Under the pieces are notes generated by a model that made no database searches, was not told the origin of the DNA, and saw only the letters and a list, made by a program, of their open reading frames with translations. The translations under genes were made by a program, and so were the position numbers. A stretch of DNA of 63,975 bases, the filler included, from Craspedostauros australis (taxonomy: Eukaryota), in the NCBI GenBank assembly GCA_030167865.1. It is 12 parts of 12 records of this genome, joined end to end, with 100 filler letters (N's around TTAATTAATTAA, not from the genome) between each part and the next. Parts side by side here need not be neighbours in the genome. Positions count along the whole stretch, not along the records: positions 25,705 to 51,929 come from JALAGF010002870.1; 11 more parts are not named here. One strand, written 5' to 3'. Shown piece by piece: positions 1 through 63,975 of this stretch; the first letter of the stretch is position 1, and every line of letters starts with the position of its first letter.

Positions 1-440
1 TGCAAGTAAAAATAACACGGAGACAACACGACAAATGTGCGTGTTACTGCGTGAAGATGAGGTGCAAAAGTCAATGAACAAAACCACCGCGATAGCCCGT
101 GTTGTAAATTACGTCTTCTCACGATGTTGCTAGTAGTACAATCACACGATTGATCGTATTCACTTGAGAAGGTCAGGGCAAGATTCGCACGTGTCACACC
201 CAAGATCCAAGTCTGTCCTGATTGGGCAGATTGGCTCATCTTGGCAAGAAATCAATTTCCACGACATTTTTGGATCTGTGATTGAGGGAAAANNNNNNNN
301 NNNNNNNNNNNNNNNNNNNNNNNNNNNNNNNNNNNNNNNTCGACCAAAATTTCCGTTCGGAACGGAAAAGGTAAGAAAAGTGAAGATTTCTGATTGGTCG
401 ACGGGTGTCGCTATTGTTAGAGATTTAGCGTGCGCTAATA
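1..440 (-). mobile_element. LTR (partial) of a Copia-type element, inserted into a DIRS-like RT; left limit not resolved
   Basis: About 119-440 aligns by eye with 56769-57090, which sits just after a Copia pol stop and a GGGGAG purine tract. Both copies end at ...GCGCTAATA, and here the DIRS reading frame (LGIQDAARK) starts at 441. Confidence 0.7.
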
Positions 441-1735
441 CTTGGTATTCAGGACGCGGCAAGAAAGCGTCGAGCTGCTACCAGGACCCCTGGTCGTTGG
501 ACTGGGGCAGTGGTGGTGGCCCATGATTCAGGTGTGTACCCCACAGCAACACAAGAAAAATGGGACAAGGGCCGCGATCAGGTGGCCTCTGTCCTGGCAG
601 ATCTTGTGAAGAGTGAAACCATCGAGCGAAAGAAGCTGGAACGCATACAAGGATTCTTGAACTACCTTTGTCAGACCTACAAGCCAATGACACCCTACCT
701 GATCGGATTCCACCTCACCATAGATGGATGGAGAGAAGGAAGGGATGCAGGCAGTTGGAGAATCCTCAACTACATCAACCAGACAACATCAACACATGTC
801 GCAACAGGTGATGCCACTCCTCCACCTGAGTACATCAAGCCTGCTCTGCGTCTTGCTTCCGACCTTGAGGCTCTTCATCAGTTCTTCGCACCACCAGAGC
901 CACCACTACATCTTATGCGGCCTGGTCATTCCATTCGAGCCTGGCACGGTTTTGCAGATGCATCACAAGCCAGATTTGGCGCTTCCCTTCAGGTCGGCAA
1001 TGAGATTGCCTTCCAGTACGGCAAATGGACCTCAGAAGAAAATGAAGCCAGCACATCAAACTGACGTGAGCTCAAGAACTTGGTCGAAGCCTTGAAAGAA
1101 TGGACTGCCAAGTTCAAGCTGGAAGGGAGCGAGGTGTTCCTCTTCACGGATAACTCCACTGCTGAGAGTGCGTTTTGGAAGGGAAATTCAACCTCCAAAT
1201 GCTTGGCGGACCTGGTGCTCGAGATGAGACTGCTCGAAATGAAGTCAAACATGATCTTACATGTCATACATGTCAGTGGAGATCGGATGATACTTCAAGG
1301 CACGGACGGATTGTCTCGGGCTGATCACAGCACCGGCGTTATGGCTGGACAGAGCATGCTGCAACACATTCCTCTCCACTTGCAGCCATCAGATCGAAGA
1401 GGCAATCATCTCAAGGACACCATGAGAACATGTTTGGAGGGAATCGAATACGAATGGCTCACCCCTGAAGGATGGTACAGTACGGGCCAACGGCGAGGCA
1501 ATTTTGTATGGGAATCTGCTCCTGCAGCTGCGGATGCGATGATCAATCAGATTGGCAAAGCTCGGCACAAGCAACCCCAGAACCTGCACGTGGTCTGCAT
1601 ACCCAGATTGATGACTGGTCGGTGGCGGAGGAAGCTGTTGCGGTTGAGTGGCTTCTACTTCAAGGTTGAACGGTGTCGTGAATGGCCTGCTCACCTGCTG
1701 GAGCCTTTGTTTGTCTTCATTTGTCTTCCCTATCT
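441..1735 (+). pseudogene. DIRS/Ngaro-like (tyrosine-recombinase retrotransposon) RT C-terminus plus RNase H fragment
   Basis: One frame reads LGIQDAARKRR..PGRWTG, GFLNYLCQTY, FADAS..FGAS, SN*RELKNL, FLFTDNSTAE and HVIHVSG.RMI.QGTDGLSR. An in-frame TGA at 1062-1064 falls where Trp is expected. Confidence 0.75.
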
Positions 1736-1835
1736 NNNNNNNNNNNNNNNNNNNNNNNNNNNNNNNNNNNNNNNNNNNNTTAATTAATTAANNNNNNNNN
1801 NNNNNNNNNNNNNNNNNNNNNNNNNNNNNNNNNNN
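1736..1835. other. Artificial contig spacer N44-TTAATTAATTAA-N44 (also at 4256, 12993, 21921, 23772, 25605, 51930, 54020, 56652, 58733, 62392)
   Basis: Identical 100-bp linker with stop codons in all six frames occurs 11 times. Confidence 0.98.
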
Positions 1836-2237
1836 CTATCCGCTCAAGAGCACGATTGACGACGCGACATGGAATGAACATGACCGGTGAGTATGTGATG
1901 ATGGCGCAGGAGGAATACTGAGGAACCGAANNNNNNNNNNNNNNNNNNNNNNNGAGACCCATGCTGAAGGTACCTGTGCGTCTATGAGAGATGCTGCTCG
2001 AATGTAGAAGATGCAATCACCACGAGAATGCATGATGAACCTGCAGAAGAGAGCATGAGAGCAAGCTGATGAAGCAGATGAAAGCAACCATGGACAAGTG
2101 CATGATCATGGTGAACTGCTACAGATTACACTTGCTGCTGAATTGGAATTGGAGAGTCAAGGAGTTTGTTCTCACAGTTCTAAATTGGTACAGATTGATA
2201 ACAGATTAATCTACTACCTAACCCCGGATTTCCAACA
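1836..2237. mobile_element. Partial LTR of the family ending ...CCCCGGATTTCCAACA
   Basis: The last ~70 bp (CTCACAGTTC...GATTA...CTACTA...CCCCGGATTTCCAACA) match the ends at 14559 and 59140. Confidence 0.65.
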
Positions 2238-2809
2238 CACACTCGTGCAATTGATGGAGCCTCTGGCTAATCTACACTCTCAACGCCTCATCGCAACTGA
2301 GACATTGAAGAGTGCGCCACCTTGTTTTGAACACAAAAACACACCATTAATCAGTGCCCTAGCATGGTTGAGTTTCAATCTTCGTTTGGCGGATTTGGTC
2401 CGTCGCGTGGCGGTCGCTGATAGAACAGCGGGCTCCCAAGCTATGCTCCAGAATCAATCCGTGGTTTCTGTAGCACCATACACTCACTTAGTCTTCCACA
2501 CTATTGAGAATGCTGGCAGATCTGTTTCGACTGATAGTGGAGCCACGGCGGCTCAGCCAAACAAGACAAACGATCAACAATCAACGATCAGGACGCACCT
2601 GCACAGGTACATGGTACGATTAGGCATGCGAGTACATACGACCGTATCGCGAGAATGAACGGACGGCCACATTATCCATGTTCTGCATTACTATGTATTG
2701 TGTACGTTTGAGCACTGGAGGCTCCATTGGCAACCAACGATCGACAATTTGAAGACTATTGGTAGATCGTGCTCGCACCATGCACCATGTGCTCTTCTCC
2801 CACCACTTG

Positions 2810-3772
2810 CTACGCCTTCAACTTGTAAGCCGCGATCACACTGAGCGCTGCAAGGCCACCAATGCCCGACCCCAGGCTCAATCCTTGCAACACTCCCAAT
2901 TTACCAGGGGACAATGCCATCGCCGTTGGGCCTCCTTTGGTCGCGGCCATCGTGAGTGCTGACACACCCAACCCGCTCCAAACACTCAAATCAAGCAGCC
3001 GGATGTCAAAGTCATTCCGGATCTCCTCCGCTCGCTGTTGAAGCGCATGGGTGGTCCATGGAATGTTGCCTGAATGCCCGCTGAGAATGCCGCTCGAATT
3101 GGCGCGTTGTTCTTCGTTGGGATCGGGATTCTGTTGGATCATCCAGATCAGCTTCGCTTCTGCCAACATCATGCAGGTGAACCCAGTTGCAAGCGTGACG
3201 GTTCCCACCGTTGCAGCAAAAGATGGGTACGGTCGGAAGCCACCCATGTGCATCAGCGAGCCGGCGACAAGTCCGGCAGCGCTGGAGACATCGTAGGCTG
3301 TCCCGATTGTTTGGTACACAACTGCCAAGGATGGTGGCGACGAGAAGAGATCGGCCACGGTGGCTCCGACCATGAACGGGGGTCGGGGGGATGCCTTTGA
3401 TGGCGAACGCGTCGCGGGGTGCTGCTGAACGCTGGTTTGGTACGAATCTTTCATGGTTGGATCCTGTTTGGCACGTATGGTGGTGGAACTCTTCCAGCGT
3501 TGTTGCTGCGTCTGCTTGTGCGTCTGCTCCTGTTTCTGCTGTTGATGATGGTCATGGCGGCGACGATGGTGGCAGTGGTATGACGGAGCCACAGAAGATG
3601 TCGGGGGCAAGGACGGTTTGAGGAACAGAGAGTGTTGCAACTGTGCAAAGGACAATGCCATTGGTGTGAATGTGAGAAGCAACGCAAGCACGAACGATAT
3701 CCTTCGGCAAGAAATGGAAGGGATATCGCATCGGTGCCATGTCCTCGCAATGGTGGTGGCTTGAGAAGTCAT
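2810..3772 (-). CDS. Uncharacterised membrane protein with possible bipartite plastid-targeting leader; C-terminus tentatively DUF1757-like
   Basis: Open frame (start could be 3772 or 3832). Hydrophobic FVLALLLTFTPMALS is followed by FAQ, then a Ser/Thr/Arg-rich stretch and Gly-rich hydrophobic helices around ALQQRAEEIRNDFDIRLLD. Confidence 0.6.
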   Translation of the reverse strand: MTSQATTIARTWHRCDIPSISCRRISFVLALLLTFTPMALSFAQLQHSLFLKPSLPPTSSVAPSYHCHHRRRHDHHQQQKQEQTHKQTQQQRWKSSTTIRAKQDPTMKDSYQTSVQQHPATRSPSKASPRPPFMVGATVADLFSSPPSLAVVYQTIGTAYDVSSAAGLVAGSLMHMGGFRPYPSFAATVGTVTLATGFTCMMLAEAKLIWMIQQNPDPNEEQRANSSGILSGHSGNIPWTTHALQQRAEEIRNDFDIRLLDLSVWSGLGVSALTMAATKGGPTAMALSPGKLGVLQGLSLGSGIGGLAALSVIAAYKLKA

Positions 3773-5076
3773 CGGCCAACGCTGAGCGCAAACACGGAGT
3801 GTGAACACAGAGCGTGAATACGGAATGTACAAATATACGCGATCCTGTACCTACGCACTCGGTGTCGATGTTGTTTCTTCGTTTCCAATTCGTTGGCTTC
3901 ACATTTTGTGATCACATCAACAAGGAATGCATCTGGTTGCATTCCAATGTGACTACACCAACGGGATGACATCCATGTACTGCTCGACCCTCCTCCGCCA
4001 TCTGCGAGTACTATTCTATGTAGTAGTGCCCATGTGAGATGCCAGATCACATCTTGTGTGTAGATGTTTCATGCTTTCCACGCAGGAACTGTGCCTCCTG
4101 GCGGTGCTCTCTCAGCATCCCAACATCTTGGAATGATTCGTGATGGCGGTCCTCTGATACCGAAGTTGACGACGCTCAACCGGATGCGCCCCCAACCAAC
4201 AACAAGAGAAGCGTCCCAGTTCGAATCACAAGATACCACAGCGGCCGCACACCCANNNNNNNNNNNNNNNNNNNNNNNNNNNNNNNNNNNNNNNNNNNNT
4301 TAATTAATTAANNNNNNNNNNNNNNNNNNNNNNNNNNNNNNNNNNNNNNNNNNNNTCCGAAATCGCGTCCGTACGTCGTCCGTGCGAAAAAGGCCGATAA
4401 AGGGTAAAAAGAGGCATCGAGATGAACGGAAAGCGGAGACCATTTGCCTACAATGAACACATCAACAGAGAGCTCTCACTCTCCTCTTTCTAATAATGTA
4501 AAGATATCAGGCAACGGGCATCAACTCATCAAATGGCAGCTTGTGCCGTCGGCGATATGCCAATGTTTGCCAATAATTACCAATAATTACCAAAAAACCG
4601 GAAATTAGCCAATAGCCACTAGATGTTCCAGGAGGTGTTCGTCATTTGTTGATTGACTATTCTATTGTTGGCACTATGGGAGGTGCGGCAATCATGGATT
4701 TTGCGACATAGTCGCACCCTCGATTCCTGACAGATGCTCTCTAACAGAACATGGCATAGTATTTGGGAACATGAGCACTACACACGGATATTCATTCTCC
4801 AACCCGCGACGAGTACTCGTAGTATTAGGATGTAGGATTCCAGCTTGTACAACAGCTTCTGGCATTTCAAAAGCAGCATGCTCAAATTGTGGTGAGTCTT
4901 TTGACGGTGGGTAGGGGTGCCCACGACGAAGAAAGGAAAAGCAGCATGCTCCGTTTTGTGGTTGGTTTGAGCCAGGTGTAGTCGTACCACCAACGATCAC
5001 CACGACTACAAAAATGACCACCAATAGTGCACGTCGACAGTTGACTGAATGGCTGTGTGCTAACTTTGGACTTGGT

Positions 5077-7902
5077 CTACTCTTGGATCACTTCACAGGC
5101 GGATTGGACCGGTCCAGGGCAATCCTCTTCTTCATCGTCGATTACGTACGTTTCTGTAACTTCGTTACACAGGGCTCCCCGAACACATCCGGAACACTCG
5201 CCTCCCGCGCAGGTATTGCTCTTGATGCGGATATTACCGACTGCATCATCAGAGTTGCCGAGGGAATTGCATGCGCTTGTACCGCTGCATGCACCCTGTT
5301 CAATGACCAAATCTCCCCTAGTTTTGGTACTTTCAAAACCTGGTATACCATGTACAATCACACAAGCTTGTATTCCTTGGCATGCATTCTTCCCAATGAA
5401 GGTGTTTGCCACGGTCGGTGTCGTGGTGGTCCCTTGGCTACCTCGATAAGCAACACTGTTGCATGGTTCACTACGTCCAGTGCATGCTCCTTCTTCAATC
5501 CGTATGTTACCAAAGGTATTCAGTCCAACGTTTGTGCAGGCGTTGCTTCCACCCAGGCAAGCTTTTGGTCCAATCACCCTGTATCCGACATCGTCACCAT
5601 CAGCTGGAAGTGTTGGCGTAAACGAACCCAACCCTGCGCAAGTGTCACTTCCTAGCCCGCAACTTTCGAGAATGACTGTGTCAGTGTGCACTTCGCTGCA
5701 AGTTTCGGAGCCAAGACAGGAGTTTTCACTCACTGTCATCACACCAGTCTCGCTTTGCGTGCTGCAAGCGTCAGAAGCAGTGCAGCAAGAACTATCGCAA
5801 GCTGCGTGCAACTGGGACGCCTTGGCGGTGAAGAGTTTCAGGGTGCTCACTGTGTCCAACAGTGCCTGCGTCACACTCGCATCGTCCTTGATCTTGTCAA
5901 AGCGTTTCTGTGCCACCTGTTGTGTCACGACGTTGGGTGTTCCTTCATGACTGCATCCAAAGATGCTCTTGATCATCTTGCCCTTGTCACCGAGGGTGTC
6001 GACCGCAGCGACAAATTCAGCACATGTGCCTGTTGCGCCACCACAAAAGACGTCACCAGTGACCATATTGAGCATCGATGTGTCATCTCCCGGTATCGCG
6101 AGACATCCAACGGTGATGGACGCCGGGGGGAGAGTTGGAGCCGATGTTGGGGCCGATGTGGGAGCCGATGTGGGAGCTGACGTTGGAGCCGATGTCGGAG
6201 CTGACGTTGGAGCCGATGTTGGGGCTGCTGTGGGATTCGATGTGGGAGCTGACGTTGGAGCCGATGTTGGGGCCGATGTGGGACTCGCTGTGGGAGACGA
6301 TGTGGGAGCCGATGTCGGAGGTGACGTTGGAGCCGATGTTGGGGCTGCTGTCGGGGCTGTTGGAGCTGATGTGGGAGGTGACGTGACAGGTGTGGGGAAA
6401 GGAGTTGGAGAAAAGGTTGGAGAGTCTGTGGGCAAGGTGTCCTTGCCAATGCAGTACTCATCCACCTTGTCACCAGTAGGATTGCCCCCGGAGCTGCTGT
6501 CTCCCTTTGGACAGGCCCCATCTACATCGCTAATGAAATAGAATTCATCAGGGCTGCACTCTGTCTTCGTCATGCATCCCTTGCAGCCTTCGACACTGCC
6601 GCATCCACCAGGAGGAATGATGATGTCTGTCTTCATCCTGTCATTGAATCCCATCTTCTCGCATGACCCATCAGCGGCACAGCCACCAGCACCAACTGTC
6701 AGGCTGCCTGCAGGCTTGCCAGCAGTACCATGGTTGACAGTGGAATGGGCGTCCTTGCAGGCATTGCTGCCGACGCACGCATTCTCACCGATGTCGATGT
6801 GGCTGCAGATGCGGGTGGTCTTTTGCACGACGCGGCGTCCAGCTGCCTTGCATGCGTCTGTCCCAACGCATGCACCAGTCTGGATGGTGACATCACCATG
6901 GGAGCGGCGTCCCACTCCCTCGCAAGAGTGAGGGGTGGTGCACGCCATCTCACCGACGAAGGTGACTCCTGTGATGGACGGGTTGATTTCATTTTCGTTC
7001 ATCAACTCGCATGCACTTGTGCCAGTGCAGGAGGAATCAAGAATGAGCGGGTTGGGGCCCATATCCTTGCAGGCGCTGTCGCCGGTGCATGCAGTGATTG
7101 CGATGGTCATGAATGGAGGGGAGTTGGAGGCGGAACCGGTGACTGAGGTGCATCCTGAGGATCCTTGGCAGCATGGGGTGGCGACAGGAGGCGATTGCAT
7201 CGCCGCGATGGCCGCGCATGCTGTCTTCATTGCATCCGGACGTTCGGTGACAAGGATTGCGTTGGTGGCAGCGACCACGGCCAATTGGCCAGCAAGCACG
7301 TCGCTGGATGCGTACTTGTTGAAGAGCTTGCGTGCAGCTCCTTCGCCAAGGTCTCCAGCGCACGCGAAGAAGTTTTGCAGCTGCTCGGATTCCTTGACGG
7401 CGGTCACTGCCTCGCGGCAGGATGGCTTGGCAGAGTTGCAGATGATGGTCTTGGCGCTTACCTCTTCTGTCGTGAGGGTGGTGGCACCATCGGGCTTGCA
7501 AACGACCTCGATGGTGGAATCGAAGACCACTGGGGCAGCTGATGGTTTGGATGTTGGCAGGCGAGTGGGCTGGGAGGTCGGCGAGGCGGTTGGCTGAGCG
7601 ACAGGTGCCATCGAGGGCATCTCCGAAATCAACCCTGTCGGCGGCCCAGTAGGCAATGCGGTTGGCGCGGTCGTTTCTGGATCAGCCGGGTTCTCAGTGG
7701 GTGGCTCTCGTTCGCCCTTGTTTTGTTTCGCCGCCTTTGCGTTGTCATCAGCGCCGACCTTGAGGGCGCGGATCTTGTTCATTGCCGTGCGGAGTTCCTT
7801 GGTTGGGTCCAAGGGGGTCCTGTTGCCGCGGAGCACGGCGTGGACCGTTGCCATGTCGGCAAGAGCGAGAAAGGCGACGAAGGCTGCCTTGGCGTGGATC
7901 AT
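5077..7902 (-). CDS. Secreted Cys-rich, mucin-like protein (~941 aa) with two homologous modules and a PTSA-repeat linker
   Basis: Signal peptide MIHAKAAFVAFLALADMATVHA; repeated C.G..AC motifs; (PTSA)n tract. The CAA-rich leader upstream of ATG 7902 looks like 5'UTR. Confidence 0.85.
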   Translation of the reverse strand: MIHAKAAFVAFLALADMATVHAVLRGNRTPLDPTKELRTAMNKIRALKVGADDNAKAAKQNKGEREPPTENPADPETTAPTALPTGPPTGLISEMPSMAPVAQPTASPTSQPTRLPTSKPSAAPVVFDSTIEVVCKPDGATTLTTEEVSAKTIICNSAKPSCREAVTAVKESEQLQNFFACAGDLGEGAARKLFNKYASSDVLAGQLAVVAATNAILVTERPDAMKTACAAIAAMQSPPVATPCCQGSSGCTSVTGSASNSPPFMTIAITACTGDSACKDMGPNPLILDSSCTGTSACELMNENEINPSITGVTFVGEMACTTPHSCEGVGRRSHGDVTIQTGACVGTDACKAAGRRVVQKTTRICSHIDIGENACVGSNACKDAHSTVNHGTAGKPAGSLTVGAGGCAADGSCEKMGFNDRMKTDIIIPPGGCGSVEGCKGCMTKTECSPDEFYFISDVDGACPKGDSSSGGNPTGDKVDEYCIGKDTLPTDSPTFSPTPFPTPVTSPPTSAPTAPTAAPTSAPTSPPTSAPTSSPTASPTSAPTSAPTSAPTSNPTAAPTSAPTSAPTSAPTSAPTSAPTSAPTSAPTLPPASITVGCLAIPGDDTSMLNMVTGDVFCGGATGTCAEFVAAVDTLGDKGKMIKSIFGCSHEGTPNVVTQQVAQKRFDKIKDDASVTQALLDTVSTLKLFTAKASQLHAACDSSCCTASDACSTQSETGVMTVSENSCLGSETCSEVHTDTVILESCGLGSDTCAGLGSFTPTLPADGDDVGYRVIGPKACLGGSNACTNVGLNTFGNIRIEEGACTGRSEPCNSVAYRGSQGTTTTPTVANTFIGKNACQGIQACVIVHGIPGFESTKTRGDLVIEQGACSGTSACNSLGNSDDAVGNIRIKSNTCAGGECSGCVRGALCNEVTETYVIDDEEEDCPGPVQSACEVIQE
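6134..6390 (-). repeat. 12-bp coding minisatellite encoding (PTSA)n
   Basis: Tandem GGAGCCGATGTT/GGAGCTGACGTT-type units on the plus strand. Confidence 0.95.
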
Positions 7903-10562
7903 GGTTGTCGGTACTTGGTGGTTGGTGATTGATCGTTCAGGGTTGATCGTTGTTTGTTTGGTGTTATTGGTTGACAACTTGGATGGATTTATGAGATGAA
8001 GAGTTTGATTTGTTGGTTGTTTGGACCATGTGTTTGCGTCTTCGATGTTGTCCATGAGGCAACACGGTACGAGGATGGCATGACGCCAAGGAGGCCAAAG
8101 CTCCGCCACAACCGGAACCTTCACAACTGGTGACATCACCGTTGGATAGAAAGACTCCGTGGATCGATGCCGATGTCCAACAATTATGGTGCAGCATGAC
8201 CCTCCCTGATGTACATCATCCATTGGGCCTGACCAATAATACGTACGAGCAGAGCGTATGCGAGTATGATACGACTAGGACAAGCAGACATGGAGCACGC
8301 CGCTCTTGCTCATCTCCACAGGTCATCATCTGTCGTTCTTCTTGATCCGCAATTCTCGTCTGTGCTTGGGCAGGAGGTTGTTGCGGTCTGATTTCCACAA
8401 AGGTAAACTCTTTGTGTTTCGGCACGCAACACACAACCACCACAACCCATTCCGCAAAACAACAGCCCTGCAGTAGAGCAACAAAATACATCAAGGATCT
8501 TGATCCCTTCAACGCAAGAACGCAAGCGATGAATCGGTATCTGGGTTTGCACCTTCCCAGTGAAAAGGAGGGAGGAAAAGACTCGCCAACTGTTTGGGTG
8601 GAAGGGTCTCCCGCGATCGTCGCCTCTGTGATGCAAACACAATCAGGTTGTCGAGGCTCGCAGGGAACCAGAGCTGAATGTGCTTTGCAGAACGAAACAC
8701 CTTCTTCGAATTTTGGTTGGGCGTACTCTACGTGGGTGGGAGGGCGGTTTAGTTTTGAAATATGCATCTGGAGCAGTGTATCGCTTCTTGCGACTTACAA
8801 TGATGGGTGAATTGCGTCCGTGCCTTTGTGGGTGTAGCCCTGGCATGAACACTCCAACACTAATACATTTGCAGTGCAGCTACGCCACTCAACAGTTACG
8901 AACATGCTGCCCTGTCGCTGGAGACGCAAGTGAAGGGTTCCTACTTGAAGAGTAGGAACCGTTTCGCGTTGGTGTCGGAGTTTGTGGCTCTCCCACTTCA
9001 CTCTCACAAGCATCCACGTGACGAACACAACACAACTCTGCACAAGTTTCGTGACATGTTGTGGACAAATGTTCGTCCGCACAGCGAAGACTCTCCGTTG
9101 GGCAAAGACAGAGAGAGGCATTCGATGACCCCTTCAGCTTCTCTGTGACCGTTGGTGACCACTTTGGCAACTTCCTTCTCTGGCGGCATTCACCGACATG
9201 GAGGCTGCGCGAACAATTCGGACACGCGGCATGTATCTGTGAAGAGAATGGAGACACCATCAGCAATCCTCCTTCTATTCTATTCCATGCGATCTTTGGA
9301 TTGGTGCCATGCATCATGTGCGGGCACAGCCAGCATCCACATCGACATCAACATCAACATCGACATGATGACAACAGAACGCCAATTGCGTCAAGTAGGG
9401 AGCCAAAAACGTTGGCTACAGCTGTTTGTTTGAGGCACTAGTGCTATCGTAACACCGTTATACGGTGGGGGCAGGGCAAATGGTACAAGTATATGGACTG
9501 ACGAACAGACCGAGAAGAACCCTTTCCACGATCGAATCACGTCTTTGTGTGGACTTTGCTAGCTCTGGGACTCTCTACTCCAAAGCAAGGAGCAAGCCGA
9601 GTACCATCGGCGTAGAGTAGCAGAATAGAGGATTTGCTGATGTCGGATGTGGCGCGGTGGGGGCGCTTGGGCCTCGGCGCGCAGACTCCTCGTACGGTGT
9701 CTCGTTCTTCAGTTGTCGCAACGACGCAAGGATGACAAGCGAGAGAGAGATGGGATTAGAATCCCAGGAAAGTACAAGGTGAAAGGACGTTCCTTGTGGA
9801 GGCGCAGCACGCTGATTGTGTGAAGGCGAGAATTCTCCCACAAGCGCACAAGATGCTCTGCGTTGCTATCAGCAGTGCGCTCACGTGCGCTCGGGAGGTG
9901 ACTTCGATGTTTGCATGGCTCGTTTGATGGGGGAGAAAATGGACGTCGAGGCTGAATTGTCCACACGGTGCGCAGTTCACCTCAACGCATACAATCATAA
10001 GCCCCACAAAGGAAGTTGGGCCTCTATTTTGTCCGAAAGGAGTATTTGTGACGTCACCTTGGTTGCTGGCGGATATCCTGAAATCGAATGCCTGAATCTG
10101 CTGCTGGCGCTTGCGCAAATCGTGGAATGAATGCGGGATCACTCGCAAGAATTATGGCACGCAAGCGCCAGCAACAAGTGCAAGTAGTCATTCTCATTTC
10201 GGTGCGATGAAAACCAACCCGAAATGACACAACACAACGCAACGCAGCGCAGCAGAGCAGAGCGCAGAGTACCATCATGGCGCGTGTACTCGTCGAGTAC
10301 TCTTTCCACGAACAAAGAAGTCATTTTGTGAGTACTCATCCATCATACCCACGTAGAGTATTGGTAGGCAGAGTATGGTACATAACTGTCGTGCGGAACA
10401 ATATTCGCAGAGCAGAGCGCGTTGTGTAGTGCGCAATTGTACCACACTCCACGCAGCCTGCCGTTTTTGCGCGCCTCGACAGCTCAATCCGTAGTTCGCA
10501 TGTTGTGTGGAACATGTCAGTTTCTCATCATAAAACTCGATCTCCACCAAACACAAACCCGA

Positions 10563-10620
10563 GCAAGAACAAGAACAAGAACAACAACAACAACAACAAC
10601 AACAACAAACACAAACACAC
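10563..10620 (+). repeat. (CAAGAA)n/(ACA)n microsatellite in a 5'UTR
   Basis: Directly visible upstream of ATG 10657. Confidence 0.9.
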
Positions 10621-10656
10621 TCAAGAAAAGCAAGAAGCAAACCAAGCAGCAACGCA

Positions 10657-11355
10657 ATGAAGTTCTCCGCCCTCATCATCTCCTCCTTCTTCGTCGGCAC
10701 ATCGGCCGTGCTCGTTGGCCTTGGCGATTTCTGCCAAGATGATCGCATGACCATCGCCACCATCAACAACGTCCGCATGAGCGACAGCCCAAGCCAGCTC
10801 GAAGCCAGCCTGCCCTTGAGCGTCGTGAGCTCCGACGGCAGCACGGTCACCTTCAGGGTCTGCCAAACTCCCAACAGCGGCGGCGCCTTCTGGACCGAGT
10901 ACAACGAGGATAGCTTCGACTCTAAGTGCGTCCAAATCGATCCTTCCGGAGCCAACACGCAGTGCAAGACCTACACCTCCGTTTGCCAGACGGAAAAAAA
11001 GATCGCCGTGGTCGACTTGTGGGCAGAAGGTTTCCAGACGGACATCGGGACCAACGTCGCCGTCTCGAAGTGCTGCGAGGTTGAGGCCACAGCCGCCAAG
11101 ATCACCTACGAGCTCAAGTGCGAGTGCCCCCCGGTGAATAACCCCAACCTCCGCGGCACCCCACCTTCGAACCCCTCACCCCCAGGTTCCCCAACCGAGA
11201 GCATCTCCCCCGACGGCGGATCTATCACGATCGCATACAACCCCCCCACTGACAACACCGCGAATCCTCCTGCATTCAATGGCCCACCACCACCTCCGCC
11301 CGGCGGACTCTCCGGGCCATCTGGATTTGGCGGATTTGGCGGACCGGGCCCATAA
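10657..11355 (+). CDS. Secreted protein: Cys-containing extracellular domain plus Pro-rich and Gly-rich tail
   Basis: Signal peptide MKFSALIISSFFVGTSA; domain PLSVVSSDGSTVTFRVCQ..AVVDLW..SKCC..YELKCECP; tail PPPPPGGLSGPSGFGGFGGPGP; strong C-ending codon bias. Confidence 0.85.
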   Translation: MKFSALIISSFFVGTSAVLVGLGDFCQDDRMTIATINNVRMSDSPSQLEASLPLSVVSSDGSTVTFRVCQTPNSGGAFWTEYNEDSFDSKCVQIDPSGANTQCKTYTSVCQTEKKIAVVDLWAEGFQTDIGTNVAVSKCCEVEATAAKITYELKCECPPVNNPNLRGTPPSNPSPPGSPTESISPDGGSITIAYNPPTDNTANPPAFNGPPPPPPGGLSGPSGFGGFGGPGP

Positions 11356-13092
11356 GGTGAAGAGTGCAACAAGGCGCCGCTGCTGCTGCGCGACATTGGG
11401 AGAACACAACCGTGTTAAACTTCACGGCAGACTTCATCCTGTCGTGATGCGCCACGAATACGATTGTATGGCGCACGCCAAGAACTCATGATGTGGTGCC
11501 CGAACAAAGCAGTGGGCACGAAGGATCAGAAAGAACCGAAGACGAGCAACTATCCTTATCGCAGCAAACCACCAAACTAATGTAATAGACATCATAAAAA
11601 ACTAGTATCATAAATTGATGAGAACAAGACGAAAACAAGCGAGGGCATCGGTGCTCGGGTGAATAGCTCTTACGCGTTCAATCCGAGATATATGGACGCC
11701 TTGGGATCTCCTGTGGGTTCAGCAGTGCGCTTGCATGGGAGGTGGTGCAAGAACGATCCCAGTTCAATGATATGTATTCAATTCTGGTGATCGTCTCTGT
11801 TTGATAAGTGTTTCTAATTGCCCAATATTCAGTCTGGCCGGCTGCTTTGTGGCGACCATTCAAAGGCCACCACTTGTCAACCGAAGTAAACGTCTTTCTA
11901 CCTTTCCTCCGAACAACAGCGTTAACGAACAATTGGATGTCCGCTTCATGTGAACTGCTCTAAAATAGCGAACGGCGACGTTGGCGAAGACGGTATCGAC
12001 GTTTGCTACTTGCTGAAGCGAGTCATGTCGTTGCTGTTGCACTGTGTCACTTATTCGTTGTTCGGCAAGCCAGTCATGTGGGGGAGCGAAAAGTGCGATA
12101 GATCTCCTTGTTCGTTTAGTCGCAGCGGCCTGCGAGGATGAACTGATCGTGGATAGGGTGTGATAAGAACCTCCGACGAACGTCAACTAACGCCGGCGAA
12201 CGCCGATACCTTGCACTAATTTGTTTCGTCACGGTTAATTGTTGTGAGACCAGCGATGGTCCAGTGGATCGTTGTGCATTGTTGGATGGGTTCGTACCAC
12301 GTCGCAGCTGCAAGGCGCTTTGTTGCCAGCGGGAACGACCGTTTCTCGCGTCTGTTGTTGCGATGAGACGTTTCGGTCGTGGTGCGAAACCAAGACCACC
12401 ATCGTTGATACTGCACAATACCATGGTCTCGATTGCGAAATGCGGAAACGCGATTGTCTCCTCTTCGTAAATCCTGTCTTGTGGATGCCACGTCAATGAT
12501 AAGTCCAGGGAGCAACGGTAAAAAATGAAAATTACCATAGGTCGGAAAATAAGCTGAAATGAAACACGTACGCTACGGTGGCTTGGACTGAATAGCATGA
12601 CCGGGGCAACCAGTGTTGGAGTGCGGAGAGCGAAGCAACTCACAAACCCGAGAAGCACCACTCCTGTGTTGTTGGCAACTGNNNNNNNNNNNNNNNNNNN
12701 NNNNNNNNNNNNNNNNNNNNNNNNNNNNNNNNNNNNNNNNNNNNNNNNNNNNNNNNNNNNNNNNNNNNNNNNNNNNNNNNNNNNNNNNNNNNNNNNNNNN
12801 NNNNNNNNNNNNNNNNNNNTTCGGAGTCGCAGACGTGGCAGAGTTCTGCTGTTTGGGGCACAACACAGTTGCAGTGTTCATGACAAAAGACACTGGATCA
12901 GTGTCGTTGCCTTCGTTCTTCACATTGTATCCAAAGTTTGTGTTGATCTCAGTGCACTCGAGCGGATCTTCGTCATGCGCAACATCTTTGTANNNNNNNN
13001 NNNNNNNNNNNNNNNNNNNNNNNNNNNNNNNNNNNNTTAATTAATTAANNNNNNNNNNNNNNNNNNNNNNNNNNNNNNNNNNNNNNNNNNNN

Positions 13093-13592
13093 CGGTGGCG
13101 GAATCACGACACAAAACTATGACGTCACAGCGATACCATCGCTATACCACGAAGACACCGCGATACTACGACGCCACGATACCGCGATACCAGCGGATAC
13201 CACAGTATCCATCACACGTGACGTCACATCGAGACCTTAACTACCAGGTCTACAGGAATGAAATATGTTGTGAATATTCCGTCAGATTCGATCAATCATC
13301 AGATTCAACAAAACCCGAGAATGGAACAACGACGAGACAACGAGAGAGAAACGACGAGGTTGACGATCAAGTCAACATCAACGAGCAACATGAGAGCAAN
13401 NNNNNNNNNNNNNNNNNNNNNNNNNNNNNNNNNNNNNNNNNNNNNNNNNNNNNNNNNNNNNNNNNNNNNNNNNNNNNNNNNNNNNNNNNNNNNNNCACCA
13501 ACAATCAATAGCAACAACAGTAACAGTAACAGAAACACTTTCGACAAAGAGTGTGACTACTACCGATTCTCCGTGCGCGGAGCCTTCCAACA
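13093..13592. mobile_element. Possible second LTR-like insertion truncating the LINE RNase H
   Basis: Ends in ...TTCCAACA, like the LTR family at 14559, exactly where the RNase H-like frame (..GVLVIIEA) stops resembling protein. The other end is lost in gaps. Confidence 0.4.
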
Positions 13593-13769
13593 GGCCTCGA
13601 TGATCACAAGCACACCATAGATTCCGGCGAGTTCCGCACAATGTGATTGCATCACTTCGTTGGTGGCTGGAGTTCTGTTAGCGAGCCAGAGCCGCGCCAC
13701 TTGGTCCGCCTGGACGGCGTGAATAACAGCTCCCGCTGCTCCTCGACCTTCCGCAACAGATCCGTCGCT
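13593..13769 (-). pseudogene. LINE RNase H continuation beyond the solo LTR
   Basis: SDGSVAEGRGAAGAVIHA..MQSHCAELAGIYGVLVIIEA joins in frame to LRDGTLTAC once the LTR and one TSD are removed. Confidence 0.85.
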
Positions 13770-14559
13770 TGTCAGGAATCGGGTGTTATGAAACGCGTGA
13801 TTGCCGCACCTCCCAAGAGTGAGGAGACAAATGTCATGAAACACTATATTACCGCACCTCCCACTGTGACATTGTGAACACCAAAATGTGAGGTACGTGA
13901 CAGGGCGAATGGTATCCTGAGACAAATGGTGAATGGCAAGTGTGGATCGAATGATGACTGTGAAGGGTAATACAATCATCCAATGCACGGTTGCATGTCA
14001 CACGTGGCTGCAATGATGCATTCGTGACCATCATCAGGTACAAGCGAATACAGCCCTCATGTAATGACGAACGAAGAACCGAGGAGTCGGAATATCCCAT
14101 TACCACGAAGTACAAAAAGGACCGTGAGAGAACTCTCCGGTGATAATGGATGAAGCTGGTAACGGACCAGCAAAAGGAAAGTGATAAGGGATGGCTGCCT
14201 CAACACGAGACATCGTGTGAGAAATCGTGAGAACAACGGTTCAACCGTGAGAACAGTTGTGTCTCTTGTGTTTTGTGAAAAACACGAAGATGATGATCCG
14301 ACTGAGTGAATCGAATCGGTAACGCCTGTGAATCAACGATGTCTACGATGATGAATCTAACAGAAGAAAGACAGGGTGAATTCACAAGATGGGCAACCTT
14401 GCAAGACGAATGCATGGTAGACCAGCAGATGCAACCATGGGGATTGCAGCAGGTGATCGATCATCAAGATGAAAGAGCAATGAAGAGCTCACAGTTCGAA
14501 AGAGTAGATTCTAATAACGATTAGTCTCCTACTACTAACACCACCCCGGATTTCCAACA
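13770..14559. mobile_element. Solo LTR (790 bp) with 6-bp target-site duplication GTCGCT
   Basis: Starts TGTCAGGAATCGGG and ends CCCCGGATTTCCAACA (imperfect terminal inverted repeat). GTCGCT lies at 13764-13769 and 14560-14565. Confidence 0.9.
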
Positions 14560-17500
14560 GTCGCTACACGCCGTAAGAGTACCGTCTCTCAGTGAGTTGG
14601 CGATGGTATCCACGTCCCCCATGATTTCATGAACTCGTATCGCCCATGACTTGGACGGTGCCATCCGGCTGACGAGATCGCCAAACTGCAGTGCTGGCGC
14701 TGAGTGCGGCGTCAACCCTGGGCCCGAGCCTTCCACCACTATTCGTCCTTGGTGTAGGTAGCCATCGACCACCCCCTGACCTGGGATGATTGCGCCGTCC
14801 GATTCCTCGTATACTTGCTGTCTTCGACGTCGTGGCACTCTGCGAAAGTGTTTGTTGGGCCATTGAGAGTAGTAAAGCCGGTCTTCAATAGCACTTTGGA
14901 AGACCAGGGGCCTCATCGAGGAGAACTCTATCCAGCTCCCTAGAGGCCGCTCCAGAGCGATGGTACGCGTTCGTGATGCCGGGAAACACTGGCTGATCGC
15001 CTGCTGCCATTGCCGCCATTTCGCCGAGCTGATGTCCCCCATTGCTGGCCATGCCATGACTGACTGCCTGAGATTGGTCGGTCCTGGATCGAGTACGTCA
15101 GGGACCAAGGAGTCGCTCGAGGCGTTTACGATGTCCGAGAGCCAAAACACCTGCTTCTTCTGCCGGCACAGGTTGACCGCCCGTAGCGTTGCCGTGGGCA
15201 GGCCCAACCTCATCACGAGGTCCATGACTGTGATGTCATGCTGGCGCGGAGGTGCGACAATGGGTGTTTCGTACTGTATTCGGACACCGGCTGCGTGGGC
15301 TTCGCCCCAGACTGACTTCATCCAGGAGCCTTCCGCGAGCAGACTCCATTTGTCGAAGTCCAGCTCCATAGCTCTGGGCATTCCCGCTTGGAGCGTGAGC
15401 ATCTCCACCTGAGTTCGCATCAGTCTTCCAGTGAGGGTGGGTGCTGTCCAGTGCCGGACGACTGCCTCGATGTGTCGCATGGTTTGAGTGTTGTAAATGT
15501 GTGGCACCCCGAGACCGAAGCCTTGAGGCGCGCCGAACACCAGCGCTCGAGAAACATTCCGCTGTATGCCAGACGCAGGCAGTGCGGCCTGAAGTATTGG
15601 CCGCATTATGCGCTCCGTCGCTGCCTTGGAAAAGGTGGAGCTCAGAAGAGGATACTCGACCGTTTTCCATATCGTGGCCTTCATCGCGATCCACGCGTGC
15701 ATACGTAGTAGCTTTCCTTGACGCATTTTGTCCGCCCACTGTTGTGCCTTCTTGAAATAGTACGCCTCATTGCTTTCCTGATTGCCGTCGTGCCGGACCA
15801 TCACCCCCAATGCCTTTCTGGCCTGATCCACATGCAGGCGTTGTAGCTTCGACTTCACGTCACTGTCAGGCTGGCGGATGCTGATGTCGCCTGGCTGTTC
15901 CTCCACTGTCTTGTATTGCCAGCGCTCTCCGTCCCAGCGAAATGCCATAAGGTACCAGTAACTTTTCCGTGGTTCCAAGGCCCCGCCGGTCGCCCGGAGC
16001 ATGCCCTCCCACGAATCCACCACTGCTTGTATTTCGGTGATACATGCATTTGAGTCGGACGCATCACTGCGGACTGAGTGGATCAGGTTGGTATCATCGA
16101 CAAAGGAAAAGCACACTAGTCTTGTCGTCGTCTTGGTGATCGGGCTGGTAGATCGAAAACCGTACCCTTGCCGCTGCATGGCCTGCATGAGAGGGGAGCT
16201 CATCGCCACCCATCCTGCTGGAGAGATGCCAAGCCCTTGGAGCAGTCCTTGCAGTTTGTCACCTTTGACAGGGTACGTTCTCAGAGACTTCCCAAAGCTG
16301 GTAAGGACATGGTGTTTCATTCCTTCCACTGCGTCGGTCACACTGTGACTTATCCACGAAGGGACCCCGATTCTGCCCATGCTCATCCGTAGTGGATTGT
16401 GTGCCATGCGGTCGTAACAGATTTTCGCGTCATTGGAGCATATGGCGTTGGTTGTCCCTGTGATATGGACAATGTCGTCAATCATTCGGTTGTCGAGGCT
16501 GACTTCCGCCGCGCTTCTTTGCTTCCGACTGCCATATTGTTCTTCCGGTAGCATGTCGTGCTGCTCCGCGTGCTGCATCATTATTTTTCCCACCCACTTC
16601 AGGTTTGCGTTGAAATCACCTTCCACGAGACTTATGGTACGAAACCGCGTCACCCTGTAGTTGCCTGGCTCCTTGAGCAGTGTCACGTCTTCACATCTCA
16701 GCCACCTGCGCAGGTTGTATCCGGACCGAAGAGAGATTTCCCTCATTACCGCGTCCACCTCAGCCAGCTGATCGTCCTTCGCATTGGCTTTCCAGAGACC
16801 GAAGTGTAGTCCAGATGGCCCCGACGTGGTGCGTTCTCTAGCCTTGGACCAGAGCTTTTGATGGCTCTCCACCGTGATGCGCAGAAAGTCATCTGGCCAT
16901 GGAATGGGTTGTCCTGACAAAAGCTGATCCATCAGCATGTCGTCAAACGGGCCAAGCTTGTGTTGGTGTCGCTGGTGCGCTCGCGCTGCCCCGTGCTGTT
17001 TCACATCATGTTCAAATGCGCGTCCCTGCAGAGGAGTGATGTATGCCTGCCTGTATTTCGCTTCGTTGGCCTTCATGCATTGTGTTATCACTGCTTGCTC
17101 AGTGTCATACACCTCTTCCTCTCCGTTATCGTTTGTCGCGACTACCAGCGCCACTTTACCGTTGGCGTCGAAGTTGCCAGTCACCCTGCGGATGGCTTGA
17201 AATGTGTGCACCACTTCTTCCCGTTTGACAATATTGGATAACGTCGTGGCCACCGTTGTGTTTCCTGCGCGAGCCACTTCTTCCGCCCTTTCTTCCAGAA
17301 ATGTTTTCCGGTCTGCTGCCGCGTTGCGCTTGGCCTGCTTCCACTGTTGTTGTGCCGTCTTGCGCCGCTCTTGTATCTCCTCCACTGTCAGCGTTGCCGT
17401 GTGTACTGTTAAGTGCGCTTTCTTTTTGGCTCGATTGTACCATCTGGAGCTGACCGTCTTTCCTTGCCGCTTCTTCCACGCCAGGTCCCAGAATTTTTTT

Positions 17501-18771
17501 CCATCGCCTTGCGTTTTATCTCGGGGGAAATGGAACATTGCCCAGGAATATCCGCCGCGCTCTTTTTTCTGCATTTAGCATCATTTGCGTCCTGTCTGCG
17601 TCGATGGACTCAGCTTCGTCGACTTGCTTTGCCGTGAGAGGCGCGCCTGCTATTGTCGTTTGTCGTAGAGTTCGCACACGCTGCCCTATTTGCTTTGATT
17701 GGTACTGTTGTCGCAGTTGGTCCTGGTAGCGAGACACCATGTTGGGTCGATTGAGTTGCACTCTTCTACCGCTAAACGTTGGTGTAGGTTTGCTGTGCGC
17801 GCCGAAGATTGACTCCGATGTGACTTCAACCCACGCGGTTCGATGGTCCCAAGGTCCAAAGGCACTGTACCCCGCTCGTATGATGTTCAGCGACGCCGAT
17901 ACCCATATGCCGTCTATGACCCGGTCAGACTGCGCTCTGATGTTGGTAGAGACGCCGGGAGCGTTGGGGTGTCGGCTCAATATGGCCTCTTTCATGCCTT
18001 GGCGTTTCATCATTTCTGCCATTTGCGACTTGTTCACGTGCATGTTGATGTCGCCGCCAATCACGATGGTCTCTCCCGCCCTTATCCATTCTTGCAGGGC
18101 CTCTTCGAGGTCTTGTATGAACTGTTTTATGGGTGGAGTGCTGACTCCTTGTGATTCCAACCACAATGCTTGTTGGTTGTACACCGTGCCTGCGCTCTTC
18201 CCACCTTTGGACAGGATGTATATGCTGACCATCCGAACAGTTGTGTCTTGTTTACCTCGCAGTGTCAGGCTTGCCCACCTGCCTAACCCCCTCAGGTCTT
18301 TCTCCTGTGTGGTGACTCTCCCTGTCGAGTGCCCTGTGGCCGTGCATGCCGTACCTCCCCACTGCCGTCTGTTCCCGTATTGTTCGTGTTCATTGTAGGA
18401 CAGGGCATGGCGCTCGGTATGCATGTGTTGCTTGGCTGTAGCGCTCCAGGCCCTGGTTCCTCCCACCTTCGACCAATTGATCCCTATTTCTGACAATAGT
18501 GCCACGTCAATCTTCATCTGCTTTATCCATTGCCACATATCTCGGTTCTTCCAATGGTTGGACTCGCTATGGAGACACCCCACGTTTAGTGCCGCTATTC
18601 TCAATATCGAGAGGCCCTTTGTTGCTGTGGAGTCGCCCCAATGCTTATCCTGGAGGTGTCGCCCTTCCTGGCGTGTCGCCCTTCCTGGCGTGTCGCCTCC
18701 TGGGATGCATCCATTTGGCTTGCGGGGGTGGTGGACGATGCTTCGCCTGCCCCCAGCCCTGCATTATTCAT
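14560..18771 (-). pseudogene. LINE ORF2: APE endonuclease + reverse transcriptase + start of RNase H (frameshifted)
   Basis: ORFs 17516-18604 (APE) and 14521-17574 (RT) are offset at homopolymer runs near 17495-17530. A 17-bp duplication near 18664-18697 separates the likely ATG at 18771. Confidence 0.85.
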
Positions 18772-21253
18772 TGGTTGTGCCCCCTCCCTTGCTTGAGTCG
18801 GGGGGAGCCGAGCCGGACGCCTGTAGTTGGGCGCGCAGCGCTGCGATGATGGAGTCTTTGCTGGCGATCGCGTTCGATTGTTCTTGCACTCTCTTGTGAT
18901 TAAACTCTGCCTCTTGGTCTTTTCTTGCTTCTCTCATTACTGCTTCCATTTCATTCTCTATTTCCTCTGCCTCCGTCTGCGAATCCAGTTGGGTGTAGCG
19001 CGATGACGCCACTGACTTGCCAAGCTCGGTGGTGAAAGTGTAGACCGATTCATCTTCCAACCTTGGCTTCTTTCGCCTGGGAGAGGGCTCTCGGTCGTCA
19101 TTCACCATCCCCATGCCGTCAATTTGTACCTCGCCAAAGCCTTTGTCAAGCAGGAAGTCCATCTCCAGCTCCATCTCCGCGTCCACGTAGTCGCCGCTGT
19201 CATCCTTCTGCATTAGACAGCTCATCTCTACGATGTCGTCTGAGAACCACTCGTTGGTTGATGCGTTGATCTCCGTGGCACATCGGACTGCGATGGTGTG
19301 GATGATTCCGACTGCTTCTGGGAATCTTTCACCGAAGGCAACAATGTGGATGGCGTCATCTTTTCCGTCTGCCATGTGCGTTGTGCTCACGTCGTGAATG
19401 AGGGGGCATCCGTCTTTGGTCTGCTTTGCAAGGAACTGCCGTAGGGTGATCTGCTTGGTCTCCGGATCTTTCTCGTCGAGCGCGAAATCGCCTTTCAGCT
19501 GTTCGTATTTGAGCTGCCGCACGTGTCGTTGGTGCTTTTTGATCATGGCCTTGACCTTGGTGGCGGTTTTGGCCCCCATGACGGATGTGCCCGGTTTGGG
19601 AACGTAGCGGTAGTTCAAACCCCCACGGTGTGCGTCGCTTTTGTTGAAGATTTGACCCAGCATTTTTGATGCCCTCCGTGCGTCCTTGACGTCGGCATGG
19701 ATGTGCAGAGCCATCCAAGGAGCATTGTACCAACTGCCTCCATTGGCTCTGTGCGCGTCTTGGACGTCCTCCTGTACTTTCCCGATGAATTTGACTCTCC
19801 CGCCCACTTTGATCTTTGCTCTGTTTTCTTCCAGCAGCTGGCTGATGACTTCGAGGGTTTGCTTGGCCTTCGTGAAGTTGCCGGAGTACACCATGAATCC
19901 TATTTCCGTGATGTGCTCCGCGTCCCACAGATCTTGAATGTAGGCGTACTCGCCTTCTGCGTAGGACCCTTCCATCTTGTTGCTTCGGCTGGTGAAGATT
20001 TGCATTCCGACGTTGGATGCCAGCAGGATCTGCATGTACACATCCTCGCTCCTTGAGCTTGGGTTGGCTTTACCCACATAGATTCTGAGGTCTTTCCATT
20101 GTGCTGGAACTCCTTCTGTTGTTGAAATGCATCCTTTCTTCTTGTTCTTGTACCATGGGCGTATGACAAGGCTCTTGTCCATTTCCTTGGCCTCCTCCCA
20201 CCATTGCGCGAATCTGGCCTGAAAGTCCCGGACTGGCTTGCGAGATTCTTTTGGGATCTTCAAACGCATCTCGAATCGCTCGTAGTGGCGTCGTTTGATG
20301 TTGCCAATTTGCATTTCTCTGGCTTCCACCGTCGTCCACCCCTGCTTTTTTGCGGCGTCCTCTCCTGTTTCCCCGTCCCCTGGTTGCCCAGTATCTTGGG
20401 CGTGGTTTGGCATTGCTGCTGCGGCCGGCGGGGACTTGACTGTTTTGGGTCGTTTCGATTTGCCATCCTTGACTGTCGTGGTGAACGCCGTGAGATTTGA
20501 CTGGCATAGGGGCCGCTTGGTGATGAGGGCCTTGAGGTCATGACTGCTGTTGTCGCTGTCTTCCTCCATTGGCTCTGCTGCCAAGTCAACCTCTGGTGGG
20601 CTTATCTCTTCTTGATACTGGCTGCCCATGTAGTTGATTGCAGCAGCCCACATGATAGACATCTGGTTTGCCATTGTTGTCTGTCGATTCTCTTGCGTGG
20701 ATGGGCCAAAGCATTTGCGTGGATCCGTGAGAGATAGATCTGCTATCATCTGCTTGACCCCGGTTCGTTTGGGGTCATCTGGAGAAACTTTGGCCTTCCC
20801 AATGTTGGTGATTCTGCCGTCCATCACTGCTTGGAAGAACTTGGTGATCTCTTGAACTGAGGGGACCATGGCCAAGACTAGCAAAGTGTCGTTGCCTTCC
20901 CATAGTGCTTTTTGGGTTAGCACCTGTTTCACCTTGTTGTGCATCGATCGCCCTGCCTCTCCGAAGATTTCCTCTGCTGTGTATCCTTTGGCTTGTGTGA
21001 TGACACTCAGGGGGAGTTTTTTCCAACGAGAAGCGTTGGGCGTTTGCCATGCGGTGGCTATCAATCCTTGTTTCTCCAGCTCTGCTGCCTCGTTTGCTTT
21101 CGGATCTGGCTCTGGCGGTGGCTTCGTCTGTTGGGTTGGTGCTCCGTTGGTTGTTGCTTCGACCTCCATGTTGTCAACAGATTTGTGGATTACGATGCGG
21201 ACCTGCTTTGTGGTCTTTTTCGCTTGCTGTTTGCGATCCATGGTTGCGTACAA
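18764..21253 (-). CDS. LINE ORF1 protein (829 aa)
   Basis: Long intact ORF immediately upstream of the APE domain on the same strand, with a coiled-coil-like acidic C-terminus. Confidence 0.8.
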   Translation of the reverse strand: MYATMDRKQQAKKTTKQVRIVIHKSVDNMEVEATTNGAPTQQTKPPPEPDPKANEAAELEKQGLIATAWQTPNASRWKKLPLSVITQAKGYTAEEIFGEAGRSMHNKVKQVLTQKALWEGNDTLLVLAMVPSVQEITKFFQAVMDGRITNIGKAKVSPDDPKRTGVKQMIADLSLTDPRKCFGPSTQENRQTTMANQMSIMWAAAINYMGSQYQEEISPPEVDLAAEPMEEDSDNSSHDLKALITKRPLCQSNLTAFTTTVKDGKSKRPKTVKSPPAAAAMPNHAQDTGQPGDGETGEDAAKKQGWTTVEAREMQIGNIKRRHYERFEMRLKIPKESRKPVRDFQARFAQWWEEAKEMDKSLVIRPWYKNKKKGCISTTEGVPAQWKDLRIYVGKANPSSRSEDVYMQILLASNVGMQIFTSRSNKMEGSYAEGEYAYIQDLWDAEHITEIGFMVYSGNFTKAKQTLEVISQLLEENRAKIKVGGRVKFIGKVQEDVQDAHRANGGSWYNAPWMALHIHADVKDARRASKMLGQIFNKSDAHRGGLNYRYVPKPGTSVMGAKTATKVKAMIKKHQRHVRQLKYEQLKGDFALDEKDPETKQITLRQFLAKQTKDGCPLIHDVSTTHMADGKDDAIHIVAFGERFPEAVGIIHTIAVRCATEINASTNEWFSDDIVEMSCLMQKDDSGDYVDAEMELEMDFLLDKGFGEVQIDGMGMVNDDREPSPRRKKPRLEDESVYTFTTELGKSVASSRYTQLDSQTEAEEIENEMEAVMREARKDQEAEFNHKRVQEQSNAIASKDSIIAALRAQLQASGSAPPDSSKGGGTTNE

Positions 21254-22020
21254 ACTTCTGTAGACTTAGTACCGTGAAATTGTTGATGTGTTCTGTTTTG
21301 GATTTTATTGTTGTTACTGTGTGTTTTGGATTTGAGGAAATTCATTAACCAGCCCTTTTGAAGTGCCGATTTGCATCAACCAGCCTGTTTTTTGTGACTT
21401 AAAGTATCAAAACGTCCAAATGTCGATGCGACGTCCTATCGACAGAGAGGTTTCGCATCGACTTCCAAGGTTAGCGCATAAATGTAGATTACCTGCAACA
21501 CGCACGAAAAAGACAAACCACATCACATAAATATGACACACTCATCATAGAATGCAAGTAAATAGTCCATACGAATATGTGACATGCAATGAAGGGAATT
21601 AACGCCTACTTTAGTCATAGATATGTGCATCATCCATCCATTTGCTCCGATTCTTTGCGCCATGGATCGTGTTCTGGCCAAACCTTCATAGCATGGCTCC
21701 ATACCAATGCACTGTGTCCTTCTGAGCATGCGAAACAACAGGCTGCCGAACCATAACATAAATTACATCCAACGTAGCAAACACAACAATCGCATCAAAC
21801 TGTTCAACAACCAGCATGTCCAGCAACAACAAATCGTTCATCACCCTTGCAAAGGGAGCGGAAAAGGAAGGAGTGGACTTCATTCATGTTTGCGCGGCTG
21901 TATTGTCGCACAGCTTGTCTNNNNNNNNNNNNNNNNNNNNNNNNNNNNNNNNNNNNNNNNNNNNTTAATTAATTAANNNNNNNNNNNNNNNNNNNNNNNN
22001 NNNNNNNNNNNNNNNNNNNN

Positions 22021-23771
22021 CCCATCAACCAGCCTGGCGACTGCATATCCGTGGACCAACTCGAGTCACCCACTCCAGGCTTCATTGGCCAAGTGAAAGG
22101 CAAGCTCACCAACCAGAGGTATCGGGCAGCTACGATATTTGTGGACCACTACAGCAGACTCAGTTACGTGCACCTACAGAAGAGCACAAACGCTGAAGAN
22201 ACGCTGAACGCAAAGAAGACCTTCGAAGCCTATGCTCGCAGCCACCATGTCCAAGTCAAGCATTATCATGCAGACAANGGCAGGTTNGCTGAGAATCTAT
22301 GGCGAGATCACATCGATCGGACAGGACAGACAATCACCTTCTGCGCGGCAGAGGCACACTTCCAGAATGGAGTAGCCGAAAGGCGCATCAGAGATCTCAT
22401 GGAACCAGCTCGCACCATGATATTGCATGCATCCATCCGATGGAAGGCTGCAATGTCAATCGCGCTCTGGCCATACGCTCTTCGAATGGCTAACGAGGTC
22501 ATCAACTCGGCGCCAATGGTCAAGCATCAAGCCCAAACACCCATCGAAAGATTCACAGGTGCACAGGTCAGACCACAGCTGAAACACTTCCACACTTTCG
22601 GATGCCCAACATACGTACTCAACTCAAGGCTGGCATCAGGAGGAAGCCAACCCAAGTGGCTATCACGCTCACGGCTTGGCATCTACATCGGAATATCACC
22701 AGTTCACGCCAAGTCAGTTGCTCTGATACTCAATCCAAGAACCGGATTGGTCTCTCCTCAATTCCACATCAAATGTGACGACATGTTCCAAACCGTGGCT
22801 CCAGACATGGACAACAACCACAGCAAATGGAAACAGCTAGCAAAGCTAAGTCCACAGCTGGGCCACAGCAAGAGCAAGACAAAACACATCACGATGCCCG
22901 AGGGAGCTCCTGAACAATACATCAACAAGCAATCAGCGACTGTGGCAGAACCTGACACCGAGGAGACTCTGCAGAACCAAGACATCGAGACTGATACCAT
23001 GGTGGATGAGAGACTGAAACAGAATGCACCAACAATGGAACAGAACCAGATCGGCATCGGTGAGCAACCATCAGATATCGGAGAGGATGGCGCGGTTGCA
23101 GGGCAACACCCCACAACGACACCAACAGGCCTCAGGCGATCGAGCAGGAACAGAACACCATCTCGCAAGGTATTGGAGAACATCGAGACAGGCGTAATCG
23201 CCATCCCAGCGGCATACAAGGTGGCCAACTACCATCTTGACCATGACAGCTTTGACCCTAAGGCATATGATGACCCACTAGCATTCGCAGCCAGTGCGGA
23301 CCCAGATACGATGTACTATCACCAAGCAATGGCACAGCCGGATCGAGACAAATTCAAAGAGGCCATGCAGAAGGAGATCGATGCACATCACGACAACGGT
23401 CACTGGAAGTTGATCCCACGCACCCAGGTTCCCAAGGAGCACAAGGTGCTATCATCGGTATGGTCCATGAAACGAAAGAGACGGCTCAAGACGAGAGAGG
23501 TATATCGATGGAAGGCTCGGCTGAACGCCCATGGCGGTCAGCAGGAGAAGGGAGTGAACTACTGGGAAACCTACGCCCCAGTGGTCACTTGGATATCCAT
23601 CCGGCTGGTCCTCATACTCAGCATCATGCTCGACTGGCACACCAAGCAGGTGGACTTCATCCTGGCATACCCGCAGGCTGACGTTGAGACCACCATATAC
23701 ATGGAAATACCTACTGGAGTGAAACTACAAGGGGGCGACAACAAGTCCCACGTCCTCCAACTCGTGAAGAA
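22021..23771 (+). mobile_element. Copia (CoDi-like) pol fragment: integrase core + RT N-terminus
   Basis: ISVDQLES, IFVDHYS, YHAD.G, HFQNGVAERRIR, LWPYA, FGCPTYV, VSPQFH, WKARLNAHGG, WETYAPVV, QVDFILAYPQA; integrase precedes RT as in Copia. Confidence 0.92.
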
Positions 23772-23871
23772 NNNNNNNNNNNNNNNNNNNNNNNNNNNNN
23801 NNNNNNNNNNNNNNNTTAATTAATTAANNNNNNNNNNNNNNNNNNNNNNNNNNNNNNNNNNNNNNNNNNNN

Positions 23872-25604
23872 TCTTCAGCGTTTGTGCTCTTCTGTAGGTG
23901 CACGTAACTGAGTCTGCTGTAGTGGTCCACAAATATCGTAGCTGCCCGATACCTCTGGTTGGTGAGCTTGCCTTTCACTTGGCCAATGAAGCCTGGAGTG
24001 GGTGACTCGAGTTGGTCCACGGATATGCAGTCGCCAGGCTGGTTGATGGGCACTGGTCTGATGGTGCGCTGTTGCTTGGCTCGAGTTCGCCATGGTTTCT
24101 TGGTTGCCTTGCCGTACGAGCAGCTGGCGCACACTGGTAGTTGGCAGTGCTTGAACTTCGATGGCAGTTCTCCTGTGTTCGCCATGTGTCTCATTTTGTT
24201 GAATGAGATGTGGCCGAGCCTGTAGTGAACCTGAAGCATTTCTGCTGTGTTGGTCCCTGCGTATTCGTTGTTTGTGTGGATGGTTCTTCCGGCGGGTGAG
24301 TCCCTGAAGTTGATTTGCATGGGGATGCTCCTCTCTTTCGTGGTGGATGGCTCGTCTGTTTGGAGCCTTTCTGTTGTTGCTCGCTGTCGTGCCGGAAGTG
24401 GTTGTTGTTGGTGGGAGACTTCGTCTGTCGACTCGTCGTCTCCCTCGGAGTCTGTGATGTGATCTTGGTTTGAGGTTTCGTGAACCGATTCCTCATCGCT
24501 CACGATATTGGACTCGCTGTGAAGTTCTGTGGTGACCTCCGGAAGCATGTTGTTTGCCATGCAGTAGGTTGCAAAACACTTGATGCCTGGTGCCGACTGA
24601 AGCATTCCGATGTTGGACTTGCTCAGTGGTATGGTTCTCTTGTGCTTGCGGTTGTCCCAAAAGAGCTCCATCTTGTCACCGAGCGTCAGACACCCAGTTC
24701 CGTGTGTATCTCCCTTGGTTTGTGCCCAGTGTTGTGGGCATAGTAGTCGGAATGGTAGATCAGGTTGATATGCCACGTTCTCAAGTGTGATGGTGTGCTT
24801 GATGCCGAGGTCGTCTTGTATCTTCCATCTCACCTTGCCCATGTATCTGATACGGGCCTGTCCTACACCTCTGACCTGTTGGTTGACTTGTTTTGGTTTG
24901 CCAACGAAGTCGCTGAGTGTGTTGGTGAACGAAGTTGACGCGCAGTTGTCGACAGCGATGTTGAACGAGTCGGAGTCGAATCTTGCTGTGGATGTTGCGT
25001 CTCTTCTGTGCTTGGGTTGAGCTTGTCATGCCATCGCCCAGAGCTGAGTGAGGGGACCCGTCGGTCTCTTTGTCACTATCTTGGCTCTGCGATGTTTGGT
25101 GCTGTAAGCGTAGATGCGTCGGCACCTGTTGCGGCTTGGCTTGAGCCTGCGGCGCTTGAAGCATTGGCGACGGATAACCTTACCGGTTGCTGTCGTCATT
25201 GCTGCTCCAACCGCCCACACAATCTTTCCTGTGACATGCATCACAAGCTCTGCGGTGATGAGCAGGAGCCATGTGATGATGTGTTGGATTGAGTTGAGGA
25301 GTGGTCTGCAGATAGCAAGAGCCATTCTTGCGATCCGACCTGAGTTTCAGTACTCTTCCTCGTCCGAGTCTTCCATGATTTGATACATGGCGACTCTGAG
25401 CTTGTCCGCCTTTGCCTTGCTGAGTGGCTTGTCGGCTTCCTTCTCTTTCTTCTTGTCCTTCGACATGCGGCATTCCTTGGGATCGTGACGGACCCACTTG
25501 CCCTTGTCGCCGTGGTTCGGGCACCACCAGATGTCCTTGCCATTCTTGTCGGACTTCTTGTGCGGTTCCCCGGCGTTGGGAGGAGTCAGGTACCAGGGAG
25601 TATC
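23872..25604 (-). mobile_element. Copia (CoDi-like) gag end, protease and integrase zinc-binding region; same element family as 22021-23771
   Basis: WWCPNH..WVRH..EC knuckle, AVDNCAS protease, LLCPQHWAQ, HYRLGH..C.SC.YGK. 23872-24050 is the reverse complement of 22021-22199. Confidence 0.9.
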
Positions 25605-25704
25605 NNNNNNNNNNNNNNNNNNNNNNNNNNNNNNNNNNNNNNNNNNNNTTAATTAATTAANNNNNNNNNNNNNNNNNNNNNNNNNNNNNNNNNNNNNNNN
25701 NNNN

Positions 25705-25788
25705 GTGTTGTGTTGTGTTGTGTTGTGTTGTGTTGTGTTGTGTTGTGTTGTGTTGTGTTGTGTTGTGTTGTGTTGTGTTGTGTTGTGT
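25705..25788. repeat. (TGTTG)n microsatellite at a contig end
   Basis: Directly visible. Confidence 0.97.
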
Positions 25789-26345
25789 GGCACTTGAAGA
25801 ATGGTTTCCCAAGTTTTCCCGCTTCGCACTGCAAAGTATCCGTTGAGAAGATATGAAAGCTGCGGTAATATGTTATTTTCATTACTTATGCACGTTCACG
25901 TTAATTTTGGATCGTGTTTGATGTGTCCAATCCCAACAGCGAAGAGAATTTCTTCAATTTGAATAACTCGACTAAGTCTGCGTCCAACAGAAAAGAACAT
26001 GGAGAAGGAAAGGGGAAGAGGCGAAAGCGAAGAGAAGGGAAGGGCGCGCAGATCACCACTGTCGGCCATCTGGCACCAAAGGAAGAGAGGCTGCTCACAG
26101 TAGGAGGATCCGAAGCACCGAGCGCAACAAACACGAACATCCTCCTCTTCCTGAACATCGCCAACAAGCAACACAACAAGAGTGAGAGAGAGTCATCACT
26201 CTCGCATCCATCCCACCGTCATTGTGCAAGCATCACACCCAATTGTTCCATCGCTCCGCCGCTCCATCGTTGACACCAAGAAGGAAAGAACAAGCATCTC
26301 ATCGCAAAACGGAAAGCGACAGCCGCAACCAGAACGGAATTGATC

Positions 26346-27201
26346 ATGAGCCTCTCCAGCAGATCGCTCTCCATCGCGCGCCATGCGTTGAAGGCTGGCG
26401 GACCAATGTCGGCACTCACGGGGGTCTCCACCAACGTCGAACACCAGTTCCAGAAGCAATCCCTGCGTTCCATGACCATCCTTTCCAAGCAGAGCGGAGA
26501 AGAGTACAAGAAGATGGTGCGTCCCTGGCGCTATTCTCTCTGGAGACAACGCCGGCAGAGCGTGGTGGTTGTATTGCACAATCGGTTGGCCTTGCGCTTG
26601 ATGTCGCTGCAGGCATTGTCGCAGAAGAGGTGATTACCTTGATGTGGCCATCAATCGTCCATACATGCAACCCATTGCATTTCGAAACCACTCACACGAC
26701 AAGACGTTCCATTTGCATTGCGTTGCACTGTGGTCCAATTGATTCCTCGTCCCTGCTCACGGCGATGTTCTTCTCCCATCCATTGCGGCATTGCCATGTG
26801 CACAACAGAACTACAACGAACGCATGAAGAAGACTGGACGACCTGTGAGCCCGCACGTGGCCATCTACACGTTCCCGATTTCGGCCATCACCAGTATCTT
26901 GAACCGCGTCACCGGCGTCACGCTCTCCTTCGGCTGCCTCGGTCTCGGTGCCATCGAACTGGTGGGTGGATCCGGATCATCCCTGCACCTGATGGAGGCC
27001 ATCGGCTCTTCGTCATTGTTGCTTGCCGCACCGGCCAAGCTCGCGGTCGCTTTCCCGATGGTGTACCACTACGGCGGTGGAATTCGGCACATGATGTGGG
27101 ACAACATGCCGGACAAGCTGACCACTGAGCAGGTGGAGCAATCCTCGTACGTCCTCCTCGGTGCATCCGGCGTTGTCAGTCTCGGCCTGATGGTCATGTA
27201 G
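26346..27201 (+). CDS. sdhC: Succinate dehydrogenase cytochrome b560 subunit, mitochondrial (exons 26346-26516, 26809-27201)
   Basis: Arg/Ser-rich presequence; RPVSPHVAIY, SILNRVTG, YHYGGGIRHMMWD; a GT..CAG intron joins in frame. Confidence 0.92.
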
Positions 27202-28821
27202 TCGTACTCTGCACGCATAGGAATATTATATTTGTGGAGCAACTTTCCTTGATTGCATTGCATCTAAGCGTACAGCTGGCATGACAAACACAGCAGACTG
27301 CGATTGGTCCCGCTGTTAGTTCCAGCATGTTACTACTATACTCCACTCTATCATCATGTCATGTAGAAGCGCAGAAGTGTCGCGTCGAAGTGACATCGCC
27401 ATCCATTGAAGTCCGTGGCGCTTGCACGATGGAAATCGACAGAAGTTCAAATATAACTCGCTTCGTGTCGTAGACTTGTATGCTTGATTTTCGCGTTCAG
27501 ATTTATCCGAACGTTATCCAGGCGTTATCATGTTTAGTCTGTGTGCGGTGAAGTGTGTTGTTTTGAAAAAGCCTGGTGTCCTGTGATTGGTGGGAGTGAG
27601 TCGTCACAAGATTCCGGGAGCAGAGTCGAAACGCGTTGTTCTCGCGTTGATTTGTGTTGCTCTGTGGACGAACAGCAGAGAAATGAAAAGAGATCGACAA
27701 ACACCAACCAAACAGCGGACGGCGACAACTCGTCAACAACAACACTGTTCGCGGACCACCAACGGCCACCATCGTCGTTGTTGGTGTGACATGGATCTCT
27801 CTGTCCACCAGCCGCCGCAGCCAAAATCAAACGACGACAGCCAAACGAGAAGGAGGGAAACGCAGCGACACACAGACAACGCGCAGACACACCCAAACAC
27901 ACACAGAGAGTTCTTGCCGACGCAGGCGAGGTGGAGCACACCATCAAAACGCAGCAATCACACTTCTTGCCTCCTCTTGGGCAACGCAGCAGCGACAACA
28001 TCACCGACAGCATCAGCTGGAGGAACAAGCACAATCCAAAGGATCCGCTATAAATCTTGCCCACATTCCGACGCATCCTCGCGTCTTGATTGTTTGCCAA
28101 CCACACACGCACAAACACAGCCACACATTGCTGCCCGTCTTGTCTGTATCATTGTGCGGCTGATCTTCTTGCTTGCTTCTTGTTGATCCGTCGGACGGTT
28201 CATTGGTGAAGAAACTTGCCAATCCACTTGGCGTGACATCACGGGCATCACGACAGCAACAGCCGCAATCAGACACCGATAGGTTCTTGCTGCGGAAGTG
28301 ATTGCAGAGGATACGACTCTATCGGTACATTCGTACCATACAACAACAACACTCCGCTGGTGTTCCACACTGCTCGGCCATCCATTTGACATCCTTCGCG
28401 ATCTTTGAGGCGGAAACGCGAGCACAAACAGTTGTTGGCGCCACAATCGATCTTGGCTCCAATTCCAATTCGAACCAGCCCCACGCAGATCGGTGCAACT
28501 CACTCAGAGATCACAACATCATTGGATAGACAGGAAGTAAGCATCCGGCGTCTTACTGCTCTATCATACCCTGCGAACACTCTTGTGCGGTTGCTCATCA
28601 AAGTGCCATCAATCAGCACCAGCAAAACAACGAGCCAACACGGATTAGTCAGAGCGGGTTTCAACTCGCTGACGGAAGCAGAAGCAACATCCACCAAACA
28701 GAGCACACCCACTGCTTGACGGTTGGTATTATTGAGACACTTCAACGGCTCCGACCCTCACACAACATACAACATACAAAAAGGCACCTGTCCACAACGC
28801 AACTGCAGAAGCAACATAAAC

Positions 28822-31800
28822 ATGGACACATCCCAACTCGCCCTCGTTGAGGCACTTTGCGAATGCCTGTACACGGGCATACCCGCCAAGGGCGAGAACG
28901 GCGAGGCCATCACCAGACAGGAGGCCCAATCCAGATTGCTCAGCCTGCAGTCCAGCGCAGACTTCATCCCGCAGTGCCAATACATCCTGGACAACTCCAA
29001 ATCGCAGTATGCTCGACTGGTCGCCACCAACTCGCTCATCGAACTCATCACGGGGCATTGGAACTCCTTCACTGTCCCGCAGCGCATCGATATCCGCAAC
29101 TACGTCCTGGGATACCTCGCCAACAACGGCCCGCAGCTCTCCGACTTCGTCACCACCGCGCTCATCAAGCTCGTGTGCCGCATCACCAAGCTGGGTTGGT
29201 TCGATGACAAGGTCCATCGAGAGCTGGCCGACGATGTCACCAAATTCCTGCAGGCCACAGTCGATCACTGCATCCTGGGACTCAAGATCCTCAACCAGCT
29301 CGTCGACGAATTGAACATACCCACTTCTGGCCGAACGCTCACGCAGCACCGCAAAACATCCGTCAGCTTCCGCGATGTCTGCTTGCTCAAGGTATTCCGA
29401 TTGGGCCTCACCACCCTCAAGCAGCTGCAAACACGATCCATCAGTAAGTCGATCAATTCATCGGTGCCACTATGTGTGCGATCATCCACTTCCTACTGAT
29501 GCATTTGCATCCTTCACTCTCTCACACTCACACATTTCTTCTTCATCCATTCGCGCGTGCACAATCACACACACGCATGCACCCAATGCTGCTGCTCAAT
29601 ACTCAATGCTCACCGTTCCGCAGCCGCCGACCAACGACAGGAGGTCATCATGGGGGAGCAAGCCCTCTCGCTTGCGGTCCGTTGCTTGAACTTCGACTTC
29701 ATCGGCACCAATCCAGACGAATCCACGGAGGATGTGGGGACCATCCAGGCACCAACCTCCTGGAGACCGCTGCTGCAGGATTCGGCGACCACAGACTTGC
29801 TCTTCGATTTCTATGCCACCACGGACCCACCGCGATCATCGAAGGCCATGGAGGCCATCATCCTCATGGCCTCCATCCGGCGGTCCCTCTTCCCAGCCGA
29901 CAAGGACCGCGCTGCCTTCCTGGGCCGTCTCATCACCGGCATCCGAGAGATGCTGTCCAAGCAAACCGGACTGCAGCACCAGGACAACTACCATCAATTC
30001 TGCCGGCTGCTGGGTCGGTTGAAGGCGAACTACCAGCTATCGGAGCTTGTCAAAACGGAGGGCTACCTGGAATGGCTAGAGCTGGCCGCCAACTTCACCG
30101 TGCAATCGATTCGGAACTGGCAGTACTCCACCAACTCCATCCACTACCTATTAAGTCTCTGGGGTCGCTTGGTCGCCGCAGTTCCCTACGTCCGACCGGA
30201 AACCGGCGCCACGGGACATGTGCAGCATCTCGAGACGCAGGTTCTGCTTGTCACGGAGACCTACATAGAAAGCATGCTGTCCAGCGTAGAGACGGTCCTG
30301 CGCAGCGACGGGGCGTTGGACGACCCGCTGGAGGACGACGGCTCGCTGAGGGAGCAGCTGGACCGGTTGCCGGTCATTTGTCGATTCCAGTACGGTCCCA
30401 TCGCGCAGCGCATTCTCAACAAATTCGATCCCCTGCTGGCGCAGTACCGCGACCTGATATCGTCGCTGGGTAACAACCCAACATCCAGCGCACCGCCGGA
30501 CGTGCAGCAGCGCATGGCAATCATCGAGGGGCAGATGACGTGGCTCACCTACATGGTCGGCGCGATCGTCGGTGGGCATTCCTGGTCGTCGGCGCACATG
30601 GGGGAAGGCGAGGAGACGATCGACGCCAGCTTGTCGCGTCGGGCACTGCAACTCGCACAAGGTATCGACTACCGACTCACCTCATCGAACGGGGTGGGAC
30701 GATGCGATGCCAAGCTGGAGCAGGCCTTGCTCTTCTACTTTCAGAATTTCCGTCGCGTTTACATGTTCATGTGGGATCAGATGTCGGCCTCCAGCTCCAG
30801 CAACGATGACGGCCTGTCCGTCTCCGTCGGCATGCTCGTCGCCAAGCTAGATTCGGCACCGTCCGCCAAGCAAAAGATTTACAGGCGCATGTTTGAGCAT
30901 TTGGGTCTGGGTGATCACACTGTGGTGGCCAACATTATCGTCACCAAGATGGGGAACAACCTGAAATACTGGCCGGAGGACAATGACATCATCGGCAAAA
31001 CGCTGGATCTGCTCCACGACATGGCCAGCGGCTACAGCAGCTCCAAGCTGCTCCTCACGCTCGAAACGGTGCGCTTCCTGGCACGGCACCACACCGACGA
31101 TCACTTCCCGTTCCTCAAAATCCCATCCAACTGCCGTCACCGCACCACCTTCCACGCCACGTTGACGCGTTTGCTGCTGTCCCCGCAGGGTGAGGACAAG
31201 CTGGGGTTGACATTCGCGCAGTTCTTGGAACCGATCGTCACCGTGGTGGGACAGCTCGGGGCGCTCGCTCCAGCCGCGTTGAGGGATGAGACCTGCCGTT
31301 CTCCTCTGATTGGAGTCTTCCGCGACTTGCGAGGCATCACAGCCAGCCTGCACAACCGCAGAACGTACAGCCAGCTATTTGAGATCATGTACCCGCAGCA
31401 TTTGCCGTTGCTGTCGAAGGTCGCGGACGTTTGGTACGATCAGACCGATGTCATCATCAGCCTCCTGCGGTTCCTGCACGAGTTCTGCCACAACAAGGCC
31501 AACCGCGTCAACTTCGATCAGAGCAGTCCCAATGGGATCCTGCTGTTCCGCACCACCAGCGATGTCGTTTGCGCGTTTGGCAGACGTTTGCTCGCCACGC
31601 CGTCGCCTCCCAGCGGAGATCCATCCATTTACAAGAAACGGTACAAGGGATTGGCGCTGTCGCTCGAGGTGCTCAACTCGGCGCTGGGTGGCAACTACGT
31701 CTGCTTCGGTGTGTTCGAATTGTACAAAGACCCTGCATTGGAGAACGCGTTGGACGTGGCATTGCAGCTGGCGCTGTCGGTGCCCATGGAAGACATCAAC

Positions 31801-32543
31801 GCGTATCCCAAACTGAGCAAGGCCTACTACTCCTTCGTCGAGATCCTGTTCCGCGGTCACAAGAAGACAATCTTCGCATTGGACTCCAACGTCTTCATGC
31901 AGATCATGAACACGGTCCACGACGGGTTGCAATCCAGCGAAGCCGCCATCAGCTCCTTCTGCGCCAACTCGATTGATCATATGACCACATTCTACTTCAA
32001 CAACAAGGGCAAGGACAAGATCGAGATGCGAAACTTGAATCAGGTACGTTATCACTGCAATACTGGTGTTGGTGTTTTTGGCTTTGTACGAGCATTTGAG
32101 AACATTGGAACATGTCGATGCGCAACGACAACGACAACTGGCTCTCACAACTTCACATCATTTGTTTCCTTTTACCTTTCCTTCGAATTCTCCACGTGTC
32201 TCCAAAACCTTTTCTCGCAACACAGCACATTGCGGCACAGCCCAATCTGTTCTCGAGCCTCACTGGAACTCTGTTCAACCTGCTGCTCTTCGGGCCACCG
32301 CAAAACCATTGGGCAGTCATGCGCCCGATGCTGAGTCTCATGTTGGCCAGTGAATCCAGCTTCGAGGCGTACAAGAACTACCTGATCGGCACCCAGACAC
32401 CAGAGAACCAAGCCAAGTTGAACGAGACACTGAACAAGCTGCTTGCCGATGTGAACCGCAGTTTGGACAGCGCCAACCGAGACCGGTTCACGCAGAAGCT
32501 GACGGCATTCCGTGTGACGGCACGGCAATTCCTGACCATATAG
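28822..32543 (+). CDS. XPO7: Exportin-7 / RanBP16-like (exons 28822-29443, 29624-32043, 32226-32543)
   Basis: RIDIRNYVL.YLA, RITKLGWFD, FDFIGTNPDESTED.GTIQ.P..WR, CRLLGRLKANYQLSELV, LGGNYV.FGVFELY.D, NRDRFTQ; canonical in-frame introns. Confidence 0.93.
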
Positions 32544-33351
32544 GCATAGCGAAGAACAGAGGAGAGGAACAGGGCTCCTGGGGTGGTGCGATGTGATTCA
32601 ATGCGTTGCATTGCATTTCATTGGATCATGTTGCACAAATGCACGCAACTTGCTCGCTGGGTATTTTGGCCATTGCTGCCTGATGAAACGACCAGTGTCG
32701 TCATGCGGCAGAGCCGTGTGGAGTAGCGTAGAGTAGCACTGATTTAGTGATGGGCAATTTGACTCAACCATGATACGTTCTGTCTGGAGAGAGAGAGAGA
32801 GCATGAAGTAATTGCACAGGAAGGAATCGCAAATAGAAACACTAAATGTTAGGCGACCATGTTGCTGGAGAGAGGCAGAGCAGTGGAGCCGTACGAGCGA
32901 TCTTGTGCAGAGGTACGACCACCATGATTGCTGGGCATCACAAGGTGCGGAAAGGTCGTGTAATAATTCCGCAATGTGTCGATTTCGCCTCATCTCCCTG
33001 AGGAGTTGGAGACGTGAGGAAGGCAACACAACCGTTGGACATGTGACGAAAATGTGCGAGGCGGACATGGACACAAACATTGTTTCACTTGTGAACACGC
33101 CGGTGTGCTCTCTTCTCGGCATACCAATCGTTGACCGCTCCCCACTCAACACAACAACGGCCAATTGGCTGCACCTGCGTCTCTTCCTGCTTTGTCGAAA
33201 CGCAGAACTGTGCATGTTCCTACCATAGACAGACAGAGATTATCGAAAACGAACAGAAGCACGCAAAACAACGATCCGAGCAGCATCGCATCGCAGTATC
33301 CTACGAGCGCTCTCAAGGCTGCATTGATTGCCGCCGCTGACGATACCTACA

Positions 33352-35084
33352 ATGGCAAGGGACGTTGACGCAAGCACAATAGGCATCATGGGTCATGGCC
33401 AACGCCTGGATGCGGAGGGCAAGTTCGCTCCGCGCGTTCGACGCAGCGAGAAGCGCAAGAACACAACACAGAAGTTGACCATACTGGCGGGGATCATCAG
33501 CTGCATCACGATGCTCACCCAAGCCGCGGTGCTTTCTGGTTTCTCAAAGCTTGCCGGCAGTGATGCGAATCACGTTAAGGCTTCCATTGCGTTGCGAGAG
33601 AAGTTTCATGGGTCGGACAACGCTGAGACGAACGTAAGAAAGGATGTCAGCAGTCCGACGCAGCCAAAGGAAGCTGTGGCAACACAGCCGACTGCGAAGG
33701 CGAAGTCGAACGAGACTGAGAATGAAGCGGACGCATTGGACGCCGACGGTAAGAGAGGTTACGTCGCCGATCTATCGCCGTCCCGCTTGAGTACCTTCGT
33801 TTGGGACAAGAAGGATGATTACCCTTGCGACGACACGGCTGTCGAAGGTCCCGAGGGACGCACCGTCCTGGAGAAGATCAGATCGGGATTGAAGGATTCG
33901 AGGGAGAAGATCAAGCAGAGGAGTGGCGATGAGAAAGTTCCCAAGATATTGTGCATGGTGTACACTGTCGATCTGCCGAAGGCACGCAAGAACATGGAAG
34001 CCGTGGTGAGCACGTGGGCCAAGGAATGCGATGGATTCATCGCGGCATCGAACATCACGGACGATACCATCGGCGCTGTCAATATTTTGCATCCTGGACC
34101 GGAGATCTACAACAACATGTGGCTCAAGGTGCGATCCATGTGGATGTATGCCTACTCGCATTATCTGGATGACTACGACTACTTTCACATCTGCGGTGAC
34201 GATGTGTACCTGATGATGGACAACTTCCGTTCGTACCTGATGGGTGAGGAGATGAGGAAACTGCTGAAGGAGGGATACATCGATGCGCTGATGAAGACTC
34301 AGCTCAGGCGGATACCCGAGATTAGCACCACCGCCCAACAACAGCCGCGACCACTGCTGCTGGGACATCCGCGCGCGTTCCGGGGCCTCTTCCCGTACGG
34401 CGGACCAGGGTACACGCTGAACCGAGAAGCTGTGAAGAGGCTCAATGAGCAGCTCTTCAACGACCCTGAAGACGGCATCAACAGCGTGCAGGAATCACGC
34501 GAAGATGTGTACATGTTCTACGCCTGTCGCAAACTCGGGTGGAGCATCGCCGACTCGAGGGACAGCGAAGGGGCGTGGAGGTACATGGAGCACGACGCGC
34601 AGCACATGTTCCACGTAAGTGCGGTGCCGAGTTGGAATGGAACGGCGTCTGTTGTGCGATGAGTTGTAGCGTGTTGCGCTGTTCGATGCTGTTTCGATGT
34701 GCTCCCACGCGAGTATAGTGCTACTGTATGTATGCTCTCCTTCTGCCGCATTGAACAATTTCGCAATCTGTTCCGCAACATGCATTCGAGTTCCTCACGT
34801 CTTTCTCCATCCCCTTTCTATATTTGATGATGGAATACAAACACCAACATTCGTCCAAACATTACCGTCAACAGTACAACGTGAAGCCACTCGAAAAGCT
34901 CTTGGGACCTGGCACGCACAAGGACGGCATCAATGAAGTGTCGAAGGAGACGGTGGCGGGGCACTTGAAGTTGGATCGAGCGATGAAGCGGCGGAAGTAC
35001 CTGCCTCCGCCTGGGATCGATTCGTATGACATGCTCTTTCGTTACCACGAGATATTGGATGGAAGATGCACGGGGGAATCGTAA
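33352..35084 (+). CDS. GT31-family glycosyltransferase (core-1 beta-1,3-galactosyltransferase/Fringe-like), type II membrane (exons 33352-34614, 34875-35084)
   Basis: N-terminal TM helix; KILCMVYT, STWAKECDGF, YNNMWLKVRSMW, YDYFHICGDDVY, GGPGYTLNREA, EDVY; in-frame GTAAGT..CAG intron. Confidence 0.85.
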
Positions 35085-35566
35085 TGCGCTCTGGAATGAA
35101 GTGAGGTCCTGGAATGGAGCAGAGTGTCATAATTGGATCGATGTACATGCTAGAGGAAGCGAAGGTAGATAGTCTCCAACATCAGTCCCCGTCAAGGTCC
35201 GGGTTTGTCCGTCATGCCGAATTCCGCCAAACCCAAGAAGATTTGAAATTCAGTCGAACTGGTCGATGATTCAAAAACTCAGTCGTGGTTTTCGTTGATG
35301 GTTTCTCTTTGCACGACAGTCGCAGTGTGTTGGTTGGAGATGTGTGCGCAACCCTCGCGGAACATCGTGTCGAAAACGGAACCAACGAGGCAGGATGCTG
35401 TGAATTTGTTCACCCTGTTGTCACGGTCGTCGTGGCGATTGTGGTTGTTCTTCTCCGCAGTTGCAGATCGCGCTCTTGGTGACACAACTCAACGACACAG
35501 AGATATCGCACCACATTTCCACAGAACAATCCATAAATCAACCTCAAGGAACAAGAACCGGACAGG

Positions 35567-38087
35567 ATGTCTCTTTCTCATGCAGACACCACCGCGATGG
35601 CGCCATGGATGGTCTTGGCAAACACGGTGCTCGAGACGGAGGTAAGTATGCACGGAGCATGTTGATTGCTCGGGCCTTGTTGATGCTCTTCTGCGAATGT
35701 TGGAATCAATCATGTTCTGTGTCATGCATTGGAAATGGGTGCCTTCAATGGCGCATTGGTGCAAGGCGCATTGGTGCAAGGGTCGACCAGACGTTGGGAT
35801 GAGCATCTGCAGAAACGTGCGGTGTGGAGCATTGCGTGAGCATCGCACTGGCATCAATCCACAGTCGATAAGATCTTGGCTGATGTTGCTGATGCGGCCC
35901 AACATCCACGTCTGCAATACGAGCTATTATATGATGCGCTGATGTTGTTCTGATCGCACTGTGGTACCAAAACGTACTCAAGCTCATTCATCTGCTCAAC
36001 ACTCTCGTCGTACCTTCCTCTCGCAGGCACTGCTCTTCGAAGTGCTCGCCTTCCTGGACGAAAGTGAAAGGTTTGAATTCATGTTTGTCAGCAAGACATT
36101 CGCAGGCCTGCTGAACAGCGAATCATCCTTCAAATGGAGGTTGAAGCGTCTGCATGCCGAGTACTGCGTGTACTTCTCCCCGCATCACAAGCTGTACGAC
36201 ATCACATACCGCGAGCTCTTTCTGCAACGCTCCTCACGCCGCCATTTGTGGATCCCGGCAAAGGTGGACCGCGCAGGTGTCGTTGCGGCCAGCGATGCTG
36301 TCAACAGCAGTGACGCCGCGGACCAAACCAGGACTGAAGATGGCACCACCATCGACACGTCACCTACCAAGGAGAGATTCCAGGTGCGCGTCAGTGCAAG
36401 GCTGAAGCCCAAGTCCGCCGAGCTCTACAAGGCTCCAGGTGCCAATCCCAACGGAAGCCCAAAGAAGTTGACGCTGCCGCTCCACCAGCGACTCGCCCTC
36501 ATCCGCCTCAGCCAGAATCTCGATTCCAACGAGGATGCCATGAAGCTGCTTCACGAGCACGGGGGCATCGGCTGGCAGGAGCGAGCCCTTCGGAAGACGA
36601 ATTCCAAGTCCACCACGCAAGTTCCAGACACCATGTTCTTCATCTCCATGAACAACAACAATGACCAAGACGATGTCGACCATGGTGACGATGGCGAGGA
36701 GAAGATCAATGACGAGGATGAGGATGGAGCATCGGGCGAGAGCAGCCAAGACGCGCAAGGCGAAAAGGAGAACAAGGACTCCCCGATGGACCTCCCGTCG
36801 CTGGCAAGCGGCATTACTCAAGTGGACGATAAGAACGGACGCGTCGTGATTGCAGACAGCACCAAGGGACTGCGCGAGCTTTCCTTCGACGGCGTTCTGC
36901 GCGACACCTGCTCGCAATCGGTGACGTACGATCGCATCGCACATGGAATCGTGAGCGACTTCCTCTGCGGGTACAACAGCACCTGTCTTGTGTACGGTCA
37001 AACCGGTTCCGGCAAGACGTACACCATGTTCGGACATGAGGACTGCAGCTTCTCCGTCGACCCTTCGTCACCCACTGACGACACCGGCACATGTGACTAC
37101 ATGTGGGGCATCATTCCTCGCACATGCCAAGAGGTCTTCGAGGCCATCGAGTACCGCAAGTCCGAGTCCAACTTGAACAACCCCATCAAGTCCTGTCTCA
37201 CAATGTCCTACGTCGAGGTTTACGGAAACAACGTCAGCGATTTGTTGCACAAGAACAGAGTTTGTGGCCAAAGCCGTGTGGCTGCCCAACGATACGTGCT
37301 TGATGGATCCACGGAACTCCCCGTCCCATCCTTCGCAGAAGCCATGCGCCTGCTCAAGATCGGCCAGGAGCAAAAGCGAGTGGCTGCCACTGCCATGAAC
37401 GAGCGATCATCCCGTGCTCATTCCATCGTCATTCTCAACCTCGCTCAAACCTGTCGCAACACCGGCAAACGCGTCAAGAGCAAGCTCTTCCTCGTGGATC
37501 TGGGCGGTTCCGAGCAGTTGAAGAAGAGTCAGGCCAATGACAAGAAAGTCAACGCTGATGCTGCGACCAGACGCCAGCGCACGGATGAAGCCGTGCAGAT
37601 CAATCTTGGTCTGTTGGCACTGAAGGAATGCGTCAAGTACTTGGCGAAGGCATCGAGATCGGAGGATCCAGAGGAGGCCTTCATCCCTTACAAAAACTCC
37701 AAACTCACGATGCTCCTCTCGCCTGGCCTTGGTGGCAATTCCAAGACTAACGTCGTCGTCTGCGCCTCCCAGGAGGAAGCGCACGCACCGGAAACGATTT
37801 CCGCGCTGCGATTCGGGCAAGCTTGTGCACGAATCTCCAACACTGCCGACCGCCGATCTCACGAGGCCATGCTCCAAGACGTGATCGCCAATCTCGACAA
37901 GGAGATTGAGGACTGCACGAACCTCATCAAGAAGCACGAGCGGTGGGAAACACGACAGGAACGCCGCTCTGATGGGTATGGCAACTATGAGAATCATACC
38001 GTCTCGGAATTGGTTGGCGCTGAGAAGTATCACAAGACATTGGAAGCACTTCACAAGCAGCGCACGGCTCTAGTGGGCACCATGTAG
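35567..38087 (+). CDS. Kinesin motor protein with N-terminal F-box-like motif (exons 35567-35641, 36027-38087)
   Basis: P-loop YGQTGSGKTYT, switch I NERSSRAH, switch II DLGGSE, IPYKNSKLT, LGGNSKT, ETISALRFG. Exon 1 is inferred from a GTAAGT donor and TCGCAG acceptor in frame. Confidence 0.88.
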
Positions 38088-38369
38088 GTGCATGTCGCAT
38101 GTGCGCAGCCTCGAAGTTGCGTTAAAAGATCCCGTTCTGTGCATGCCCACGAGTAGTAGAAGTAGGAGGTAGTCCGAGTAATAACGCTTCATCCATTCAT
38201 GATTGAGTCTGACAACGCCGTAGCTCTGCATACTGACGGTGAGGGAGAAAATCGCTGACGTGCGAGCTAAGGCACGGATTGTATGTATATGTACTGCCTT
38301 GCAGAATGCATGAGTTGCCAACCTCTTGATCCCAATAGCATCGACAGGAGGACGTATCCACGTTAATGA

Positions 38370-39851
38370 TCACGCCTTGGAGAGGCTCGCTTTGGAGAGT
38401 CGCTCTTTGGATTGCCTTGCTTTCGATAGTTTCGCTTTGGAGTCCTTTACACGGTCTGTCCACCAACGACAGCGATCGAGGATTTCTGAGAATCGGAGAC
38501 CTTGGACACCGGTGAGTTCGGTGGGCATTGGACGCATGAAGCCGCTGAGTTGCTTGGGAAGGGCCTTGCGCAGCATCAACCGCATCGTCATCTCGAATCG
38601 CATCATGCTCGTTCGGGGCAAGGTGTTGTCCGAAATCTCACAGACGGCATGGGCATCCTCCAAGCGCTCGATGTTGTAATCCTGCAGGGCCTCCCGCCAG
38701 TCGTGATTGTGCTTGTCGAGCTTGGCGACTAGAACCTGAATATCCTGCAAGGCGGAGTTGCAACCGAGACCGACGGATGCTGACACAGCGTGTGCCGCAT
38801 CGCCGACCAAGACCACCTTGCCGTCACCCGCCGTGAGGGTGTTGCAATGGACTTTGAGGTTGCGACCAGGTCGGGATGCCAGAACGCGCGCCGCTTCGTC
38901 GAGCGACATCGCATCGGCCACGCGCGGCGAAACGTTGGTTCGGAAGTGATCGATGAGTTCCTGCGGCGTCGTCATGTCGGCGAAGGGATCGCGATGGTTG
39001 GGAAAGGCGTAGACGCCGCGGGCGATGTCGTCCTTGACCGGTATCAGCATGACCTGTCCCCCGTTGCCAGCGAACCAGCCGTGCGTGCGATCGACTGCGA
39101 TGTCCGTCCCGGCGACCGGGATGCTGAATGATCGGTACGAATACGGCGTCTTTTCCACCGTGCTGCGGAAGTGATTTTGCTCCGTCAGCTTGGTGCGGAT
39201 GGCCGATCTGCCACCGTCCGCCGCCACGATGTGATCGAACGACTCTTCGAAGCCCTGGTCGGTTGTCGCGACTTGCTTTTGCAGGCAGACGTCGTCGATG
39301 CCGCAGCCAAAGTGCAGGGACAGCGAGCTGGTGCAGTGCCGGTGCGGAGTCACGTCGTCAGATGCGATCGATGTTGTTGTTGCTGTTGTTGGTGTTGTCG
39401 CCACTGCTGTTGCCGTTGCTGATGTGGATGAGGTTGCGCCGCCCACCGCTGACAATGCTCCCGACGAAATGGAATCACCGACTGGGCTCTCATCGATCAG
39501 GCGGAGGTACTCCAGCATCCCGCAGGCAAGGGAGCTGCGCTCCACGTAGAATACATCATCGTCCTTTTCCGTGACGCGCGGCTTCTCATTCTGGTACACC
39601 TGCATCTTGGTCATCCACTTGCCGCGCTTGTCCAAGGACGCTTGCAGGCCCGGGACTCCGGCAAGCGCCGCAATTCCGGAGGCCTGGATGCCCATGGGAA
39701 ACGTGCGATCGTGATTGCTGCGGATGCCAGCGACCGTCAGCGGATCTGGCCGCTTCTCGAAGACGTGGACATTGTAGTTGGGATGCGTGATGAGGTGCTG
39801 CGCCAGCAGGAGACCTGCCGGTCCTGCTCCGCTGATGACGACCTTTACCAT
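38370..39851 (-). CDS. FAD-dependent monooxygenase (kynurenine 3-monooxygenase-like), copy 1
   Basis: GAGPAG, FEKRPD, AADGGRSAIR, VGDAAHAV..GLGCNSALQD. Confidence 0.9.
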   Translation of the reverse strand: MVKVVISGAGPAGLLLAQHLITHPNYNVHVFEKRPDPLTVAGIRSNHDRTFPMGIQASGIAALAGVPGLQASLDKRGKWMTKMQVYQNEKPRVTEKDDDVFYVERSSLACGMLEYLRLIDESPVGDSISSGALSAVGGATSSTSATATAVATTPTTATTTSIASDDVTPHRHCTSSLSLHFGCGIDDVCLQKQVATTDQGFEESFDHIVAADGGRSAIRTKLTEQNHFRSTVEKTPYSYRSFSIPVAGTDIAVDRTHGWFAGNGGQVMLIPVKDDIARGVYAFPNHRDPFADMTTPQELIDHFRTNVSPRVADAMSLDEAARVLASRPGRNLKVHCNTLTAGDGKVVLVGDAAHAVSASVGLGCNSALQDIQVLVAKLDKHNHDWREALQDYNIERLEDAHAVCEISDNTLPRTSMMRFEMTMRLMLRKALPKQLSGFMRPMPTELTGVQGLRFSEILDRCRWWTDRVKDSKAKLSKARQSKERLSKASLSKA

Positions 39852-40497
39852 CTCTCGATCCTGGTCTTTTGCTTTTGCTTTGTTCGCTGGTTTATGAATG
39901 CACGCGATGCACACTTTTGTGGGTGTGGGTGTTTGGAGGCGAAGAAGTGGAAGAGTGAGAACAAGATGGTGTGCGTTGTCTCTCCCATGTCGTCATGGGC
40001 TCAGTCATAACATGAACTTGCAGTACACGGCTGCGCATCATGATTTCATGATTGCGTCGTTGCGTGCCCATTTGACGATTCGATGTGAACAGTCGACTCC
40101 GCACAACACAGAACACAGGAGGCATCGTTCTTGTTCCATGAAGGTTCGCTTCCAGCTGTTCGTGTCACAACTCCAGCTGTCTTGCGTGACTGGATCCTTC
40201 TTGTTTCTCCCTTTCCTTCGCCTTCGCGTTGCGAAAAAACAGTCAAAAATTCCATTTCTCTCATTCTTGACATTGATTGACTCGATTGACTAATGCGAGG
40301 CAACTGAGAATTCGTCCTTTTCGACAAGAGAACGAGTTCTTTGAAAGGTGCGGTATAATAAGTAATTAGATGCAGTTTATGCTTGTTCCGAGGCAGTCCA
40401 ATTGATCAAACAATCAAGACATGCTATGAACATATATCTAGAGAGGCTCATGTCGGTGCCTGTGATTCCAATACGCATTCTGTACAACCTACATGCT

Positions 40498-41841
40498 CTA
40501 CGCTTCCTTCGCCTTGGGTTTTGAAGCCTTGACACGGTCGGTCCACCATCTGCACCGTCTCAACATCTCGGAGAAGCGCAGATTCTTCTTGTTGGTCAGC
40601 TCCATCGGCAGAGGACGCATCCATTTGCTGAGGATCTTGGGCAGAAGCCTGCGCAGGACCAACCGGAACACCATCTCGATTCGCATCATGCTCGTTCGGG
40701 GCATGGTGTTGTCCGAGAGCTCGCAAACGGCGTGCGCGTCCACGATATGTTCGCTGTTGTACTCCTGCAGAGCGGTGTGCCAGTTGTGATCGTGCTTGTC
40801 AAGCTTGCCGGCCAGAACCTGAATATCCTGCAAGGCGGAGTTGCAACCCAGACCGATGGACGCGGACACGGCGTGCGCCGCATCGCCGACCAGCACGGCC
40901 TTGCCATCGGGTGAGGTCAGCGCGTTGCAATGCACCTTGAGGTTGGTTGCGACGGGCGCGTTCAAGATGTTGCGCGCCTCGTGGTCTGGCAAAACATCGG
41001 CGACGCGAGTCGAGACGGACGTGCGGAAATAGTCAATGACTTCCTGTGCCGTCGTCATGCCGGCGAACGGATCCGCTTCCGTGGGAAAGACGTAAACGCC
41101 GCGAGCTTGTTCGTCGTTCAGGGGGACCAGCATGATCTGATCCGTGGCGCCGACGAACCATCCGTGCATGCGGTCCGTTTCGAAGTCCGTGCCCGTGATG
41201 GGAAGGCAGACGGGTCGATACGAAAATCCAATCGTCTCCACGGTGCTGTCGAAGACGTTCTTCTGCGTCAGCTTGGTGCGGATGACGGATCGGGCGCCAT
41301 CGGCCGCGACGATGTGATCGAAGGATTCCTTCGTGCCTTGGTCGGTCGTCACGACCTGCTCGTCGAGGCAGACGTCGTCGATGCCGCAGCCGAAGTGGAA
41401 GGAAAGCGAGCTGCTGGGATGGCGGTGTGGCAGCGATTCTGCGTCGTCTGTCGGCGCGGCGGCATCCGGGATGACATTGTCGTTGATAAGCTGCAGGTAC
41501 TCCAGCATGCCGCAGGCCAGCGCATGCCGTTCCACCATGAATGAGGGCAGCTCCTTTTCAATCAACCGCGGCGTATCGTTGTTGTACTGCTGGATCTTCT
41601 GCATCCACTTGCCGCGCTTGTTCAGCGAGGTTTGCAGGCCCGGGATCTCTTCCAGCGCTCCGAGGCCGGAGCCTTGGATGCTCATGGGGTACGTGCGGTC
41701 GCCAGTGCTGCGCTTGTCGGCACCTGTCAGCGGGTCTGGCCGCTTCTCGAAGATGTGCACATCGTAGTTGGGATGCGTGATGAGGTGCTGCGCCAGCAAG
41801 AGGCCTGCCGGTCCTGCTCCGCCGATGACGATCTTGACCAT
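40498..41841 (-). CDS. FAD-dependent monooxygenase (KMO-like), copy 2
   Basis: GAGPAG, AADGARSVIR, VGDAAHAV..GLGCNSALQD. Confidence 0.9.
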   Translation of the reverse strand: MVKIVIGGAGPAGLLLAQHLITHPNYDVHIFEKRPDPLTGADKRSTGDRTYPMSIQGSGLGALEEIPGLQTSLNKRGKWMQKIQQYNNDTPRLIEKELPSFMVERHALACGMLEYLQLINDNVIPDAAAPTDDAESLPHRHPSSSLSFHFGCGIDDVCLDEQVVTTDQGTKESFDHIVAADGARSVIRTKLTQKNVFDSTVETIGFSYRPVCLPITGTDFETDRMHGWFVGATDQIMLVPLNDEQARGVYVFPTEADPFAGMTTAQEVIDYFRTSVSTRVADVLPDHEARNILNAPVATNLKVHCNALTSPDGKAVLVGDAAHAVSASIGLGCNSALQDIQVLAGKLDKHDHNWHTALQEYNSEHIVDAHAVCELSDNTMPRTSMMRIEMVFRLVLRRLLPKILSKWMRPLPMELTNKKNLRFSEMLRRCRWWTDRVKASKPKAKEA

Positions 41842-42551
41842 GTTGTGTGTTTTTGTTGTGTTTGAATGTTGCTGTTTGGTTTGCGTTTGATTGGTGTGGC
41901 TTTTGGTTTTTATGAGGTCTTGGTGAGTTGTTGTGAGAGGGAGAGAGTGGAAGCGGAAAAGACTGGTGACGTCGACTGGTTGCATTTCGTGGTCATTCAT
42001 TTATTCATTCGCTCTTACATTCGTTGTTCCTCTCCTGGCAAATGCTGCACAGAGAGTTTCCGCTACCAAGAAACTCGGTGGGTTCGGATCCACGCACAGC
42101 TCGTTCACAACGGAACTGCCTCGTGAAGAATTGGTTCTTGGCAGAGGATCCAATACGGCATCGAAGTACTTCACTCTTTTCCGTGCTGTTTTGATGTTGC
42201 CATGTCGTGCTGTATCTTGCATTGATCTTGCCTAGAGTATTAGTATTAGAGTAGAGCAGAATTTTGAACTGACTCTGCACAAAATAACTTGTGGAAGTGC
42301 TCATGTTTAATCCTGTTGGAGTGGTGATGAAATGTGTCTCCGTCGCGGTGTCAAGCAGGGGCAGAGTTCTTTCTGGTTTGTTTGTTGTTTCGTACCAATA
42401 GCCTGACACGACGTCAACCACCAAGCCTTCCGTTCCAAACATTGTGGTTGCTGACAGACCATCAACCATCACCCGTCATGTTATCTTCCATTCCTGTGAT
42501 GACGCCATCTGTCCACGCCAAGCGTAATATAATAGAATATTATGTAATGGA

Positions 42552-43904
42552 TCACACCTCCACCATCGGTGGTTTGGAAGCCTTGACGCGATCTGTCCAC
42601 CAGCGAGATTGTTCGAGCATCTCCGTGAATGACTTGGTTTCATCCGACATGACGTCGATCGGCATGGACCGCATATGCTTGGAGATGGCCGTGGGCAAAG
42701 AACGCTTCGCAATCATGCGCCCCATAAACTCCAAACGCATGCGCGTCGTGACCGCGACGGAATGATCGGAAAATTCGCGCACGGCGTTTGCCTCGGCCAT
42801 GTGGTCGGCGTTGTACTGTTGCAACGCCTTGTGCCAATCATGATCGTGCTGGGCCAGCTTGCTGCACAATACCTGCACGTCGTGCATGGCCGAGTTGCAA
42901 CCCAACGCGAGCGACGACGACATGGCGTGCGCGGCGTCGCCGATGAGTACGGCCTTGCCATCGGGCGTCGTCAGAGCGTTGCATTGCACGCTCAAGTTGC
43001 ATCCGACGGGATGTGCGAGGATGCGTTCGGCTTCTTGCATGGGAATCGCATCGGCGAGCAGCGGCGAGACGGTGGTGCGGAAGTAGTCGATGACCTGCTG
43101 CGGCGTCGTCATGTCCTCGAAGGGGTCGTCGCCGTTGGGGAAGACGTAGAGGCCGCGCGCCGTCTCGCCGTCGATCGGGATGACCACCAATTGGTGGCCG
43201 CCGATCGAGAACCAGCTGTGCAGGCGGTCTGGTTGCACGACGGCGGGGTCCGTGGGGATGGCGAGGGACCGGTAGGAATGGGAGGTCTTCGACATGGTGC
43301 TCGTGAAGTGGTTTTGCTCTTTCAGCCTCGTGCGCACGACAGACGTCGCTCCGTCCGCCCCCACGATGTGATCGAAGGACTCGGTAGTGCCTCTGTCGGT
43401 CGTCACGGTCTGCTGGTCCAGCGAAACATCGGCGATGCCGCAATCGAAGTGCAGGGACAGCGAACTGGAGGGGTCCCTTTGCGCAGTGACGCGGTCGGGC
43501 TCCTGCGATGGCGTGAAAGACCCCGAAGCGATGGCCGGATTGTCGTCGATGGCGCGCAGATGCTCCAGCATGCCGCAGGCAAGGGAGTTGCGCTCGATGA
43601 AGAAGGACGGCGCGGACTTGTTGATCAATCCCGTGCCCTTGCCTTTGTAGGTCTGCACCTTGTCGATCCACTTGCCGTACTTCTCCAGCGTTGGTCGCAA
43701 GCCTGGGACTCCCGCAATCGCCGGATTGCCACATCCCTGGATGCACATGGGGTAGGTGCGGTCTTTGTTGCTGCGGATGCCTGCCATCGTCAGCAGGTCC
43801 GGCCGCTTCTCGAAGACGTGGACATCGTAGTTGGGTTGCTGGATCAGGTTCTGCGCGAGCAGCAGGCCTGCCGGTCCTGCGCCGCTGATGACCACTTTCA
43901 CCAT
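42552..43904 (-). CDS. FAD-dependent monooxygenase (KMO-like), copy 3
   Basis: GAGPAG, GADGATSVVR, IGDAAHAM..ALGCNSAMHD. Confidence 0.9.
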   Translation of the reverse strand: MVKVVISGAGPAGLLLAQNLIQQPNYDVHVFEKRPDLLTMAGIRSNKDRTYPMCIQGCGNPAIAGVPGLRPTLEKYGKWIDKVQTYKGKGTGLINKSAPSFFIERNSLACGMLEHLRAIDDNPAIASGSFTPSQEPDRVTAQRDPSSSLSLHFDCGIADVSLDQQTVTTDRGTTESFDHIVGADGATSVVRTRLKEQNHFTSTMSKTSHSYRSLAIPTDPAVVQPDRLHSWFSIGGHQLVVIPIDGETARGLYVFPNGDDPFEDMTTPQQVIDYFRTTVSPLLADAIPMQEAERILAHPVGCNLSVQCNALTTPDGKAVLIGDAAHAMSSSLALGCNSAMHDVQVLCSKLAQHDHDWHKALQQYNADHMAEANAVREFSDHSVAVTTRMRLEFMGRMIAKRSLPTAISKHMRSMPIDVMSDETKSFTEMLEQSRWWTDRVKASKPPMVEV

Positions 43905-44636
43905 CTTGCTTTTTTGTGACTCTTGATCGGATGCGTCTTCTGCGTTGTGTCTGTTTGTGTCGATCGTCGCAGGTATCAACGTTTGCTGGCTGTGCGGATT
44001 GTGATCACAAGCGCAAACGCATGCGCAACCACAGCGACGGGTCCATCTTCCACGAGCACGCGCGAACCACAGAACGCTCCAGTCGGTGCGTTGTTCGCGG
44101 CTTCTGCGGCGATCTTGCACCTCAAGATCGTCTCGTGGAGCCGCCCAAAAGAAAGATTCGGTCATGTCGATTGTTCGTCATCATCGCACGTCTGAGAATT
44201 GGAGTTTTACGTATTTGATTAATTACTTGCGTCGATGATAAATCTCGAACATCACGTGTTGTTTGTCAATTCCACTCCACTTCAAGTCGAGTTGGGACAC
44301 TTCACGCGAACCCATAGCGTGTGCAATGAGACGAGAGAGAGAGATGGTCCTCTCGTCTACTCTGCTCTACTCTACTCTACTCTACCATAACATACCCCAT
44401 TTCAACATATTACATCACAATCGAACTATGGCCATGCCTGTTGCAATACGCGTCATGAGACAGAGCGAGAGGAAAGGAGGGAGTACTCAGAGGTTACTCT
44501 GGAACAACGCATTCTCTGGAGCTGGTCTTGTTGCTGAGCAGGAATGAAAATGCAGATCGGAGTTTTCGTTTTCGCTGCAATCTTTCGACATTCGCCGTGG
44601 ACCTATGATTGCAGGTTGGTACCAGTCAGTCGCACT

Positions 44637-45965
44637 CTACGCTTTGGAAGCCTTAACGCGATCCGTCCACCAGCGACATCGTTCGAGCATCTCCGTGAAC
44701 GACATGGTGTCATCCGTCATGACCTCGATCGGCATGGGCCGCATGCGTTTCGAAAGGAAACCCGGCAGCAACTTCTTGAGAATGAAGCGCGCAATCATCT
44801 CCTTTTCCATCTTGGACGCGAGAGGAAACGCATGCTCCGACAATTCGCAGACGGCATGCGCCTGCGCCAACCGTTCGTCGTTGTACTCCTGCAACGCCTT
44901 GCGCCAATCGTGATCGTGCTGAACCAACTTGCCGCACAGCACCTGCACATCCTGCAGGGCCGAGTTGCAACCCAATCCCAGCATGGGCGCCATGGCGTGC
45001 GCGGCGTCCCCGATCAGCACGGCCTTTGCGTCGATCGTCGTCAAGGCGTCGCAGTGCACGGCGGGGTAGTCACCGACGGGACCCGACAAGATGCGTTCGG
45101 CGGCTTGCGGCGTGAGGGCGTCGGCGAAATGCGTTGAGACGGTCGTGCGGAAGTAGTCGATGACCTCGTGCGGCGACGTCATGTTTTCGAATGGATCATC
45201 GCCGATCGGGAACTGGTAGATGCCGCGCGCGGCGGCGTCGTCGACCGGAAATAGCAGGACCTGATGCGAGCCACGCGACGTCCAGCTGTGCATGCTATCG
45301 CGTCGCACGATGGAATCGTCCGTTGGGATGGCGAGGGATCGGTAGGAATGCGACGTCTTCTTCATCGTGCTCTCAATGTGGTTCGACTCTACCAGTTGGT
45401 TGCGCACGGCGGATCTAGCGCCGTCGGCCGCGACGATATGATCGAAGGATTCCGTGGTGCCGGTGTCCGTTGTGACGATCTGCTTGTCCAGACAGACGCC
45501 GTCGATGCCGCAATCGAAGTGCATGGACAACGAGCTGGTGGGATCGCGATGCGCGACGTCGTCGTCGTACGGTGTGAAGGAACCGGAGGCGGCAGCCGGA
45601 TTGTCGTCGATGAGTTGGAGGTGCTCCAGCATGCAAGTGGCCAGGGAGCTGCGCGCGATGAAGAAGGCAGGTGGGGACCGGTTGCTGCGCTTGAAGCTTT
45701 CGCCGTTGTATCGCTGGGATTTGTCGATCCACTTGCCGTACTGCTCCAGCGATGGCTGCAGGCCCGGCACTTCCGCCATGGCATTCATGCCAATGGGGTG
45801 GATGCAGATGGGGTACACGCGATCTTTGTTAATGTTGATGCCGGCCGTCGTCCGCAGGTCCGGCCGCTTCTCGAAGACGTGGACATCGTAGTTGGGTTGT
45901 TGGATCAGGTTCTGAGCAAGCAGCAGGCCTGCCGGTCCGGCGCCGCTGATGACCACTTTCACCAT
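44637..45965 (-). CDS. FAD-dependent monooxygenase (KMO-like), copy 4
   Basis: GAGPAG, AADGARSAVR, IGDAAHAMAPMLGLGCNSALQD. Confidence 0.9.
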   Translation of the reverse strand: MVKVVISGAGPAGLLLAQNLIQQPNYDVHVFEKRPDLRTTAGININKDRVYPICIHPIGMNAMAEVPGLQPSLEQYGKWIDKSQRYNGESFKRSNRSPPAFFIARSSLATCMLEHLQLIDDNPAAASGSFTPYDDDVAHRDPTSSLSMHFDCGIDGVCLDKQIVTTDTGTTESFDHIVAADGARSAVRNQLVESNHIESTMKKTSHSYRSLAIPTDDSIVRRDSMHSWTSRGSHQVLLFPVDDAAARGIYQFPIGDDPFENMTSPHEVIDYFRTTVSTHFADALTPQAAERILSGPVGDYPAVHCDALTTIDAKAVLIGDAAHAMAPMLGLGCNSALQDVQVLCGKLVQHDHDWRKALQEYNDERLAQAHAVCELSEHAFPLASKMEKEMIARFILKKLLPGFLSKRMRPMPIEVMTDDTMSFTEMLERCRWWTDRVKASKA

Positions 45966-46454
45966 CTCTTGATGCTGTTGTTGCTGTTGTTGCTGTTGCG
46001 GTTGATGGAGTCTGCATTTATGGCGGCATGCGGATGCTTTTGTGTCGATCCATGCTCCTCGTAGCTCATCGTACCTGTCAGTCGTACTCCGCACATCCGC
46101 TATGGGAAGATCTTTTCATGACAAAATCGGCCCCATTGTGTTCCAGTGACGTGTCATTTCGCACCAGAGAGGAAGAAGCGGAAATGGTACCGCCTCCCGC
46201 CTTTGTTTCCGTGTTGGATTCGCCACAGCCACGTGAGTACTATGACCTACGTGCGGCCTGTCGTCTTGCTTCTCTGTGCAATCGCGCTGGCCGGAGACTG
46301 CTATCCGACGAGTGTCTCTACATATCTCTACTATGTATCTATAGACCAGTCTCCAACACCAAAGCCACAATAGAATACTGCCGTATATTACTTGGAATCG
46401 TTGTGTCGAGTAGAGCAGCAGTTAGTATGGTGCTATCCACTGTCTTGAGTCTCT

Positions 46455-48455
46455 CTACGCGGCCTTCTGCCGCTTCACTTCTTGCAACAGACCAAGGAAC
46501 AACGGGCTTGGCTTCTCCGGACGGCTTGTGAATTCCGGGTGGAACTGGGTGCCCACGAAGTAAGGATGCACCGCCTGATCCATCTCAACGACCTCCATGC
46601 GCTCGCCGCTGCCGTCGGTGTTCGTGCCGACGAAGTAGAGACCGGTGGCCTCCAGCTTCGGGACGATGGCGGGATCCACCTCGTACCGATGCCGGTGGCG
46701 TTCCATGATGCAGTCGCTTCCGTACAACTTGCGCGCGAGGCTGTCGTGCTTCAGCACCGTCTCGCGCGCACCCAATCGCATCGTTCCGCCCATGCGCTCG
46801 CGATCGCCCTCCGGCATGAAGATGATCACATCGTCGCTGCCGCTGCCCGAGAACTCCGCGCTGTGGGCGTGCGGCATGTTGGCGACGTTGCGAGCGTGTT
46901 CCACGACAGCGCCTTGCATGCCGAGGCAGATGCCCAGGAATGGGACCTTATGCTCTCGCACGTACTGGATGGCCTTCAATTTGCCTTCGAATCCGCGGCT
47001 GCCGAATCCGCCCGGCACGACGACGCCGTCGCATGCGCGCAGCTGATCCATCGCATCGCCGTCGTCACCCTCCAGCTCGGACGAATCGATGAATTCGATC
47101 TTTAGGCGTTGCCGCGTGGCGATGGCGGAATGTGTCAGCGCCTTGATGACGCTGAGGTAGGCATCGCCCTGATCGCAGTACTTGCCGACCATGGCGATGG
47201 TGCAGTCCGTCTCCGGGTCGTCGACGCTGTTGGCCAGCTCGGTCCATTCCTTCATGATCTTGGAGTACCCCAGCCCGCACATGTCGAACGGGAGCTGGGC
47301 GAACTTGTGGCCCTTTTTATGATGCGACAGCCGCAGGCGTTGCGAAAGCATGGCGGGTAGGTTCTGCTCCATCATCATCAGCGGGACGCGGTAGATGTTG
47401 GAAACATCGTGGATACTGATGACGGCCTCCTCGTCCACGCTCGTGAACAGCGACAGCTTGCGTTTCGTGCTATCGCGCAAAGGATCCTTGCCTCTGCAGC
47501 ACAGGAAGTCGGGCCTCAAACCCAGCTGCATCATGCGCTGCACCGAGTGCTGCGTTGGCTTCGTCTTTTGTTCCGGCATGGAGGATCCCATCGTTGGGAT
47601 CAGCGAGACATGGACGAAGCACATGTTCTTGTAGCCCAACCTCTCCTGCAGCTGCCGCAGGCCCTCCACGAACGGCATGGACTCGATGTCACCCAAGGTG
47701 CCTCCCAGTTCCACAATGCAGAGCTCCGGCGTCAAGTGGCTCTGCCGCCTTTGGATCTTGTCGTGGGATGATGCCGATGCCGATGTGGACGTGGCCGTCC
47801 CGGCAGGTGTTGTGGTCTCGCAGAACTGAGTGACGGGTTCGCGAGCGACCTCCAGCACCCATTCCTGGATGGCGTCGCTGACATGCGGCACCACCTGCAC
47901 GGTCTTTCCCAAATAATCTCCCACGCGTTCCCTCTCGATCACTGATTGGTAGATCTTGCCCGTGCTCAGGTTGGATTTGGAGGTCAACGACACTGAAAGG
48001 AAGCGTTCGTAGTTGCCCAAATCCAAATCGGTCTCACCACCATCGTCCAGCACAAACACTTCTCCATGCTCGAAGGGCGACATGGTGCCGGCATCCACGT
48101 TGAGGTACGGATCGATCTTCAGCGCTGTCACGCGCAGGCCCATGGCGCGGAACAGCACGCCTAAACTCGAAGCCGTGACTCCCTTTCCGATCCCCGACAG
48201 CACTCCGCCTGTCACCACGACGATCTTTCGGTTGGCAGCGATGCATTCCTCCACGAGTTCATCCAGCGAAAGCTTCTCGCTGTCGCCGGTGGAAGCCTTG
48301 TCGGTGCCGCCCCCACCCCTCAACGCAAGGCTTGGCGGCGCCGGCACGGCCAGCTGCGATCTCGCATCAACTCGTTGCAGCTGGAGTACCAGCAGAAGAA
48401 GGAGGGAACTTGCAGCAAGACCGCAACGCGGAATGATTCGCCGAGGATTCATCAT
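46455..48455 (-). CDS. pyrG: CTP synthase with N-terminal signal peptide extension
   Basis: VTGGVLSGIGKG, KIDPYLNVDAGTMSPFEHGEVFVLDDGGETDLDLGNYERF, ELGGTLGDIES, KTKPTQHSV, GICLGMQ, ERHRHRYEV, QFHPEF. Confidence 0.95.
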   Translation of the reverse strand: MMNPRRIIPRCGLAASSLLLLLVLQLQRVDARSQLAVPAPPSLALRGGGGTDKASTGDSEKLSLDELVEECIAANRKIVVVTGGVLSGIGKGVTASSLGVLFRAMGLRVTALKIDPYLNVDAGTMSPFEHGEVFVLDDGGETDLDLGNYERFLSVSLTSKSNLSTGKIYQSVIERERVGDYLGKTVQVVPHVSDAIQEWVLEVAREPVTQFCETTTPAGTATSTSASASSHDKIQRRQSHLTPELCIVELGGTLGDIESMPFVEGLRQLQERLGYKNMCFVHVSLIPTMGSSMPEQKTKPTQHSVQRMMQLGLRPDFLCCRGKDPLRDSTKRKLSLFTSVDEEAVISIHDVSNIYRVPLMMMEQNLPAMLSQRLRLSHHKKGHKFAQLPFDMCGLGYSKIMKEWTELANSVDDPETDCTIAMVGKYCDQGDAYLSVIKALTHSAIATRQRLKIEFIDSSELEGDDGDAMDQLRACDGVVVPGGFGSRGFEGKLKAIQYVREHKVPFLGICLGMQGAVVEHARNVANMPHAHSAEFSGSGSDDVIIFMPEGDRERMGGTMRLGARETVLKHDSLARKLYGSDCIMERHRHRYEVDPAIVPKLEATGLYFVGTNTDGSGERMEVVEMDQAVHPYFVGTQFHPEFTSRPEKPSPLFLGLLQEVKRQKAA

Positions 48456-50893
48456 GGTCGTTGCTTTCGCAAGTTGTGTTCTCCTCCGTTGTCTCGTTCC
48501 TTCCTTCCTTCCTTCCTTCGTCAATCCGTTATCTCCTGCTTCTTGGAGTAGAGAAGCAGCGTGCGAATGAGGTGGCACTACTCGCAGTACAATGCCAATG
48601 CTCTCCAATGGAAGAGCAGGAGAGAGTGAAAGATACTAATGCAAAGAGCAACGTCGTGACGTCCCCTCCTGCCGATGGTGATGGGGTTGATGGCTGTTCT
48701 GTGGACTGAAGCCCAATCACCAAATACACGATTTTGGTTGGACAGGATCTGTTGTTGATTGGTTCGGAGACATTCTCGGGAACAAAGTGTGTTTGGTCGC
48801 ACTGGTCTGTTTGACAACCTCGATCTATTTCCAAACGTGCCATAGATCCATGACTTGGGAAGGTTGATGTTGTTATCCATGATTGAATAGTACAGCATGT
48901 GCGAAATGTCCAATGTCTTGACACAACTTCCCGCCAAAATCAAAGAACCCAAGCCAACGAACACAACGGGACGGAGAACGATAAAGTACCCTCAACAGGA
49001 GAAAGAACGGCCGCAAGGAGAAGTCGGCACAAGTACTGGAGGACTAAGAGCCACCCGAGTGAGTCGACCTGCACTTTGTCATGGGACTCAACATCATTTT
49101 TCTTGGATATCAAAACAAACCACATATTCATAATCCTCATATTCTAAAACCAAATACTGGTTCAAATTACTTTCCGGTTAGACCTTAGTTTAAGTTTTAT
49201 GGGCCCATCAAGGTGCTAATTTTTAGACTGATTTAGGGACTCAGCCTTTTCCTTCCGACTACATCGATCCAACTTAACCCTTTGCTGTTCTTTGTTTCAG
49301 CAAGTTTGTTCCGATTTTGAATTGTTTAGTCTCTTTTTGAGGTGTTCCGATCAGACCATCCAACACCCCGTCCACGATAACACTAGTTGTAGAGTTGTGG
49401 GAGAAGCGGTGAGTGCGCGTTTAAATCCATTCTACCCTCCGTTTGCCTGATCCGTCATCTACGTCACCAAACTGGCTGCTGCATCATGAACCACCAATCA
49501 CAGGACGACGTGAAACATCGTCCTGTGTGTTTCGTCGTTACGGAATGGTTGGGTGGGTTGGTACTCTCGAAGTGTTTGTGTGATGCTTCTTTCGCACGTT
49601 TGGTAAAATAATCAATGGTTACCTCATCCCCCAGTATGTCCGACTTGTTCAGAGCGCCAAACTTGACACAAGAAGATGACAATGGCGGAACACCCAAAAA
49701 ACATCACAATGGCCACCCAACGGCATCGTCAGCGCCGCACCAACCAGCGGCCCAATGACAAATCCAAGCACATCGCCGTCACCGCCATGCAACCCTTGGT
49801 GGGTGGACGAGCGGAGGCTGCGAGAGCGGTTGCTTTGGGGCCGCCGCAGGCCTCCGCGCAAACGTCTCAAAATTGCGGCAGATTGTCTCGTTGGATGTGG
49901 CCTGTGTATTCTATGCACAGGCCACACCAACACCTATGGATGGGCAAGATGCATCCAAGAGGCCGCCATCAAGGCGCCCACGAAGTTTCAGGCTCGGGGA
50001 AGACTGGGAAGACATCCGCGCGGAGGAAAAGGTGGAGGGCAAGAGTTTTGTTGGGCGGATCGTGGCGAACCTGCCATGTGACTTTGGCAGTGAGGGGGCA
50101 GCATCATCAAGCTGCCCAATCGCCAAGTCACCCATACAAGGTCCGTGCGGCATCACCTGAAGATGCACGTCGCGAAGTTCGAGCTGCTGCAACGGTATGG
50201 AAGAGGCTGCGGCATGGAATGAGTGCAGACCTGCCATTTTTGGTGGGGCACCAAGAACCAACAGTGCCATCACCAAATGGAGGTGTACCATCGGTACCCT
50301 CCACACCCAGCGCATTCTGGATGCATCAGCATGTCGCCAGGGAGTGTGGGAATGCACGAGGGGCACGTGGAGGGGCTGAAAGGGTCATGTGGATGAGGTA
50401 TGGATCTGTATCCATACCACATCCGGATTGCAATCGGTTTTTCGACGACGCTTTTTTCACTGCAGGGACACTTTGGGCCATGTCATGTGGGTATCTGTGG
50501 CCCAGCTTCATGGAGCGGATAGATGGGGAGTATACCAAGCCATTGTGGTGCGCAGTTTATCAAAATACCAGGATGATGATGATGATCATGGGTGCTGAGA
50601 GAAGGGCAACATTGCTTGATCGCGAATTTTTGGAATCCACCACACAATTGTGTGGTGGATCAACATGAAAATAAAAACAGCTTCAATATCAATTCAACTT
50701 CAATATTCTGATTAACAGATAGTCAGGCGTATGAATTCACTGTTTATATTTAATTGAAAGCAATGTTTTGTTGAGATATAGCATGATAAGCAGATATTTG
50801 GATGTTTTTTGGGTGGGCTCTAGATAGTCTACGTATCACGACTCATCACCCACAAAACTCCACAACCAGTGTTATCGCGGCGAAGCACACCCC

Positions 50894-51929
50894 TCACAAA
50901 AATTCTGTCTCATCACCCAACACAGCCTCACTTTCTGCATTCGTCTTGATTGTGTGAGCATCACACCACATCTGGTGGTCCAGTTCTTCCTCTTCTCTCT
51001 GCAACTCTTCTTCTCTTCGTTCCTCCTCTGTCCCACCTGGCACATTGGGGGCTGCCACGACTATGGATGTTGTTGCTGTTGCTGTTGCTGTTGCTTTGCT
51101 TGTTGTGTTGGTGTCTGTCTTGGCAAGGGCAGCCTCCTTCTTTTCCTTGCGTTGTTTGGCGTTGTACGCTGCAAACAGCGATGCTTTGACGCGCATGGGA
51201 TTTGCGTGCAGTTGTACGTACCAGTCCGTTTTGGTTCTGTCGTTGTTCATCAGTTGCTCATGTGCTTCGTGTTCGGATGGTCTGTTTTTCGGATCCTTCG
51301 CGGACACTTTGCAGATGTCCTTCAATTTCGCCGCGATGTAGTCTGGTAGTTCCGCTGGTTTGCGCGTTGTTTTGCTCGCCCAGCCTTGTACTGCGAGTGG
51401 TGGGTGTTCTGTTTCCGCGGTCTGGTCGCGTAACTTCGCGGTACGATCAGGTGGCACCTGTCCTTGTGCATCTTCGATGGCTTTGCCGAACGCCAGCCCC
51501 TTGCTCTCCGCCGCTGTGCGCCCGAGTTTTCGCGTCTTGTCCGTCTTCCTGAACGATTCGGACGTTATCGGCAGCTTGTCGGACTTGTGTGTGTCAACAT
51601 CGGCAACGCCCAGCTGGTTGATGATCCAGCCGTCCCATTCAGCGCTCTTGACCACGACGTCTTCCGTGATGCCAGATGCAGCCACCAACCGTGCCTGGTC
51701 ATCGTCATACTTCACCTCGTGAGTCTGACGTACCTGTTGCCCGTTCGCGCGGAATCGTCGTTTTGGTGAACCAGGCAGCGTGGTGATGTTGCCTGCCAGG
51801 AGCGCCGCGTTGACAAGTACCGTTGTCGTGCCTGCGATGTTACCAGCTTGGAGCGCGAGGAAGACTTGGAAAGGGGTCTTGATGTCCTTGCCACTTTGCA
51901 CGTATTTTCGCAGTACACGGGTGATGTAC
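50894..51929 (-). mobile_element. C-terminal part of a probable Sola3-like DNA transposase (5'-truncated by spacer)
   Basis: LRKYVQSGKDIKT..ALQAGNIAGTT and GWASK..KLKDI..RVKASLFA resemble, from memory, the post-catalytic and C-terminal segments of Sola3-type transposases. The catalytic core is not in view. Confidence 0.5.
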
Positions 51930-52029
51930 NNNNNNNNNNNNNNNNNNNNNNNNNNNNNNNNNNNNNNNNNNNNTTAATTAATTAANNNNNNNNNNNNNNN
52001 NNNNNNNNNNNNNNNNNNNNNNNNNNNNN

Positions 52030-54019
52030 GAAGAAGGCCCACATGCAGTCCAAGGGTACTTGGGACCCCAAGTACACCAGGGATACATCGAACAGGCAGG
52101 CCAACAAGACATCTGCCACTGGCAATGGGGGTGGTGGGCAAGCCAAGTCCACCTCGACCTCTGGCAGCGCCGGTTCTGACAGCCTCCCTGGCGAGGCCAT
52201 CAAGCGCATGTTGGCCAATGCCACGACCAACACCAACACTTCTGACGAAGTCATCATCCAGGGCAAAGTCTACCGAGCTGTTCAGGCCACAGTCCTGCAA
52301 TACAGCTTCAACAAGACCGATGTTGCGAAGTCCGGTTCCCTGATCGACAGCGGTGCGAATGGAGGATTGGCAGGCGATGATGTGACTATCATCAGCCGNA
52401 CCAACCATACCGCCGACATCAGCGGAATTGGAGACACCGCAATCGTCAACCTGGACATCGGAACGGTCGCTGGACTCGTCATGTCCACCAAGGGACCTAT
52501 CATCGCGAAGTTCCACCAATACGCCCTCTATGGCAAGGGCAAGACGATTCACTCGACGAATCAGCTCAGTGCCTTCGGTCTCGATGTCAACGAGCGTCCT
52601 CGCGAACTCCCTGGAGGGAGACAGGCAATCGTCGTGCCTGATGGGCATGTGATCCCTCTCTCCATCCGACAGGGCCTGTCCTACATGGACATGAGGCCTC
52701 CCACACGCAAGGAGATTGACACGTACCCTCACGTGGATTTCACTGCCGACGAAGAGTGGGACCTGTCCACTCTCGACCACGAGTTCACTTTGCTGGACGG
52801 GATCTCCGATGGTGCCCCAGACGACGGCGTCCACTCACCGGACTCCATCGAAGTGTTCACCAGTGAGACAGGTGTCCCAAACCAGGGCGCTATCACTCGT
52901 GCGAAGCCGACGATCGACTATGAGGCCCTCCGTCCGTACTTCAGATGGATCCCGGCCAGAAGAGTCCAAGACACTCTCAAGTGCACGTCCCAATGGTACC
53001 GCACCGCCGAGCGGTTCACCATGAGGAAGCACTACAAGACCAGATTCCCTGCCGCGAACGTGGATAGGCTCCATGAGACTGTTGCCATGGACACTTTGTT
53101 CTCTGACACACCTGCACACAACGATGGTGTGCCAGGCCATGGTGGCAGCACGATGATGCAAGTATACGTGACCGTGGATCCTCGCTTCACCGCAGGGTTC
53201 CCCATGACATCGGAGAAGCAAGTTGCTTCCACTCTCCAAGACTTCATCCGGCGTCACGGAGCTCCTGACCTCCTGATGTCCGATAACGCGAAATCCGAGA
53301 TCGGATTCAAGGTGCAAGATATCCTCCAACAGTACTCCATCGCTGACCATCAGAGCGAGCCGGAGCACCAGCACCAGAACGCCGCAGAGAGGCGTATCCA
53401 AGACATCAAGCGCATGACGAACGGCATCATGGATAGGACGGGCACACCTGCTCGCTTCTGGCTCATATGCACCATGTATGTCATTGTGCTCTTCAACCAC
53501 TTGGCTCAACGCACAGCAGGTAACGTCACGCTGATGCAGGTAGCCTACGGACACCGTCCCGACGTGAGCAAGTTCCTTGCCTACCGATGGTGGCAGCCAG
53601 TGTACTACCGCGTGGAGAAACCTGGCTTTCCCAGCCAGTCCAAGGAGCGAAAGGGGAGGTGGGCCGGACCCTGCCTCCACAAGGGTGACGAACTCACCTT
53701 CTGGGTGTTGGACGATGACACCCAACAACTCCTCCCTCGATCCTCGATCCGTGCAGCCGACGAACACGGCTCCCACAACCTGCGTGTCGACTTTCCCCTG
53801 GCCGACGTTGGGGAGGAATACGGCTCGGACACGAACCCACCTGATGATGGGGAGCTTGAAGACGACGTCCCAGTGCCTGATGGAATGCAACCAGTTGTCC
53901 ATTCCCTCGGAGACGCCGTTCTTTTCGCTTCTGCAGAGTCCGATCCTGGAACGGCGGACATGGCAAGAGTCTCCATCCCTCGATTCACACCAGAGGATCT
54001 CATCGGCAAGACCTTCCTG
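52030..54019 (+). mobile_element. Copia (CoDi-like, second family) protease + integrase fragment
   Basis: LIDSGANGG protease; VAMDTLFSD, LMSDNAKSE, SEPEHQHQNAAERRIQ; WQPVYY, GRWAG, GDELTF. Confidence 0.9.
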
Positions 54020-54119
54020 NNNNNNNNNNNNNNNNNNNNNNNNNNNNNNNNNNNNNNNNNNNNTTAATTAATTAANNNNNNNNNNNNNNNNNNNNNNNNN
54101 NNNNNNNNNNNNNNNNNNN

Positions 54120-56651
54120 CCCGAAAGGTTCGGAATCATCGTCATGGCGACCTTCGTCTTTGTCATCGCCGTTTTCTTCGTCTACGACCTGTTCGTCTAC
54201 AAGCGAAACGAAAACCTGGTGGAGAATGTTGCAAGATCCAATGCCATCGTATCATCCTTGTTTCCCAAGAACATCCGCCGCCGATTGTTGGAGCAGGAAG
54301 CGATTGCTCGCAACAGCGCAGGTGGCGATGGCAAGACAGCAGCCAACAAACGCATCGCAAACTTGAAGAACTATCTCAGCGGACACACGTCGGAGGATTC
54401 GGCGAACGAAAAGCCATTGGCCGATCTGTTCCTGGAAACGACCATTCTGTTTGCTGACATCGCTGGTTTCACAGCCTGGAGCTCAGTCCGAGGTAAGCGG
54501 TTGCGCCCGTAGTGTTGTCCGAGAGCTTGAATTGCACTGTCGTTAATATCCGACGTTGTTGTTGCCATTGCTGCTATCATTGCTGCTGCCATTGCTACTG
54601 CTGATGTGCTGCCGCCGCTGCTTCGCCATCGTCCTTCTCACGTTTTCTGGATTATGCTTTGGATTGCTTCGTTTCAACCCNCNNACTGTGGCTCATATTG
54701 ATACTGGGGTCCTCCAACAATCATGGGCAACGGCCATCCACTCCGCCGCGTGGAACTCCGACATCACACGCTACATACACCCCATGACGCTACTTGCACA
54801 GAACCATCCCAAGTCTTCACGCTGCTGGAGAAAATCTTCTCCTCCTTCGATCAAGTCGCCAAGGCACGAAGGGTCTTCAAGGTGGAAACTGTCGGCGATT
54901 GTTACGTCGCTGCGACGGGTATCCCTGATCCCAGACGTGACCATGCTGTCATGATGGTGCGGTTCGCAAGGGATATCCTCAGCCGGACGCGCGAGCTGAC
55001 GAAGCAGCTGGAGATCACGCATGGCCCAGATACGGCGGACTTGTCGTTGCGCATTGGGATCCACTCCGGACCGGTCACGGCGGGTGTGCTGAGAGGAGAA
55101 CGGGCCCGTTTTCAGCTGTTTGGTGACACCATGAACACCGCGTCTCGTATCGAGCAGACAGGCGAGGTCGGTCGGATCCATGTGTCATTCGAGACTGCGG
55201 AATACTTGAAGACCTCTGGAGAAGGTGCCTGGCTGTTGAAGCGCGAGCACACCGTGGAGGCCAAAGGCAAGGGGAAGATGCAAACGTAAGTGGGAACTTG
55301 GTGTGATAAGGTGTGGTGTGCGATCTGCTCATTGTACGAGCACTGTCCAGGACTCTGAGCACTCTGTTTTACGCAACATGCATGATTGCATTCGAACGTG
55401 CTTTGGATTCTATTGACTTACACGCACGTCACCATCCCCCTTTTTCACCGATTCGATCAACGCTGTTGGTGCTGCAACTACTTCTATGCCTGTGCCTGTG
55501 CCTATCCATTATCCTGTATTGCATATGCTTGCACGCTCCCATTGTCAAAACTCGACCAACGCATGCCACAACAGCTACTGGATCCGATCATCGAAGCGCT
55601 CATCCGACGAGGAGAGTGTCACGAGCGAGGGTACCATCTCGGAGATTAACATTCACCTGACCGGAGGCGATGGAAAGACATCGGGCCACGGCAAGCATGC
55701 TCAAGGTGCGGCAGGGACCGATTCCAAAGCCATGATCAACTACCGAGAGAAGACATCGCGGTTGGTGGAGTGGAACGTCGAGATGTTGCTGCACATCATC
55801 CGACACATCGTGGCTCGTAGGGAGGCCACACAGCAGCAGCAGCAACAGCAGTCCCTTTCCCCGAAGTCGTCACAGTCGTTGCTGTCCAGGAACAAGAACT
55901 CCAGCCATGGCCAAGAGAGTACGGCAGTTGTGGACAACTTCGATTCCAACCATCTCCATCCGCTCGATGAAGTCGAAGAGATCATCCACCTACCGGCATA
56001 CGACCAACAGGTCGGGCGCATGGAGATGGATCCTGATCACGTTACCATCGATCTAACCATCGTGAACCAGCTTCGATCCTTCGTGTCCAACATCGCCATG
56101 ATGTACAGAGACAATGCGTTCCATAACTTCGAGCATGCGTCGCATGTCACCATGTCCGTCGTCAAGCTGCTGGCTCGCATCGTGGCACCTACTGATCTCG
56201 ACGAAATCAAGCAGGCGACACAGCACAGCACAGCAACCAACGATGACAATGGCAATGATGGCGATGGGGATAGGAGCGATAACAGAGACGTCGCAGCCAC
56301 GTTGCATGATCACACGTACGGCATCACGTCCGATCCGCTCACCCAGCTCGCCTGCGCATTCTCGGCCATGATCCACGATGTGGATCATGCTGGCATCCCT
56401 AACGCGCAGCTCGTCAAGGAGAACACCCGGATCGCGAAGATTTACAACAACAGATCTGTCGCGGAACAGAACTCCCTGGCGCTGTCGTGGGAGCTGTTCG
56501 TGTCTGACGAATACAGGGACCTCAGGGCGTGCATCTGCGCCACACCGACGGAGCTGAAACGCTTCCGGCAGCTTGTCGTCAACGGCGTCATGGCCACCGA
56601 CATCGTCGACAAGGAGCTGAAGCAGCTGCGCAACAACCGATGGGACAAGGC
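54120..56651 (+). CDS. Membrane guanylate/adenylate cyclase-phosphodiesterase fusion, partial (exons <54120-54492, 54802-55285, 55575->56651)
   Basis: TM helix; TILFADIAGFTAWSS, FKVETVGDCYVA, IGIHSGPV, FQLFGDTMNTASR, KGKG; PDE motifs FHNFEHASHV, IHDVDH, MATDI; in-frame introns. Confidence 0.92.
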
Positions 56652-56751
56652 NNNNNNNNNNNNNNNNNNNNNNNNNNNNNNNNNNNNNNNNNNNNTTAAT
56701 TAATTAANNNNNNNNNNNNNNNNNNNNNNNNNNNNNNNNNNNNNNNNNNNN

Positions 56752-57090
56752 TGTAGGGTGCAACTCCTCACGATGTTGCGAGTAGAACGATCACACGATT
56801 GATCGTATTCACTCGAGAAGGTTGGGGACAGTTCCATATTTATCGGACCCAAGACCGAAGTCTGTCCTGATTGGACAGAGTGGTTCATCTTGGCAAGAAA
56901 TTCATTTCCGCGACATGTTGGAACTGGGATTGACGGGAAAACGGTTCTTGCAACGCGAAATGCGACACAAAATTGACACAACGGAATTTTGACCAGAATT
57001 TCCGTTCGGAACGGAAAAGGTAAGAAATGCGAAGATTTCTGATTGGTCGACAGGTGTCGCTATTGTTAGGAATATAGCGTTGCGCTAATA
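56752..57090 (-). mobile_element. 3' LTR (partial) of the adjacent Copia element
   Basis: Follows the pol stop (57115-57117) and purine tract GGGGAG (57091-57096); homologous to 119-440. Confidence 0.8.
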
Positions 57091-57114
57091 CTCCCCAAAG
57101 CATGTCCCAGACAT

Positions 57115-58732
57115 TCAGGTCTTGGAGGTCGAGGAAGTGGGCTCAGTGTGTCCTTTCCAGAATAGGATAGGCTTCACGAGGGGCCAGAAGACGGCCCATG
57201 GAAGAAACTTGGTCATCACATCGGCGACGTTCTGGGTGCCTGGGATCTTGATGAAGTAGAGGATGCCGCGGCGACAGCGGACCGGACTCGATGGTATGCC
57301 AGTGCGTTGTGGCGCTTGGAGAGCATGCTCTTGGGGACCGTGGAGGAGGTGATGACGGACTGGTTGTCACCCAGCATCCAGCTGGGGCCGTCGATTGGGA
57401 TACCCATCTCACGGAGAGCGAGGCAAAGGGAGATGATCTGCTCAGTTGCCTGTCGAGCGGCAACCAACTCAGATCCGTAAGTGGCAGTCTCTACCGTACC
57501 CTGACGCTTGGAGAACCACTCAATGGGAGTCTGGTTCACCAGATGGAGGGCACCGGTGGCCGATCTGCCAGTGACTTGGCAGTGAAGGAGATTGGCGTCG
57601 ACAAACGTGGTGGTTCGGACAGGCTTGCCTTTCGGCTCGGGGACATTATCCGGAATCTCCTCAGAGGTCTTCCCGTAGACGGAGTAGATCCAGTCATGGT
57701 TGGGTACCTTGTAGTACTTGTCGAAGCGGGGCACACAGGTGCGGAACCGGATGGCTGCATCGGGGTGTTTGCGGAGGTACCCGTAGATGCGCTTGGCGCG
57801 GTCCAGATGGCCTTGGCGGGGAGCCGAGCGGAAGCGTGCGAGCGTCATGACNGCGACAGAGATGTCGAACCGCCCGAGGGAGATACACCACTGGAGTGCA
57901 CCGATGAGGGACATGAACTTGCGTTTGTCGGTTTCGCAGAGTTCGGAAGAGATGTCCAGTTCAGGACTGTCGGCCTTGTCGAGGGGACAGCTGGCCTTGC
58001 GAGGGAGCTCACCGAACATGCGCTCGTAGTTCTCCAACATCCGTTTGATGTAGGACTGTGGAGAGAGCTTGAGGGTACCGTCGGGGTCGCGACCAAAGTC
58101 AGCACCGAGGTGGTACTTGATGGGACCAACTCCCTTGAGCTGGTACCCATACTTGGAAGAGAGGGTGTCGAAGAAGGTCTTGGGATCCGCCATGGTGGCG
58201 GTGAGGTCGTCGACGTAGACACAGACGTATTCCCAGTGGGACTGGGCGTCTCGCATCCAGACGTCAGGATCCGAGCGGCACTGGAGGAACCCCATGTCGC
58301 GAAGGGTGTCGGCGAGGGCCTCGTGGAACCGGGCACCCGATGTGCGCAGGCCGTAGAGTGCCTTGACTATCTGCATGGTATGACCAGCGAAGTCACCGAA
58401 TTCGTCACCAGCGACGAAGCAGATGCGCTCTTGAGTGAAGGCCTCAAGATATGCATTGCCGATGTCTCTGACCCATGTTGGAATGCCGTTGAGTTCCCCG
58501 GCGAGGAGGGAGAGTCGGAGGGAGCGAAGGCTGACCACACCTGCGTAGGACGCATCCTTGCAGGGTTCAGTGAGGTGGCCGCCAGCGACGCAACGCGCCT
58601 TGTGACGGAGGTCATGCTTCACAGCGTAGACCCACTGAAGGCGGATCTTCTGGAAGCCGGAGGGTACCGGGGCACCCTTCCCAAGGGTCTTGAAGGTACG
58701 GTACCCGAAGAGTTGGTCCATCTCCTTCTTCT
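57115..58732 (-). mobile_element. Copia RT + RNase H (one 1-bp frameshift near 57270)
   Basis: KARCVAGGH, DIGNAYLEA, KALYGLRTSG, VYVDDL, FVDAN, SKRQGTVETATYGSE, GDNQSV, KRHNALAYH; after the shift the frame reads NVADVMTK..ILFWKG. Confidence 0.93.
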
Positions 58733-58832
58733 NNNNNNNNNNNNNNNNNNNNNNNNNNNNNNNNNNNNNNNNNNNNTTAATTAATTAANNNNNNNNNNNN
58801 NNNNNNNNNNNNNNNNNNNNNNNNNNNNNNNN

Positions 58833-59140
58833 GTGATCTGGTTGAATGGACCGACCTGTGTGATGCCTACGACTCGGCGATGTCTAAAGCATCGAAACTA
58901 TCAGCGGAGGACAACGAGCTTTTGTGCACGAACATGGGGTACTCGGTGGAGCATGCATGTCCATGATGAATTTGCAATGAATGCAAGATGGATGCATGCT
59001 AGACCAACAGAGGGACCCATGGCAATCTCAGGAGGAGATTGGACTTTGCAATTGAGAGCGATGAAGAGCTCACAGTTCAGAGAAGTAGATTCTAACAAAC
59101 GATTAGTTCTCTACTATCATACCACCCCGGATTTCCAACA
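58833..59140. mobile_element. Partial LTR of the family ending ...CCCCGGATTTCCAACA
   Basis: 59050-59140 closely matches 14470-14559. Confidence 0.75.
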
Positions 59141-59235
59141 CTCATGGAGTAGGAACCAGTAGTGAACAAACGGAGTATCGAATGCGGAAGTATGCATCGA
59201 ACGAGAAGTATCGTGTAGCACAAGTACATGATATT

Positions 59236-59258
59236 GAGAGAGAGAGAGAGAGAGAGAG
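59236..59258. repeat. (GA)n microsatellite
   Basis: Directly visible. Confidence 0.9.
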
Positions 59259-59429
59259 AATACGAAGAGCGGCGAGAGAGCATCTCGCGTACCGACTGAT
59301 AGTCGGAGACTGAATCTACGAAACAGACAAACGCACCGAGAGCATTGGGCAAGAGAACGAACGGACACCGAGAGGATCGGAGCGCCAACGTAATGAAATA
59401 GCAAACGAACAACTATCAACCAACACCAT

Positions 59430-60800
59430 CTTCCACGATCGTAGGGATCCGAGGTCCGGAACTTGCCAACACTCCTGGGCAGCTTTCACTGTCTCGGCCT
59501 GTCTTGTGGGTGGATGCTTCAGACCCGGTAGAGCTGCTGGTGGTGGTAGCATTGGAAAAAACTCTTGCGTTCCACAATGGCAGTTAGCCACTTGGTGTTA
59601 TGTGCACGTTTGGCGCATCTCTTGAATCGGTTGAAGGCCTTCATCATTTTCTTGGTGAGTTCTGCGTTGATGAACATCCTATCAAGGGTTTGGTCGAGGG
59701 ATGATTCTTTCTTGACTTAGATAGATCCTACCCATTGGCAATGTGGTAGATGAATAGTCCTGTGTTGATGTTCCTTGCAATGTTGTCTGGGTTTGTGAAG
59801 TTGGTCTTGATGGCTCCTGGGGACATGGTGGGGGTTCCTTCATGGATGGAACTCACCAGGTCAGGGAGTGTCATCACCTCTGCAAGGATCTTGGGTAGGA
59901 AGAGGTTGAAGATCATGGCAGTTTTGATGCTGATTCCAAACTCTTGCTTGAGATTGGTGAATGCATCCCAGGTGGTCTTATGGATGTGGCACACCAATGT
60001 GGAGTTGTAGGTTTTCCTTTTGGTTCCATGCATCAATGATGATGTGGTGTTGGAAAGCTACCTCAATGAAGTCCTTTCCAATATCCAGGAAGGAGACCAA
60101 TGAGGGTCCATCCGTTGGGGTGCCTGATGTATTGTTGAGGAGGGCAGAGAGTTTGGGGTCCTTGGGGTTGGTCTTGAAGGTTTGAGTTGAGTCTTCTGGG
60201 CCCCACTTGGAGGATCCCCTGGTGGAGGGAACGACATGGTTGGTCAGAGTCATCTTGCAGGGTCAAGAAGCTTGACAATCTTGTTGCAACTGTTAATCTA
60301 ATAGAGACCAAATGTAATGGCTGAGGTCTTGTTTGCTGTGTTGAGCTGTAGGCAGAGGCTTGATTGCAAGCTGTTGAACCCAAGGTCTTTGGATCACAAG
60401 TAGTCAATTGAGAATACTGATTATGGGTGAAGAAACATATGGATTATGAGTGTTATTGTTATGTTTCCTGTCTTGGGGAGGTTCTTCTACGGTTGCCTTC
60501 AAGAAGGGCCATACAAGATGTGTAGCCCAAGTACTGTCGGAGGAATCCTTTCGTCGAGTGAGGAGGGAGGCGAAGGTTGTCGGTGCGCGCTCCTGTGGGG
60601 TGCTGTTCCCTTGGTCTGGCAGTTTTGCTCTGGTGCTGGGATCTCGTTGGGAAGAGGGGTTCGGTGACCAGGTCATCGGAATCTTTTGTTTTCTCTGTCT
60701 CTGGGGTCTGAAGATTCACTTCAATGACTCCTTTCTGTTTCCAAACGTGGACATATTTGAGACGTGGGTTGGACCAAACTGAATGGTATCGAGTCGTGGA
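59430..60800 (-). pseudogene. Degraded coding-like sequence, probably a decayed transposon ORF
   Basis: Chain of short minus-strand ORFs with protein-like composition, visibly CpG-poor and TG/CA-rich; no diagnostic motif recognised. Confidence 0.35.
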
Positions 60801-61521
60801 ACTTGATGAGTTCTCCATTGGGATGGTTGCTAGTTTGCTCAATTAAGACCATTCGCCATGGATTGCCTATGTTCGTCATCGCCAACGTCCTCACTGGAAT
60901 CGTCAATCTCTCCATCGATACGATGGCTGTATCCGACCCCATCGCGGTTTGCATCGTGTTTGCGTACCTTGCTATCGTGGGTATCATTGCCACGAAAATC
61001 GGCTGGATACGGTCAACGATCATCACGGTGGCGCAATTGTCAAGAAAACCTGCCAATCTGCAAGTGTCGGGAGCATCCAAGTTCGAGGAAAAGGAGCAGT
61101 GACGGCACCATCTATCGCCGCTTCGGATCCTCTCCCTCTGTTGCATTCGCATGTTGCTTGATGGACTCCAACAGACGAGTACAACCACATACCATGTCCC
61201 GGAGCTGGATGGGGCGAGTAGGCCACAAGCAAAACGTAGAGGACGCAAACTACGCCAGTTAGGGCCTTCAAAATGAATTCCGCGCGGACATGCTCGATGA
61301 TCTCAACGAACAGGAGGACAGGTAAGAGTGTGTATGGTTCTTATTGTTAACGTTTGCGATGGTGCGATTTGGGCATCCGATTTCCTCTTCCCTCAGAGTC
61401 TCCGTTCGCCCTCAGATCTCACACATTGCCATGTCTGGGCAACCTCCGTCGTGATTCCATCATCGACGTGACCTCCCACGGCCACTTCATCGCTCCTTGC
61501 GTTCGCCAGTTATACTCACGG

Positions 61522-62391
61522 TTAAGATGAAACCATCGACACTGAGGTTGATGCCGACAGAGCGAGGGTATCGGGTTTCGCTGCTTCGGAAGAGATACTG
61601 CTGTTCTCCAAATCGAGCGCATCCACCATGTCTGCCAACACCTCACGCCCTCTGGCCTCCCACTCCTTTCGGTTTGCTAGCGCATAGTTCAGGTACTCAT
61701 CGCTCGACTTGCCAAATACACCACACTCCTTCAGCTTCTTGGCCAACGGGATGATGTAAAAGTCAAAGAAACCGATNTCACCTTCATACCAATTCTCCAT
61801 GGGATTGGTACCCGATCGACCAGCTTGGTAGGCTGTGTAAAACTCCTTGAACAGCCTCTCGTTCCACTTGCGATACACATGCCAATGCTGCATGGTGTGC
61901 GCGACATCGGAGGCCTGGATCAAGTGCTCAATCACGATCGTGGCCTTGCGGTTGATCGCATCTCGAGGATCGTCCAGCTGGGTTGATGGATAGTCTGGTG
62001 ATGACACCGATTCACCCGCTGGCTGTTGCAGCAGCTGCTGCTGTTGTTGTTGCTGCTGTTGTTGCTGCTGCTGGTGGTGCTGCTGGTTGAAGGCCTTGTC
62101 CCATCGGTCATTCCTCAGCTTCTTCAGATCGGCGTCGACGATGTCTGTTGCCATGACACCGTTCACCACAAGCTGCCTCAGACGACGGAGCTCGGATGTC
62201 GTGGAGCAGATGCACTCACGAAGCTCCAGGAAGTCCTCGGCCATGAATAGATCCCAGGCAAGGACCACGGAGTTCTGCTCGGCCACAGATCGGTTGTTGT
62301 ACAGCGTTGCGATCCTGGTCTTCTCCTTCACGAGCTGAGCGTTGGTCACTCCGACATGATCGACATCATGGATGAGAGCAGAGAAGGCGCA
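61522..62391 (-). CDS. C-terminal phosphodiesterase domain of a second cyclase-PDE paralogue (partial), with poly-Gln insert
   Basis: IHDVDH, RSVAEQNS, VMATDI, KATIVIEHLIQASDVAHTMQHW..KWNERLF, GFFDFYIIPLAKKL. Confidence 0.9.
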   Translation of the reverse strand, partial: CAFSALIHDVDHVGVTNAQLVKEKTRIATLYNNRSVAEQNSVVLAWDLFMAEDFLELRECICSTTSELRRLRQLVVNGVMATDIVDADLKKLRNDRWDKAFNQQHHQQQQQQQQQQQQQLLQQPAGESVSSPDYPSTQLDDPRDAINRKATIVIEHLIQASDVAHTMQHWHVYRKWNERLFKEFYTAYQAGRSGTNPMENWYEGXIGFFDFYIIPLAKKLKECGVFGKSSDEYLNYALANRKEWEARGREVLADMVDALDLENSSISSEAAKPDTLALSASTSVSMVSS

Positions 62392-63415
62392 NNNNNNNNN
62401 NNNNNNNNNNNNNNNNNNNNNNNNNNNNNNNNNNNTTAATTAATTAANNNNNNNNNNNNNNNNNNNNNNNNNNNNNNNNNNNNNNNNNNNNGTGTTCAAA
62501 ACAATTGCCTTTCTCACACAACTGTCTATTCAATCTGGAGGCTTCAGTCCATACCAAGTTAATTACTAGAGTCAAGAGTGATCCACATCCTATTGAATGC
62601 CACAATCACTTCATCGTATCGTTAACAGCTGCGCTGCCTTTTCGTAGACTACAGTATGCGTTCGACATTGGACTGACGAGCACAAACCAAACCCGAACGG
62701 GGTTTGTTGGTAGAACAGTGATACAACGTATTTTCCATAGAAATGACATATATGCATATTTCCCTCAACTCCCTGAGAATTCGATGGCATGAAGACGTGT
62801 GTCATCCAAGCAACGTCGATGTCGTTCATGACGTCGAATCGAACGAGTCATGGCCTTTGCTGATACACGACTCGCATCCGGAAGCGCGATTTCATGCGAG
62901 GTCGGCAACACGGTTGGAGATGCAAAGCACGACTCGAGAACTGGAAAGGAATTCCCAAACCCGCGCACACGCCAACGGCTCTTCCAGCACCGCAGAGCCC
63001 CAAACAGCGGAGGCCGAAAGATCGAGACGTCAAGAGTCCGAGACACACGTTGCGAGCAAACGCCACACTCATGCATTCCGCATCCGCTCACGAGTAATCT
63101 GCACTTGCACTTGTACTTGCGCGTGCACGAGCACGACCAATGGTATCAGGATGACACGAGCTGGGCATACAGTGCCATCCACAACTGACGTGTGGTGTGG
63201 TATCATCATCTGTTGTGGCGTGCAATACTTGGCTCATAGTGTCAAACGTGTACGACTAGAGAATCAAGCATAACTCTTCATCTTGGGTTCATGCCTCGTA
63301 ATTCTGGAAAGCAAAGCCGAGATTTTTTGTTGCAACCATCCACACCATCAACTGCATCAACGGTCAACATAACAAGCACTTGAACCACGCGATCTGATTA
63401 TCAACGACCACCAAG

Positions 63416-63975
63416 ATGTTCCAAGCCGCAGGCCTTCCAGCGATGTTGCCTCTCTTGGGATTGGGACGACGGGTCAAGACGGGAAATGAGTTCATGGACG
63501 TGATCATCACCATTATCCTGCCTCTCGTTGTGACGAGTCTTATCCCCCTCATCATCAACGGGATGCATATGAGCACCATCTCAATCACTTTGTACCGTCT
63601 CGTCGCGATGATGTGCGGGAAGACCATGTACACGCGCATCGTTGCTTACCATGCTACCCAAACGGAGCAAGGTAACTTCATCAGCGTGGACGAAGACTCT
63701 CAGAACAATTTCCTCATCAAGGCAATCAAGCTCTACCTGCACAACCGTTGCAATCTCACACTCAACGATGCCAACGTCACGTTGATAGAGCAATTCAAGA
63801 GCGAAGAAGGCGGGTCCACGAGCGCGAAGTTCGGGGCTGGCAATCTAACCTTTGGGAGCCTCGCCGCAAAGAGAGCCGCGATGAAGGCAACCAAGCACGG
63901 TTCGTCACCATTCAGCACCGAGGATACCCAACCACCGTCTCTCATCAAGAGCCTCATGAACAATCGGTGGTACGA
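63416..63975 (+). CDS. N-terminus of a membrane-anchored protein, probably a BCS1-like AAA ATPase (runs off the window; missing from the ORF track)
   Basis: Open frame from ATG 63416 to the end: MFQAAGLP..KTGNEFMDVIITIILPLVV..YTRIV..DEDSQNNFLIKAIKLYLH. The family call is from memory; the AAA domain is not visible. Confidence 0.6.
   Translation, partial: MFQAAGLPAMLPLLGLGRRVKTGNEFMDVIITIILPLVVTSLIPLIINGMHMSTISITLYRLVAMMCGKTMYTRIVAYHATQTEQGNFISVDEDSQNNFLIKAIKLYLHNRCNLTLNDANVTLIEQFKSEEGGSTSAKFGAGNLTFGSLAAKRAAMKATKHGSSPFSTEDTQPPSLIKSLMNNRWY

Follow-up and report, generated by a model that had tools for sequence, protein, structure and literature searches.

The window, that is, the whole stretch of 63,975 nucleotides of Craspedostauros australis DNA that was analyzed (filler included), contains on its plus strand a two-exon gene that runs from a start ATG at 35567 to 38087 and encodes a product of 711 aa. 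We confirmed that this gene fuses an N-terminal F-box to a kinesin (Table 1). Upstream on the same strand lie an Exportin-7-like gene (Pfam TPR_XPO7, E = 8e-77) and a two-exon gene that is weakly galactosyltransferase-like (Pfam E = 0.11), in which run X1 has a contig that joins the two sides of the 260-nt GT..AG intron after 34614. Downstream, three tandem ORFs similar to each other are FAD-dependent monooxygenase-like; the one nearest the kinesin gene matches Pfam FAD_binding_3 (E = 2.5e-19), and the other two were judged by likeness.

Table 1. Positions of genes, exons and protein features around the F-box kinesin gene, counted along the window
Feature	Positions	Strand	Remarks
Exportin-7-like gene	29500-32543	+	
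Galactosyltransferase-like gene (weak)	33328-35084	+	two exons
Exon 1	35567-35641	+	25 aa, C-terminal end VLETE; start Met and first turn of F-box helix 1; without Met-Gly
Intron (predicted)	35642-36026	+	phase 0, 385 nt; donor GTAAGT, pyrimidine-rich acceptor, CAG end
Exon 2	36027-38087	+	686 aa and stop, uninterrupted frame
F-box core	36027-36134	+	three short helices (exon-2 residues 2-7, 12-18, 23-29); predicted Skp1 interface residues 1-30
Post-F-box linker helices	36135-36251	+	W..L..E.G.Y.P..W..LF...R..W; ranks with the most conserved stretches of the N-terminal module
Motor first strand	36375-36410	+	RxKP motif; residues 117-128
Insert within motor	36411-36806	+	about 130 residues
Insert helical block LPLHQRL...W	36468-36578	+	conserved
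Insert acidic disordered stretch	36618-36773	+	after the helical block
Remaining kinesin motor	36807-37832	+	residues 261-602
P-loop GQTGSGKT	36996-37019	+	
Switch I NERSSRAH	37398-37421	+	
Switch II DLGGSE	37497-37514	+	
Altered L12/alpha5 motif YKNSKLTM	within 36807-37832	+	
C-terminal helix / beta-hairpin / helix unit	37860-38075	+	72 aa, replaces long coiled-coil stalk; conserved ERW and GAE
Monooxygenase-like ORF 1	38370-39992	-	
Monooxygenase-like ORF 2	40498-42000	-	
Monooxygenase-like ORF 3	42552-44177	-	

Splicing is needed because read-through of exon 1 leads to a stop and the exon-2 frame has no upstream Met. First exons were scored with an N-terminal profile built without the window's own sequence. 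Among 48 ATG/GT candidates, the three that use the 35642 donor scored highest (87.3-88.0 bits) by a small margin, the next donor reaching 86.0 bits and exon 2 alone 81.7 bits. Intron retention was ruled out, as it leaves no start codon and a lower score against the same profile. The last residues of exon 1 align with the corresponding stretch in diatom homologs, and several genome-derived homolog models start or change near the intron position, which may be read as consistent with the intron. Contigs of run X1, taken by guess to be RNA, cover 37026-38760 as well as the spliced joint in the upstream gene, and none lies over 35259-37015; the long X1 contig takes in the 3' ends of two genes that converge and does not show a single transcript. 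An earlier sequence-only reading had placed the F-box motif in the same exon as the motor, which holds for most of it but not for its first five residues, which lie in exon 1.

Profile, profile-versus-PDB, fold and predicted-complex tests support the N-terminal module as a divergent F-box. The Pfam F-box (PF00646) matches exon-2 residues 2-35 marginally, its 21.2 bits (E = 2.6e-4) lying just over the cut-off of 20.5. A family profile of 41 N-termini, compared with a database of 177,635 PDB sequences, gave 15 matches at E ≤ 10. Fourteen are named F-box proteins, FBXO3 being the best (E = 2.8e-4), and the fifteenth, a chain without a name, comes from the entry that also contains FBXW19 and FBXW21; the linker helices align with the FBXO3 linker in this comparison. 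The model of the 81-residue N-terminal module (pLDDT 92) consists of three short F-box helices and two linker helices. When its fold was ranked against 48,161 chains (VIA), places 1-6 went to Cdc4, FBXO31, Fbs2, FBXO3, FBXW8 and SLY1 (Z 6.3-4.0, rmsd 3.4-5.2 A, 72-78 aligned residues), all with Z below 8 and each too low to decide alone. Foldseek returned nothing at E ≤ 0.001 for the module model (best 0.47) and kinesins only for the whole-chain model, and the clusters returned by the ESM Atlas all bore kinesin names, with no F-box family among them. The SCF receptors Cdc4, FBXO3, FBXO31, beta-TrCP and SLY1/GID2 likewise have linker helices with a W..LF-type motif behind their F-box. The domain past the linker is a WD40, LRR or beta-barrel in those proteins, whereas here it is a kinesin ATPase.

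An N-terminal Leu-Pro is common in F-box proteins and is not obligatory. It is absent from this protein, as the sequence-only reading had remarked of its F-box-like motif. The missing LP is not disqualifying, because the F-box of GID2/SLY1, also without LP in profile alignments, has been solved with ASK1 and some family members keep the Pro (42 of 116 at one profile column, 19 of 101 at the next). In diatoms, conservation is lowest at the start of helix 1, and the Thalassiosirales form is eroded further than that of this protein; many non-diatom members have a canonical start with Pro, and the choanoflagellate member P0465 has a textbook-like F-box. The hydrophobic pattern of the F-box is preserved in 143 aligned sequences. 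Among the top five Pfam rows per protein, F-box rows were found in 4 of 71 full-length homologs, one of them above the cut-off. The Pfam F-box was also seen at E ≤ 1 in 9 of 41 N-termini and, nowhere above the cut-off, in 6 of 27 distant members. The family has been overlooked because its F-box lies below the Pfam cut-off in nearly all members and databases label the proteins as plain kinesin or KIF5.

The genome holds Skp1 genes and three cullins. The canonical Skp1 gene (L002) has three exons, and P0123 is its full-length match. In a complex model of the F-box module with this own Skp1 of the organism, the score was 0.67, versus 0.01 for the best of three controls, a pass that may come from likeness to solved Skp1-F-box pairs, this being a textbook pair, and that shows likeness rather than binding by this copy. 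Contact agreement between runs was at least 95% and partner pLDDT at least 55; alignments were unused, and the partner chain was without the exon-1 residues. The mark applied to such models was reached by 51 of 78 solved pairs and 2 of 108 mismatched ones (39 of 65 and 2 of 126 for eukaryotes). The predicted interface places F-box residues 1-30 on Skp1 residues 80-84 and 112-165, which we take to be the known F-box site. The F-box identity proposed earlier is supported by the above-cut-off profile match, the three-helix fold, the PDB and fold rankings and the predicted Skp1 interface, and none of the computational outcomes that the sequence-only reading would have counted against it was seen. 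We consider it very likely that the F-box binds Skp1. Additional Skp1-like genes were observed, including L001 (G000:C4821), in which the frame ends short of the last helix, and a divergent tandem pair, L003 and L004 (G000:C5615); any of the genome's Skp1-like genes could be the true partner. On sequence comparison the best matches of the cullins were cullin-4A and cullin-3, and none was assigned to cullin-1.

The kinesin portion matches Pfam Kinesin (PF00225) at E = 2.6e-76, and the fold of the whole model matches kinesin motors (E = 1e-24), the closest solved motors being kinesin-1 (E = 2e-41, about 32% identity). The motor is complete, as the sequence-only reading had it, but not continuous: a spacer separates the linker helices from its first strand, which is in turn parted from the rest of the motor by the insert. 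The P-loop, switch I and switch II are near-invariant in 88 homologs, with DLGGSE and SSRAH as family marks. A dead pseudo-kinesin was ruled out by the intact ATPase motifs. The arginines of the canonical YR..KLTR (YRDSKLTR), for which kinesin-1 mutagenesis indicates a microtubule-binding role, are replaced, here by Lys and Met, and Arg occupies the two positions in 0 of 75 and 1 of 75 matched members. Past the motor the chain continues for 84 residues; the median in 58 members is 146 residues. The whole-chain model (pLDDT 82, pTM 0.84; 167 of 686 residues with pLDDT below 70) suggests that F-box, motor, insert and hairpin pack together as one rigid unit.

Some databases label proteins of this kind as kinesin-1 (KIF5), with which they have an intact P-loop and switches in common. 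Membership in kinesin-1 was ruled out by the absence of a long coiled-coil stalk. Unlike kinesin-1, the protein also has the 130-residue insert after strand 1, DLGGSE for DLAGSE, SSRAH for SSRSH and INLG for INKS, and its basic L12/alpha5 residues are replaced. Among the genome's 28 kinesin matches it is the sole kinesin of its kind, scoring 481 bits against the family profile where the next scores 212. Many members (e.g., P0027, P0045, P0094, P0111 and P0122) have a longer tail with GFG..YG.G and a conserved C-terminal end K..YSG.SA, both absent here, which may serve as a cargo- or substrate-binding or autoinhibitory element. Weak matches to a C-terminal SAP domain (P0354, P0435) and to N-terminal EF-hands (P0464) were all below Pfam cut-offs.

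A first homolog search gave 924 matches. Of the 120 listed, the majority align over almost the entire query, including the N-terminus, and those with names are diatoms, Triparma, Ochromonas and one labelled Alexandrium. That entry (P0055, Alexandrium tamarense) has a Thalassiosirales-type N-terminus, is possibly contamination and was not counted as a dinoflagellate member. The N-terminal profile alone gave 209 matches at E ≤ 0.001 among 1.84 billion representatives. Of the 150 listed, 120 have the kinesin insert and 74 reach the motor, and the 30 without a kinesin part are mostly short fragments. The N-terminal module is therefore almost confined to these kinesins. Three long proteins without a kinesin part (P0250, P0366 and P0379) were set aside as unrelated, having repeat-type matches to a short stretch. 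In 69 proteins checked, the N-terminal module was found in 64, the insert in 68, the motor in 69 and the tail in 66. A look-up of 30 proteins, many of them unnamed, yielded choanoflagellates (Salpingoeca kvevrii, S. helianthica, Choanoeca perplexa, Diaphanoeca grandis), a euglenid (Entosiphon sulcatum), a cryptophyte (Cryptomonas curvata), a haptophyte (Pavlova), green algae (Pterosperma, Tetraselmis chui, Chloropicon primus) and Chromera velia, Incisomonas marina, Epipyxis and Rhizochromulina marina. With the diatoms and other stramenopiles, the architecture occurs in six supergroups; the sequence-only reading had suggested stramenopile proteomes as the place to search, and it is found there (diatoms, Triparma, Ochromonas). 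No animals, fungi or land plants were among the member names seen. A chance motif or an assembly chimera was ruled out by the identical architecture in many independent records. This is a conserved, pan-protist family rather than a single-gene oddity.

A motor-domain tree was built from 35 selected members, with 16 further kinesins of C. australis, a single genome, as the outgroup. The F-box kinesins form one clade on one side of a branch (100/100), and a long stem branch (2.29) separates them from the genome's other kinesins. Diatoms group with Triparma (100/99) and stramenopiles with Chromera (99/93), and green algae fall in another clade; the placements of choanoflagellates, Entosiphon and Cryptomonas are unsupported. 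The inner tree largely follows the species tree, which would fit vertical descent from an early eukaryote, with transfer or transcriptome contamination as alternatives.

A Met-Gly start is found in 68 of 142 members, and Ser/Thr at position 6 in 52 of 142. These 142 are the members with a complete start after dereplication at 70% (346 examined, 284 with module and insert, 180 with a complete start), and they are related, so that the 68 are not independent events. For comparison, Met-Gly occurs in 3 of 115 Skp1 homologs and at 121 of 2,487 background Met positions (4.9%). It is present in choanoflagellates, Entosiphon, Chromera, Epipyxis and centric diatoms, and absent from the green algal, haptophyte, cryptophyte and Cylindrotheca members. 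The window's protein starts with Met-Ser and lacks the combination of Met-Gly with Ser/Thr at position 6. Because Met-Gly is spread across lineages, the pattern suggests an ancestral N-myristoyl anchor with several losses. A parallel is offered by Toxoplasma TgFBXO1, an F-box protein whose Gly2 N-myristoylation is needed for targeting to a membrane and microtubule scaffold (PMC6685633); the accessible text of that paper mentions kinesin zero times, and the analogy applies to the Met-Gly members only and is not a test of homology.

The clade was glimpsed earlier and not described. Wickstead, Gull and Richards 2010 (PMC2867816) list a Kinesin-X12 with three members (Aureococcus 53621, Monosiga 38064 and Thalassiosira 262186), explicitly not counted as a family. 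All three trimmed supplement rows, compared by eye, have the switch II DLGG(S/C)EQ and switch I SSRAH of the F-box kinesins, and the Thalassiosira row has distinctive stretches in common with the Cyclotella homolog P0051. On this signature the F-box kinesins appear to match X12. One of the three architecture columns in the supplement gives F-BOX-KISc for the Monosiga member and the other two KISc only, and the stramenopile members (Aureococcus, Thalassiosira) are KISc only in all columns; the main text, as far as accessible, mentions neither an F-box nor X12. Phaeodactylum is without an X12 row in the table of that study. The same supplement holds a Batrachochytrium protein (BDEG_00161, FBOX-WD40-KISc) that also joins F-box and kinesin in one predicted protein. 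It is a single 2,007-aa gene model with WD40 repeats that belongs to Kinesin-4/10, a kinesin family other than that of the F-box kinesins here. The accessible text of Richardson et al. 2006 (PMC1434745) has no mention of an F-box, and that of PMC4327156 and PMC12816148 describes no such fusion. Our literature search found no description of an F-box kinesin or of a motor/SCF adaptor, although one may exist in subscription journals, motor-protein databases or supplements. The sequence-only reading had treated the protein as a possible single-gene novelty; it instead corresponds to a published, uncharacterised X12 with one automatic F-box call in that supplement. What is new relative to X12 is that the F-box is family-wide and that the members span six supergroups, together with the Met-Gly signature, the insert in the motor and the hairpin.

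Our preferred reading, to which we give a probability of about 0.5, is that of an SCF adaptor whose kinesin part, ATP-gated and probably non-processive, keeps it tethered to microtubules, ancestrally at the membrane. The F-box is predicted to bind the C-terminal helices of Skp1, and Skp1 would, judging from F-box biology, bridge to a cullin-1/Rbx1 core. The motor has the motifs for ATP hydrolysis and would bind microtubules or tubulin in a nucleotide-gated manner, probably weakly and non-processively, given the lack of a long stalk and the replacement of two microtubule-binding arginines. Together with the family-specific insert and the hairpin, the motor would keep the ligase at the microtubule, where it would present a substrate, candidates being tubulin, a microtubule-bound protein or a membrane protein; it is viewed as a substrate-presenting module because it occupies the position of the substrate-binding domain in other F-box proteins. 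The Met-Gly signature suggests that an ancestral N-terminal myristoyl tied the protein to a membrane, whereby it would have worked at membrane-microtubule contacts, and that this anchor was lost in the window's protein and in Cylindrotheca members. Cylindrotheca are pennate diatoms without flagella, and a purely flagellar role was ruled out by the members found there.

The evidence for Skp1 binding would also fit if Skp1 were bound outside a ligase and served the motor structurally or as its adaptor for cargo, in the manner of the yeast non-SCF complexes Rcy1-Skp1, Ctf13-Skp1 and RAVE. A role in membrane traffic is compatible with the Met-Gly signature, and the poorly conserved start of helix 1 in diatoms lies near the cullin in solved SCFs. 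Most Skp1-bound F-box proteins, however, assemble into SCF, and the canonical Pro-containing start is kept in many non-diatom members; we regard a non-ligase role as unlikely. A related question is whether the F-box still binds Skp1 or survives as a relic, a structural subdomain packed on the motor, insert and C-terminal hairpin. The rigid unit suggested by the whole-chain pTM, despite the residues of low pLDDT, could be read in this way, as could the concentration of N-terminal conservation in the linker helices and an Arg rather than the LP start, and the failure of most members to reach the Pfam cut-off. Packing of linker helices on the following domain is, however, ordinary in F-box proteins, as in Cdc4 and beta-TrCP, and the intact hydrophobic pattern, the passing Skp1 complex model and the textbook-like F-box of P0465 all argue against loss of binding, which makes a relic decidedly improbable.

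The sequence-only reading had linked the protein to microtubule transport or mitosis, which nothing in the analysis supports. A processive transport or mitotic motor carrying SCF as cargo to microtubule ends or the spindle would agree with the intact ATPase motifs, with the position of the motor close to the N-terminus, with the short stretch resembling a neck that comes after helix 6 and with the likeness to solved kinesin-1 motors, and membrane-anchored monomers could move in teams. Against this, what comes after the motor is only a helix-hairpin-helix of 72 residues instead of a long stalk, the YR..KLTR arginines are replaced, no tie to mitosis was found, and the family signature points toward a membrane anchor; we hold a processive motor to be quite unlikely. 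Lastly, the F-box might act mainly as a built-in timer that drives the ubiquitination and turnover of its own motor, with no other substrate. F-box proteins are auto-ubiquitinated in SCF without bound substrate, and Pfam shows no recognised substrate-binding domain in this protein. Retention of the whole architecture across supergroups, insert and hairpin included, would nevertheless exceed the needs of a degron, and we consider the timer highly improbable.

Returning to the microtubule-tethered SCF adaptor, a bolder form of it can be put forward only tentatively, and we think it rather doubtful as a whole: a kinesin family as old as LECA that has disappeared from animals, fungi and land plants and whose motor would itself be the SCF substrate receptor. 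The protein would then be a myristoyl-anchored, nucleotide-gated, cytoskeleton-sensing E3 ligase that uses its ATP cycle to probe the microtubule lattice or tubulin and ubiquitinates whatever it has bound. With the distribution and inner tree of the F-box kinesins, the tentative X12 would become a kinesin family in its own right, probably an ancestral one. If the preferred reading is true, ubiquitination would be coupled directly to the microtubule cytoskeleton within one chain, and a ubiquitin-linked motor would be added to reconstructions of early eukaryotes.
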